Source: a virus
Lineage: Duplodnaviria > Heunggongvirae > Uroviricota > Caudoviricetes
Length of the DNA: 64,000 bases
Strand: one strand, 5' to 3'
Virus record (IMG/VR): IMGVR_UViG_3300027977_000006
In this document: positions 1 to 64,000 of the stretch, piece by piece
How positions within the stretch are numbered: the first letter of the stretch is position 1
Layout of the letters: the number at the start of each line of letters is the position of its first letter
Program-made: the position numbers and the translations under genes
Notes under the pieces: model-generated
Told to the model about the DNA's origin: nothing
Database searches by the model: none
The model's input: only the letters and a program-made list of their open reading frames with translations

Positions 1-840
1 GAATCCGTAATCACCAATAATTGTTATATCATTTTCTTTTGGGATTGTACAAAATGTACTTACACTTCCAGTAAAAGCACTACAACTAGTATCACCAGTA
101 TTAACAGTGCAACCACTAGTACAACCAGTATCATTACCATAAAATTGATTCCAAAATTTATTTTCGGCACGAGTACCCATATAAAAGAAAAATCCTTTAT
201 TATTTGGATAAACGTCATTTAAAGTTGTACCAGTTGTTGGTGCACAAATATCTTGTGGGTTTAGCCAAAATTCAGCAGCCCACGCTTGATTAACTCTCGT
301 TGGCAATAATTGATATGTGCTTCCATCAATTTTATAATAACCTTGATAAAAACCACCACATAATTGTATATAATCACCAGTTGTAAATGTTGGGTCAATG
401 ATTCTTTCGGTTGGATAAACATATTGTTCTGTAGTTCCAGTAACCAAATGCATCATAAATCTAGTATCACCTGAAGGAATGATTAGTGTTGAACCAGTTA
501 AAGCATCTACTAAATTTTGATTTGATGGGTCCAATGGGTCTTTGTCAAAAGTAACCAATCCATTATCTATTCCAGTTAAACCTATTGTGTTAAACGTATA
601 ACCAGTATTTGTAGCACCATTCCAAGTAACCAAGCTGTATATTGTTGATGCAGTTGTTGCACTATTTGGGTAAATGGCTTCATTATTAAAATCATACCAA
701 ACAACAAGACAATCACCAGACGATACTGGACCTACTGGTTGTAAAGTGCTATCATCAGATGCTAAAAAGAAATCCCAATAATCACTATTAGAAAGTCTAA
801 GGTCTAGCTTGTTAAAATTAAAATTTTTTATGTTACCCAT
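1..840 (-). CDS. Virion structural protein, partial (runs off window start)
   Basis: Not in ORF track; ATG at 840 reads MGNIKNFNFNKLDLRLSNSDYWDFFLASDD...; T/G/N-rich; ATATTTAT motif 12 nt upstream; next to tail fibre genes. Confidence 0.75.
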   Translation of the reverse strand, partial: MGNIKNFNFNKLDLRLSNSDYWDFFLASDDSTLQPVGPVSSGDCLVVWYDFNNEAIYPNSATTASTIYSLVTWNGATNTGYTFNTIGLTGIDNGLVTFDKDPLDPSNQNLVDALTGSTLIIPSGDTRFMMHLVTGTTEQYVYPTERIIDPTFTTGDYIQLCGGFYQGYYKIDGSTYQLLPTRVNQAWAAEFWLNPQDICAPTTGTTLNDVYPNNKGFFFYMGTRAENKFWNQFYGNDTGCTSGCTVNTGDTSCSAFTGSVSTFCTIPKENDITIIGDYGF

Positions 841-861
841 TTGGTTTTAGTTATAAATATA

Positions 862-2085
862 TTAATCGAAATAACTTAGATTTAAAGAAGACCTATAATC
901 TTGGTTATTTGCACTGCCAACCACACAAAGCCAAACTTCATCTCTTGTTCCGTTTATATTAATACCTGGTCTTAATATATTGTCTTGAAATTGGAAACTA
1001 TCTACTTGAACGCCAGAGCCAGAACCTAAAAAAGCAGCAATAATATGACCGCTTGCTGTTATTGTTTGACCAGTTGATAACGCATAATCAACTGGTGTGT
1101 TTGAAATATTTGTAAATGAATATGACGAACTTAAAGTAGGATTTAATTCTATGGTTATAAAGTAATCAGCTTTTGATGGATTTGTTACGTTTAATATTTG
1201 AGTATCAGATAATGTTATATTAACCCCTCCATATCCACTATTTACCTTATAACCAACAATAGGATATTTGACGTTTTGTGTTGGTTTGCTTTGAATAGCA
1301 AAAGCACTTACAGAAGTTGATTTTTGTATACTATTAATCGTCCCCTCTAAAGAAACTTGTGAGCATATCATATTAAATGTACCACCTGTACCAGCTCCAC
1401 TTTGTCTTATTTCATATCGTATAGGTTGATTAGGTGCTTTCATATATACTGTGGTAAGATTATTTGTACCAGAATTAGTTACAAAAGTTTTTGGTACCCC
1501 ATCAATAACCAAAGCAAATCTAAGCCTACCAACCCCCAACCATTGAAAATCAGTATGCATTAGTTGAGTTTTGCTCCAATCTATTAAAGAAACATCATAA
1601 TCATCGGTTAACCAAGATGAAGTTGTAGCGCTTAAAACATTTGAACCGTTGTGCCACAATTGAAATGATATGGTATTTGTAACCCCATTAGACTCCAAAA
1701 AGTAACCATCAATAACACTATCATATGGCGCAGACGTAGATGTATTGTAATAACCAACTCTTTTGATTACATTAGATTGTAATTGAAAATTACCAAAACT
1801 ACACTCAACCAACTGACCCTTACCTGGTTGGTAAATACCTCTTGATTTACCTTGTCTTATAACATAAGAATTATTTGCAGCAACTGACATAACGACTTGT
1901 GAATTTGATGTATCAAATATTGACGTTATTGTACCACCAGTTGCTTCACTGATAACCAAAGGTAGTTTATCATGAATATGTTTATATTCCAAAAGAGATG
2001 TTACATTGCTTGTTCTAAGTCTACCAAACGCATCTAAATTTTGGCTATCTGAATATTGTATTTCGTTGTTGTATATAAATGACAT
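862..2085 (-). CDS. Virion structural/tail-associated beta-rich protein
   Basis: 407 aa; N-terminal DAFGRLRTS motif common in phage virion proteins; S/T/G-rich. Confidence 0.6.
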   Translation of the reverse strand: MSFIYNNEIQYSDSQNLDAFGRLRTSNVTSLLEYKHIHDKLPLVISEATGGTITSIFDTSNSQVVMSVAANNSYVIRQGKSRGIYQPGKGQLVECSFGNFQLQSNVIKRVGYYNTSTSAPYDSVIDGYFLESNGVTNTISFQLWHNGSNVLSATTSSWLTDDYDVSLIDWSKTQLMHTDFQWLGVGRLRFALVIDGVPKTFVTNSGTNNLTTVYMKAPNQPIRYEIRQSGAGTGGTFNMICSQVSLEGTINSIQKSTSVSAFAIQSKPTQNVKYPIVGYKVNSGYGGVNITLSDTQILNVTNPSKADYFITIELNPTLSSSYSFTNISNTPVDYALSTGQTITASGHIIAAFLGSGSGVQVDSFQFQDNILRPGININGTRDEVWLCVVGSANNQDYRSSLNLSYFD

Positions 2086-2091
2086 AATTAA

Positions 2092-2565
2092 TTATATTAT
2101 CCACCAATTGTTATTTCTTACTATCATTTGTAATGATATATAGTTTAAATTCATATCTACATAAGTTGTACCTTCTATTGTTCCAGAACTTGGTGTTAAC
2201 CTAATTCTATGTTTTTTGGCATGACCACCCTCATCTTTTACAATGATTACATAACCATTATAATTAGTTGCGTTAGGTAATGTTAAATTTACATCGGCAT
2301 TGACATCTACACCATAATAAGTAGTATACGCTGAAAAATTTAAAGTTTCTGCCGTTGTTGTTATCGTTGTTGTTATCGTTGTTAAACCTGTTAAATTTGA
2401 AACATCTGCAAATGGAACCCAATCAACAATTCCATCTTTGTTTAAGTACTCAGATTTACCAATAAAATCAAAATACAATGAACCAGCTGGTGAAATATGT
2501 ATCGGAGGACCATATCCAGTCTGTATTGGTATTGGGTTTAATTTGGTCTCACGTATTAATGACAT
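2092..2565 (-). CDS. Small virion/tail fibre accessory protein
   Basis: 157 aa; T-rich linker then LTLPNAT...IVKDEGG...GTIEG...NNWWII module typical of tail-associated proteins. Confidence 0.55.
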   Translation of the reverse strand: MSLIRETKLNPIPIQTGYGPPIHISPAGSLYFDFIGKSEYLNKDGIVDWVPFADVSNLTGLTTITTTITTTAETLNFSAYTTYYGVDVNADVNLTLPNATNYNGYVIIVKDEGGHAKKHRIRLTPSSGTIEGTTYVDMNLNYISLQMIVRNNNWWII

Positions 2566-2567
2566 AT

Positions 2568-4304
2568 TTAAAAGCTTTGTAAATTACTTCTTCTCCAACC
2601 ACTCGATGTTTTAACATATAAGTAATCTTCGTCTTTTGTTAGATTTCCTATACTACCATTGGTATCTGTTGAACCAGATGGTGTATATGTTGGTATTGTT
2701 ATAGCTTTTGGTTTAAAATCATTATTGGTTATCCAATTACCATCAGCATCTGTTAATAATTCAGCGGATAAATCTTGACCAAACGCATGTAAAACCCTAA
2801 TTCCACCTTCAACAGCTGTTTGTTGGTTACCACCATAGTTTAAATCTATGTTATTATCCTCAGCAACAATGCTTTGCGTCTCAAGGTATGTATTGCTAGA
2901 AATTGTAGAACCAGATGTAAGCTCTTTAATCGCTTCAACTAATAAAGCACAAACATCCTTATAGTAAACAACCTTTAATCCGTTTTCATAAGTGTAAACT
3001 AATTCTGGAACTATTTGTTCAACTTCTTGAGCGATAAAACCTATTTTTGTTTTATCACCACCAGAATTTTTATCTTTCCAATTAAAAGAAACACCTCTTA
3101 ATTGTTTAACTTTATCTAAAGCCGATACAATTGTTTCAATATTTTCTTTTAATGTAATATCAGATGCATTATTAACAACATTTCCGTTAGCGTCAACACC
3201 AATATCTATTGTACTAGGACCAGCACCGACAGTTTTTATGTTAAGACTTTCAACATACGTGTAGTTACTTGACGTTCCAGTGATATTATTACCTAACACT
3301 ATTGTACCATTTCCACCAGCAATACTATTTTGTCCGTGAACAAATGAAGTTGTTCCACTGGCTATTGAAGAATTACCCCCAGCATGTGAAAAATTACCAC
3401 TTGCTATCGTATTATAATTTTGAGCATGGCTAACATTACCACTTGCTGTTGTTTGACGACCTTCAGCATGTGAAGTCTCAGAGTTACTTGCTATTGTTTG
3501 ACGACCTTCAGCGTGTGAATAATTACCACTTGCTGTTGTACCAAAACCCTCAGCATGTGAATAATTACCAGAAGCCGTAGTTTGAAAACCCTCAGCAACA
3601 GATAAAATACCAGAGGCGACAGAATCGCTATTTATCATAACAATACCGTTATTTGGGGGACCAGATGTTGTTGCAGACCAATAACTGACACCAGAAAAGT
3701 TCAAACTCCAAGCGCCCTTTCCCTCAGAATCAACACATGTCCATACATAACCAACTTGAGGAGCTCTTGTAATAATCAAATCTTCAGTTCTTGTGATACC
3801 AGAAACATCAACCCATATTGTTCTTCCAGTAAAATCTATTGTATTAGCACTGTAGTATGTTAATGTATTTGTGTGAACACTACCACTATAAGCACCACCA
3901 CCCAAATCAATCATTGCTAACCCAACCAAATCAAAAGTAATTCCACTATATGTTGCATTGTATGTATAACCATCTTGTGTAGTCCCAGTTATATCACCTG
4001 TGAATATAGGCCCCACTTCTTGTGTTGTAGCACTAGTTGAAGGTGTAATAGCAGACAAATACGGTTCACCCAATGCCATGCTAGGGTCATACCACGTAAA
4101 AATAGTTGTTCCAGAATTACCAGAAAACGTACTAACCAAATTTGTATATGTTTGTGTTACACCAGTTGTTGTTAGGTCTGGACCAGTAGTTAACGCACTA
4201 TAAGGCATACCAAATTTGGTACCACCAGATAATGCTGTGAATAATTTTTCATATTGTTTGACTTGTCTGTTACTAGAAAAGTCTAATTTTGTTATAAATG
4301 ACAT
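2568..4304 (-). CDS. Tail fibre with YadA-head-like repeats and internal peptidase S74 chaperone domain
   Basis: 578 aa; 14-aa repeats TTASGNYSHAEG; SDITLKENIETIVSALDKVKQLRGVSFNWK...IGFIAQEVE S74 signature. Confidence 0.85.
   Translation of the reverse strand: MSFITKLDFSSNRQVKQYEKLFTALSGGTKFGMPYSALTTGPDLTTTGVTQTYTNLVSTFSGNSGTTIFTWYDPSMALGEPYLSAITPSTSATTQEVGPIFTGDITGTTQDGYTYNATYSGITFDLVGLAMIDLGGGAYSGSVHTNTLTYYSANTIDFTGRTIWVDVSGITRTEDLIITRAPQVGYVWTCVDSEGKGAWSLNFSGVSYWSATTSGPPNNGIVMINSDSVASGILSVAEGFQTTASGNYSHAEGFGTTASGNYSHAEGRQTIASNSETSHAEGRQTTASGNVSHAQNYNTIASGNFSHAGGNSSIASGTTSFVHGQNSIAGGNGTIVLGNNITGTSSNYTYVESLNIKTVGAGPSTIDIGVDANGNVVNNASDITLKENIETIVSALDKVKQLRGVSFNWKDKNSGGDKTKIGFIAQEVEQIVPELVYTYENGLKVVYYKDVCALLVEAIKELTSGSTISSNTYLETQSIVAEDNNIDLNYGGNQQTAVEGGIRVLHAFGQDLSAELLTDADGNWITNNDFKPKAITIPTYTPSGSTDTNGSIGNLTKDEDYLYVKTSSGWRRSNLQSF
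3290..3600 (-). repeat. About 7 tandem 14-15 aa coding repeats (T/S-x-ASG-N-x-SHAEG)
   Basis: Visible in translation and as recurring DNA units such as ttaccacttgct; boundaries approximate. Confidence 0.8.
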
Positions 4305-4322
4305 GTTTTCTTATCTTTTACT

Positions 4323-4352
4323 ATAAATATTCTCCGCTTTGAATATATTTAT
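4323..4352. promoter_or_regulatory. Back-to-back divergent ATATTTAT late-promoter motifs
   Basis: ataaatat 4323-4330 (minus gene at 4304) and atatttat 4345-4352 (plus gene at 4368). Confidence 0.65.
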
Positions 4353-4367
4353 ATTAAAAGATAAATT

Positions 4368-4856
4368 ATGGATATAATGACAAAAAAAGAATTTTCTAAT
4401 AAAGTAAACGAATTAGTCGGTGGAGATATGTTTGCTGGTGGAAATGATAGGAATCCTACAAACAATAGCGAAATTGAAACTGGGCCAGTCGTTAAAACAT
4501 ACGATGATGATTCTGACTATGAAAAAGGTCAAGCAACAACTAGTGACAAAGTATTTGGTAGATACAGACAAAATATTCCATGGTTTGCTGTTTATAGTTA
4601 TGGCGGTAGAAGAAGCCAAGGTGGTATCATAACTTTTGAAAATGAAAATAAAGGTGTTGTTGTTACCAAAAAAACTGTTGAAGAAAAAATTGAAGATTTG
4701 GTTAAAAAAAGCAAATCAGCTGAAGTAACATCAAAAGACTACAACCCAAAAGTGTATAAATTAATAGACACAATTGAAGATGTTGAATTAACTGAAAAAC
4801 AGTTGGAAGATTTGAAAAAAGCCATTCAAGCAAAACAAGCCAGTAAAAAACTTTAA
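4368..4856 (+). CDS. Hypothetical protein (late gene)
   Basis: 162 aa ORF after late motif. Confidence 0.7.
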   Translation: MDIMTKKEFSNKVNELVGGDMFAGGNDRNPTNNSEIETGPVVKTYDDDSDYEKGQATTSDKVFGRYRQNIPWFAVYSYGGRRSQGGIITFENENKGVVVTKKTVEEKIEDLVKKSKSAEVTSKDYNPKVYKLIDTIEDVELTEKQLEDLKKAIQAKQASKKL

Positions 4857-4858
4857 AT

Positions 4859-5314
4859 ATGAATTCACAAATTAGCAACGATATTCACAAAACAAAAGAT
4901 GGTGAGGAAAAATCTCACCAAGCTTTTGCTATGGAATTATCTAGACTTAGAAAAGCAAAAGAACTTTGTGAAACAACAAATGGTTGCGAAGAATACAATC
5001 GTTTAGGTGGTGAAAAAAGATTTAAAGAAATTGAAAATCTTGTAAAAACAGCAAAAGAAGCCAATTACAGAGTTAAAAAAGTTGGAATGGATGCTGGTAG
5101 AGAAAATCAATTCATAAAAGGCCATGAAAAAGACAGAGATAATGCTAACCCAACAGGTGTCGGTGGAATACCAAAAGTAACGAAAGGTAGTGTAAATCGT
5201 AAAATAATGTCTAATAAGGAGGTTTATAATGAAGGTTTATCAAAAGAAATTTCTGAAATCAGATATTTAATAGAATATATGACATATAACAATAACAAAA
5301 AACAAAATTTATAA
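4859..5314 (+). CDS. Hypothetical protein, possible head-internal protein
   Basis: 151 aa; tightly packed; ISE motif near C-terminus. Confidence 0.65.
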   Translation: MNSQISNDIHKTKDGEEKSHQAFAMELSRLRKAKELCETTNGCEEYNRLGGEKRFKEIENLVKTAKEANYRVKKVGMDAGRENQFIKGHEKDRDNANPTGVGGIPKVTKGSVNRKIMSNKEVYNEGLSKEISEIRYLIEYMTYNNNKKQNL

Positions 5315-5316
5315 CT

Positions 5317-5775
5317 ATGCCACAAATTTATAACGGTGGACAATCACCTCTTGAAGACTATGCAATTAACGGAAATCCGTTATATCCAGGTTCTGGCCGT
5401 ATTGCAATTATAAATCAAACAAGAATTGGAACTGGTAAATATACCTTCCAAGGGCCTTATAAAAACCCACAAATAACTGGTAATGTTAACGATTCATATT
5501 CAGATACCAACACAAACGCACTTGCGGACAACCTTAGCCCTTTTAATGGTAGAGGAACTGGTGATGGTGTTACTCAAGGTGTTTTTGGTGCCATAAACAA
5601 CTATGCTGGTGGTAATATTGAAGACAAATTTGGGGTACCAAGTCTTCCAGGTTCTGGACGTAACCCACAAGTTACTTTAAATGCTGCTACATGGGGTTAT
5701 GGTCCAAACCAAATCGCTGGTTCTAACTATATTGCACCAAATACATCATTAAACATAGGTCAAGTTATAATATAA
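5317..5775 (+). CDS. G/N/P-rich virion protein
   Basis: 152 aa; composition typical of structural proteins. Confidence 0.55.
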   Translation: MPQIYNGGQSPLEDYAINGNPLYPGSGRIAIINQTRIGTGKYTFQGPYKNPQITGNVNDSYSDTNTNALADNLSPFNGRGTGDGVTQGVFGAINNYAGGNIEDKFGVPSLPGSGRNPQVTLNAATWGYGPNQIAGSNYIAPNTSLNIGQVII

Positions 5776-5782
5776 TTTAGAT

Positions 5783-6229
5783 ATGAAGCTTTACAATCTA
5801 TTTGAAGAACTTATATTAGAAGAAATCAATAAAAACCATCAACTTATAACAGAAGGGGTTTCTATTGAAGATGTAAAAGCTGCCATAGATGGTAAATATA
5901 ACGTGAATATATTATATAGAGATTTTGAAGATGCGCCACCAAGTAAAAGATATATTCAAGTTTATAATTTGGCCAAAACCAAAGCTGGAAATGATGCTAT
6001 TAGGGCTTATCAAATATTTGGAGCATCTAAAAGAGGCAATAAACATGGATTCTGGAAAATTTTTAGATTGGACAGAATAGAAGGTTGGTACCCTACTAAG
6101 GTTAAATGGCTGAAACCAGTTTCAGACTTAAGCCCTTCAATACCAAAATATAACACAACTGGTGACAGAAGCATGTCACAAGTTTCATATAAGGTTAATT
6201 TGATAAAACCACCAAAAGAAACAGTTTAA
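5783..6229 (+). CDS. Stand-alone WYL-domain protein with N-terminal acidic leader
   Basis: AAIDGKYNVNILY...KRYIQVYNL...IRAYQ...WKIFRLDRI matches WYL fold pattern; leader ends LITE. Confidence 0.7.
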   Translation: MKLYNLFEELILEEINKNHQLITEGVSIEDVKAAIDGKYNVNILYRDFEDAPPSKRYIQVYNLAKTKAGNDAIRAYQIFGASKRGNKHGFWKIFRLDRIEGWYPTKVKWLKPVSDLSPSIPKYNTTGDRSMSQVSYKVNLIKPPKETV

Positions 6230-6230
6230 T

Positions 6231-6860
6231 ATGGAAACACCAACACCAGTAGACCTAAATAAATTAAAATCTATCTTAGGTAATGCTAAAAAAGTAATGA
6301 AAGCGGTTGAAGAAAAATCACCGATAAAAAAAAGTACTAGTTCAGTTAATGAATCATACTCAAATGATTACGCTACCCCATCAACACCTATATATAGTGA
6401 AGCTGATGAAAAAGAGCCAGATTATGGTATTGATTATAGCAAATTTACAACATCTGTGCAACAACAACCCAATCAACACAGAGATTATACTGAAGAAGAT
6501 GTAATTAATTCAAATCTTCCGCCTATTATAAAGGAAGCTATGTTAAAGAATCCAATTCCAAAACCTAGCATGTCTTTTTCTAAATTCAGTTTAGAAGGGT
6601 TAGAAGATTTAATCGAAAAACCTGTTAAAAAACAAGTTCCTCAATTTAAAAGCCCTAGTGTTCCTTTAAGAGAATCGGCTGGCGGTGGTGACCAACAACA
6701 AATGATAACGATTAGTTTACCAGAATTGAACAAATTGATTGAAAACAAAGTAAATGAAATGTTGGCCAAACAATTTGTTAAGATGATATCTGAACAATCA
6801 ATCAAGAAAACGATAAACACCTTGATTACAGAAGGTAAAATCCAAACAAAGAAAAAATAA
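6231..6860 (+). CDS. Hypothetical protein, possible head-internal protein
   Basis: 209 aa; LRE, ISE, ITE motifs. Confidence 0.65.
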   Translation: METPTPVDLNKLKSILGNAKKVMKAVEEKSPIKKSTSSVNESYSNDYATPSTPIYSEADEKEPDYGIDYSKFTTSVQQQPNQHRDYTEEDVINSNLPPIIKEAMLKNPIPKPSMSFSKFSLEGLEDLIEKPVKKQVPQFKSPSVPLRESAGGGDQQQMITISLPELNKLIENKVNEMLAKQFVKMISEQSIKKTINTLITEGKIQTKKK

Positions 6861-6869
6861 ATAAAAATT

Positions 6870-6893
6870 GGGGCTTTAAAGCCCCTTTTTTTT
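6870..6893 (+). terminator. Rho-independent terminator
   Basis: GGGGC-TTTAAA-GCCCC followed by T8. Confidence 0.85.
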
Positions 6894-6955
6894 ATTTACT
6901 AATTTTTTAAAATACATATATTGGTGTTTTAATAATATTGTTTTAAACAAAAAAG

Positions 6956-7042
6956 ATGAGAAAACTCAAAGTTTTAGTAGTACCTAGTGATAGAACTGGT
7001 GTATCATACTTTGACTTTTTGAATAAATCACTATATTTTTAA
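6956..7042 (+). pseudogene. Orphan 5' stub of the downstream glycosyltransferase
   Basis: MRKLKVLVVPSDRTGVSYFDFLNKSLYF*; KLKVLVVPSDRTGVS identical to peptide encoded at 7668-7712. Confidence 0.85.
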
Positions 7043-7595
7043 TAAAAAACATTCGGTAGAAACAATTAAGAGTATATCAAATTCTAAAATTGGTATTACA
7101 ACTAGTAACCATATGAGTAGACCAGAATATAAAGAGCTCTTTAGTTCAATGGCCAAAGAACGATGGGCTAATGGTAGTATGGAAAATATTAGAACAAAAC
7201 TTAGTTTATTAATGAAACAGCGTATTTCAAATGGTGAAATAAAAGGATACAATAGGTCAAAAGCAGAAGATGAGATAATAGAAAAATTAAATAAACTGAA
7301 AATTGATGTTATACCCAACTTTATTATTGATGGAAAAATATTTGATATTTATATCCCAAAATTCAATTTAATAATTGAATACAATGGTGATTATTGGCAC
7401 TGCAATCCAATAAAATATAGTGGTGAATATTATAATAAGAAAAAAAATAAATTAGCTAAAGATATCTGGAAATATGATAATGATAAACTTTACTTAGTAA
7501 AAAATAAAAATTATCTTTATGAAGTAATTTGGGAAACTGATTACAAAAAAGATAAAGATTTAATAAATAAAATAATAGAAAAATATGAACATTAA
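7023..7595 (+). mobile_element. Free-standing NUMOD3 + Vsr/DUF559-like homing endonuclease
   Basis: Frame open from 7023 (first ATG 7113); KKHSVETIKSISNSKIG NUMOD3-like motif lies upstream of the ATG; FDIYIP..LIIEYNGDYWH...YEVIWE nuclease motif. Confidence 0.75.
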
Positions 7596-7628
7596 TCTAT
7601 TTTCTATTATAAAAAAAAAATAACAAAA

Positions 7629-17649: not shown

Positions 17650-18467
17650 GAAAAATTGTAATTTCAGATTTTACCACAAAAGAAGTACCACACGGTGGTT
17701 CTGAGTGGGTAAATGATGTACTAATTGAAAAGTTTGGTTTAGAATTTCAATATTCACAACAAGTTTCTAGTTTTGACCAAGAGGCTTTTTATATTATATC
17801 CAACATATCATTGATGCGCCCTAGTTTGGTTAGACAAATACCAAAACTTAATTATGTTATAATGGAGCATGATTATAAAATTTGTCAATCAAGACATCCA
17901 TGGCGTTGGCCAGATTCAATAATTCCAGTTAATGAAAGAATCAACTATGATTTATATGAAAACGCTAAAGCTGTTTTTGTTCAAACTAATGACCACCAAA
18001 GAGTTTATAAAATAAATGATGTAAAAGCTAATTTTGTAAATTTACACTCATCAATATGGGCTGAAAGTGATTTACAATTATTAGAAAAGATTCTTAATGA
18101 AGTGGAAATAAAAAATGGTAAGCATGTTATATATGCCACCAATAATTGGATAAAAAATACGCAAGGTTCTATAAAATATTGTCAAGAAAATAATTTAACG
18201 TTTAACCTCGTTCAAAATCAAGAAAAAAGAGAAGACTTTTTACGCCAATTGGCTGAATGTTCTTATCTTGTATTCTTTCCGATAGCTAGAGAAACTTTTT
18301 GTAGATTGGTTGTTGAAGCCAAGTGCATGGGCTTGGAAGTAATAACCACTAAAAACTACGGTGCTTCATTGGAAGGATACTTTGAAATGAGTGGTCAAGA
18401 ACTTATTGATTTTTTACGTATGCAAACAGAAGATAACCTTTTAAAAATTTCAAAATATTTGCCTTGA
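17646..18467 (+). CDS. GT-B-like glycosyltransferase
   Basis: HGGSE loop, ETFCRLVVEAKCMG. Confidence 0.65.
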   Translation: MRKIVISDFTTKEVPHGGSEWVNDVLIEKFGLEFQYSQQVSSFDQEAFYIISNISLMRPSLVRQIPKLNYVIMEHDYKICQSRHPWRWPDSIIPVNERINYDLYENAKAVFVQTNDHQRVYKINDVKANFVNLHSSIWAESDLQLLEKILNEVEIKNGKHVIYATNNWIKNTQGSIKYCQENNLTFNLVQNQEKREDFLRQLAECSYLVFFPIARETFCRLVVEAKCMGLEVITTKNYGASLEGYFEMSGQELIDFLRMQTEDNLLKISKYLP

Positions 18468-19411
18468 TTATGAAAAAATTAAAAAAGTGGGCTAAAAATA
18501 AAATGGCTATACTATCGTTAGCCATGTCTAACGTTGAAAAGAATGCTCTTGGACAAATTTCTGAACCTTTAAGTAATGATGTTGGACAATTTAGAAGAAA
18601 CACACAAGGTCAGTTGGCTGATTCTTTGGTGCATGGAGAGGTAACTCAAGAAGTTTTAGATTTAAGGTGGAGAATCTATAAAATACTAAGAGAAACCGAT
18701 GGATTGACTTCTGAAATAACTGGTTACGATGAAGATGGTATGCCGATTGTCATTACAAGAAAAACTGATAAGAAGAAAGCGTTAAAAAAGATTAAGATAG
18801 ATAAAGATGACGACTATAAGTTAGAAATGGTTATCAATAACGAACCAATTACATTAGGTGTTAACGATGTAATGTCTAGTGAGTACATTGATGAAAAAGA
18901 AACGCCAGAAATAATGTCTGGTGACACAGCGTCTTTGGGTGAAATTTCTGGTGAAAAATATTTTGGTTCCTATAAAAATCAAATTCCTGTAAAAATACAT
19001 AGGGATATCATTTCTAAATTTGATATAGAAACATACACTAAAAAACTTAATGTTAGAAAAATAGATGAAAATACTAGACTGCTAGAATTTTATGTTAGCA
19101 AATATCCAGACCCAGATAATAAAAGAAGTAATTTGTTTATAAAAGAGGTCCAAAAAGCTATCGTAAACCCAAGACAAACTACAATGTTAGAGTTTAAAAA
19201 GGTAAGCTTTGTAACATATAAAAGTATTGGTGTCTCTGACTTTTTAGAGTTTGAATATGATGTTAAGTCATTTGATAAAATAGTTGAGTTTAATGGTAAC
19301 TATGTTATAAAATTTATCGCTGAAATTGTAAAAAATGGCGATGATATTTTTGAAAAACACAGACAAGAAATTTTAGATAAAAAATATCAGAAAAAAGAAG
19401 CTAAAAAATGA
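18464..19411 (+). CDS. Hypothetical protein within glycan cluster
   Basis: 315 aa; overlaps both neighbours; no motif recognised. Confidence 0.7.
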   Translation: MIMKKLKKWAKNKMAILSLAMSNVEKNALGQISEPLSNDVGQFRRNTQGQLADSLVHGEVTQEVLDLRWRIYKILRETDGLTSEITGYDEDGMPIVITRKTDKKKALKKIKIDKDDDYKLEMVINNEPITLGVNDVMSSEYIDEKETPEIMSGDTASLGEISGEKYFGSYKNQIPVKIHRDIISKFDIETYTKKLNVRKIDENTRLLEFYVSKYPDPDNKRSNLFIKEVQKAIVNPRQTTMLEFKKVSFVTYKSIGVSDFLEFEYDVKSFDKIVEFNGNYVIKFIAEIVKNGDDIFEKHRQEILDKKYQKKEAKK

Positions 19412-20145
19412 AATTAGTGATTGGTGTTACGGCTTTTAACGTTGAAGAGTATATAGTTAGGTGCATAAATTCAATAAAGACTCAAAACTATAAAAATTTT
19501 GTTTGTTATATAATTGATGACTTATCAACAGACAATACAGTAAAGCTAATAAAAAAAGCTATAAAAGAGGACAAAAGATTCAAGTTAGTTGTTAATAAAG
19601 AGAAAAGATATCAATGCGGTAATTATGACCTAATATGTAGAGATAGACCATCTGTTAAAGATGAAGATATATTTTTAGAGGTAGATGGGGATGATTTTTT
19701 ACCTGACAATGAAGTCTTTGATAGAGTTATTGCTCACTATAATGATAAAAATGTTTGGATAGCTTATGGTAATTTTATGTTTTTAGATGGTAAAATTGGT
19801 TTCTCTAGTCCTATAAAAGATTTGTCAAATATTAGAAATGAAAACTTTACAGCATCGCATTTAAGAACTTGGAAAATATTCCTGTGGAGGGCGTTAGACC
19901 AAAAAGATTTAAAAGACGAAAAAGGTAATTGGTGGGTTGCTGGTAGTGATTTAATATTCATGTATAATATGTTGGAAATGGCTGGTATAGAACACTATAA
20001 ATATATGCCAGAGATTAACTACGTGTATAATGATAAAAACCCTATTAGTGATGGTAGAATAGCGTTACCATACGTTAATGATTTAGTAGAATACGTTAAA
20101 ATTAAACAACCTAAAACAAGAATAACTTATGAACCACTTGATTGA
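19408..20145 (+). CDS. GT2-family glycosyltransferase
   Basis: TAFNVEEYI, IIDDLSTDNT, LEVDGDD. Confidence 0.88.
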   Translation: MKLVIGVTAFNVEEYIVRCINSIKTQNYKNFVCYIIDDLSTDNTVKLIKKAIKEDKRFKLVVNKEKRYQCGNYDLICRDRPSVKDEDIFLEVDGDDFLPDNEVFDRVIAHYNDKNVWIAYGNFMFLDGKIGFSSPIKDLSNIRNENFTASHLRTWKIFLWRALDQKDLKDEKGNWWVAGSDLIFMYNMLEMAGIEHYKYMPEINYVYNDKNPISDGRIALPYVNDLVEYVKIKQPKTRITYEPLD

Positions 20146-21094
20146 ATTATTTAAAAAAAGAAAATACAATTATTGTGACATATACAAGTATGAAAAAACT
20201 ATAAGATTTTTAAGCAAAGATTATAGAGATATAAATTTTTTTATAGCTGTAAAAGGTAAGACTGATTACTTTAAAGCGACACTAAATAATGTTTTAATAA
20301 GCTCAAAAAATTGCGGTCTAAAAATAAAGATAGTAGTTGTTGAACAGGATGACACACCAATAAACTATGAATTTTGTAAAGAATTAAAAGTTGATTATAT
20401 TTTTATTCCTCAAGAAATAAGTTATTGCGAGAACTTCCACTCAACCGCATTGATGTATAATGTTGGTTACTTATTCTCTAATAAAGCAACGTACAACATG
20501 TTTCACTGTTGTGACATTTTGTTACCGCATGACTTTTTTAAGGTATTAGAAGAAAATTATTTAAAGAAGGATTGTTTTACATGGTTGCAACCATTTCACG
20601 GTAAAAGGGTTATTTCTGTCGATGAGGACACAACTAAAAAATTTTTATCTGGAGAATTAATGTCGGTTGACCCATCAAACGAATCAATCTCAAAAAATTA
20701 TGTCCCAGAAGACAGTGGGGCTCCAGGTGGGTGTATTTGTGTTTACTCTAAAACCATGGATGAAATTGGTGGATACGACCCAGAATTGTTTTATGCATAT
20801 TCGCCAGAAGATGCATTCTTTTGGGCTAAGCTAGAAGTCGCCACCAATAAGTGTAAAGTTTCAAATCTACACACTGGAGCTGCGTTATATGCTGACAATC
20901 CAATAATAGAGATATATCATTTAAACCACGAAAGACAAATAGGTAATAACCAAAACTATAAAGACATGTTAAAGCTTTATCTAAGTTTTATGGAAGATTT
21001 TTCTTTTGAGAATCAAGTAGAATACATAGAGTTTAAAGCAAAAAAATTTAAAAAACATAAGAAAAAACTAATTAAATTAAAAGAAAGTTTATGA
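20129..21094 (+). CDS. GT-A glycosyltransferase (GT2/GT7-like)
   Basis: VVVEQDD, HCCDILLP, GGYDPELFYAYSPED, YHLNH. Confidence 0.75.
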   Translation: MNHLIELFKKRKYNYCDIYKYEKTIRFLSKDYRDINFFIAVKGKTDYFKATLNNVLISSKNCGLKIKIVVVEQDDTPINYEFCKELKVDYIFIPQEISYCENFHSTALMYNVGYLFSNKATYNMFHCCDILLPHDFFKVLEENYLKKDCFTWLQPFHGKRVISVDEDTTKKFLSGELMSVDPSNESISKNYVPEDSGAPGGCICVYSKTMDEIGGYDPELFYAYSPEDAFFWAKLEVATNKCKVSNLHTGAALYADNPIIEIYHLNHERQIGNNQNYKDMLKLYLSFMEDFSFENQVEYIEFKAKKFKKHKKKLIKLKESL

Positions 21095-21810
21095 TAATTT
21101 TAACAACCTTATATAATGCTGAAAGATACGTTGAAAAATGTATTTATAGCATCATGGCCCAAGATTTTCAAGATTTCAAATGTTATATAACTGATGATTT
21201 ATCAACCGATAATTCTGTTAATGCTGTTAAAAAAGCTATCGAGGGTGATAATAGATTTATATTGATTGAGAACAAAGAAAAATTATTTCAACCTGGAAAT
21301 TATGACCAAATCATTAGAGGTAATTATAATATTCATGATGATGAGATAATTGTTGAAGTTGATGGCGATGATTGGTTACCAGATTCAAAAGTTTTTGATA
21401 GACTAATGAAAATCTATGACGATAAGAATGTTTGGATAGCGAATGGTAGCTTTAGATATTCAGATGGTAGAATGGGGTTTGCTGCTCCGCCAAAAAATAT
21501 ATCAAACATTAGAAATGAAAACTTCACAGCGTCACATTTAAGAACATGGAGGGCTTTTCTATGGAGAGCAATAAACCAAGATTATTTAAAAGATGATAAT
21601 GGTAAATATTGGGAGGTTGCTGGTGATTTGGCCTTTATGTATCCTATGATTGAAATGGCTGGTTATGAAAATTATAGGTTTATGCCAGAGATTAATTATA
21701 TCTACAATGAAGAGAACCCAATAAATGACCACAAAGCAAATTTAGGTAAAGTTCAAAGAATCGTAAATATAATCAGAAATAAGCAAAAATACGCTAAACT
21801 TTTAAAGTAA
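21091..21810 (+). CDS. GT2-family glycosyltransferase, close paralog of 19408
   Basis: TLYNAERYV, DDLSTD, VEVDGDDW; shares NIRNENFTASHLRTW with 19408 ORF. Confidence 0.88.
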   Translation: MIILTTLYNAERYVEKCIYSIMAQDFQDFKCYITDDLSTDNSVNAVKKAIEGDNRFILIENKEKLFQPGNYDQIIRGNYNIHDDEIIVEVDGDDWLPDSKVFDRLMKIYDDKNVWIANGSFRYSDGRMGFAAPPKNISNIRNENFTASHLRTWRAFLWRAINQDYLKDDNGKYWEVAGDLAFMYPMIEMAGYENYRFMPEINYIYNEENPINDHKANLGKVQRIVNIIRNKQKYAKLLK

Positions 21811-21835
21811 ATCTTTATTTTTGTTATTAAAAGCG

Positions 21836-21843
21836 TACATTTG
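21836..21843 (+). promoter_or_regulatory. Bacteroidota -7 promoter element
   Basis: TACATTTG 12 nt upstream of ATG 21856. Confidence 0.5.
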
Positions 21844-21855
21844 TGAAAAAACAGT

Positions 21856-22671
21856 ATGATATATTGTAACATAAAAGGTGGTCTAGGAAACATGTTATTT
21901 CAAATAGTGGCCACAAAATCAATGGCAAAAGATTTAAATACCGATTGCTCAATCCCAAACTTAAATGAATATTTAGTTTTCTTAAATGAAGAAACAACGC
22001 ATAATCCTATATTGACACATAGTCTAGAGTATATGGAATATTTGGATTTATTTAAAAACATAAAAACAGTTGGTCCAGAAAACAAAAATATACCAGTTCA
22101 CAGATTTCCATTCAACTATGTTAATTATAGTTTACCCACAAATTCAGATTTTTTTATAGATGGGTTTTTTCAAAGTGAAAAATATTTTGTGCATAACAGA
22201 GCCGCTATTTTAGAATGGATGAAAATACCAACAAAAATAAATGAAATAATAAAAGAGAAATATTCAGACATATTAACTAAAAACGCCACATCAATACACG
22301 TTAGAAGAGGTGATTACTTAAAATTTCCCGATTACCATTTTGTTCAAACTTTAGATTATTTTATGAATGGTGTGGAATTTTTAAAATCACACACTGATGT
22401 TTTTGTTGTCTTCAGCGATGACATTCAATGGTGTAAAGATAATTTTAAAATGGATAACGTTATCTTTGTTGAAAATGAAAAAGATTATGTAGAACTATAT
22501 TTGATGTCACTTTGTAAACATAATGTAACATCAAATTCATCATTTTCTTGGTGGGGAGCATGGTTAAATGATAACTCAAATAAAATTGTTGTTGGCCCTA
22601 GAAATTGGTTTGGACCAAGATGTGGTGAGCCAACATTTGATATACTACCTAATAACTGGATTAAATTTTAA
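21856..22671 (+). CDS. GT11 alpha-1,2-fucosyltransferase-like
   Basis: GGLGNMLFQ, GFFQSEKYF, SIHVRRGDY, FSDDIQWC, NSSFSWWGAWL. Confidence 0.92.
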   Translation: MIYCNIKGGLGNMLFQIVATKSMAKDLNTDCSIPNLNEYLVFLNEETTHNPILTHSLEYMEYLDLFKNIKTVGPENKNIPVHRFPFNYVNYSLPTNSDFFIDGFFQSEKYFVHNRAAILEWMKIPTKINEIIKEKYSDILTKNATSIHVRRGDYLKFPDYHFVQTLDYFMNGVEFLKSHTDVFVVFSDDIQWCKDNFKMDNVIFVENEKDYVELYLMSLCKHNVTSNSSFSWWGAWLNDNSNKIVVGPRNWFGPRCGEPTFDILPNNWIKF

Positions 22672-22673
22672 AT

Positions 22674-23093
22674 ATGGAAAAAATATATTCAAAAGTAGAA
22701 GAAGGAAAATTACTTCATATTATCAATAGATTAAGTGAAATAGAAGGTAGAACTGAAGCAGTTCCAGAAGATAATTTTATTCAATGTGCTACATTAAAAA
22801 TGGAAAAAGGTAAAACTTTCCCACCACATAAACACATAACAAAAGATAGACATTATCCAGAACAAATTGCCCAAGAATCTTGGGTTGTAATCAAGGGAAG
22901 TGTTAAATGTATCTTTTACGACATTGATGACACAATTATTGCGACACCAATTCTTGAAGCTGGTGATGCCAGCTTCACTCTTTATGGTGGTCATACGTAT
23001 GAAATATTAGAAGATGATACTATCGTATATGAATATAAAACTGGGCCTTATGAAGGTCAAAAGTTAGATAAAACATTTATAAAGAATGACTAA
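22674..23093 (+). CDS. Cupin (WbuC-like sugar isomerase fold)
   Basis: PPHKH, QESWVVIKG, GGHTYEI, EYKTGPY. Confidence 0.75.
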   Translation: MEKIYSKVEEGKLLHIINRLSEIEGRTEAVPEDNFIQCATLKMEKGKTFPPHKHITKDRHYPEQIAQESWVVIKGSVKCIFYDIDDTIIATPILEAGDASFTLYGGHTYEILEDDTIVYEYKTGPYEGQKLDKTFIKND

Positions 23094-23688
23094 TAGTGGC
23101 GAAATAACCAAATGGTTTAGAGATAATGGTGACTACACGCACAATATAACCTATAATTTAACCGAAAACTCTGTAATAATGGACTTGGGTGGGTATACTG
23201 GTGTTTGGGCTCAACAGATGATTGAAAAATACAATCCAAATGTTTATATCTTAGAACCAGTAACTAATTTCTATAAAGGTATGGTTACCAGATTTTCAAA
23301 TAACGATAAAGTTCGTTTGATGAATGTTGGTATTGGAGTAGAAGATAAAGACGGTGTTATTTTTATGAGTGGTGATGGAACATCGTCTAATTTAACTGAT
23401 GGCGAATTGATAAACGTTAGGTTTAACAAAATTGATACTGTATTGGAAAAATGGGGTTTAAGTGAGGTTGATTTAATTCAAATTAACATCGAAGGTGATG
23501 AATATCCGCTTTTAGAACACATGTTACAAACTGGTTCAATAAATAAATTTAAAAACATACAAATTCAATTCCACTTAGGTATTGAAAACGATATTGAAAG
23601 ACGAAACAAAATCAGAGATGGTTTAATCGCAAATGGGTTTACTAATAATTTTGATTACCCATTTGTTTGGGAATCATGGGGTAAATAA
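23086..23688 (+). CDS. FkbM-family methyltransferase
   Basis: MDLGGYTG, ILEP, DLIQINIEGDEY, IQIQFH. Confidence 0.88.
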   Translation: MTNSGEITKWFRDNGDYTHNITYNLTENSVIMDLGGYTGVWAQQMIEKYNPNVYILEPVTNFYKGMVTRFSNNDKVRLMNVGIGVEDKDGVIFMSGDGTSSNLTDGELINVRFNKIDTVLEKWGLSEVDLIQINIEGDEYPLLEHMLQTGSINKFKNIQIQFHLGIENDIERRNKIRDGLIANGFTNNFDYPFVWESWGK

Positions 23689-23696
23689 TATTAATT

Positions 23697-24476
23697 ATGA
23701 AAATTTTAGTAAAAACAATGGGTGGTGGTATTTTTTCTATTTTTACAGTTGCAATACAACAAATATTAAGAGATATTTCAAATGTTGAAGATATCGAAAA
23801 CATATATATTGAATTGGATAAACCTAGAAGCATTTACCCAAACAATAGGTTGATTAATACTATTGAAAATGAAAGCGGTAATCCATTTGATTTTGTTTTA
23901 GACCAGATAAAATTACAACCAAATATTGTCTTAATTGCAACGCCATTAAAAACCTATAATAATCATGAAATTTTATATGGTACTGAAGAATTAAAAAAAT
24001 TACAAATTATTTGTAGTAAAATAAAAATAAAAGAAAACGTTTTAAGTAAAATTAAAAATGATATTAATGAAGATACATTAGGTGTGCATGTAAGGTTAAC
24101 TGATATGTTAGAATTTCATAAAGATATTCATAATGGCGGCTCAACAGAAGAATATATCTCATCTATTAAAAAAATAATATCAACTAACAAAGTTAAAAAT
24201 ATATATGTTGCTAGTGATAATTCATTATCACTATTAAAATTAAAAGAAAATTTTGATATAATCAATAATACGGCTAGTAATTTAAACAAAACAGAATACG
24301 GTGGTGATTATTTTAACTATCAATTAGATAACATGCACCTAGAATTTTTTTGGGTAGATTCTTTTGTTGATATGTTATCATTATCTAGATGTGGTACTTT
24401 GCTCTATAAATTGAGTAATTTAAACACAACATCATTATTTTTTTCAAAAACATTAACTAAATTTTATAAAATATGA
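23697..24476 (+). CDS. Fucosyltransferase-like (NodZ/GT23/O-FucT fold)
   Basis: GGGIFS, LGVHVRLTD, IYVASDN, DMLSLSRC. Confidence 0.72.
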   Translation: MKILVKTMGGGIFSIFTVAIQQILRDISNVEDIENIYIELDKPRSIYPNNRLINTIENESGNPFDFVLDQIKLQPNIVLIATPLKTYNNHEILYGTEELKKLQIICSKIKIKENVLSKIKNDINEDTLGVHVRLTDMLEFHKDIHNGGSTEEYISSIKKIISTNKVKNIYVASDNSLSLLKLKENFDIINNTASNLNKTEYGGDYFNYQLDNMHLEFFWVDSFVDMLSLSRCGTLLYKLSNLNTTSLFFSKTLTKFYKI

Positions 24477-25333
24477 AAATACTATTTAATTACGCAGATT
24501 TAAAGTTTTATAACTCACAAAAATTAAACACGGAAACTGGTTTAGGTATTGGTAGTTTTGATAAAGTGTTTGAATTTAGAAAAGAAGACATAGACCAAGA
24601 GTTTTATCAAAAAAATAAACACATCCTAGACCAACCAAGAGGTGCTGGTTATTGGTTATGGAAGTTTCACTTTGTGATGCGATTACTTAACGATGACGCA
24701 ATTCCAGAAGATAGTTATATTTTTTATGCTGACTCTGGGTCTAAATTTATCGGGTCAATTGATGAGTTAATTACAGTTTTTGAAAGAGATAACTTATCCG
24801 TTATGACGTTTAGACAAAATCATTTAAGTTATATTTGGACAAAACGAGATGCATTTATTTTAACAGGTACGGATTCTCCAGAATATACACATACTGGTAC
24901 CAGAGTTGGTGGTTGGTTCTTACTAAAGAAAAACGATTTCAGTAGAGAGTTTATGGGAAAATGTCACGACTACGGTTGTGACTATAGAATTATAAGCGAC
25001 TCACCAAACGAATTAGGTGTACCAAATTATGAAGGGTTTCTTGAAAATAGACATGACGAAACAATTATTACTTTGGTTAGTAAAAAATATGGTTTATTCC
25101 CATATCGAAATCCATCACAATGGGGATTTATAGGAGATGTTAATTTTACTGACAATATGTATGGTAAAGAAGCAACAAAAAGAATGGTTGAGAAATTCGG
25201 TGAATTATCAACGTGGGGGAATAAATATGGGAATTATTTTCATGGTGAATCATTAAACCAACACCCTCATTTTGAATTTGATGATAAATCAACGTATCCA
25301 ACAATAATAGATTTACATAAAAGCCCAGCATAA
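24473..25333 (+). CDS. Putative glycosyltransferase
   Basis: RGAGYWLWK, FYADSG, WTKRD, NRHDETI. Confidence 0.6.
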   Translation: MKILFNYADLKFYNSQKLNTETGLGIGSFDKVFEFRKEDIDQEFYQKNKHILDQPRGAGYWLWKFHFVMRLLNDDAIPEDSYIFYADSGSKFIGSIDELITVFERDNLSVMTFRQNHLSYIWTKRDAFILTGTDSPEYTHTGTRVGGWFLLKKNDFSREFMGKCHDYGCDYRIISDSPNELGVPNYEGFLENRHDETIITLVSKKYGLFPYRNPSQWGFIGDVNFTDNMYGKEATKRMVEKFGELSTWGNKYGNYFHGESLNQHPHFEFDDKSTYPTIIDLHKSPA

Positions 25334-25334
25334 T

Positions 25335-25871
25335 ATGGTTAAAGCACTTGGTAATGATATAATCGTTGATGACGATGTATTGGTAAAACAAGATTTGGTA
25401 ATAAACGGTTCACATGTGGCAATTGATAAGGGCTTCTATTGTACAACTAACGCCACGATTGGCGATTACGTACATATTGGACCTTATGTAACAATAATAG
25501 GTGGTAAAGAAGGTAGCTTCAGAGCCGTTGGATTTAATAACATAATGGCTGGTGCTAGAATTGTTTGTGGTTCTGATAGATTTGACGATAGCGGTTTATT
25601 TGGTGCTATGATACCGAAAGAATTAAAAGGTACTCAAATAATTGAGCCCGTAATCATGGAAGAGTTCTCAAACATTGGAACAAATGCAATTGTATTACCT
25701 GGCTCAACACTTAGACGAGGTGTGTTATTAACCGCTGGTAGTTTACTCATGGGTGATACTGAAGAATGGGGTGTCTACAAAGGAAATCCAGCTGTGTTGG
25801 TTAAAAAGATTGACCCGACTAAAATAATAGAAAACGCAAAAAAATTGGGTTATGATTTATATAATTGGTGA
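25335..25871 (+). CDS. Hexapeptide-repeat sugar acyltransferase
   Basis: IGDYVHIGPYVTI, IGTNAIVLPG, YKGNPA. Confidence 0.85.
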   Translation: MVKALGNDIIVDDDVLVKQDLVINGSHVAIDKGFYCTTNATIGDYVHIGPYVTIIGGKEGSFRAVGFNNIMAGARIVCGSDRFDDSGLFGAMIPKELKGTQIIEPVIMEEFSNIGTNAIVLPGSTLRRGVLLTAGSLLMGDTEEWGVYKGNPAVLVKKIDPTKIIENAKKLGYDLYNW

Positions 25872-26553
25872 TAGTCATGTATCTATTTTTTCTGGGGTAG
25901 ATACAAAAGAAGATGGTAAAATGCATATGCAACCAGAATTCGGTTATTGTTATACTTTATCACAAGGCCAACTGCAACCATCGATAAACCCATTTCAAAA
26001 AAATATACCACATTTTTTAGCGATAAAAATTGGGTCACATACAGCATATAATTCATTCAATAAATTACCAAAAATAGAACAGGCAATATCTGAATACGGT
26101 ATCAATGTAAACGATTATGTGTTTATGTGTTTTGGTCAAATTGATGTACAAAATCATTTAATTCCAAACTCAATTAAAAATAATACAACTGTAAGTGAAG
26201 AAATCCATGTATGTGTTGACCGATATATTCAAACACTATTATATTTAAAAGAAAAATATGTGAATATTAATATCGGTGCCTATGGTGCACCAGCTACTTC
26301 AATCGGATGTGGTAACAGACCAAAAATAGCTAAAGATAAGGCGATAGAATACAATAAGATAACATTATTATTTAATGATTATCTTAAGTTAAAATGTGAA
26401 GAAAGAGGTATTTTATTTAAAGAAATTTCTAAAAAATTATTACTTCATGATGGTTCAACCGATGACATATTCGTTGTTGATGACATACATTTATCTGCAA
26501 ATGCGATACCATTCATATTAGATGAATTTTCAGACATAATAAATAATATATGA
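25852..26553 (+). CDS. SGNH/GDSL hydrolase-like protein
   Basis: IGDSH, FGQID, DDIH. Confidence 0.7.
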   Translation: MIYIIGDSHVSIFSGVDTKEDGKMHMQPEFGYCYTLSQGQLQPSINPFQKNIPHFLAIKIGSHTAYNSFNKLPKIEQAISEYGINVNDYVFMCFGQIDVQNHLIPNSIKNNTTVSEEIHVCVDRYIQTLLYLKEKYVNINIGAYGAPATSIGCGNRPKIAKDKAIEYNKITLLFNDYLKLKCEERGILFKEISKKLLLHDGSTDDIFVVDDIHLSANAIPFILDEFSDIINNI

Positions 26554-27365
26554 GTAGACCTAAAATAAATATGATTGGTGGTGGGTTTCAACATAGTATA
26601 TCAACAAATGACATGGAACCAAAATTTGTAGAATGGGTTAAAGATGGTTCTGCATCGATATCAATACATATTGATAATGGGTTGTTGATTCCAACAAACC
26701 CAAATACTAAAAATTATGGTTGGTTATGTGAATCAAAAACTATTATTTCAGCATATTACGTGTGGTGTGAAAGAAACTTTGAAATTTTAAAAAACAATTT
26801 TATAAAAGTTTTCACACATGATGTCGAATTAGCTAAATTATCTGACATATTTCAACTCACACAATGTAGTGCTAAATCGTATTTTAACCACGGTGAAATG
26901 TACCCAAAAAATAAATTGGTATCAATGATTGCCTCAAATAAAATGATGTGTAATGAACACATTTATAGGCAACAAATGATTCAAAAGTTTTCTAGTAAAT
27001 GCGACCATTTTGGTAGAGGTTATAGACAAATAGAAAATAAAGAAGATGGGTTGAAAGATTATTGTTTTTCTATTGTAATGGAAAACGCAACTTATCCTAA
27101 TATGTTCACCGAAAAGATTACCGATTGTTTCATGACTGGTACAATACCAATCTATTACGGTATTTCAAACATCGGTGATTACTTTGATACAAACGGTATA
27201 ATAATTTTAAACGATGATTTTAAAATTGAAGATTTATCATTAGAGTTATACCAATCTAAAATTGAATCAGTTGAAAAAAATCTACAATTAGCTATTGATT
27301 TATTGGTTGCAGAAGATTATATTTATAAAAACTTTATTGAAATAAATAACGAAATAAGCAAATAA
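26550..27365 (+). CDS. GT10 alpha-1,3-fucosyltransferase-like
   Basis: YCFSIVMEN...FTEKITDCFMTGTIPIYYG. Confidence 0.88.
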   Translation: MSRPKINMIGGGFQHSISTNDMEPKFVEWVKDGSASISIHIDNGLLIPTNPNTKNYGWLCESKTIISAYYVWCERNFEILKNNFIKVFTHDVELAKLSDIFQLTQCSAKSYFNHGEMYPKNKLVSMIASNKMMCNEHIYRQQMIQKFSSKCDHFGRGYRQIENKEDGLKDYCFSIVMENATYPNMFTEKITDCFMTGTIPIYYGISNIGDYFDTNGIIILNDDFKIEDLSLELYQSKIESVEKNLQLAIDLLVAEDYIYKNFIEINNEISK

Positions 27366-27375
27366 ACAAAAAAAT

Positions 27376-27978
27376 ATGTCTTTTGAAATTATTGGTGAAT
27401 TTGAAAAAGCAATTGCTGAATTTTTTGGCTCGCCTTACGCTGTAGCGGTAGATAGTTGTACACACGGTATTGAATTGTGTTTAAGATACACTAAAGAAAC
27501 TAAAATAAATGTTCCTAAAAGAACATATTTGTCAGTGCCATTTTTAGCTGAAAAAATGGGTTTAGAAAGAGAATGGAGAGATGAAGAATGGCAAGATTAT
27601 TATACACTTAATTATGGTGATAAAAGAATAATTGATGCCGCTGTTCTTTGGAGAAAAGATAGCTATATACCAAATACTTTTATGTGTCTTAGCTTTCAAT
27701 TCCAAAAACACCTTTCATTAGGTAGAGGTGGTATTATTTTATTAGATAATGAAGAAGACTTTATTACACTTAAAAAAATGTCCTATGATGGGAGAATACC
27801 TAATATACCATGGAGAGAACAGAATATTGATACAATTGGTTTTCACTATTATATGACACCAGAAACCGCAAAGTTAGGTTTAGAAAAACTAAAACATGCG
27901 ATTGATACAACACCTAAAAAATGGGTAGTCACTGATTGGCCAGACTTAACAAAAATGGAAATTTTTAATAAAAAATAA
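27376..27978 (+). CDS. Short DegT/DnrJ/EryC1/StrS PLP-dependent enzyme
   Basis: FEKAIAEFFG..YAVAVDSCT, IDAA, LSFQFQKHL..GRGG; only 200 aa. Confidence 0.82.
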   Translation: MSFEIIGEFEKAIAEFFGSPYAVAVDSCTHGIELCLRYTKETKINVPKRTYLSVPFLAEKMGLEREWRDEEWQDYYTLNYGDKRIIDAAVLWRKDSYIPNTFMCLSFQFQKHLSLGRGGIILLDNEEDFITLKKMSYDGRIPNIPWREQNIDTIGFHYYMTPETAKLGLEKLKHAIDTTPKKWVVTDWPDLTKMEIFNKK

Positions 27979-27983
27979 AAAAA

Positions 27984-28961
27984 ATGAAAAAAGCATTTAT
28001 TACAGGAATCAACGGACAAGATGGTTCGTATTTAGCCGAATACTTATTGAGTTTAGGATATGAAGTACATGGCATTATAAGAAGAAATTCAAATGTAGAA
28101 TCACAGCAAGATAGATTCTCAGAGGAGATTAGAAATTCAGTACAAGTACATTACGGTGACTTACTAGACCAAGGTGGCCTAGAAAAATTGTTGGACAAAA
28201 TTCAACCAGATGAAATATATAATTTGGCCGCACAAAGTCATGTTAGAATTAGCTTTGATATACCACAATTTACTGTTCAAACAAACGCCATCGGTGTTTT
28301 AAACATCTTAGAAGCCTATAGACGCTCATGCCCATCTGCTAAATTTTATCAAGCTAGTTCATCTGAAATGTTTGGTAATTCTATTGATGACGATGGTTTT
28401 CAAAGAGAAACTACACCTATGACACCTGTAAGCCCATATGGTTGTTCAAAAGTATTTGGTTATAATATTGTTAGAAACTATAGAAATGCCTATGGTTTAC
28501 ACGCTTGCAATGGAATTCTTTTTAACCATGAATCACCAAGAAGAGGCTCCAATTTTGTAACGAATAAAGTTGTTAAAACAGCCGTGGAAATCAAATTAGG
28601 CCTTGCTGATAAATTGGTATTAGGAAATATGGATTCTTACAGAGATTGGGGACACTCAAAAGATTATGTTAAAGCAATGCATTTAATTATTAATCACGAA
28701 AAAGCAGATGATTTTGTTGTGTCTACAATGGAAACACATTCAGTAAGACAAATGGTTGAATATGTGTTCAATAAGTTAGATTTAGATTACACCAAATATG
28801 TCTCCCAAGATGGTAAATTTTTAAGACCAGAAGAACTTAAATACTTAAAAGGAGATTCAACAAAGATAAGAACAACTCTTGGTTGGAAGCCAGAATATAG
28901 TTTTGAAACACTTATGGACGATATGATTAATGGGTGGCTAGATAGGTTAGGGCAAAAATAG
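27984..28961 (+). CDS. gmd: GDP-mannose 4,6-dehydratase
   Basis: ITGINGQDGSYLAE, YNLAAQSHV, QASSSE, SPYGCSK, LFNHESPRRG, RDWGH. Confidence 0.96.
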   Translation: MKKAFITGINGQDGSYLAEYLLSLGYEVHGIIRRNSNVESQQDRFSEEIRNSVQVHYGDLLDQGGLEKLLDKIQPDEIYNLAAQSHVRISFDIPQFTVQTNAIGVLNILEAYRRSCPSAKFYQASSSEMFGNSIDDDGFQRETTPMTPVSPYGCSKVFGYNIVRNYRNAYGLHACNGILFNHESPRRGSNFVTNKVVKTAVEIKLGLADKLVLGNMDSYRDWGHSKDYVKAMHLIINHEKADDFVVSTMETHSVRQMVEYVFNKLDLDYTKYVSQDGKFLRPEELKYLKGDSTKIRTTLGWKPEYSFETLMDDMINGWLDRLGQK

Positions 28962-29000
28962 TTTTTGTCATTTGTTGCAATATTTATATATAAAAGTTGC

Positions 29001-30926
29001 ATGGCGAAAAGGACAACAACACCTAGAGTTAAAAAACAAGACGCAGATATTTCAGATATCATATCAGGTTTTAACGACACACTTCTATCCAACATTAAAT
29101 TGGATATTAAACACAAAAACGAAACACAAAAAAAGCTTACCAATTCAATAAAAACAAACGATGTTACTATATGTACTGGACCTGCTGGATGCGGGAAAGC
29201 CCAAAGTATAGATTCATTGGTTTTAACACCTAACGGTTATGTTAAAATGAGTGATATCAATATAGGTGATTATGTCATTGGTATTGATGGGTTACCTACA
29301 AAAGTTAATGGTGTATACCCACAAGGTAAAAAAGATATTTATTTGATAACTTTTTCAGATGGTACATCGACAGAATGTTGTGGCGAACATTTGTGGTTAA
29401 CTCAAAATTATGAAGAACGAAATTATAGAAAAAGAGTAAGGACTAAAGAAAATCAAAGAATTAAAATTGGTAATAAGGGAAAAGAAGGTTCTGTTAGAAA
29501 TACATTAGAAATAATGAATAATTTATTTGTAGGTATAAAATCAAAAAAAATAAATCATTCAATACCAATTGTAAAACCAATTAAATTTGAGAAAAAACAA
29601 ACTGATATTGACCCATATTTACTTGGTTGTATATTAGGAGACGGTGGTTTTACAACAGCTGGTTTAAGTTTTACAACAAATGATTTAGAAATTATAGAAA
29701 CATTAAAAAATAAAATACCAGATAACCACATAATTAAAGAAAGATATAAACAAAATTATGTTATTAAATCTATTGGGGTTAAAGAAAATATAATAACAAC
29801 ATATTTGCGAAAAAGTAATTTATTTGGGTTAAAATCAAACGAAAAGTTTATACCAAAAGAATTTTTAATAAACGACATTGAAACTAGATTAGAAATACTT
29901 AGAGGGTTATTAGATACTGATGGTTCTGTTCATAAACAAGCTGGAACACCTTTATTTTATTCAACGTCTGAACAATTAATTAAAGATGTTACATTTATTG
30001 TTCAATCATTAGGCGGCATTGTTACGAAAAAAGAAAAGATAGGTAAATATAAAAAATTAAATGGGGAAATAAAAGAATGTAAAAAAATTTATACGCTACA
30101 TATAAACTTACCAAATGAATATATACCATTTAAATTAAAAAGAAAAATTAAGTTATTAAAAAAAAGAACAAAATATCAACCTATTAGATATATTAAAAAC
30201 ATAACATTGGTTGGTAAAAAAGAAGCTCAGTGTATATCTGTAGACGATGAAAAACATTTATATTTAACCAATGATTGTATTGTAACCCATAACACCTTTG
30301 TCACTTGTGCTCAATCTTTAATTGAACTTAAACATACTAAAAGTATAGAAAAAATTGTTCTAGTTAAATCAGTAACAACACTCAAATCTGAAGAAATTGG
30401 ATTTTTAAAAGGAACATTAGAGGAAAAAATGGAACCTTTTATGTATTCTTTTATTAAAAATTTTGAAAAAGTTATCGGAAGAGAAATGGTAGAAAAATTA
30501 AAAAATGAAAAAATAATAGAGATTCTACCAATTGCTTATATGAGAGGCGTTAATATTGATAACGCTATTATTATAGTTGATGAAGTACAAAATATCACTA
30601 TTGATAATATCAGAACAATATTAACTAGATTAGGTGAAAATAGCAAGATGATATTACTTGGTGATTTAAAACAAATAGACCAAAAAAACAAATATGATAG
30701 CGCATTAATGTTTTTAACAAAACATTTTAAAAATATTGATAGAGTAGATGTTGTAGAATTTAGTTTGGATGATGTTGTTAGACACCCATTAATAAAACAA
30801 ATAGAACCAATATTTGACCTTTATCATACTGGTAAACCACAACAAAAAATTGAACCACCAAAAACAAATAAAACAAAAGAAACAAATACAAACTGGTTTA
30901 AAAAAATAGTTAATAAATTTTTGTAA
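29001..30926 (+). CDS. phoH: PhoH-family ATPase with intein
   Basis: GPAGCGK/T, AYMRG, VDEVQN, RLGENSK, GDLKQID, VRHPL; start moved to ATG 29001, 13 nt after ATATTTAT. Confidence 0.92.
   Translation: MAKRTTTPRVKKQDADISDIISGFNDTLLSNIKLDIKHKNETQKKLTNSIKTNDVTICTGPAGCGKAQSIDSLVLTPNGYVKMSDINIGDYVIGIDGLPTKVNGVYPQGKKDIYLITFSDGTSTECCGEHLWLTQNYEERNYRKRVRTKENQRIKIGNKGKEGSVRNTLEIMNNLFVGIKSKKINHSIPIVKPIKFEKKQTDIDPYLLGCILGDGGFTTAGLSFTTNDLEIIETLKNKIPDNHIIKERYKQNYVIKSIGVKENIITTYLRKSNLFGLKSNEKFIPKEFLINDIETRLEILRGLLDTDGSVHKQAGTPLFYSTSEQLIKDVTFIVQSLGGIVTKKEKIGKYKKLNGEIKECKKIYTLHINLPNEYIPFKLKRKIKLLKKRTKYQPIRYIKNITLVGKKEAQCISVDDEKHLYLTNDCIVTHNTFVTCAQSLIELKHTKSIEKIVLVKSVTTLKSEEIGFLKGTLEEKMEPFMYSFIKNFEKVIGREMVEKLKNEKIIEILPIAYMRGVNIDNAIIIVDEVQNITIDNIRTILTRLGENSKMILLGDLKQIDQKNKYDSALMFLTKHFKNIDRVDVVEFSLDDVVRHPLIKQIEPIFDLYHTGKPQQKIEPPKTNKTKETNTNWFKKIVNKFL
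29199..30293 (+). mobile_element. Class 3-type intein (365 aa) with LAGLIDADG endonuclease in the PhoH P-loop
   Basis: GK|AQSIDSLVLTPNG...EHLW...AQCISV...CIVTHN|T; Ala1 with W/C/T triplet; LGCILGDGG, LRGLLDTDG. Confidence 0.92.
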
Positions 30927-30981
30927 TTTTTTTTTTATTTTTTTGCTTTACTTATCCAAAAATAAATATTAAATTTGTTTT

Positions 30982-31590
30982 ATGAAAATAGGTATTAGTG
31001 TAAACGAAGTGCTTCGAGATTTTTTAGGGCAATTTAATTATACTTACGATAAGTACATCGCTGAATCAAAAGTTAAAGAAGGTGATGTTAAATCGTTTGA
31101 TTTGCTTCAACACTATGAATTTGAAGATATAAATAAATTAAATAGCTTTTTATATCTGGAAGCCCCTCTAGAAATTTTTGGTCATGCTGACCAACTAAAA
31201 GATGGTCTTTTCAATCGTTTAAATGAATTCATCATGGACATTGAAGACGATGAAGAACATCAAATCGAAATTGTTAGCCGTGAGGTTAATAAATCAATTC
31301 CAGCCACTTTATTCTTTTTATCAAAAGTTGGAGCTAGACCAACTAGTTTAAGATTTGTAAAAAGAAATGAAGATGAGTGGGGTGATTTAGATGTTTTAAT
31401 TACCGCAAACCCAATTGCGCTAGAATCAAAACCAAATGACAAAATTAGTGTAAAAGTTAAAGCTAGCTACAATGAAGGTGTCAAAGCTGATTACGAAATT
31501 GAATCTATTTTAGATTTCATTCAAAACCATGACCTTAGAACGAAAATACTAAGCAAAACAATAACAACAACATACGAAGAAATTAATTAA
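30982..31590 (+). CDS. HAD/5'-nucleotidase (NT5C)-like protein with degenerate motif I
   Basis: KIGISVNEVLRDF in place of IDIDGVLRD; DVLITANP; TAAATTTG promoter element 30970-77. Confidence 0.6.
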   Translation: MKIGISVNEVLRDFLGQFNYTYDKYIAESKVKEGDVKSFDLLQHYEFEDINKLNSFLYLEAPLEIFGHADQLKDGLFNRLNEFIMDIEDDEEHQIEIVSREVNKSIPATLFFLSKVGARPTSLRFVKRNEDEWGDLDVLITANPIALESKPNDKISVKVKASYNEGVKADYEIESILDFIQNHDLRTKILSKTITTTYEEIN

Positions 31591-31591
31591 C

Positions 31592-31948
31592 ATGATTGAA
31601 TACGGTGGTGTAGTATACTACATTGATTTAAAAGCATTTGATAAATTTATCACAATTACAAAACCAGATGAAAAGGTTGAAATTAAAGAATTTAAAACTA
31701 CCAAAGATGTGAATGGTGATATTTTAACAACTGAAGAATACATCCATATTACTGATAAACAGAAAGAGGTCAACGCTCCAAATTTTGATATTTTAAGAAC
31801 AATGATTGAAATACTATTAGAATCTGAAGATGGTGATGAGGAAGATACAACGCTAGGAGCTGATAGAGCCTTAGAAAAAAAACCATTGTCATATCAACTT
31901 TGTTTTAATACATTAATGAACTATGGAATCTTAAAAGAAAAAGAATAA
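31592..31948 (+). CDS. Hypothetical protein
   Basis: 118 aa; FNTLMNYGILKE C-terminus. Confidence 0.7.
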   Translation: MIEYGGVVYYIDLKAFDKFITITKPDEKVEIKEFKTTKDVNGDILTTEEYIHITDKQKEVNAPNFDILRTMIEILLESEDGDEEDTTLGADRALEKKPLSYQLCFNTLMNYGILKEKE

Positions 31949-31968
31949 CGTTACAAAAAATTAAAAAA

Positions 31969-33135
31969 ATGAAACAACAAAAAGAACAATTTGAAACACA
32001 AATCAGCCAAGGTAAGACTGTTTTGGAGAAATTGAAAAATAAAGATTTTAGCCTTTATTTTTTTGCCATTGATACTAAAGGTAACCCTACCGCTGGAATC
32101 GCAAACATTTACGAACATGTAAAAGTATTAAATGAATTAGGTTATAAAGCATCTATTCTACATGAAAAAAATGATTACAAATTAAAAGGCGATGCGTCTG
32201 GTCAAGGTATTTCAGATTGGTTGGGTGAGGAGTATGCTGCTCTACCACACTTATCGATTGAAAGTCAAAATTTGAATATTAGCCCTAGTGATTTTATTAT
32301 TATCCCAGAAATATTTTCTAGCATCATGGACCAAGTGAAAGGTTTCCCATGTAAAAAAATTGTTTTCTCTCAAAATTACGATTATCTTTTAGAGTTGTTA
32401 CCAATTGGTAAAAGATGGAATACCGATTATGGTTTTAATGATGTTATCACTACTAGCGAAAAACAAGCGTCTTATCTATCGACTCTATTCCCTTCAATCA
32501 GAACGCATATAGTACCAGTTTCTATTCCGTCATACTTTAAACCTAGCGATAAGCCAAAAATACCTATGATTGCCATCTTAACAAGGAATCATGGTGATGC
32601 TGCTAAGATTGCTAAATCATTCTACTTGCAGTATCCTATGTACAAATGGATTACGTTTAAAGAACTTAGAGGTCTGTCTAGAAAACAATTTGCAACAGAA
32701 TTGGGTAAATGTTGTTTGGCTATTTGGGTTGATGACCCATCTGGTTTTGGAACCTTCCCAGTTGAAGCTATGGAGTGTGAGACACCAGTAATTGGCAAAA
32801 TTCCTAACTTGGTACCAGAATGGATGGAAAGCAAAGACGCTGATGGAAATATTTTGATTAAAAACAACGGTGTTTGGACCAATACTACAATTAACATCCC
32901 AGAACTTATTGCTACATACCTTAAAGTATGGCTAGAAGATTCAGTACCAAGTGATTTGCTTGAAGGTATCAAAGAAAGTAAAGGCCAATACACTGAAGAG
33001 AAACAAAAAGAAACTATGAAAGCGATATATGGTGAATTGATTAAAAACAGAGAAGCTGAAATTGACTTTTTAATTAAAAATTTAGAAGCACAGTATAACG
33101 AATTCACAGAAGAAACTAACAACTTAATTAAATAA
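31969..33135 (+). CDS. GT4-like glycosyltransferase
   Basis: IYEHVKVLNELG, IIIPE, SGFGTFPVEAMECETPVIG. Confidence 0.8.
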   Translation: MKQQKEQFETQISQGKTVLEKLKNKDFSLYFFAIDTKGNPTAGIANIYEHVKVLNELGYKASILHEKNDYKLKGDASGQGISDWLGEEYAALPHLSIESQNLNISPSDFIIIPEIFSSIMDQVKGFPCKKIVFSQNYDYLLELLPIGKRWNTDYGFNDVITTSEKQASYLSTLFPSIRTHIVPVSIPSYFKPSDKPKIPMIAILTRNHGDAAKIAKSFYLQYPMYKWITFKELRGLSRKQFATELGKCCLAIWVDDPSGFGTFPVEAMECETPVIGKIPNLVPEWMESKDADGNILIKNNGVWTNTTINIPELIATYLKVWLEDSVPSDLLEGIKESKGQYTEEKQKETMKAIYGELIKNREAEIDFLIKNLEAQYNEFTEETNNLIK

Positions 33136-33142
33136 GATTAAA

Positions 33143-33940
33143 ATGGAAAAAAACAACATAAGCGTTATTTTACCCGTTCACAAGTTGAACGATGATACAA
33201 AAAAATTATTTACTAATGCAGTACAAAGTGTAAAGGAACAACTAGTAAGGCCAGATGAATTGGTTATCGTTGTTCCAAAAGGTAGTGATGCTGCCACATA
33301 TGTAAAAGCCTTTGATTTTGGTGATTATAAATCATCAGTTACAATTGCTGAAAATGAAGGTCAAACAGACTTTGCTTCACAAACAAATTATGGTGTGAGT
33401 GTTGCAAAATCTGAATGGATTAGCTTCTTAGAGATGGATGATGAATACGCTAAAATTTGGTTTAAAAACGTTTTAAAATATCGTGAAGCACATCCAGAAG
33501 TTGAAATCTTTATGCCAATTGTAATTGATGTTGATTCAAACAATCAATTTATTGGTTTGACAAACGAAGCTGTATGGGCCCAAAGTTTTTCTGATGAACT
33601 AGGTGTCTTAGACAATAACGCATTGTTGGCTTATCAAAACTTTAATATTGATGGTATTGTTATGAAGAAATCAATTTACGAAGACTTTGGTGGTTTCAAA
33701 GCAAGTATCAAACTAACTTTCATCTATGAATTCCTACTTCGTATGACTTTTAAAGCCATCAAAGTTATGGTTATCCCTAGATTTGGTTATAAACACATGA
33801 ATCAGAGACCAGATTCTTTATTCTCGTCTTATAAAGATTATATGACACCAGTAGAAGCCAAGTGGTGGTTAGCTCAAGCTAAAAAAGAGTACTATTTTAC
33901 AAAAGATAGAAGCATAACGTACCAAGAACAAACTGTCTAA
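33143..33940 (+). CDS. GT2-family glycosyltransferase
   Basis: SVILPVH, FLEMDDEY, EFLLR, GYKH. Confidence 0.8.
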   Translation: MEKNNISVILPVHKLNDDTKKLFTNAVQSVKEQLVRPDELVIVVPKGSDAATYVKAFDFGDYKSSVTIAENEGQTDFASQTNYGVSVAKSEWISFLEMDDEYAKIWFKNVLKYREAHPEVEIFMPIVIDVDSNNQFIGLTNEAVWAQSFSDELGVLDNNALLAYQNFNIDGIVMKKSIYEDFGGFKASIKLTFIYEFLLRMTFKAIKVMVIPRFGYKHMNQRPDSLFSSYKDYMTPVEAKWWLAQAKKEYYFTKDRSITYQEQTV

Positions 33941-34665
33941 TGGTGGCAAGAGGACGCAAAAGAAAAGATGAAATGTATTTTGGTCCAAATGAAGAAGAAG
34001 CAGTAATTAAATTTTTAGAATCAACAGACGAAGAAGAAAGGAATCAAATTTTTAACGAGTGGCTTAGAGGGCCACTCGATAAAATGATTGAGTCGATAAT
34101 TAAAAGGTACAAATTATATAGAAAAGGTGAAACATTTGAAGATTTACATAGTGACACCATTTCGTTTTTAATGACAAAAGTACATAAGTTCGAAAGTGGA
34201 AGAGGAAAAAAAGCTTATTCATATTTTGGAACCATTAGTAAAAACTACATTCTAGGTCTTTTAATCAAAGACGAGAAACACATCAAACAGACCGCTTCAT
34301 ATGAAGATATGTATGATGATTTGGAGGAAAGGTCAGATTTAACTTACGTAATAGATGCTGAAACATTTTCTATGGAAGATTTCATAGGTAAAATAACAAA
34401 TAGTATAAAAGAAGAGTTAAATGATGAAAACCAACCAGCAAAAAAGAAACTAACTGATAACGAGAAAAAAGTTGGTTATGCTTTGATTGATATATTAGAA
34501 AATTGGGAAACAGCATTTCAAGCTATGGAAGGTGGTTCCAAATATAACAAAAACTCTGTTTTAGAAACCATGAGGAATTACACCAATTTGTCAACGAAAG
34601 ACATTAGATTGGCAATGAAGCGCTATAAACAACTTTATGACTTTTTAAAACAAACTGGGTTGTAG
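33940..34665 (+). CDS. gp55-like late transcription sigma factor
   Basis: Sigma region-2-like FLMTKVHKFESGRGKKAYSYFGTISKNY. Confidence 0.65.
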   Translation: MVARGRKRKDEMYFGPNEEEAVIKFLESTDEEERNQIFNEWLRGPLDKMIESIIKRYKLYRKGETFEDLHSDTISFLMTKVHKFESGRGKKAYSYFGTISKNYILGLLIKDEKHIKQTASYEDMYDDLEERSDLTYVIDAETFSMEDFIGKITNSIKEELNDENQPAKKKLTDNEKKVGYALIDILENWETAFQAMEGGSKYNKNSVLETMRNYTNLSTKDIRLAMKRYKQLYDFLKQTGL

Positions 34666-34715
34666 AAAATAGCAATAAAACCTTTGTTTGAGGTATTTAT
34701 AGTAAAATATAAATC

Positions 34716-34943
34716 ATGAGTAAAAAATCAGCTATAGATAAAGCGAATAGACGTTTATTGAATGAATCAATACCACCAATGATTTATTTTAATGAATTTG
34801 AAGTCGCTCAAATATTAAGTGATGCTATTGGGTGTGACAATCTAAATTTACCACCAATGGCGGTTAAAGCTTTACAAACAGCTTTAATTAAAAAAGGTAG
34901 AAACCTTAACCCACCAAATGTACCAGATGGTGCTATGATGTAA
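34716..34943 (+). CDS. Small late protein
   Basis: 75 aa; GTATTTAT 15 nt upstream; LNE motif. Confidence 0.6.
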   Translation: MSKKSAIDKANRRLLNESIPPMIYFNEFEVAQILSDAIGCDNLNLPPMAVKALQTALIKKGRNLNPPNVPDGAMM

Positions 34944-34970
34944 ATAATTAAATCGGTGATATTTATAGAT

Positions 34971-35627
34971 ATGGAAAAAACATGTAATAAATGTAATTTG
35001 GTTAAAACACTTAATGAATTTACAAAACGTAAAACTTCTAAAGATGGTTTTGGGAATACATGTAAATCATGTACTAGAAAATACATGATTAAATATCAAG
35101 AAACTAATTTAGTTAAAATAACTGAATATAATATAGAGTATAGATTAGCGAACAGTGAAAAAAATAAAGAGTATTTAAAGAATTATAGTACTAAACCAGA
35201 GGTTAAAAAAAAGAAACGAGAATATTATGATGAAAACATCCAATATTATCGTGATTTAGAAAAAACTGATGAAAGGAAAAAATATCGTTATAACTATAAC
35301 AAAAATTCACACACATTAAGATGGAGATTGTTTTTAAAAAACACATTAAAAAGACTGGGTAAATCTAAAGAAGGTAAAACAATTGATTTGTTAGGTTACT
35401 CAGCTTTAGAACTTAAACAACATTTAGAATCACTATTTACTAAAGGTATGTCTTGGGATAATTACGGTCAATGGCATATAGACCACATTAAACCAGTGTC
35501 ATCTTTTGATAAAAACACCCCTATTAAGATAGTTAATTGTTTATCTAACTTACAACCATTATGGGCTACAACAAGGGAGATAAATGGTGTTGTTTATGAA
35601 GGAAATTTGAATAAATATAACAATTAA
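34971..35627 (+). mobile_element. Free-standing HNH homing endonuclease with N-terminal Cys4 finger
   Basis: CNKC...CKSC; WHIDHIKP...NCLSNLQPLW; ATG 34971 preferred over GTG 34956. Confidence 0.85.
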
Positions 35628-35643
35628 TTAAAACTTAGAAATT

Positions 35644-36039
35644 TTGCCACGTAAAAGAAAAACTGATGTAAAGGTAAACAATAATGATAGTCTCGAATCA
35701 TTGATGCAAGAAACTTATAATGATGCTTGTTTACAAATAAATGACGCTCAAAGAACAATAAATGAGCTTGCTACTAGTGCAACACCTACCGATGTTGACG
35801 ACTTAACAAAAATCGCTAAAGAAAAAGGTGGGCTTCTTAAAATTAAAGATTCTGCAATAAGAATCAAATTAGAATTAGCAAAATTACAAAGCGATATAAT
35901 TAAAAATCGTGGCGATGTTGATGCAACCATTTCAGAAAGAAGCAGTGGTTCAGCTTCTTTGAGTGACTTCAAATCAATCAGAGAAATGCTTAAAAACACA
36001 TCAAAAGAAACGGATAACGAGTCTGAAATAGATTTATAA
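35644..36039 (+). CDS. Hypothetical coiled-coil protein
   Basis: 131 aa, TTG start. Confidence 0.65.
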   Translation: MPRKRKTDVKVNNNDSLESLMQETYNDACLQINDAQRTINELATSATPTDVDDLTKIAKEKGGLLKIKDSAIRIKLELAKLQSDIIKNRGDVDATISERSSGSASLSDFKSIREMLKNTSKETDNESEIDL

Positions 36040-37469
36040 TGAGTGTTATAAATAAAAAGAAAAAAGTTTTTGGAAAAATTGCAGCCGCAAAAACTTTAGC
36101 TTCTGGGATGCCAAAACTAAAGTCAAGCTCATCGATGCCATCTATTAACAATGATGGTGATGCAATAACTTTTTTAACAGACCTTATAAAAGTTTTAGTA
36201 GGTTTTGAAGCATTGGTAACGACTGTTGTAGAAACACTCACCAATTCGTTACCTAAAATAGAAAGAGCTATAAAAAAAGCTTTAAAAACTGAATTAAAAT
36301 CAATCGTTAGCTGTGGTGTCGACCCTAGTTTACCAACTTGGATTCAATCAACAGGCACTGGTATTGTAATAGAAGTAAGAAAAATAGATTTTTTAGATAT
36401 GCTTAGAACAGACCCCAATTCTGTTCCAGGTAAACTAATTTACAATGATGTTGTAACACCGTTAACAAGTAGTAGTGATTTAAATACTTTTCTATATGAA
36501 GTAATTCAAAATCCAACAGTTACATATCAGTGGCCACAAGGTAGTCCTATTTTAAACATAACTTTCAATGAATTAGGTACTGGCGGTAACCCTAATAATA
36601 CATTAACGATAACAGCGGCCCCAGCATACGACACAAAAACATTAACTGATTTAAATAATGATTTTATTGATTCATTACAATTAATAAATTCTGCAAATGT
36701 TTTAAATAAAATAATGGATATCATTTATGGTACCGTTTCATCAGTTGCTGGTATCTCACAAAAAGTTTTAGAGAATGAACAAAAAATAAACGGTGTTGTT
36801 GACAAAATGGTTAATAATGTCAACAAAGGGCCAATAAATGATTCTGCGTTTAGTTTCTCAAAAGAAGAAACATTAAAACAACAAGCTGAAGCAGCTGCTA
36901 GAAAAAGAGGTTTTAAAAATATTAAAACCGCAAATGATATTCCTTCTTCAGTACCCATAGGTAGTTTGACTTCTTACAATCAACAATTATTATTAGCAAC
37001 AACGTTAGCTCAAAAGAAAGATGTTATTTCATCTAACTTAAATAACATGGCTAATTTGAGTACAGCTAATGTACCAAACCCTAGTGATGTTGTCTCATCA
37101 AAACTTAATTTTATACAACAAATAATAGTTTCGATGATTAAATCAATAGTAGGAATTATTCTATCACCAAAGGTAATTCTTGTATTTTTGATAAACTATA
37201 AAATAGTATACGGGCCGACAGCAACATTTAGTGACCCAATTGATTTTATCAAAAAGAACAAAAACTTGATTAATAACATTATGAAAGTTATTGCGGTAGA
37301 ATTAATTAAAATACTATTGACTATTGCCTTAAAAGAAATAGCTATTCTTGTAGCACAAACTATAGCTAAAAAACAAATAGAAAAAAACACAAATAAGTTA
37401 GCTCAGTTACAATCATTGATTGGGCTACCACCTAACCTAATAAGAAATTTACTAGATAATTTATTGTAA
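36039..37469 (+). CDS. Putative baseplate/tail structural protein
   Basis: 476 aa; upstream of gp5-like gene; context only. Confidence 0.5.
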   Translation: MSVINKKKKVFGKIAAAKTLASGMPKLKSSSSMPSINNDGDAITFLTDLIKVLVGFEALVTTVVETLTNSLPKIERAIKKALKTELKSIVSCGVDPSLPTWIQSTGTGIVIEVRKIDFLDMLRTDPNSVPGKLIYNDVVTPLTSSSDLNTFLYEVIQNPTVTYQWPQGSPILNITFNELGTGGNPNNTLTITAAPAYDTKTLTDLNNDFIDSLQLINSANVLNKIMDIIYGTVSSVAGISQKVLENEQKINGVVDKMVNNVNKGPINDSAFSFSKEETLKQQAEAAARKRGFKNIKTANDIPSSVPIGSLTSYNQQLLLATTLAQKKDVISSNLNNMANLSTANVPNPSDVVSSKLNFIQQIIVSMIKSIVGIILSPKVILVFLINYKIVYGPTATFSDPIDFIKKNKNLINNIMKVIAVELIKILLTIALKEIAILVAQTIAKKQIEKNTNKLAQLQSLIGLPPNLIRNLLDNLL

Positions 37470-37900
37470 TGGCAGACGTTAAACCAATACCAACATCAGG
37501 CTTTAATTTCTCATCAATTAATGGGATTTTAAATTTAATTTTAACCTCCTTTCAAATTCCAGAACCACCAGTTGAACCGTTACCACCACCTTTGGTTATG
37601 GTTGGAGCAAAGCTAAGACCTGGAATTTCTGCACAAGCAATAGCATCAGAAGTTATAAGCAAACAATCAGATGCTGGTAGAGTTGTTGGTGATGTTTTTG
37701 CTGACGGACCAAACGTTGAAGAAGCAATGGAATTAATCAGGGTTCAACAAATAGTAAACACTATTTTAAATGAAGCCAAAGTAGATGTTGTAATCCCTCC
37801 AGGAGTGGCCGTTACAGCGTTTGGTGGTAACGCTGGTGGTCCAGTAGTGTGCCAAGGTTTTACAACAGCTATGGGCATAGGAGATGGTATAATACGTTAA
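37469..37900 (+). CDS. Putative baseplate spike-associated protein
   Basis: 143 aa; P/G/V-rich. Confidence 0.5.
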   Translation: MADVKPIPTSGFNFSSINGILNLILTSFQIPEPPVEPLPPPLVMVGAKLRPGISAQAIASEVISKQSDAGRVVGDVFADGPNVEEAMELIRVQQIVNTILNEAKVDVVIPPGVAVTAFGGNAGGPVVCQGFTTAMGIGDGIIR

Positions 37901-37912
37901 AAATTTAATACT

Positions 37913-38089
37913 ATGAATGATTTAGAAAATATGTCAAACAACGAAATTTTGTTTGAAATTAAAAAAATGGAAGCTGAACATGAAGCTTTAAAATTGAAAA
38001 TGATTCAAGATTTTGATAAACTGCTTGAAATAGAAAAAAGATTTGACAATGCTAATAAGATACTAGTTAAACGATTAAAAGGAGAGTAG
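37913..38089 (+). CDS. Small coiled-coil protein (58 aa, not in ORF track)
   Basis: MNDLENMSNNEILFEIKKMEAEHEALKLKMIQDFDKLLEIEKRFDNANKILVKRLKGE* fills the gap exactly. Confidence 0.7.
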   Translation: MNDLENMSNNEILFEIKKMEAEHEALKLKMIQDFDKLLEIEKRFDNANKILVKRLKGE

Positions 38090-38090
38090 T

Positions 38091-39092
38091 ATGATTAATA
38101 GTACAAATAAAACACAAAGAAACGAAGGTAGTGTTTACGATGGTATCAATTCAGGCACCAATATAAAGTATGGTATTGTAAAAGTTTTAGAAAACGAAAC
38201 AGGACCAGAACAAAATAGAGGACTTGGTAGAATAAAAGTATACATAAAAGGCCCTATCGCAACTGGCGGTGACGCTGACAGAACCGATTCTGAATTACCA
38301 TGGTGTTTTCCGTTGCTACCAAAACATTTACAAATACAACCTAAAGTAGGTGAAGTTGTAATGATTCTTACTTTTAGTGACCAACAACAACATGCTGATA
38401 GATTATATGTTGGGCCGATAATTTCACAGCTCCCACTGTTAGATAGGGACCCTTATTTATATTCAGCGTTAAATGGTTTTACATTTGCTCTATCTTCACC
38501 AACAGTAAACCCATCACAAATAGCTGAATTAAATGGTGTATTTCCAAAACCAGATGATGTTTCAATACAAGGTAGATATAATACAGATATTAGCCAAAAA
38601 AGAAATGAAATTGTTATCAGAGCTGGTAAGTTTGTTGAATCAACCCCAAATCTTAATAACCCGTATCCTTTCAAATACAACCCAACAACTCAAGCCTATA
38701 TTCAAATAAAGAATGATGTTGTAACAAACCCAGCAACGAACCAACAAGCTGCTCTTAGAGGTACGGTAGCAAATATTGTTGCAAATAAGATTAATCTTAT
38801 TACACATAGAGATGGAAGCCCTAGATTTAATATAACAGACCCAGACGTTCTTATAACAGATGATGAATTAAATAAAATATTAGTAGAAGCTCATCAAGTT
38901 CCTTTTGGCGATGTTTTATTGGAATATTTAATACTAATGAAAGATGCTTTATTAAACCATGTTCATAATGGTAGTGGAAATCCAGCAACAGATTTGACAG
39001 TATCTGGTAATAAACAAACAGTTGCTTTATTTAAATCAAAAGCAAATGATTTAGAGAAATCGATGTTATCGAAAAATGTCCGTATTAATTAA
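38091..39092 (+). CDS. Baseplate central spike (gp5/gpV OB-fold) protein
   Basis: GLGRIKVYI...LPWCFPLL...PKVGEVVMI; C-terminal NHVH metal-tip motif; indicates contractile tail. Confidence 0.75.
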   Translation: MINSTNKTQRNEGSVYDGINSGTNIKYGIVKVLENETGPEQNRGLGRIKVYIKGPIATGGDADRTDSELPWCFPLLPKHLQIQPKVGEVVMILTFSDQQQHADRLYVGPIISQLPLLDRDPYLYSALNGFTFALSSPTVNPSQIAELNGVFPKPDDVSIQGRYNTDISQKRNEIVIRAGKFVESTPNLNNPYPFKYNPTTQAYIQIKNDVVTNPATNQQAALRGTVANIVANKINLITHRDGSPRFNITDPDVLITDDELNKILVEAHQVPFGDVLLEYLILMKDALLNHVHNGSGNPATDLTVSGNKQTVALFKSKANDLEKSMLSKNVRIN

Positions 39093-39122
39093 GCTTTTGC
39101 GATATTTATAATAAAAACAAAG

Positions 39123-40529
39123 ATGGTAATCCACACATTTTTCGATAAAAACAATACAATTGTAAGCAACCAATACGTAAACACTGGTTTGAACCCAGTT
39201 ACTGAATTATTTTACGGTGGTGCAATAGGTGAACAAAAATATAGCCGCTTCTTATTTCATTTTGATGAAACTAGATTAAGAGCTTTATATACTGGCGGTA
39301 CATTTACTGACTTAACCAAATTAACACATACTTTAAGACTTACAAACACGGGTTCTTTTGACACAGAATTGTTAAATGGAACAATGGCTGGTATGGATAG
39401 AACGACATCGTTTGATTTACTCTTATTCAAAATTAATCAAAATTGGGATAATGGTGTCGGTTATGATTACTCCGTACCAATTTTAGTAACTGGTCAAGGT
39501 GCTTATTACAACGGGCCTTCAAACTGGATTGAACCAAGAACTGGTGAATTTTGGTCAGGCGGTTCTGGTGTATATTCTGGTTCAGCATCTGCAATTACAG
39601 TAACAACACAACATTTCGATAAAGGAAACGAAAATATTGAAATGGATATGACAGATTATGTTAATGGTCTATTGACAGGCGATACAAACTATGGTTTAGG
39701 AATAGCTTATACCAGACCGTTTGAGTTGATGAATACAACTAGATTACAATATGTCGGTTTCTTTACCAATAACACCCAAACGTTCTATGAACCATACATT
39801 GAAACAATCTACGATAATCATATTAAGGATGACAGAAATAACTTTTATTTAGATAAACCAAATAAGTTATACTTATACGTTAACATAGCTGGAAACCCTA
39901 CAAACTTAGACACAAAACCATATGTTAATGTGTATGACAATATTGGTAATTTATTTTCAGCGTATACACCTTCAGATGTTGAACATGTTACATTAGGCGT
40001 TTACTCAATTGATATATTGGTGCCAACTTCAGCCTCAAATGTAGAAACAATGTACAATGATGTTTGGACTGGAATAACATTAAATGGTGTTAATAGACCA
40101 GACATAAATCTTTATTTTGTTGTAAAAGACTCAATGGGTTACTACAACATAGGCGATAATGATATGCTGCCTAGGAAAGTAGCTGTTAACATTAGCGGTA
40201 TCCAAAACAAAGAAAAAATAAAACGTGGTGATGTTAGAAAGGCAATTGTTTCTGCTAGAATACCTTATACAGTTGAACAAACACAAAATATTGATAACTT
40301 AAAATACAGAATTTACGTATTAGAGGGCGTTAACGAACTAACAGTTGTCGATTACCAACCAGTAGAAATGTCCAATAATTATTATTATTTTTTAATAGAT
40401 ACCTTAAGTTTAATACCAAACACTTATTATATCGATATATTAGCTTACTCAAATCTAGAAGTTACAACGCTTAAAAACGTACTAGAATTTGAAATAATCA
40501 ATCAAGTAGAATTGCGTAAATCTCAATAA
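39123..40529 (+). CDS. Virion structural protein
   Basis: 468 aa T/N/Y-rich; late motif 13 nt upstream. Confidence 0.6.
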   Translation: MVIHTFFDKNNTIVSNQYVNTGLNPVTELFYGGAIGEQKYSRFLFHFDETRLRALYTGGTFTDLTKLTHTLRLTNTGSFDTELLNGTMAGMDRTTSFDLLLFKINQNWDNGVGYDYSVPILVTGQGAYYNGPSNWIEPRTGEFWSGGSGVYSGSASAITVTTQHFDKGNENIEMDMTDYVNGLLTGDTNYGLGIAYTRPFELMNTTRLQYVGFFTNNTQTFYEPYIETIYDNHIKDDRNNFYLDKPNKLYLYVNIAGNPTNLDTKPYVNVYDNIGNLFSAYTPSDVEHVTLGVYSIDILVPTSASNVETMYNDVWTGITLNGVNRPDINLYFVVKDSMGYYNIGDNDMLPRKVAVNISGIQNKEKIKRGDVRKAIVSARIPYTVEQTQNIDNLKYRIYVLEGVNELTVVDYQPVEMSNNYYYFLIDTLSLIPNTYYIDILAYSNLEVTTLKNVLEFEIINQVELRKSQ

Positions 40530-40530
40530 A

Positions 40531-41253
40531 ATGAAATCATTTATTAAACAAAAATTAAGAGTCATTTTAGAATCAATGGCAGATGAACATCTAGGTAGTA
40601 TTTCAATCAACATACCATTTAGTTCATTGATTTTGGACAGAGTTAATTTAGAATGGGCGATTAAAAATATAAAAGAAAAAAGACCATCAAAAAGCAAAGC
40701 CAAGCCTATGCAAGTAGCTATGACTTATGATAGAAAATATTATTTACTAGACGGTTATCACAGATTGGTTGAAACTGTTTTAGCTGGAGAATCATCAGCC
40801 AAAGTTATGTTGCTAAATAAGTCCTATGAAAATTTAAAAAAGAACAATCAAATCGGTGTTGCTTGTGATGGTGGTACTGGAGATAAATTTTGTAATAATT
40901 TTAAAACACTAGGTTCAATCGATATGATTAAACAATCTATAAATGAAGAAATGATTGATGGTCAGTATATGACACCAGCTATGAAAACAGCCTGCAATAA
41001 AATGACCATAGGTAGTTATGAAGAAGCTCTTAGTTTAACTGAAAAAGCAATAGCTCATTTAAATGAAAAAGAAAAGTTTAAGATAATGGAAAAAATTAAC
41101 CAACCTTTGAGCAGATTAAAAGATGCTCAAAACACTTTGGATGATGAAATTAGTAGATATAGAATGACAGGTGATTCGTTAGCTGATGAAGCGGACACAT
41201 ATTGGCACCAAATACAATCTACAATTTGTGAATTAGGGCCAAGTTTTCAATAA
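40531..41253 (+). CDS. ParB/Srx-like domain protein with I/L-x-E motifs
   Basis: YYLLDGYHRL; VILES and SINEE motifs. Confidence 0.55.
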   Translation: MKSFIKQKLRVILESMADEHLGSISINIPFSSLILDRVNLEWAIKNIKEKRPSKSKAKPMQVAMTYDRKYYLLDGYHRLVETVLAGESSAKVMLLNKSYENLKKNNQIGVACDGGTGDKFCNNFKTLGSIDMIKQSINEEMIDGQYMTPAMKTACNKMTIGSYEEALSLTEKAIAHLNEKEKFKIMEKINQPLSRLKDAQNTLDDEISRYRMTGDSLADEADTYWHQIQSTICELGPSFQ

Positions 41254-41259
41254 AAGCAC

Positions 41260-41290
41260 TTGACAAAAAATGTTTTATTACTATATTTAT
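41260..41290 (+). promoter_or_regulatory. Composite promoter (TTGACA plus overlapping late motif)
   Basis: TTGACA 41260-65, TATATT 41282-87, ATATTTAT 41283-90. Confidence 0.6.
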
Positions 41291-41293
41291 TAT

Positions 41294-41364
41294 TGCGTTA
41301 ACTACGTATTAGCACCGACTATTAAAACGGTTTAGAGTTGTTTAGGCAACAAAGGTGTTAGTAC
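41294..41364 (+). ncRNA. Candidate structured 5' leader RNA
   Basis: GTATTAGCACC 41306-16 / GGTGTTAGTAC 41354-64 (11 bp incl. 2 GU), inner GTTGT-TTAG-GCAAC hairpin. Confidence 0.5.
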
Positions 41365-41391
41365 AATAACAAAAATTAAAAGTTAATAAAC

Positions 41392-42228
41392 ATGAAAAAA
41401 AGTATCTGGACAGAAACTGTCCCAACAGCTTACATTGCTGTAAACAAGAGCAGACTTAAGCTCTACAACAAAGATGGCGATATGCCAACTTTCTATCTTC
41501 AAAAAGGACAAGAGTTCCAAATTGAAATCTTTAACCCAACATCAGACGTAATCTTAGCCAAGATTCACTTAAACGGAAAAGCTATCTCACAAGGTGGTTT
41601 GGTATTGAATCCAGGTCAACGTGTGTTCCTTGACCGTTATTTTGATGTTGCACAAAAATTCTTATTTGATACCTATGAAGTTGCAAATACTGAAGAAGTA
41701 AAAAAAGCAATCGAAAATAATGGTGATTTAAAAGTAGAATTTTATAAAGAACAACAATTTGTAACAGCACTTAATTGGATACAACCAGATTTGACTTATA
41801 GACCATGGGTAACACACATTAGCTCACCAATCATTGGGAATACTACCACTACTACTGGACTTAATTTAACAAGCACTAGCAGTAATAGCAGTTTTTTGTG
41901 TAATAGTAATATAACTTATACATCATACGATAGCAAACTTAGTTTTTCAAATGATTTAGATAGTATAAGAAATACCCCTAGAAGTAAAAAGTCCAAATCA
42001 ATTGAAACTGGTAGAGTAGAGAAAGGCTCACATTCAAGTCAAGAATTTAAAACGGTTGCTAAAAAATTTGAATCATTTTCTTTTCATACTGTTGAATATA
42101 AGTTATTACCAGCATCTCAAAAAATTAATACAGTTGATGATGTAAACGTAAAAAAATATTGCACAAATTGTGCACATAAATTAAAAAAAGAATATAAATA
42201 TTGTCCAGTTTGTGCTACTAAAGCCTAA
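41392..42228 (+). CDS. Hypothetical beta-rich protein with C-terminal zinc ribbon
   Basis: 278 aa; CTNC...CPVC; own promoter and terminator. Confidence 0.75.
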   Translation: MKKSIWTETVPTAYIAVNKSRLKLYNKDGDMPTFYLQKGQEFQIEIFNPTSDVILAKIHLNGKAISQGGLVLNPGQRVFLDRYFDVAQKFLFDTYEVANTEEVKKAIENNGDLKVEFYKEQQFVTALNWIQPDLTYRPWVTHISSPIIGNTTTTTGLNLTSTSSNSSFLCNSNITYTSYDSKLSFSNDLDSIRNTPRSKKSKSIETGRVEKGSHSSQEFKTVAKKFESFSFHTVEYKLLPASQKINTVDDVNVKKYCTNCAHKLKKEYKYCPVCATKA

Positions 42229-42257
42229 AAAATAAAATAAAAGTTAACGCATAAAAT

Positions 42258-42290
42258 AACCCGAAGAATTTGCATCTTCGGGTTTTTTAT
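42258..42290 (+). terminator. Rho-independent terminator
   Basis: AACCCGAAGA-ATTTGCA-TCTTCGGGTT + T run. Confidence 0.88.
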
Positions 42291-42300
42291 TGTATATTTG
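42269..42300 (+). promoter_or_regulatory. Bacteroidota promoter with -33 element in the terminator loop
   Basis: TTTG 42269-72, 20 nt, TATATTTG 42293-300. Confidence 0.6.
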
Positions 42301-42317
42301 CGTAAAAATTAGTTTAT

Positions 42318-43055
42318 ATGTGTAATGAAATATTAAAAATGACGAAGCGGTATTCAAACGACACGGAGCTTGGCGCTAAAGTGAGAGGGTATATTAACAG
42401 AACAAATGAGTACCCAACACTCACGGTTTTGATGTGTGTTCACAGTTTTAACGGTACCTATGATTATTTTTTACATCAAGCTTTACAATCCTTAGAGATG
42501 CAAACGTACAAAGATTTTAAAGTTTTGTTGATGTTAGATGGGTGTTGGCCAAATACTATTACTATGGTAAGAAACAATAGTTATAAACTGAATTTAGAAA
42601 TTGTTGAAAGACCCAATAAACAAGGTTTAGCCTTTGCAAAAAATCATGGTTTGTCTTTAATTGACACAGAGTTAGTAGCCTATTTAGATTGTGATGACTA
42701 TTATCTACCAGAAAAATTAGAGAAACAAATAAATTATTTTAGAAATAATGATGTTGATTTTTTAGCAACAGAAACATTGTTACTAAACAATAATAATTTT
42801 ATGATACAATCATGGGGCTTAGGCGCATATGAAACTGATGAAGTAATAAAACAAAATATCTTTCAATCAAATTTTTTAGCTCATGGTACATTTATGATTA
42901 AGAAAAAAGCTTTAGATGAAATAGGTGGTTATAATCACGTCATTGGTATGGAAGATTGGGATTTATGGAAACGTGCAGCTGCTGCGAATTATAAATTTTA
43001 TCAGTTGCCAGAAAGATTGTATGTTTTTAGAATGAATACTAGTGTTTCTAGATAG
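42318..43055 (+). CDS. GT2-family glycosyltransferase
   Basis: TVLMCVH, AKNHGL, AYLDCDD, IGGYN, EDWDLW. Confidence 0.88.
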   Translation: MCNEILKMTKRYSNDTELGAKVRGYINRTNEYPTLTVLMCVHSFNGTYDYFLHQALQSLEMQTYKDFKVLLMLDGCWPNTITMVRNNSYKLNLEIVERPNKQGLAFAKNHGLSLIDTELVAYLDCDDYYLPEKLEKQINYFRNNDVDFLATETLLLNNNNFMIQSWGLGAYETDEVIKQNIFQSNFLAHGTFMIKKKALDEIGGYNHVIGMEDWDLWKRAAAANYKFYQLPERLYVFRMNTSVSR

Positions 43056-43070
43056 AACCTATACAAAATA

Positions 43071-43099
43071 AAAAAGGTGAGATTTCTCTCACCTTTTTT
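43071..43099. terminator. Bidirectional terminator between convergent blocks
   Basis: AAAAAGGTGAGA-TTTC-TCTCACCTTTTTT. Confidence 0.88.
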
Positions 43100-43118
43100 A
43101 AGTTATATAGATATTTTA

Positions 43119-45014
43119 TTATCTAAGTTCTGCTACGTTGAAAGTAGGTACACCGTCTACACGCACATGACCGTAAAATCTGTTATTTACAATTTTTTTG
43201 GCGTAACGAGTCATGATACCCTTCACTGGAGCGAAGTTGAAAGGATTGTACATAGTAGGAGTAAGTTGCAAAGGCACGTATGGTGCGTAGATGTAACCTG
43301 TATCCAACAATGATTTACCTTTGTGACCGATAATTACAGAGTAAGATGGTGCATATGGGTCACGGTATACTTGATAACGACCACCCAATGTACCGATTCT
43401 TTCGATACCCATGTTATATTGGTCTTGCTCAGGGTTAGCATCAGATACGTGGAAGTATTCTAAGTCATCGAATACAGCTGAAATTTCAGAAGATACAACG
43501 ATGAAGTTAGCACCACCACGAAGTGTTGACTTGTGGATTTGAGCAGAGATTTGGTTAATCTTAGTGATAAGAGTTTGGTTCCAGTCCTTTTGAGTGTAAG
43601 GGCTAGCAGCAGAAGAAGCTCTTCTCCATCCGTTGTAGTCCCAACGCAATTGCCATGCAGCAGCTTTACGAAGGTCTCTAAGGATTTCACGGTCAATTTC
43701 CGCAGCAACTTGCTCAGAAAGCATTGCAGTCAATTCAGCTTCAGCATCAATGTTGTGGAATGCACTAACGTCTTGAGCTAATTCTGGTGACCATGTTGCA
43801 CGTAATTTTCTTTCTTCAACAGCAACAACAACTTCATCAAGTCTGAAAGAAACTTCATTCAATTCAGTTTCCAATTCAAGAGAAGCGTATTCAGCCCATG
43901 AGAAAGCTAAACCAGCAGTTGTAGTGATAGCAGATATAGTTGTAGCAGAAGCACCAACATAACCATCATAGGTTGAAGTACCTGGAACTACAGCAGCAGC
44001 AGAACCAGCAGTTGTACCTACTGGGTGAGTAAGGTCAAGCTCAACATACATAACACCATTTGGTGTAGTCAATACTGGGTAACCAGAAGAGTTTACGTTT
44101 GTTGTTTGAACGATAGCTTTACCATATTGTTGAGTAACGATACGGAAAGGAACTTCAGTACCAGCAGCGATGATAGTATTACCATCTTTGTCAAGAATTG
44201 CGTTAGTTGTTACACAGTGCAATGAAGCCAAGAATGACTCAGTGTCCATGTTGTTACCATCAGGACCAGTCAATACTTCACGACCAGCAGGTGAACCAGC
44301 ACCACCAGTGAAACCACTAATGGTTAACATAGCGTATCTTACAGAACCGTCAGCAGCAGTAGCCCATGAAGTACTTGGAGCTGGAGTTGAGAAAGAACCA
44401 CCAGCACTTAATGCAGAAGCGTTAGCGTTTGTGATAGTATAAGTTCTGATAGTAAGAGTACCTTTAGATTGGTCAAACATACCGTCATTGTAGAAAATGT
44501 CGTATAAGTTTTTAGCCATAAAAGGTGTTACAGCACAACTTCCATTAGATGGCAATACGCAAGATGGAATACCAGTAGAAGCAAATGATGTGTGAGCTGA
44601 GTAAGGACTGTTTGTACTGTTATAGTTAACATTATCATAGTTATTACCAGCTACAGGAGGTGTAGAACCATCTACACGGCTAGATGTAAGAGGTACGAAA
44701 TAGAACAATTTACCGATAGGCATGTTCATAGCTTGAACTGACACAACGTCATTAGCTAATAATTTAGAGAAAACACGTCTTACGATAGGGAATACTACTG
44801 TTTCGAATGAACCAGAAGAAGTCGCAGTTGTAGTTTCAGTCAACAAAGTTGAAGCTTGGTTTTCATACAACTGAGCGATGTTTTCTTTTACGTGGCCTTT
44901 AAGACCTTCAAGGAAGCCTAAGCTTTCCCACTTTGATTGGGTTTCTTTACGGATAGCCTTCATGTGGTTTAATCCGATGTTACCCACTTGTCCAGATGTT
45001 AATAAATGTGACAT
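43119..45014 (-). CDS. Major capsid protein (T4 gp23-like) with large insertion
   Basis: KWESLGFLEGL, VSVQAMNMPIGKLFY, RKLRATWSPELAQD..AFH.IDAEAEL, YIYAPYVPL, GIMTRY. Confidence 0.95.
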   Translation of the reverse strand: MSHLLTSGQVGNIGLNHMKAIRKETQSKWESLGFLEGLKGHVKENIAQLYENQASTLLTETTTATSSGSFETVVFPIVRRVFSKLLANDVVSVQAMNMPIGKLFYFVPLTSSRVDGSTPPVAGNNYDNVNYNSTNSPYSAHTSFASTGIPSCVLPSNGSCAVTPFMAKNLYDIFYNDGMFDQSKGTLTIRTYTITNANASALSAGGSFSTPAPSTSWATAADGSVRYAMLTISGFTGGAGSPAGREVLTGPDGNNMDTESFLASLHCVTTNAILDKDGNTIIAAGTEVPFRIVTQQYGKAIVQTTNVNSSGYPVLTTPNGVMYVELDLTHPVGTTAGSAAAVVPGTSTYDGYVGASATTISAITTTAGLAFSWAEYASLELETELNEVSFRLDEVVVAVEERKLRATWSPELAQDVSAFHNIDAEAELTAMLSEQVAAEIDREILRDLRKAAAWQLRWDYNGWRRASSAASPYTQKDWNQTLITKINQISAQIHKSTLRGGANFIVVSSEISAVFDDLEYFHVSDANPEQDQYNMGIERIGTLGGRYQVYRDPYAPSYSVIIGHKGKSLLDTGYIYAPYVPLQLTPTMYNPFNFAPVKGIMTRYAKKIVNNRFYGHVRVDGVPTFNVAELR

Positions 45015-45043
45015 AGTTTTTTTATTTTTTTTTTATTATTTTG

Positions 45044-46237
45044 TTATTTGTTTTCAACTCTTTGAATCAAATCAAGGATTCTCTTAGTTGATGGGTCAAC
45101 ATAGGCGGTGCTTTCGTTTAATTGTTTAGAACTGCCAGTGGTACCCTCTTTCATTATTTTTCTTTCTATCGCTTCAGTAATTGGCTTTCTAGAAACTAAT
45201 TCGTTAGCAATAGTTTTGTATAACTTTTTGGACTCTTTAAGGTTTGTAACTTCTTCATCAAATCTTTTGATGATGTTTTGTTTTTCACCTTTGGTTGTCG
45301 CATGTTCCATGAACAATCTTGTTACATAAGTCAAGTTGCTATTGAACACTACAGTTTCTACTAACTTTGTTCTAAATTCTTTCAAAGCTTTTCTAAATTC
45401 TTCGTTCTCAGCTTTAAGTTTTTTAGACTCAGTCAATAAAGTATTGTATTTTTTTGCTGTTTCAGAAACAAGTTTTTTAGCGATTACAGATTCTTTAAGA
45501 TTATCAGCACCAGCACCTTTAGGTTGACCAGTAGAACCAGTAGCAGTTTTATTAACGTGTCCTCCAACTGACATACCTTTACCTTTTAAAATTACTTCAT
45601 CGATTTCTTCTTCTTCTTTCTCGCCTTCTCTCTCTTCACCTTCTTCTCCATCTACATCAGCCAAATCAGAAGGTTCACCTTCTTCATCACCCATTTCGAT
45701 TTCGTAGTCTACTTCATCACCACCTTCAATGTCATCAACATTAATGTCAACATCTTCGACATCACCAGCCATTTCATCATCCATGCCTAGGTTTGAAGAT
45801 TTAATTACGTATTCTCCTGGTTCAGAGACAGTTAGGTGAATTTCGTCACCAACGATTTCGATTTCGTCATCACCGCTTAATTTTTTGTAAACTGCGATTA
45901 CGTCATCGTCAGACGCTTGAGTTAAGTCCAATTCTTCAGATGCCATTGCATCCATACCTTCTTCGTATGTATCTTCTTCGTACATACCTTCTGTTGGCAT
46001 TTCACCCTCGGTCATTTTTGATTCAGATTCCATTTCAGATTCTTCAACCTTTTCGGCTGCGCCTTCTTCAATTTCTTCTTCCACATAAGCCTCTTTGATT
46101 AGAGACTCTTTCACCACACCATCAATTTCTTCCTTAGCTACGCTACGAAGTATTTCTTTAGTGTTGGCATTAAGAGCACTTTGAATATTTTGGATATCCA
46201 AAAGAGCTTCTTCAAGTATTGATTTTTTATCTGCCAT
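45044..46237 (-). CDS. Prohead core scaffold protein (gp22-like)
   Basis: Highly acidic, coiled-coil C-terminus, many I/L-x-E motifs; between protease and capsid genes. Confidence 0.8.
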   Translation of the reverse strand: MADKKSILEEALLDIQNIQSALNANTKEILRSVAKEEIDGVVKESLIKEAYVEEEIEEGAAEKVEESEMESESKMTEGEMPTEGMYEEDTYEEGMDAMASEELDLTQASDDDVIAVYKKLSGDDEIEIVGDEIHLTVSEPGEYVIKSSNLGMDDEMAGDVEDVDINVDDIEGGDEVDYEIEMGDEEGEPSDLADVDGEEGEEREGEKEEEEIDEVILKGKGMSVGGHVNKTATGSTGQPKGAGADNLKESVIAKKLVSETAKKYNTLLTESKKLKAENEEFRKALKEFRTKLVETVVFNSNLTYVTRLFMEHATTKGEKQNIIKRFDEEVTNLKESKKLYKTIANELVSRKPITEAIERKIMKEGTTGSSKQLNESTAYVDPSTKRILDLIQRVENK

Positions 46238-46354
46238 TTTTGTGTTTGTTTTATTATTAGATAAATATTACAATATCTATCTTATTTTTTAATAAATATA
46301 TCTAGTTTTACGAAAAGACATATTAAGACTAAAAATTTTATAAAAAAATGTTTA

Positions 46355-47074
46355 TTATAACAAGAAATTATCAAGTTTGTCTTTCAAACTTTCTTTTATT
46401 ACACTTGCTGTCTTTTCAACGCTTTCAACGTAAGGTTTAGCTTCAGCAACATCTCTAAATATCCAAGCATCTGGTGTTGATGGTGCTGTAACAACATCCC
46501 AACAAATTATTTCAAAATCGTCTTGAACAATTTGTTCACCATTTCTACCTTCTTTAAGTGAACCAACACCTCTAGAAGAAACACCAATCTTAATTCTATT
46601 TCTTAAAAGATTTGCAACCTCATCACCTTTGGTTGAAACAATACCATAGTTTATAAAACCTGGCGTCATAAGGATTTCCATTTTACCCATAAGGGTTTTA
46701 CCTTCCCACCAAGTCTCAATAATATTGTGAGATATTCTATCACCAGCAATAATGCTAGATTCTGGGTGGTCTAATTCACCAACAGCACTACGCTCTCTAA
46801 TAGCTTTCTGATATATTTCGTCTTGCTTTTTTAAAACTTGTTCTGGATATATTCTACCGTTACGATTAAGAACACCATATTTTTGTAATATAACGTAAAC
46901 AACTAGTGGTTCTGCTATTATCATTTTACCACTATCAAGTTTTTTTATTTCATTTATGAACGCTTGATTTCTAGGTTCATCAGGACTAATATAACCAGCA
47001 TCATGTTCAATTAGTCCACCCCAGCCTGTTTCACCACGTTTTAATATTTTAAAGTCTTTATAATTTATATCCAT
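46355..47074 (-). CDS. Prohead core protease (gp21-like)
   Basis: NRNGRIYP, GELDHP, SHNI, IGVSSRGVGS, WDVVTAPSTPDA; start set to ATG 47074. Confidence 0.93.
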   Translation of the reverse strand: MDINYKDFKILKRGETGWGGLIEHDAGYISPDEPRNQAFINEIKKLDSGKMIIAEPLVVYVILQKYGVLNRNGRIYPEQVLKKQDEIYQKAIRERSAVGELDHPESSIIAGDRISHNIIETWWEGKTLMGKMEILMTPGFINYGIVSTKGDEVANLLRNRIKIGVSSRGVGSLKEGRNGEQIVQDDFEIICWDVVTAPSTPDAWIFRDVAEAKPYVESVEKTASVIKESLKDKLDNFLL

Positions 47075-47115
47075 ATTTGCTAGCTTATAGATATAAATAT
47101 CGTATACAAACAAAA

Positions 47116-47141
47116 AAACCCTAGATTTATTTCTAGGGTTT
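47116..47141 (-). terminator. Rho-independent terminator
   Basis: AAACCCTAGA-TTTATT-TCTAGGGTTT with A run to the left. Confidence 0.8.
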
Positions 47142-47145
47142 GTTT

Positions 47146-47580
47146 TTATCTTTTTCTTTTATGAAAGTCAAATGTATTACACTTTTTAAAAACTTCTTCA
47201 ATTAATACTTCGGCTAGTTTATTTAAATTTTCTTTCATTTCTTCAGTATTAACTGGCTTTATAACATTTAAATAAAATGTTGTTTCACAGCTCATGAAAC
47301 TTCTCTTTCCTTTTCTTATTCCAGATTCTCTCAAATCTAAATCAACAATTGTCATTTCTTTGTTAAAATCTAAATTAGATGAATAACTAAATAATACTTG
47401 TTTTACTTTTTTATTTAAATTTCTAATCGCTCTATTGTAGTTTTCATCACAATCGTCTTTGGGCTCAGCCCAAGAAGAAATATTTAAGTAAACTGACTTT
47501 GAGTTCTTATTGTTTACACTTCCAAAAATTACATTGAAATCCTTAAAAATGGTTGATTTAATTTCTTTACCTGTTTTCAT
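47146..47580 (-). CDS. Hypothetical protein
   Basis: 144 aa; own promoter. Confidence 0.7.
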   Translation of the reverse strand: MKTGKEIKSTIFKDFNVIFGSVNNKNSKSVYLNISSWAEPKDDCDENYNRAIRNLNKKVKQVLFSYSSNLDFNKEMTIVDLDLRESGIRKGKRSFMSCETTFYLNVIKPVNTEEMKENLNKLAEVLIEEVFKKCNTFDFHKRKR

Positions 47581-47604
47581 ATTTTACCTGGTTTTTATAA
47601 CACA

Positions 47605-47633
47605 AGTATAATGAAAAAAAATGAATGTGTCAA
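47605..47633 (-). promoter_or_regulatory. Sigma70-like promoter
   Basis: Minus strand TTGACA-17 nt-TATACT(TG). Confidence 0.65.
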
Positions 47634-47637
47634 GTGG

Positions 47638-47976
47638 CTATTTTAAGTTACCCCACAAAGCAATTGCAATACCAATTGCAATTTGAACAAAAGTAATAAT
47701 AGCTATAGCGGCAGCCCAACGATTCTTTTGTTTGTAAATTTCATCTTTGGCTTCTTTCATCTGGGATGCGGACCAAACATCATTAACTTTTTCAATCCAT
47801 TTGGCATGAGTTTCTACTTTACCCTCAACATTTTTAACTTCGGTAAGCTTTTGATTTAATTCAGAAAAACGACTGTCCATATCAGTCCTCATTCTGTCAT
47901 AATTATCATTAAGCCTCTCAAGTTCTTTTAAAACAAGCTTACTGTAATCACCCCAAGTTCCTGTTTCATCAGCCAT
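47638..47976 (-). CDS. Coiled-coil protein with C-terminal transmembrane helix
   Basis: Ends WAAAIAIITFVQIAIGIAIALWGNLK; possibly lysis-related. Confidence 0.6.
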   Translation of the reverse strand: MADETGTWGDYSKLVLKELERLNDNYDRMRTDMDSRFSELNQKLTEVKNVEGKVETHAKWIEKVNDVWSASQMKEAKDEIYKQKNRWAAAIAIITFVQIAIGIAIALWGNLK

Positions 47977-47978
47977 GA

Positions 47979-48212
47979 CTATAATTTAACGTTGTTTAGT
48001 ATATTCGTTATCTTTACACACATTTTTTCGTAACACTTTATCTTAGATGTTGTTGTTTTTAAATTAGAAACCTCTTCTTTACCATCATCAATAATGTCTT
48101 TTAGTTCTTTTAATATTGCATAGTGTTCATCATTAGGAGTTCTATTGCAAATCTTTTCTGTTAATTCTCTTAACTTTAAGATATTTTCACTAGGTATTTT
48201 GTGTGATGCCAT
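47979..48212 (-). CDS. Hypothetical protein
   Basis: 77 aa packed ORF. Confidence 0.6.
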   Translation of the reverse strand: MASHKIPSENILKLRELTEKICNRTPNDEHYAILKELKDIIDDGKEEVSNLKTTTSKIKCYEKMCVKITNILNNVKL

Positions 48213-48215
48213 TTT

Positions 48216-49007
48216 TTAGTTTTCTTTTAAACTACTTCTAAGCTCAACAAGTTTAGAAACATTCTTTATGAATTCTTCATTTATTTCTTGTTTGTCACTC
48301 AGTAATCTATCTTTTACTTGTAATAGTTTATCTTTTGTTTCCAAGTCAGAATCCTTTAGTTTTTCGTTAATCAAATCAATACACTCTCTAACAACTTTAC
48401 CATAAACTTCTTTCTTTTCATCATCAGTTGATTCAATCAATACTTTTATAATTTGTTTTTCTGATTCGTCTAGAGTACTGTATTTTTGATTATACTTGTC
48501 AACCATTATGGTTGTCAACATGCTATTCGGTAATTCTATGCTTTCAGTAATTACTTTCTCGTTGTTGTTAACGATGTAATCAACTATTTTGCTAGTCGCT
48601 TCAACTATTTTATCAATTGATTCTGGTGTTTTTTCTGTGAAGATAAGAGTAGAAATACTTTCGTATAAGTCTTTTTTATCATCTTCTATGTCTTTTTCAA
48701 ATAAAAGGTCAAGCACCAATTTTGAATTTGCTTCAAATATGTCTTTTTTATTGTATTTAGAAAACAAATCAATATTCTCTTTTACAAACATACTGGCCTT
48801 ATTGATATCTTTCTCTACTTTCTGTTCAATGTTAGTATAAACCAAAAATTGTGTTTTAAGTATTTCGTTTTCTTTTAAAGACTTAACATAGTTTTTAAAT
48901 AACTCTTTTTTTGATTTGTCCTCTGACATAACGCTTTCGGATAAAAGTGTGTTGTAAACACTTTTTATATTACCGAAATTTTTTGTTATTTTAGTTAAAT
49001 TTGTCAT
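48216..49007 (-). CDS. Helical head-associated protein
   Basis: 263 aa; late motif upstream; LSE/ITE/INE motifs. Confidence 0.6.
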   Translation of the reverse strand: MTNLTKITKNFGNIKSVYNTLLSESVMSEDKSKKELFKNYVKSLKENEILKTQFLVYTNIEQKVEKDINKASMFVKENIDLFSKYNKKDIFEANSKLVLDLLFEKDIEDDKKDLYESISTLIFTEKTPESIDKIVEATSKIVDYIVNNNEKVITESIELPNSMLTTIMVDKYNQKYSTLDESEKQIIKVLIESTDDEKKEVYGKVVRECIDLINEKLKDSDLETKDKLLQVKDRLLSDKQEINEEFIKNVSKLVELRSSLKEN

Positions 49008-49052
49008 GGTTCTATTTTACTTAATAAATATTGTTATTTTATGTAAAAGAGT

Positions 49053-52000
49053 CTACTCACCCAACATTTTATCAATGCCGTTTATCATATCATCAACATC
49101 TTTGTTTATTTTTACGTTTTTATCGTAAATTTTAACTCTCTCGTTAATCTCTTTTTTTGTTGGTATGATAGAGTCTAACAAAGCGTCAACAAATCTACCT
49201 TTATATTTTTTGGTTCTATCATCTAATTTCTTGGTCAATAATCTTTTTTGTTCTTTCAATAGCTTGTCAATTTTTTTAACTGATTCTGTTACTTCAGTTG
49301 GTGCAGCCTCTTCAGCGCCAGCCTCAGTAGCATCTTCTTCAGCACCACCTATCTCAGCACCAGCTTCAGCTTCAGCACCAGCTTCAGTAGCAGCTTCACC
49401 TTCACCTTCTTCGTCACCACCAAAATCTAGGTCTTCACCACCTACGCCTCCACCACCAAATGAACCGCCTAATCCACCACCACCACCACCACTTGTGGTT
49501 GTAGCACCTTTTTCCCCACTAGCGGCTTCTCCGCCTTCTCCATCACCTTTAAGTGCTGATTTTATGTCACCATATACTCTGTCAACTATATCAAACATAC
49601 CAGTATGTTTGATTACGTTAGAAGAATTAGCCAATTCAGCAGCAGCTGCTTTTTCAAGTCTTTGTTCAAGCAAATCTTTTTTGATTTCGTCATCAGACAT
49701 TCCTAATATATCTCGTTTAGCTCTAGTCATTGACATAGCTGCAAATCCATTACCAGCATCAGACACAGCATCTTTATAAAGTGTTACTTTAGATTGAGTG
49801 TGTTCAATTTTAAGCATCTCAGCTTGAGTAGATGGATTGTTAAGTGTAAGTGTAAAGTTATCAAAGTCCTCATCAAAACCTAACAAATACAAATGAATAA
49901 TCGCAATCTTATTAAGCTCTTGAAGCATTGATTGCTGAATTCTGTTTATGGTTCTAGAAAAACGAATGTCTTGCAAAGCAAGGTTTTTACCTTCACCAGT
50001 TGCTTCATCAAAACCTAAAAATGGTTTTGGTACACGCAAAGCTGTAAATAAATTATTTCTCAAATATTCAATATCAGCAATTTGGTCTAAGTTGCTAGCA
50101 CCTGGAAGTGTGTCAATAGGATTTGGTGCATCTTCAGAACGAACTGGAATAAAGAAGTCTTGGTCGTTAGATAATTGATTATATCTAAGGTCCATTTGGC
50201 CAGTTTGTGGGTCAGTAATTGGAATTCTCTTAAATCTATCAGCAATTTCATTTACGTATGCTGGTACATCAGCATCATCGATATTACCAACGTATATTTT
50301 ATAAACACGTCTTTCTGGCGCACGAGTTACACGATAAACCAACATAGAATCTTCAGATAAGATAAGCTGTTTCCAAATACGTCTAGCCTTTTCCAAAATT
50401 GAAGTACCATATGGTAAACGTCTGTCATCACCAGTTAATCTAAAGTGAGCAATTTGCCATGAATTAAACTCAACATCACGGCCTCTCCAGTAAAATTTAA
50501 CTTTGTCTGCAACTGCTACATTTGCATTTGGTGTTTCCCTACCAGTAATCATATCAAATAAACCACTTTCTCTTCTTTCCATTTCATAGTTTGGCATTTG
50601 TTTAGCGCCAGTAACACCATGCACGTCATCAATATTCAAAAACACAAAGTTGTCACCATATTTACAGTTGGACAAAAATACACCAGAAGTCCTTGAGTAT
50701 AAATCGTTTACATCTTTACCTAAGACTGGGAAATTATGTCTATCATGCTCACCGTTAGGACCAACAGCTTCCAAACAATAAACATCGGATGTTTCATTTA
50801 ATTTAACAATAGAAACAACTTTATGATTTAATAAGGTCTTTTCTTTGGTTTTTCCTAGATAGATTGCTTTAGCTTTTATATATGACTTGTCAATCACCAA
50901 ACTTGGTTTAATTGACAACACAAAATCAAAATAATTTTGGTTTGTTTTTCTAAATAATACTTTAGTTAAAGTAGTTGGGTTAATAGATTTTGCTATGTCT
51001 TTTCTTAATGAATAACCTTCTTTAAATAAATTAATAAATTCAGAATCATTTTTAAGCAATTCAGATAATTTATTAACACCAACATAGTTTTCGTTATTTT
51101 TTATTATATTTGAAATATAGTCAAAACAAGTATCAGTAATTTCTATAGTCATACCTTTTTTGGTTTGTTCTATAAATTCTCTATTTTTCCAATTTGATAA
51201 CATACCTTTTGAACGAATCTCATTATGTTCTGTATGTAAATCAGAATTATTATATGCTTCAAAATATTTAGGATAGATACCAGACATTTCAACACTTAAA
51301 CGTTCTCTTCTTTCATCTGAACGTAAATATTTATCGATACCTTCCATACGTTTTTTGATAACTTCTGGCGAACCTAATATTTTATCAAAATGGTCAACAT
51401 GTAATTTAAAATGGTCAGAATGGGTTAATCTAACTAAATTACTAGGGTGATTATTTAATTTATTAAAATCAGCATGATGTGTATCAAATTGACATCCAAC
51501 CGAAGTTTCATAATTTGAATCTCTAACACATTCATGTGCAACTAAAGAATGTGTAAATCTATATTTAGTTGTGTTAGGGTTATAAATTTTTTCATAGCCT
51601 ACGATACAATCTTTTTTCTTTTCACTTTTTCTAGTATAAAAAGGCATCAATGACTGACCTTTGGTTAATTCATCAGCTCTTTTGAATGAACCGTCTCTAA
51701 GCATATATTCGTGGTCTGGGGTTGTGTCAATGTGCGTACCATCATCAAGAGTAACACGATATAATTCAGAATCTTTTCTAGTAAGGTCACACCATATTAT
51801 TTTACTTGGTACAATTGCTTTGGTACCATCTTGTATAGCGTATGACCATATTTCTTCACCAGATTTAACTCTATTAGAAAGTTCTTTAATAGTTACCTCA
51901 GTACCATCTAATAATGGTATAACACTGTTTTCTCTGATAGGTGTATTTCTAGTCCACATTGGTAAAGATGTGTGAATATCTAATCTGTTGAAAAACAAAT

Positions 52001-52409
52001 CTTCTAAGATACCTTTAACACGACTGCTATCTGAATAAACATTAAGTACTTTACCTTTATCACTAAGAGTCGTTGACTCTTCTGCCATGATATCCAAAGC
52101 AGCTGCAATTATTGGGTAAAATTCCATTGCTTCAAAATCAGAATACGAACCAATACGAGTTGTTTCATAGTTTATTGATTGTTGAAAAAGGCCGCTTTCA
52201 ACCTTTTTCCACATTTGAGACAAATATTTGTTTTGTTGTGTTTGTAGTTTAGCTCTTTCAAAGTCAGCCTTGCTGTCTGTTTTAAGCAATACATCGTTAC
52301 CCATATTGTAACGTTGTGGTTGCGGTTGACTTTGTTTTAATTTTGCCGAATCAGGACCTAAAATTTGCCCTAATCTTTGAAATATAGTTAAATTTCTATT
52401 TTCTGCCAT
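49053..52409 (-). CDS. Portal protein (gp20-like) with intein
   Basis: AALDIMAEE, HFRL, YGTSILEKARR.WKQL.L.ED, RAPERRVYKIYVGN, DFFIP, LRVPK. Confidence 0.93.
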   Translation of the reverse strand: MAENRNLTIFQRLGQILGPDSAKLKQSQPQPQRYNMGNDVLLKTDSKADFERAKLQTQQNKYLSQMWKKVESGLFQQSINYETTRIGSYSDFEAMEFYPIIAAALDIMAEESTTLSDKGKVLNVYSDSSRVKGILEDLFFNRLDIHTSLPMWTRNTPIRENSVIPLLDGTEVTIKELSNRVKSGEEIWSYAIQDGTKAIVPSKIIWCDLTRKDSELYRVTLDDGTHIDTTPDHEYMLRDGSFKRADELTKGQSLMPFYTRKSEKKKDCIVGYEKIYNPNTTKYRFTHSLVAHECVRDSNYETSVGCQFDTHHADFNKLNNHPSNLVRLTHSDHFKLHVDHFDKILGSPEVIKKRMEGIDKYLRSDERRERLSVEMSGIYPKYFEAYNNSDLHTEHNEIRSKGMLSNWKNREFIEQTKKGMTIEITDTCFDYISNIIKNNENYVGVNKLSELLKNDSEFINLFKEGYSLRKDIAKSINPTTLTKVLFRKTNQNYFDFVLSIKPSLVIDKSYIKAKAIYLGKTKEKTLLNHKVVSIVKLNETSDVYCLEAVGPNGEHDRHNFPVLGKDVNDLYSRTSGVFLSNCKYGDNFVFLNIDDVHGVTGAKQMPNYEMERRESGLFDMITGRETPNANVAVADKVKFYWRGRDVEFNSWQIAHFRLTGDDRRLPYGTSILEKARRIWKQLILSEDSMLVYRVTRAPERRVYKIYVGNIDDADVPAYVNEIADRFKRIPITDPQTGQMDLRYNQLSNDQDFFIPVRSEDAPNPIDTLPGASNLDQIADIEYLRNNLFTALRVPKPFLGFDEATGEGKNLALQDIRFSRTINRIQQSMLQELNKIAIIHLYLLGFDEDFDNFTLTLNNPSTQAEMLKIEHTQSKVTLYKDAVSDAGNGFAAMSMTRAKRDILGMSDDEIKKDLLEQRLEKAAAAELANSSNVIKHTGMFDIVDRVYGDIKSALKGDGEGGEAASGEKGATTTSGGGGGGLGGSFGGGGVGGEDLDFGGDEEGEGEAATEAGAEAEAGAEIGGAEEDATEAGAEEAAPTEVTESVKKIDKLLKEQKRLLTKKLDDRTKKYKGRFVDALLDSIIPTKKEINERVKIYDKNVKINKDVDDMINGIDKMLGE
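50667..51941 (-). mobile_element. Atypical intein (425 aa) with HNH-type endonuclease in portal
   Basis: WTRNT|PIRENSVIPLLDG...TTPDH...HHADFNKLNNHPSNL...VYCLEA...GVFLSN|CKYGDNF. Confidence 0.85.
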
Positions 52410-52455
52410 AATATTATTTTTTTATAATGTAAGTTTTAATTCTAAAAAATAAAGA

Positions 52456-52689
52456 TTACTGTACGTAATCACATTCTACATATGCTAATCTTTCTTGCTC
52501 ACCTATTGGGCTAACAGATAAAGTATAAACATAATTAGTTATCCAATCCTGACCTTGAGACCCAGCCGTTGCATTACAGTAATATGGTTTTTTTTGAATG
52601 TTTTGGTTTTTCCTAACATTAGTTTCAATAGGTGACCATTTGTAAAGTTCAACACCGTAAGTTTTTAAAATAAATACTTTTTTTGCCAT
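52456..52689 (-). CDS. Hypothetical protein
   Basis: 77 aa between terminase and portal. Confidence 0.55.
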   Translation of the reverse strand: MAKKVFILKTYGVELYKWSPIETNVRKNQNIQKKPYYCNATAGSQGQDWITNYVYTLSVSPIGEQERLAYVECDYVQ

Positions 52690-52700
52690 TTTATTTAGAT

Positions 52701-54479
52701 TTATCTCATTCCGTTAAATAACCACATGTATTGCCCTAAAGGGTCTTGCATATTTTTAGAAATTGCTGGGTTAAATTTAGGTTTTGGCGTTGCCGCCTTA
52801 TGTCTGTTTTCTTTGCTAACAAAATTACCAGATGCTGGCTCTTCCTTTGTTGCTGGTGAACCAACAACCCAACTACTCAACATCGCTTTATTTTGTTTTT
52901 CTAATCTTTCTAGATTTTTAAAAGAATGTTCAATAACCCATAAACACATAGCCATAGCCATTAGCAAATCATCATGATAACCATCCATATGGTCTGGTCT
53001 ACCGTTTTTATAAATAAACGTTTTCATTTCAGACGTCATTCTAACTGAACGAATTTTAACAGCGTCTGTTCTAATTTTAAATTCCAAATTAGATACCATT
53101 GGTAAACGAACTGATGTTGCATGAAATCCTGGTATTTTATTATCTTTGTTAAAACTATTTAACTCTCTTTGCCTACTTGACAAAATTTTTCCATTTTGAT
53201 TATCATAATGTAATCTTTTATAACCAAACTCTAATAATTTAAGAATAGTAGAAACACCCATACCACCAGTTGCATCAACAACTGTATAAGCCTTATATAA
53301 ATCTCCGTATTCCTCAATTATTTGTGCTAATAAATCTGGTTGAATTTTGCCTTGATATTCAACCACTTGTTCCATTGTTGTAAAATCTAATATAACCATT
53401 GTAGATGAGTCTTCACCATCACCTCTAGATACATCGGAAGCTAAAATGTACTGATGTCCTTCTTGAGGTTCCGCCCAAATCCAAATGTCACCATCTGGCC
53501 CAGCTGTATACAACGGTTCCTTTACGTTAAAATTATTTTGATATTCGATATACTGTTCATCAATAACGTTTCCACCAGAACCAATAAAAGAAACATCCAA
53601 TTCTTGAGCAATCATCTTAGCGTCATTGTTCATACCACGACACATTTCTTCATACCATGAAGATGTTGGTTTCCAACCTTCTGAAATTCTTTTTTGGTAA
53701 GAATCGAAGGTAAATTCAACCTCGTGTTCTGTTACCTCATCTTTAGTCCAACGTAAATCTTTATTATAGCGCAAGTCTTCATACCATTTCATTTCAATGA
53801 TATTGAAATTGTTTTCCTTTTTTCTAGCTTGGTCGTATGTTTTGTAATATAAAGCATCCATACCTCTTGGTGTACTAATTAATATACAATGACCACCAGT
53901 ACCAAGTGCTGTGAGAGCAGCACCAAATACCTCAGCACCATTATCAATATATGCTGCTTCATCCATAATTAAATAAGTTGGTGTAAAACCACGCAAAGCA
54001 TCTTTAGATGTTGCCACCGCTTTTACACGGCTACCATTAGGTAGTTTTATTTCTTTTTTAGAGTCAGTAAGGAATATTGACTTTTCTTCATTTTTTTGAT
54101 TACCATAGTATTCAGCTCCCCAAACCCATCTTGGTAATTGTGAAACAAAATCTTTAATTTTAGCCAAAAATTCAAACGCCAATTCTTGTTTGTTCGCAAT
54201 GATTAGAACCGCTTCTGGATTTTCAGAGTCAGCAAAACTAACTTTAATTGACATATGAGCAGCTGTTGTGGTAGATACACCAGCCTGTCTTGGTTTTGTA
54301 ACTAAATTAAATCTATGCTTTTGATATGCGTGTATGATTTCTTTTTGTCTGGGAAATAACTTAAATGGTACAAAACCTTCTTGGGTTTTATCAAATGTCT
54401 CCAAATAAGTCTCAATAGCGTATATTGGACTAGTTAAACACTTTGCATATTCCTTAAAGATTTCTTCTCTACTTAGCAT
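52701..54479 (-). CDS. Terminase large subunit (gp17-like)
   Basis: KPRQAGVST, LIMDEAA, ILISTPRG, AQEL, ASDVSRGDGEDSS, HDDLLMA. Confidence 0.95.
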   Translation of the reverse strand: MLSREEIFKEYAKCLTSPIYAIETYLETFDKTQEGFVPFKLFPRQKEIIHAYQKHRFNLVTKPRQAGVSTTTAAHMSIKVSFADSENPEAVLIIANKQELAFEFLAKIKDFVSQLPRWVWGAEYYGNQKNEEKSIFLTDSKKEIKLPNGSRVKAVATSKDALRGFTPTYLIMDEAAYIDNGAEVFGAALTALGTGGHCILISTPRGMDALYYKTYDQARKKENNFNIIEMKWYEDLRYNKDLRWTKDEVTEHEVEFTFDSYQKRISEGWKPTSSWYEEMCRGMNNDAKMIAQELDVSFIGSGGNVIDEQYIEYQNNFNVKEPLYTAGPDGDIWIWAEPQEGHQYILASDVSRGDGEDSSTMVILDFTTMEQVVEYQGKIQPDLLAQIIEEYGDLYKAYTVVDATGGMGVSTILKLLEFGYKRLHYDNQNGKILSSRQRELNSFNKDNKIPGFHATSVRLPMVSNLEFKIRTDAVKIRSVRMTSEMKTFIYKNGRPDHMDGYHDDLLMAMAMCLWVIEHSFKNLERLEKQNKAMLSSWVVGSPATKEEPASGNFVSKENRHKAATPKPKFNPAISKNMQDPLGQYMWLFNGMR

Positions 54480-54509
54480 ATTATTTTATCTATAAATATG
54501 CCAATAAAG

Positions 54510-54536
54510 AATAAAGGCCCAGAATGGGCCTTTATT
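54510..54536 (-). terminator. Terminator hairpin
   Basis: AATAAAGGCCC-AGAAT-GGGCCTTTATT. Confidence 0.8.
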
Positions 54537-55807
54537 TAGAATAACTCATCAAAATCATAACCTTCTTTGGTATCATTCGATTCAATATCATCACCAAACA
54601 ATTCATCAAATCTATAACTTGATTTTTCTTCAGTTTGTGGTTCATTTGTTTTATCCAATTTGTCCATTGCTTCATTGAACTCGTCTTCTTGCATAGAAGC
54701 TTTTATTTCTTTAACAATGGTTTCTACTATGTTTTTTCCTTCCTTTGTTCCAGCCATAATTTCACGCATTTTGGGGTTAAATTCTCTAACTGGCAAAGAA
54801 GCCAAATCACAATAAATTTGGTGTTTTAAATGAAAATCGTCTGAGTCAATCATTGAAGTGAAACGACCCCATAATGCTGGCCCAAGTCTCATATCCCATG
54901 GTTCAGCAGCCAAGAAATCTGCTTTATTTATAACATATTCACCAATTCTTTTATCTTTTGGCAAACCATGTGCTGATATGAGCTCCATAACACCTTTAAC
55001 TAGTTCATGGATAAGCACTGGGAATACCATTGCTTGTGCATAAATAACAGCTTTAGGGTTAGATTGTGTTGGAAATTGAACTCTAACAACACCACCGTTA
55101 ACACCGTTTTCCATAGCTGGCATTATGTAATACATATAGTCAGCTGCTGACATCATTTTAGAATATTTGTTTGGTAAACGTGGGTCCAAGTCAGTCAATT
55201 CATCATCAACCATATGGTACATGTGATTTGTTTTTTTAGCAGCGCCTTGTATCATTGCATTCATAAACCTACGTTTATAAACTTCTTCATTTGCGCCAAC
55301 CATTTCATCATGGTTCGCAAATTCAACTTCAACAGCCATAGGCTTTGGATTCTTTTTGGTTCCAACCATGTTTATTTCTGAGGTTAATTCAGCGTGTATT
55401 TCAACAACATCTTCACTCATATCAAATTCTTCACGTATCATTTTCTCAGCCAATTCTTCCAAAGCTTTTTTGTGCTTCGCTTCAATACCCATAGTTTCAT
55501 AAACCATAGGCAACATTTCGTTCATTACATCAGCCTTATTTATTACATCAACATCGTGAGCTCTCTTATAACGATTGGCAACTTCTTTAAAACGTTCTCC
55601 CATTATTTTTTCTTCAAACATTGATTCGTCACCTTCTGGGAAAATAGGATGTTTACCCAAAGAATGTTTTCTCATCATCAAATCCTCTTCAAGTTTTGGA
55701 TGCATTCTCTCAGTCAAACCTTCTGGATATAAAACGCTTTCATTTAACGTTTTAGGTTTGCTGTTACTTTTAAGTGCGTTCTCAACTATTTTTCTGTAGT
55801 TACTCAT
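54536..55807 (-). CDS. Head-region hypothetical protein
   Basis: 423 aa; N-terminal leader ending LNE. Confidence 0.7.
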   Translation of the reverse strand: MSNYRKIVENALKSNSKPKTLNESVLYPEGLTERMHPKLEEDLMMRKHSLGKHPIFPEGDESMFEEKIMGERFKEVANRYKRAHDVDVINKADVMNEMLPMVYETMGIEAKHKKALEELAEKMIREEFDMSEDVVEIHAELTSEINMVGTKKNPKPMAVEVEFANHDEMVGANEEVYKRRFMNAMIQGAAKKTNHMYHMVDDELTDLDPRLPNKYSKMMSAADYMYYIMPAMENGVNGGVVRVQFPTQSNPKAVIYAQAMVFPVLIHELVKGVMELISAHGLPKDKRIGEYVINKADFLAAEPWDMRLGPALWGRFTSMIDSDDFHLKHQIYCDLASLPVREFNPKMREIMAGTKEGKNIVETIVKEIKASMQEDEFNEAMDKLDKTNEPQTEEKSSYRFDELFGDDIESNDTKEGYDFDELF

Positions 55808-56702
55808 TGTTAATATCTTTTACTTTGATAATTCTTTTTACTTTGCTCTCAGTTACTGGCTGTTGTGTATTAGCTTTTGACATGTCTTTTAACCCACTAA
55901 TTAACTGTGACAACCCATTTCTAGGAACTCCAATCATTTCAGCAAATGCCGCAATAACTTCTCTTTTAGCAACTGGTGTTTTAATAGTGTCTACGATATT
56001 TGAAGGAATTCTTTTTTTAATAAGGTCCATAAGTTTTTTTGCTTTTACATTCATTTCTTCGTCACTCTCTTCACCAGTTGGTGTCACTTCAGAAACCATG
56101 TGTTTTTTGGGACCAAAAACTTTACCTTCAAAATATTTTTTAAATTCTCTAATACTCATGTATCTTTCTTCTTCATTCATAGTCGCCTTAGCCAACTCCT
56201 CTATTGTTTTAAATTTTCTGAACTTACCAGTCTTTTCGTTAACAATATAATGTCTGTATTCACCCAAACCTAAAGTTGAATCTTGTTTTTTTACCTCATT
56301 TGACATTTCTACGGCTTCCTTCATTGGGTTTGCAATATTCTCTTCAAAATATTGCATATCGTGAATAATGTTGTTTCCTCTATCGTCCATATCATCAAAA
56401 CAATAAACACCCATAATAACATTGTTATCTGGGGTTAATGCTCTAACCATTTGATATGTTTTGTCGCCAATTGAAAATGGTTGTGATATCTCACCTGTTT
56501 CAGCATCTTTAACATTTGACAAATACTTAATAGTTGCTTGGTCTTGTGGTTCAATAACACCATCAGTTTCCATTATTTTCTTGTCAATTGGAACTATATT
56601 TACTTTTTGCCCTTTTAAATCGGACAATGTTTGTTTTAATTCTGATTTTGGTACCATGATTGTTGGCGTATCAGCTTCGTTTACTCTATTTTGTTTCTCC
56701 AT
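55800..56702 (-). CDS. Head-region hypothetical protein
   Basis: 300 aa; several x-x-E spacer motifs. Confidence 0.7.
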   Translation of the reverse strand: MEKQNRVNEADTPTIMVPKSELKQTLSDLKGQKVNIVPIDKKIMETDGVIEPQDQATIKYLSNVKDAETGEISQPFSIGDKTYQMVRALTPDNNVIMGVYCFDDMDDRGNNIIHDMQYFEENIANPMKEAVEMSNEVKKQDSTLGLGEYRHYIVNEKTGKFRKFKTIEELAKATMNEEERYMSIREFKKYFEGKVFGPKKHMVSEVTPTGEESDEEMNVKAKKLMDLIKKRIPSNIVDTIKTPVAKREVIAAFAEMIGVPRNGLSQLISGLKDMSKANTQQPVTESKVKRIIKVKDINNE

Positions 56703-57099
56703 GATATTTTTGATTATATTTTAATATTAGGTCTTTTTCATATAATTTTTCTTCGACTTCTTTTATTTTCTCGCCAAATTTAAAACAAAGTCTTTTATCT
56801 GGGTATGAATCATAAGCGTTTATATTTTCCCAAGCTAATCCAATAACCCCATCAACAGCATCCCAAACAGCAAATGTATCACTATTTTGAACAACATCCA
56901 ATTTTAGCTCTGATTCCAAACGCCCAACTTTTTTAATGAAATAGTCGTGTGGCGCCTGTGGTCTTCCAGAAGCTGGAAATGTGTCCCATTCTTCCCCATC
57001 AATATTTCTGGTTGTGTCCGAAAATATAAACTCAAACAAGTAATTACCTTGATAATCCTTGCCAACCATATTAACGTATATGAGATACAAATCTGCCAT
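56686..57099 (-). CDS. Hypothetical protein
   Basis: 137 aa; DAVDGVIGLAWE. Confidence 0.7.
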   Translation of the reverse strand: MADLYLIYVNMVGKDYQGNYLFEFIFSDTTRNIDGEEWDTFPASGRPQAPHDYFIKKVGRLESELKLDVVQNSDTFAVWDAVDGVIGLAWENINAYDSYPDKRLCFKFGEKIKEVEEKLYEKDLILKYNQKYHGETK

Positions 57100-58799
57100 T
57101 AATTTTCAGCTTTTGGGTCTGGTTGTACGTTAGGCATTGGTAAAAAAGGTTTATTTTTTCTACTTGGTTTAACAGGTTCAGTAAACGGCTCACTTGGAAC
57201 CTCTTTAGGTTTTACTGGTGCTGGTTGTGTCATTGGTTCACTCATAGTGTCTTCTTGATTAAATGATTCTCTTAAAATATTTTTAATATAGTTTTTAGGT
57301 TCAAAGATACTTAAATTTTCTAACATTGACAAGCTTTCGTTGCTTTTTTTACCCCAGCTTTCACCCTTTTTAGGTGTCCCACAAGCAGATGGAGTTGGTC
57401 TACAAGCTGGATACTTAGCTCTTTCTTCACCATCTTTTCTACCGCAAGATTTGCATTTTTTCCTACCAGTCTTAGTGTCTTTTCTGCATGTGTTGCAATC
57501 AACCCATCCTTGAGATTTTCCTTCACCACCTTTTCTAGAAAACCAACCATGAAGACCCTGTTCTTTTTCTTTTGAAAAGTCAGTTTTTTTGACTTCGTCT
57601 AATTCAATATTGTTTATTTTTAAATAATTGTCAATCCAAGCTTGTAGTTCATGAACATCTGGCGCATAGTTTTTACCTTTTCTTCTGGTAATTGCATCAT
57701 GCGCTTTTTTAATCATTTCTTTTGAATATTTTTCTCTGTCTTCTATGGATTCATTTCTTTTTTTTCTACCTTGACAATGAGCTCTTTGGCTAAATCCTTT
57801 TGGATTATTACAATCTATGCTTCTTTTGTATTTTTCAGACCATTTTTCTTCAATATTTTCCAAATCATCAAATGATTTTTTAAATTCATCTCTTTCAAAA
57901 TCTATTTTATTTTGATATTTAACAAATTCACTTTTTATTTCATCATAATCAATTGGATAAATATTGTCTAACATTATTGGTCTTTCTTCATAATTTCCAC
58001 CACCAAAGCTATTTAAATTACTAACAAACTTATCAAATCTAACAGTAACATATGGCTCATTATCATCAGTATAATTAATATAAGGAAATAAATAACCCTC
58101 TTCACCAGCAAATTCTTTACTAAATTTATGGTTAATCGGTTGTTCATTAACACTTTTTACTTTAACTTTTATTTCCAATTTACCAAAAGTACCACCATTT
58201 TGTTTAAAAATTTTACCTAAATTTAATTTTTTAAGCTTATCATCATTTGTTCCGCCAAGTAAAGCCAATTTATCTATATCTGGTAAATTATTAAAACCAC
58301 CGACTTTATTTATCTTTTCTAAAGCTTTATTTTGAAATTCTTCTTTATTTTCATTAGTTTTATTTCCCCAATTAGCAGCACCGACTTTACGACATTGAAC
58401 CAAGGAACCTGACCCATAAGCTGATGGCCATACGTCATATCTAGCCCTTACTTTATGATAACAAGCATCCTTTTTACCTTTTTTCTTTTTACCCTCTTCA
58501 ATAGCCTCATAAACAACTAATTCATCATCTTCAAATTTGGTTTCTATGATTTCAACCATCAAATCTACAGAACCTTTGATAACTCTATGAAATGTGTTTT
58601 TTGGTATGAAAAACTCTTCATTAACATTTAACTTTTTAGGTAATTCATTATCAAATTGAACCATCCAATCGTTTTCGTTTAAAGGAATAACTATTCTATC
58701 TTCACTATCACGATGCCATACCAGTTCTTCACTTTCAACAAGATGCGAAAATGTCCTTCTAATTATGTTTCCACTTTTTTGTTCTGTATATGGTTTCAT
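57099..58799 (-). CDS. Modular head protein (cupin-like plus several small Cys/Lys-rich modules)
   Basis: ATG 58799 follows the upstream stop; modules ELVWHRD...FHRVIKG, DACYHKV...CRKVG, WSEKYKRSIDC...HCQGRKK, GWVDCNTC...KYPACRPT. Confidence 0.75.
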   Translation of the reverse strand: MKPYTEQKSGNIIRRTFSHLVESEELVWHRDSEDRIVIPLNENDWMVQFDNELPKKLNVNEEFFIPKNTFHRVIKGSVDLMVEIIETKFEDDELVVYEAIEEGKKKKGKKDACYHKVRARYDVWPSAYGSGSLVQCRKVGAANWGNKTNENKEEFQNKALEKINKVGGFNNLPDIDKLALLGGTNDDKLKKLNLGKIFKQNGGTFGKLEIKVKVKSVNEQPINHKFSKEFAGEEGYLFPYINYTDDNEPYVTVRFDKFVSNLNSFGGGNYEERPIMLDNIYPIDYDEIKSEFVKYQNKIDFERDEFKKSFDDLENIEEKWSEKYKRSIDCNNPKGFSQRAHCQGRKKRNESIEDREKYSKEMIKKAHDAITRRKGKNYAPDVHELQAWIDNYLKINNIELDEVKKTDFSKEKEQGLHGWFSRKGGEGKSQGWVDCNTCRKDTKTGRKKCKSCGRKDGEERAKYPACRPTPSACGTPKKGESWGKKSNESLSMLENLSIFEPKNYIKNILRESFNQEDTMSEPMTQPAPVKPKEVPSEPFTEPVKPSRKNKPFLPMPNVQPDPKAEN

Positions 58800-58800
58800 G

Positions 58801-64000: not shown

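Follow-up and report, generated by a model that had tools for sequence, protein, structure and literature searches.

Covarying complementarity between predicted mRNA ends, and a structured leader, at a gene of Lak-related huge phages

Introduction

To our knowledge, end-to-end pairing of mRNAs in bacteria and phages has been described for a handful of single genes, namely hok, icaR and hbs, and phylogenetic backing for it is rare outside hok. Emory et al., in 1992, reportedly showed that base pairing at the 5' terminus stabilizes bacterial mRNAs. The hok mRNA of plasmid R1 forms a long-range helix between its 5' and 3' ends, with phylogenetic support from coupled covariation (PMC9841398). [quoted passage not shown]

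Here we describe a single-gene cassette within a 64-kb stretch of phage DNA from IMG/VR (64,000 nucleotides in all, called the window below). The cassette resembles the 5'-3' UTR interactions of hok, hbs and icaR without belonging to any of these systems. As in hok, the two extremities of the full-length mRNA are connected by a long-range helix, here predicted, and the 5' element may have nearer alternative partners. The phage ORF differs from hok in encoding a conserved protein of 278 aa, whereas the hok toxin has about 50 aa; it has neither an overlapping reading frame nor a known antisense RNA, and its alternative pairings lack solid covariation. With hbs the cassette shares a long-range UTR duplex (about 14 bp in hbs, a predicted 10-16 bp in the phages), which by analogy may affect decay of the phage mRNA. 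The hbs duplex, however, overlaps with an RNase Y site that is internal to a long leader, whereas the phage duplex involves the very first predicted nucleotides of the transcript, and the hbs case comes from one species rather than from broad covariation. In icaR, too, a 3' box pairs with the 5' UTR of its own mRNA, but that box is an anti-Shine-Dalgarno sequence which blocks the ribosome site and recruits RNase III, whereas the partner of the phage box is the 5' terminus at 41294-41303, about 88 nt upstream of the start codon. Finally, the phage pairing starts from the first predicted nucleotides of the transcript, as in the 5'-terminal stabilizer hairpins of ompA and papA, which protect against 5'-end-dependent decay; those are local hairpins, whereas the partner in the phage lies about 940 nt away, beside the terminator.

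Results

A predicted self-contained transcription unit

The window positions 41260-42290 read, from their sequence signals, as a self-contained unit made up of a strong promoter, a 98-nt leader, an ORF of 278 aa and a strong terminator. The promoter and terminator predict that the ORF is transcribed on its own mRNA. The main features of the unit, with the neighboring capsid gene, are:

41260-41290, plus strand: promoter (-35 at 41260-41265, 16-nt spacer, -10 at 41282-41287)
41283-41290, plus strand: recurrent 8-nt phage promoter motif, overlapping the -10 hexamer
41392-42228, plus strand: ORF of 278 aa (from N to C terminus, an Ig-like beta sandwich, a disordered S/T/N-rich linker and a four-Cys zinc ribbon)
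42258-42290, plus strand: intrinsic terminator (10-bp stem at 42258-42284, 7-nt loop, T tract)
43119-45014, minus strand: Gp23-type major capsid gene

An earlier note on this DNA, made from the letters alone, had described a promoter, a leader of about 100 nt, a zinc-ribbon ORF and a strong terminator, and all four were found where it had placed them. The promoter matches at 11 of 12 positions and has the top score of an 8-kb scan; its -35 and -10 elements are kept in nearly all homologous loci. The leader is unusually long, as the note had remarked: the 8-nt motif recurs 12-23 nt before the ATG of many genes in the window, whereas here 101 nt separate it from the ATG at 41392. Of the copies of this motif that were listed, the one at 41283 is the sole intergenic case with a TTGAC -35 word 5' of it, which suggests that the cassette promoter belongs to a different class or has different timing. 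The terminator, which scores on the minus strand too, is kept in aligned relatives with compensatory changes in its stem.

Translation with table 11 shows the window to be densely coding, and a head maturation protease is encoded in it along with the capsid protein. In phage databases, near-full-length relatives of the 278-aa protein were found only in Prevotella Lak megaphages and in other 'huge phage' records of 460-735 kb, at 31-39% identity; nearer relatives come from lake and other environmental metagenomes. Because of the capsid and protease genes and the relatives of this protein, the window is assigned to a very large T4-like phage related to Lak, and within its genome to the structural region. 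Gene order is kept among relatives (a 468-aa gene, a 240-aa gene, the 278-aa ORF, a variable small gene and the capsid region), and the intergenic spacer upstream of the ORF keeps a constant length of 138-140 nt among relatives with 58-100% identity. The gene 3' of the terminator varies, being a 245-aa family-2 glycosyltransferase here (window 42289-43055) and an ORF of 51-65 aa in close relatives. A short promoter-like motif lies directly 3' of the terminator T tract in the window and in all close relatives compared.

The 278-aa protein has 1791 database relatives. Its zinc-ribbon matches in Pfam fall below the cut-off; the four cysteines are invariant across 36 homologs. The AlphaFold model (mean pLDDT 58) consists of the beta sandwich, a disordered linker, and a final strand with the zinc ribbon. 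A PHROGs search with the protein gave no function, a PDB sequence profile search gave no match, and Foldseek with the model returned nothing at E <= 0.001, while a VIA-wide structure search recovered generic Ig-like sandwiches only (Z ~7). The product is probably an Ig-like protein of the structural region.

The leader folds into a conserved three-way junction

Taken by itself, the leader has a predicted fold with z = -1.7, and a stretch of 1 kb not uncommonly contains a 10-nt inverted repeat; the case therefore rests on comparison rather than on a single sequence. We used about 90 homologous loci from metagenomes and IMG/VR with protein identities of 41-100%. Exact protein matches or a conserved leader word yielded 26 loci, phage records contributed 5, and 80 came from IMG/VR by means of a protein-alignment query. 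A single-protein query had returned no relatives in viral or metagenome contigs, whereas the alignment query did retrieve loci.

The predicted structure of the leader in the window is as follows:

41306-41364, plus strand: leader three-way junction, about 59 nt, in which helix P1 encloses hairpins P2 and P3
41306-41316 with 41354-41364, plus strand: P1, 11 bp, present in both the MFE and the centroid fold
41317-41320 with 41329-41332, plus strand: P2, a hairpin inside P1
41337-41341 with 41346-41350, plus strand: P3, a hairpin inside P1
41333-41336 and 41351-41353, plus strand: junction bases, nearly invariant

P1 is the 11-bp stem proposed in the earlier note, and it covaries in homologs, with compensatory changes already visible among nine non-identical leaders. 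A covariance model built from these nine gave 88 matches to E ~1e-3, located directly 5' of the homolog in nearly every locus. In the alignment of 74 distinct leaders, which was fitted to the covariance model and so favors pairing, 99.6% of 1398 cells are paired. Double changes occur in 15 of 19 leader pairs, with 190 compensatory cells among the 74 distinct sequences, a count that, like the cell counts below, overstates the number of independent events because the loci share ancestry. When the registers were slid by 1-3 columns, only 33-52% of cells paired, and none of 500 shuffles reached the observed values. An artifact of the fitted alignment is unlikely given the size of the effect and the fact that RNAalifold, run independently, recovers P1, P2 and P3.

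P1 holds two invariant G-U wobble pairs. The same topology of P1, P2 and P3 is the MFE fold in gut Lak-C1 (L028), Lak-B5 (L029) and three other huge-phage records with protein identities of 33-39%. A leader of this kind is predicted 5' of the homolog in L027, L028, L029 and L030.

In terms of known RNA families, Rfam 15 gave no match in the window at the gathering threshold and none in the leader at E <= 10, ARAGORN found no tRNA or tmRNA in the leader, and a full-text literature search retrieved no description of the motif. We conclude from the covariation that the leader is a real structured RNA, uncatalogued and conserved as far as the gut Lak megaphages. The earlier suggestion of an unrecognized structured RNA is thereby upheld: a covarying three-way junction is present, and no Rfam family matches it. 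A hammerhead-like core was considered for the leader and does not fit the junction sequences.

The leader combines covarying helices with conserved unpaired junction bases, which are features of the riboswitch type. Its junction could be a true small-metabolite riboswitch, with the end pairing described below either as its expression platform or unrelated to it. The junction is compact, with nearly invariant unpaired bases and invariant G-U pairs, the 5' box, at the predicted transcript start, directly flanks P1, and its size and topology are akin to those of small three-way-junction aptamers. It shares with purine-type riboswitches and ribosomal-protein leaders a position in the 5' UTR and a P1 that encloses two hairpins with conserved junction bases, but it is unlike any Rfam family. 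Moreover, an Ig-like protein, probably of the structural region, offers no clue to a ligand, and no obvious terminator or element sequestering the start site overlaps P1, so that we regard a metabolite riboswitch as quite unlikely.

The ends of the predicted transcript are complementary and covary

The two elements at the transcript ends are:

41294-41303, plus strand: 5' box (E5), about 10 nt at the very start of the predicted transcript
42242-42251, plus strand: trailer box (E3), the exact reverse complement of the 5' box, 14 nt past the stop codon, with the terminator stem 6 nt beyond it

The exact reverse complementarity of these segments, first pointed out in the earlier note, was verified. 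The core of the boxes is a 6-bp palindrome. The 10-mer of the 5' box has three copies in the window against 0.12 expected, a number reached by none of 100 shuffles. The third copy, at window 4188-4197 on the minus strand within the 5' part of a 578-aa coding region, is probably due to chance.

Using seeds of Watson-Crick pairs only, we found at least 8 contiguous pairs between the ends in 57 of 70 distinct loci. The 5' boxes of these phages differ in many ways and each has its own matching trailer box; in one relative (L031) the box sequence is unrelated, yet a 12-nt complement is retained. The duplex varies from 10 to 16 bp in length across loci, and the trailer box generally falls between the stop codon, 8-20 nt upstream of it, and the terminator hairpin, 5-10 nt downstream.

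We tabulated the pairs in a register-anchored table, which selects loci that already have a seed match and contains at least about 10 distinct haplotypes of 5' box and trailer box. Positions +0 to +10 are almost always paired, by several pair types each: GC 22, AU 19, UA 5 and GU 3 at +1; CG 32, AU 8 and UA 6 at +2; GC 41, UA 5 and AU 4 at +3. Overall, 77% of the end-helix cells are paired compared with 25-36% in slid registers. Double changes occupy 128 cells, against 50.7 +/- 7.0 in column shuffles, none of which (0 of 1000) reached 128. Register-anchored column shuffles served as the control here, as whole-trailer dinucleotide shuffles are noisy, being dominated by GC-rich terminator stems. 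The 5'-3' end pairing put forward in the earlier note thus holds up among homologs: leader stem and end complementarity are both conserved, and both covary.

In partition-function folding of the transcript of about 1 kb, the end helix had a probability of 0.97 for the window sequence and of 0.5-0.99 for 11 relatives. The position of the duplex follows the promoter, as in 42 of 56 loci the first paired base stands 5-6 nt past the -10 hexamer. This spacing persists in loci whose leader model starts 7-9 nt from the hexamer; there, complementarity reaches further upstream. The duplex begins, on this prediction, at or just before the transcript start, and the predicted start does not fall downstream of 41303. 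A crude scan of the other terminators of the window, limited to the longest match per terminator, revealed no similar complementarity between promoter-proximal and pre-terminator sequences.

Covariation alone cannot distinguish RNA pairing from concerted evolution of an inverted repeat in DNA. The boxes might bind one protein, such as a regulator or a recombinase, or mark the two ends of a cassette that was once mobile or can invert, with co-evolution or gene conversion keeping the repeats alike. The repeats do bound the ORF, their core is palindromic, they stay with the promoter and terminator despite inserted genes (see below), and a single protein reading both sites would produce equal covariation. 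Against this, the cassette has a syntenic position, the same neighbors and a constant orientation in all ~90 loci, unlike a mobile or invertible element, and searches of the window for domains (Pfam and PHROGs) found no transposase or recombinase. The repeats also drift freely in length and sequence, to the point that those of L031 are unrelated, and their left boundary keeps to the spacing from the -10 hexamer that is expected for the start of a transcript. At non-Watson-Crick core positions, G-U outnumbers A-C by 10 to 4 when read on the plus strand, a weak and only suggestive pointer to the sense RNA. A DNA-level origin of the repeats is, in our estimation, highly improbable. Comparison across the loci shows both the leader junction and the end helix to be evolutionary constraints, which are read here as acting on the plus-strand RNA.

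Two other roles for the trailer box were considered and rejected. An antisense promoter at this position is contradicted by minus-strand spacing and upstream sequence, neither of which is conserved, and an antiterminator role was set aside because the box does not overlap the terminator stem.

Stems processed by RNase III span about two helical turns (~20 bp or more). The end helix and P1, of 10 and 11 bp, are separated by a 2-nt spacer, and if stacked coaxially they would form a duplex of approximately two turns that might be cut by RNase III or another double-strand nuclease. Such cleavage would trim leader and trailer and thereby mature or inactivate the mRNA, as with rRNA precursor stems or with icaR, whose 5'-3' UTR duplex is cut by RNase III (PMC3868564). 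The end helix by itself (10-16 bp) is nevertheless under the typical length of an RNase III substrate and attains ~21 bp only if stacked on P1, and no conserved internal loop of the kind present in known phage RNase III sites was observed. A processing site is, in our view, very improbable.

Possible alternative partners of the 5' box

A further sequence element is found close to the start codon:

41381-41387, plus strand: pre-ATG box, 7 nt that nearly repeat the core of the trailer box, located 5 nt 5' of the start codon

This sequence is kept in nearly all loci and is absent before other genes. Its presence raises the possibility of a translation switch similar to that of hok, in which the 5' box of a nascent or 3'-trimmed RNA would pair with the pre-ATG box or within a local hairpin, damping initiation, until completion of the transcript provides the trailer box as a stronger partner, which would free the start region and permit translation; with polarity reversed, the closed RNA would stay inert pending its processing. 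The tac, fbi and ucb elements and the metastable hairpin of hok are a precedent for such behavior (PMC9841398).

Several observations are consistent with a switch. When the leader is folded alone, the pre-ATG box pairs with the 5' box, and the 5' 14 nt of the leader pair with its last 28 nt with 3.7 expected base pairs, compared with 1.3 for shuffled 5' boxes. L031 shows the same closure of the leader, by pairing of 5' box and pre-ATG box, with entirely different letters. In L012, a single lineage, a G-to-A substitution in the 5' box is accompanied by matching C-to-T substitutions both in the local partner and in the trailer box.

The comparative and folding results point the other way. Pairing between 5' box and pre-ATG box shows no covariation beyond shuffles (76.4% vs 76.7%), and in equilibrium folding its probability is only ~0.1 once the ORF is included, while the start region is equally accessible with and without the trailer. 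The local alternative, a 5-bp hairpin at the extreme 5' end, is paired in 81% of cells and has 6 double-change cells against 2.7 expected, a value reached by 19 of 500 shuffles; it also overlaps the outer three pairs of P1. Of the competing helices that the earlier note had proposed, two correspond to the real hairpins P2 and P3, whereas this third one is weakly supported, and the note's description of the leader as switch-like is not borne out by either the covariation or the equilibrium folding. A hok-like translation switch through alternative partners of the 5' box, which we consider unlikely, is a weaker rival to closure and protection of the ends.

Loci with displaced or absent trailer boxes

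The 13 of 70 loci that have no box directly past the stop codon are informative as to how strictly the arrangement is kept. In nine of them a box is found at a greater distance, always immediately 5' of a hairpin and T tract resembling a terminator. In eight loci this box lies 870-1200 nt downstream, with an extra gene inserted. Since an additional gene separates the ORF from its trailer box in these eight loci, closure is not indispensable. The gut Lak phages and other huge-phage records that carry the leader (L027, L028, L029 and L030) have no significant 5'-3' complementarity, and both the gut Lak phages and the loci with inserted genes appear to do without end pairing.

The inserts themselves vary. 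In L064 the stop codon and the trailer box are separated by an antisense gene for a LAGLIDADG-type homing endonuclease (PF14528, E 1.9e-10; L064:2341-3120, minus strand), and a hairpin with T tracts on both strands directly follows the ORF stop. An ORF of 269 aa occupies the same place in L049 (2373-3182, minus strand). Of the eight loci, at least these two carry a minus-strand ORF (260-269 aa) in the insert, and both have a hairpin directly past the stop codon. Inserts of similar size are found in L035, L058, L074 and L085.

Rearrangements of the ORF were also observed. It is tandemly duplicated in L083 (560-2440) and L060 (468-2500), two of the eight loci with an extra gene, where the second copy is preceded by a degenerate copy of the leader (<=30 bits), and the trailer box complementary to the 5' end of the first leader stands past the second gene. 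In L111 (1501-2430), the ninth locus with a more distant box, a stop codon breaks the homolog before the zinc ribbon, the ribbon-coding sequence runs on past this stop, and the trailer box is found 89 nt beyond it.

Discussion

We give a probability of roughly 60% to the reading that the end helix closes and protects the ends of the mRNA, making it long-lived, and that the leader junction is a separate regulator that binds a protein or ligand. According to this model, the first 10-15 transcribed bases would pair with the trailer box to form a 'panhandle', in which the ends of the finished transcript are held in one helix. This helix would remove the single-stranded 5' end that 5'-end-dependent RNases and pyrophosphohydrolases require, and it would buttress the 3' hairpin, resulting in a compact, long-lived mRNA for a late-region gene. 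By analogy with the systems described above, we infer that the end helix stabilizes the mRNA. The three-way junction would serve as a separate binding site tuning expression, recognized either by a small ligand or by a protein, possibly the zinc-ribbon product itself; a zinc ribbon would fit with recognition of the protein's own leader. As long as the 3' end is still unsynthesized, the 5' box may occupy the pre-ATG box or take part in a small local hairpin. Such local pairing in an incomplete RNA may damp translation until synthesis of the transcript is finished.

A more far-reaching proposal, which we hold to be doubtful, is that the three boxes and the junction together constitute a programmed folding pathway of the mRNA, such that translation would proceed only from complete, end-closed transcripts and the junction would be a new class of aptamer that senses a protein or ligand and sets the state of the switch. 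If true, this pathway would be a phage counterpart of the hok folding program, outside toxin-antitoxin systems.

The leader motif is a candidate for a new protein- or ligand-binding element in a phage group whose gene regulation is essentially unexplored. More than 50 related phages carry compensating mutations that support the leader structure and the end helix alike, and the end helix covaries over dozens of phage lineages. Because it covaries, follows the predicted transcript start and stays by the terminator despite inserted genes, the cassette would be an unusually clean natural system in which to study what closure of mRNA ends does in prokaryotes, be it in stability, ribosome recycling, quality control or processing.
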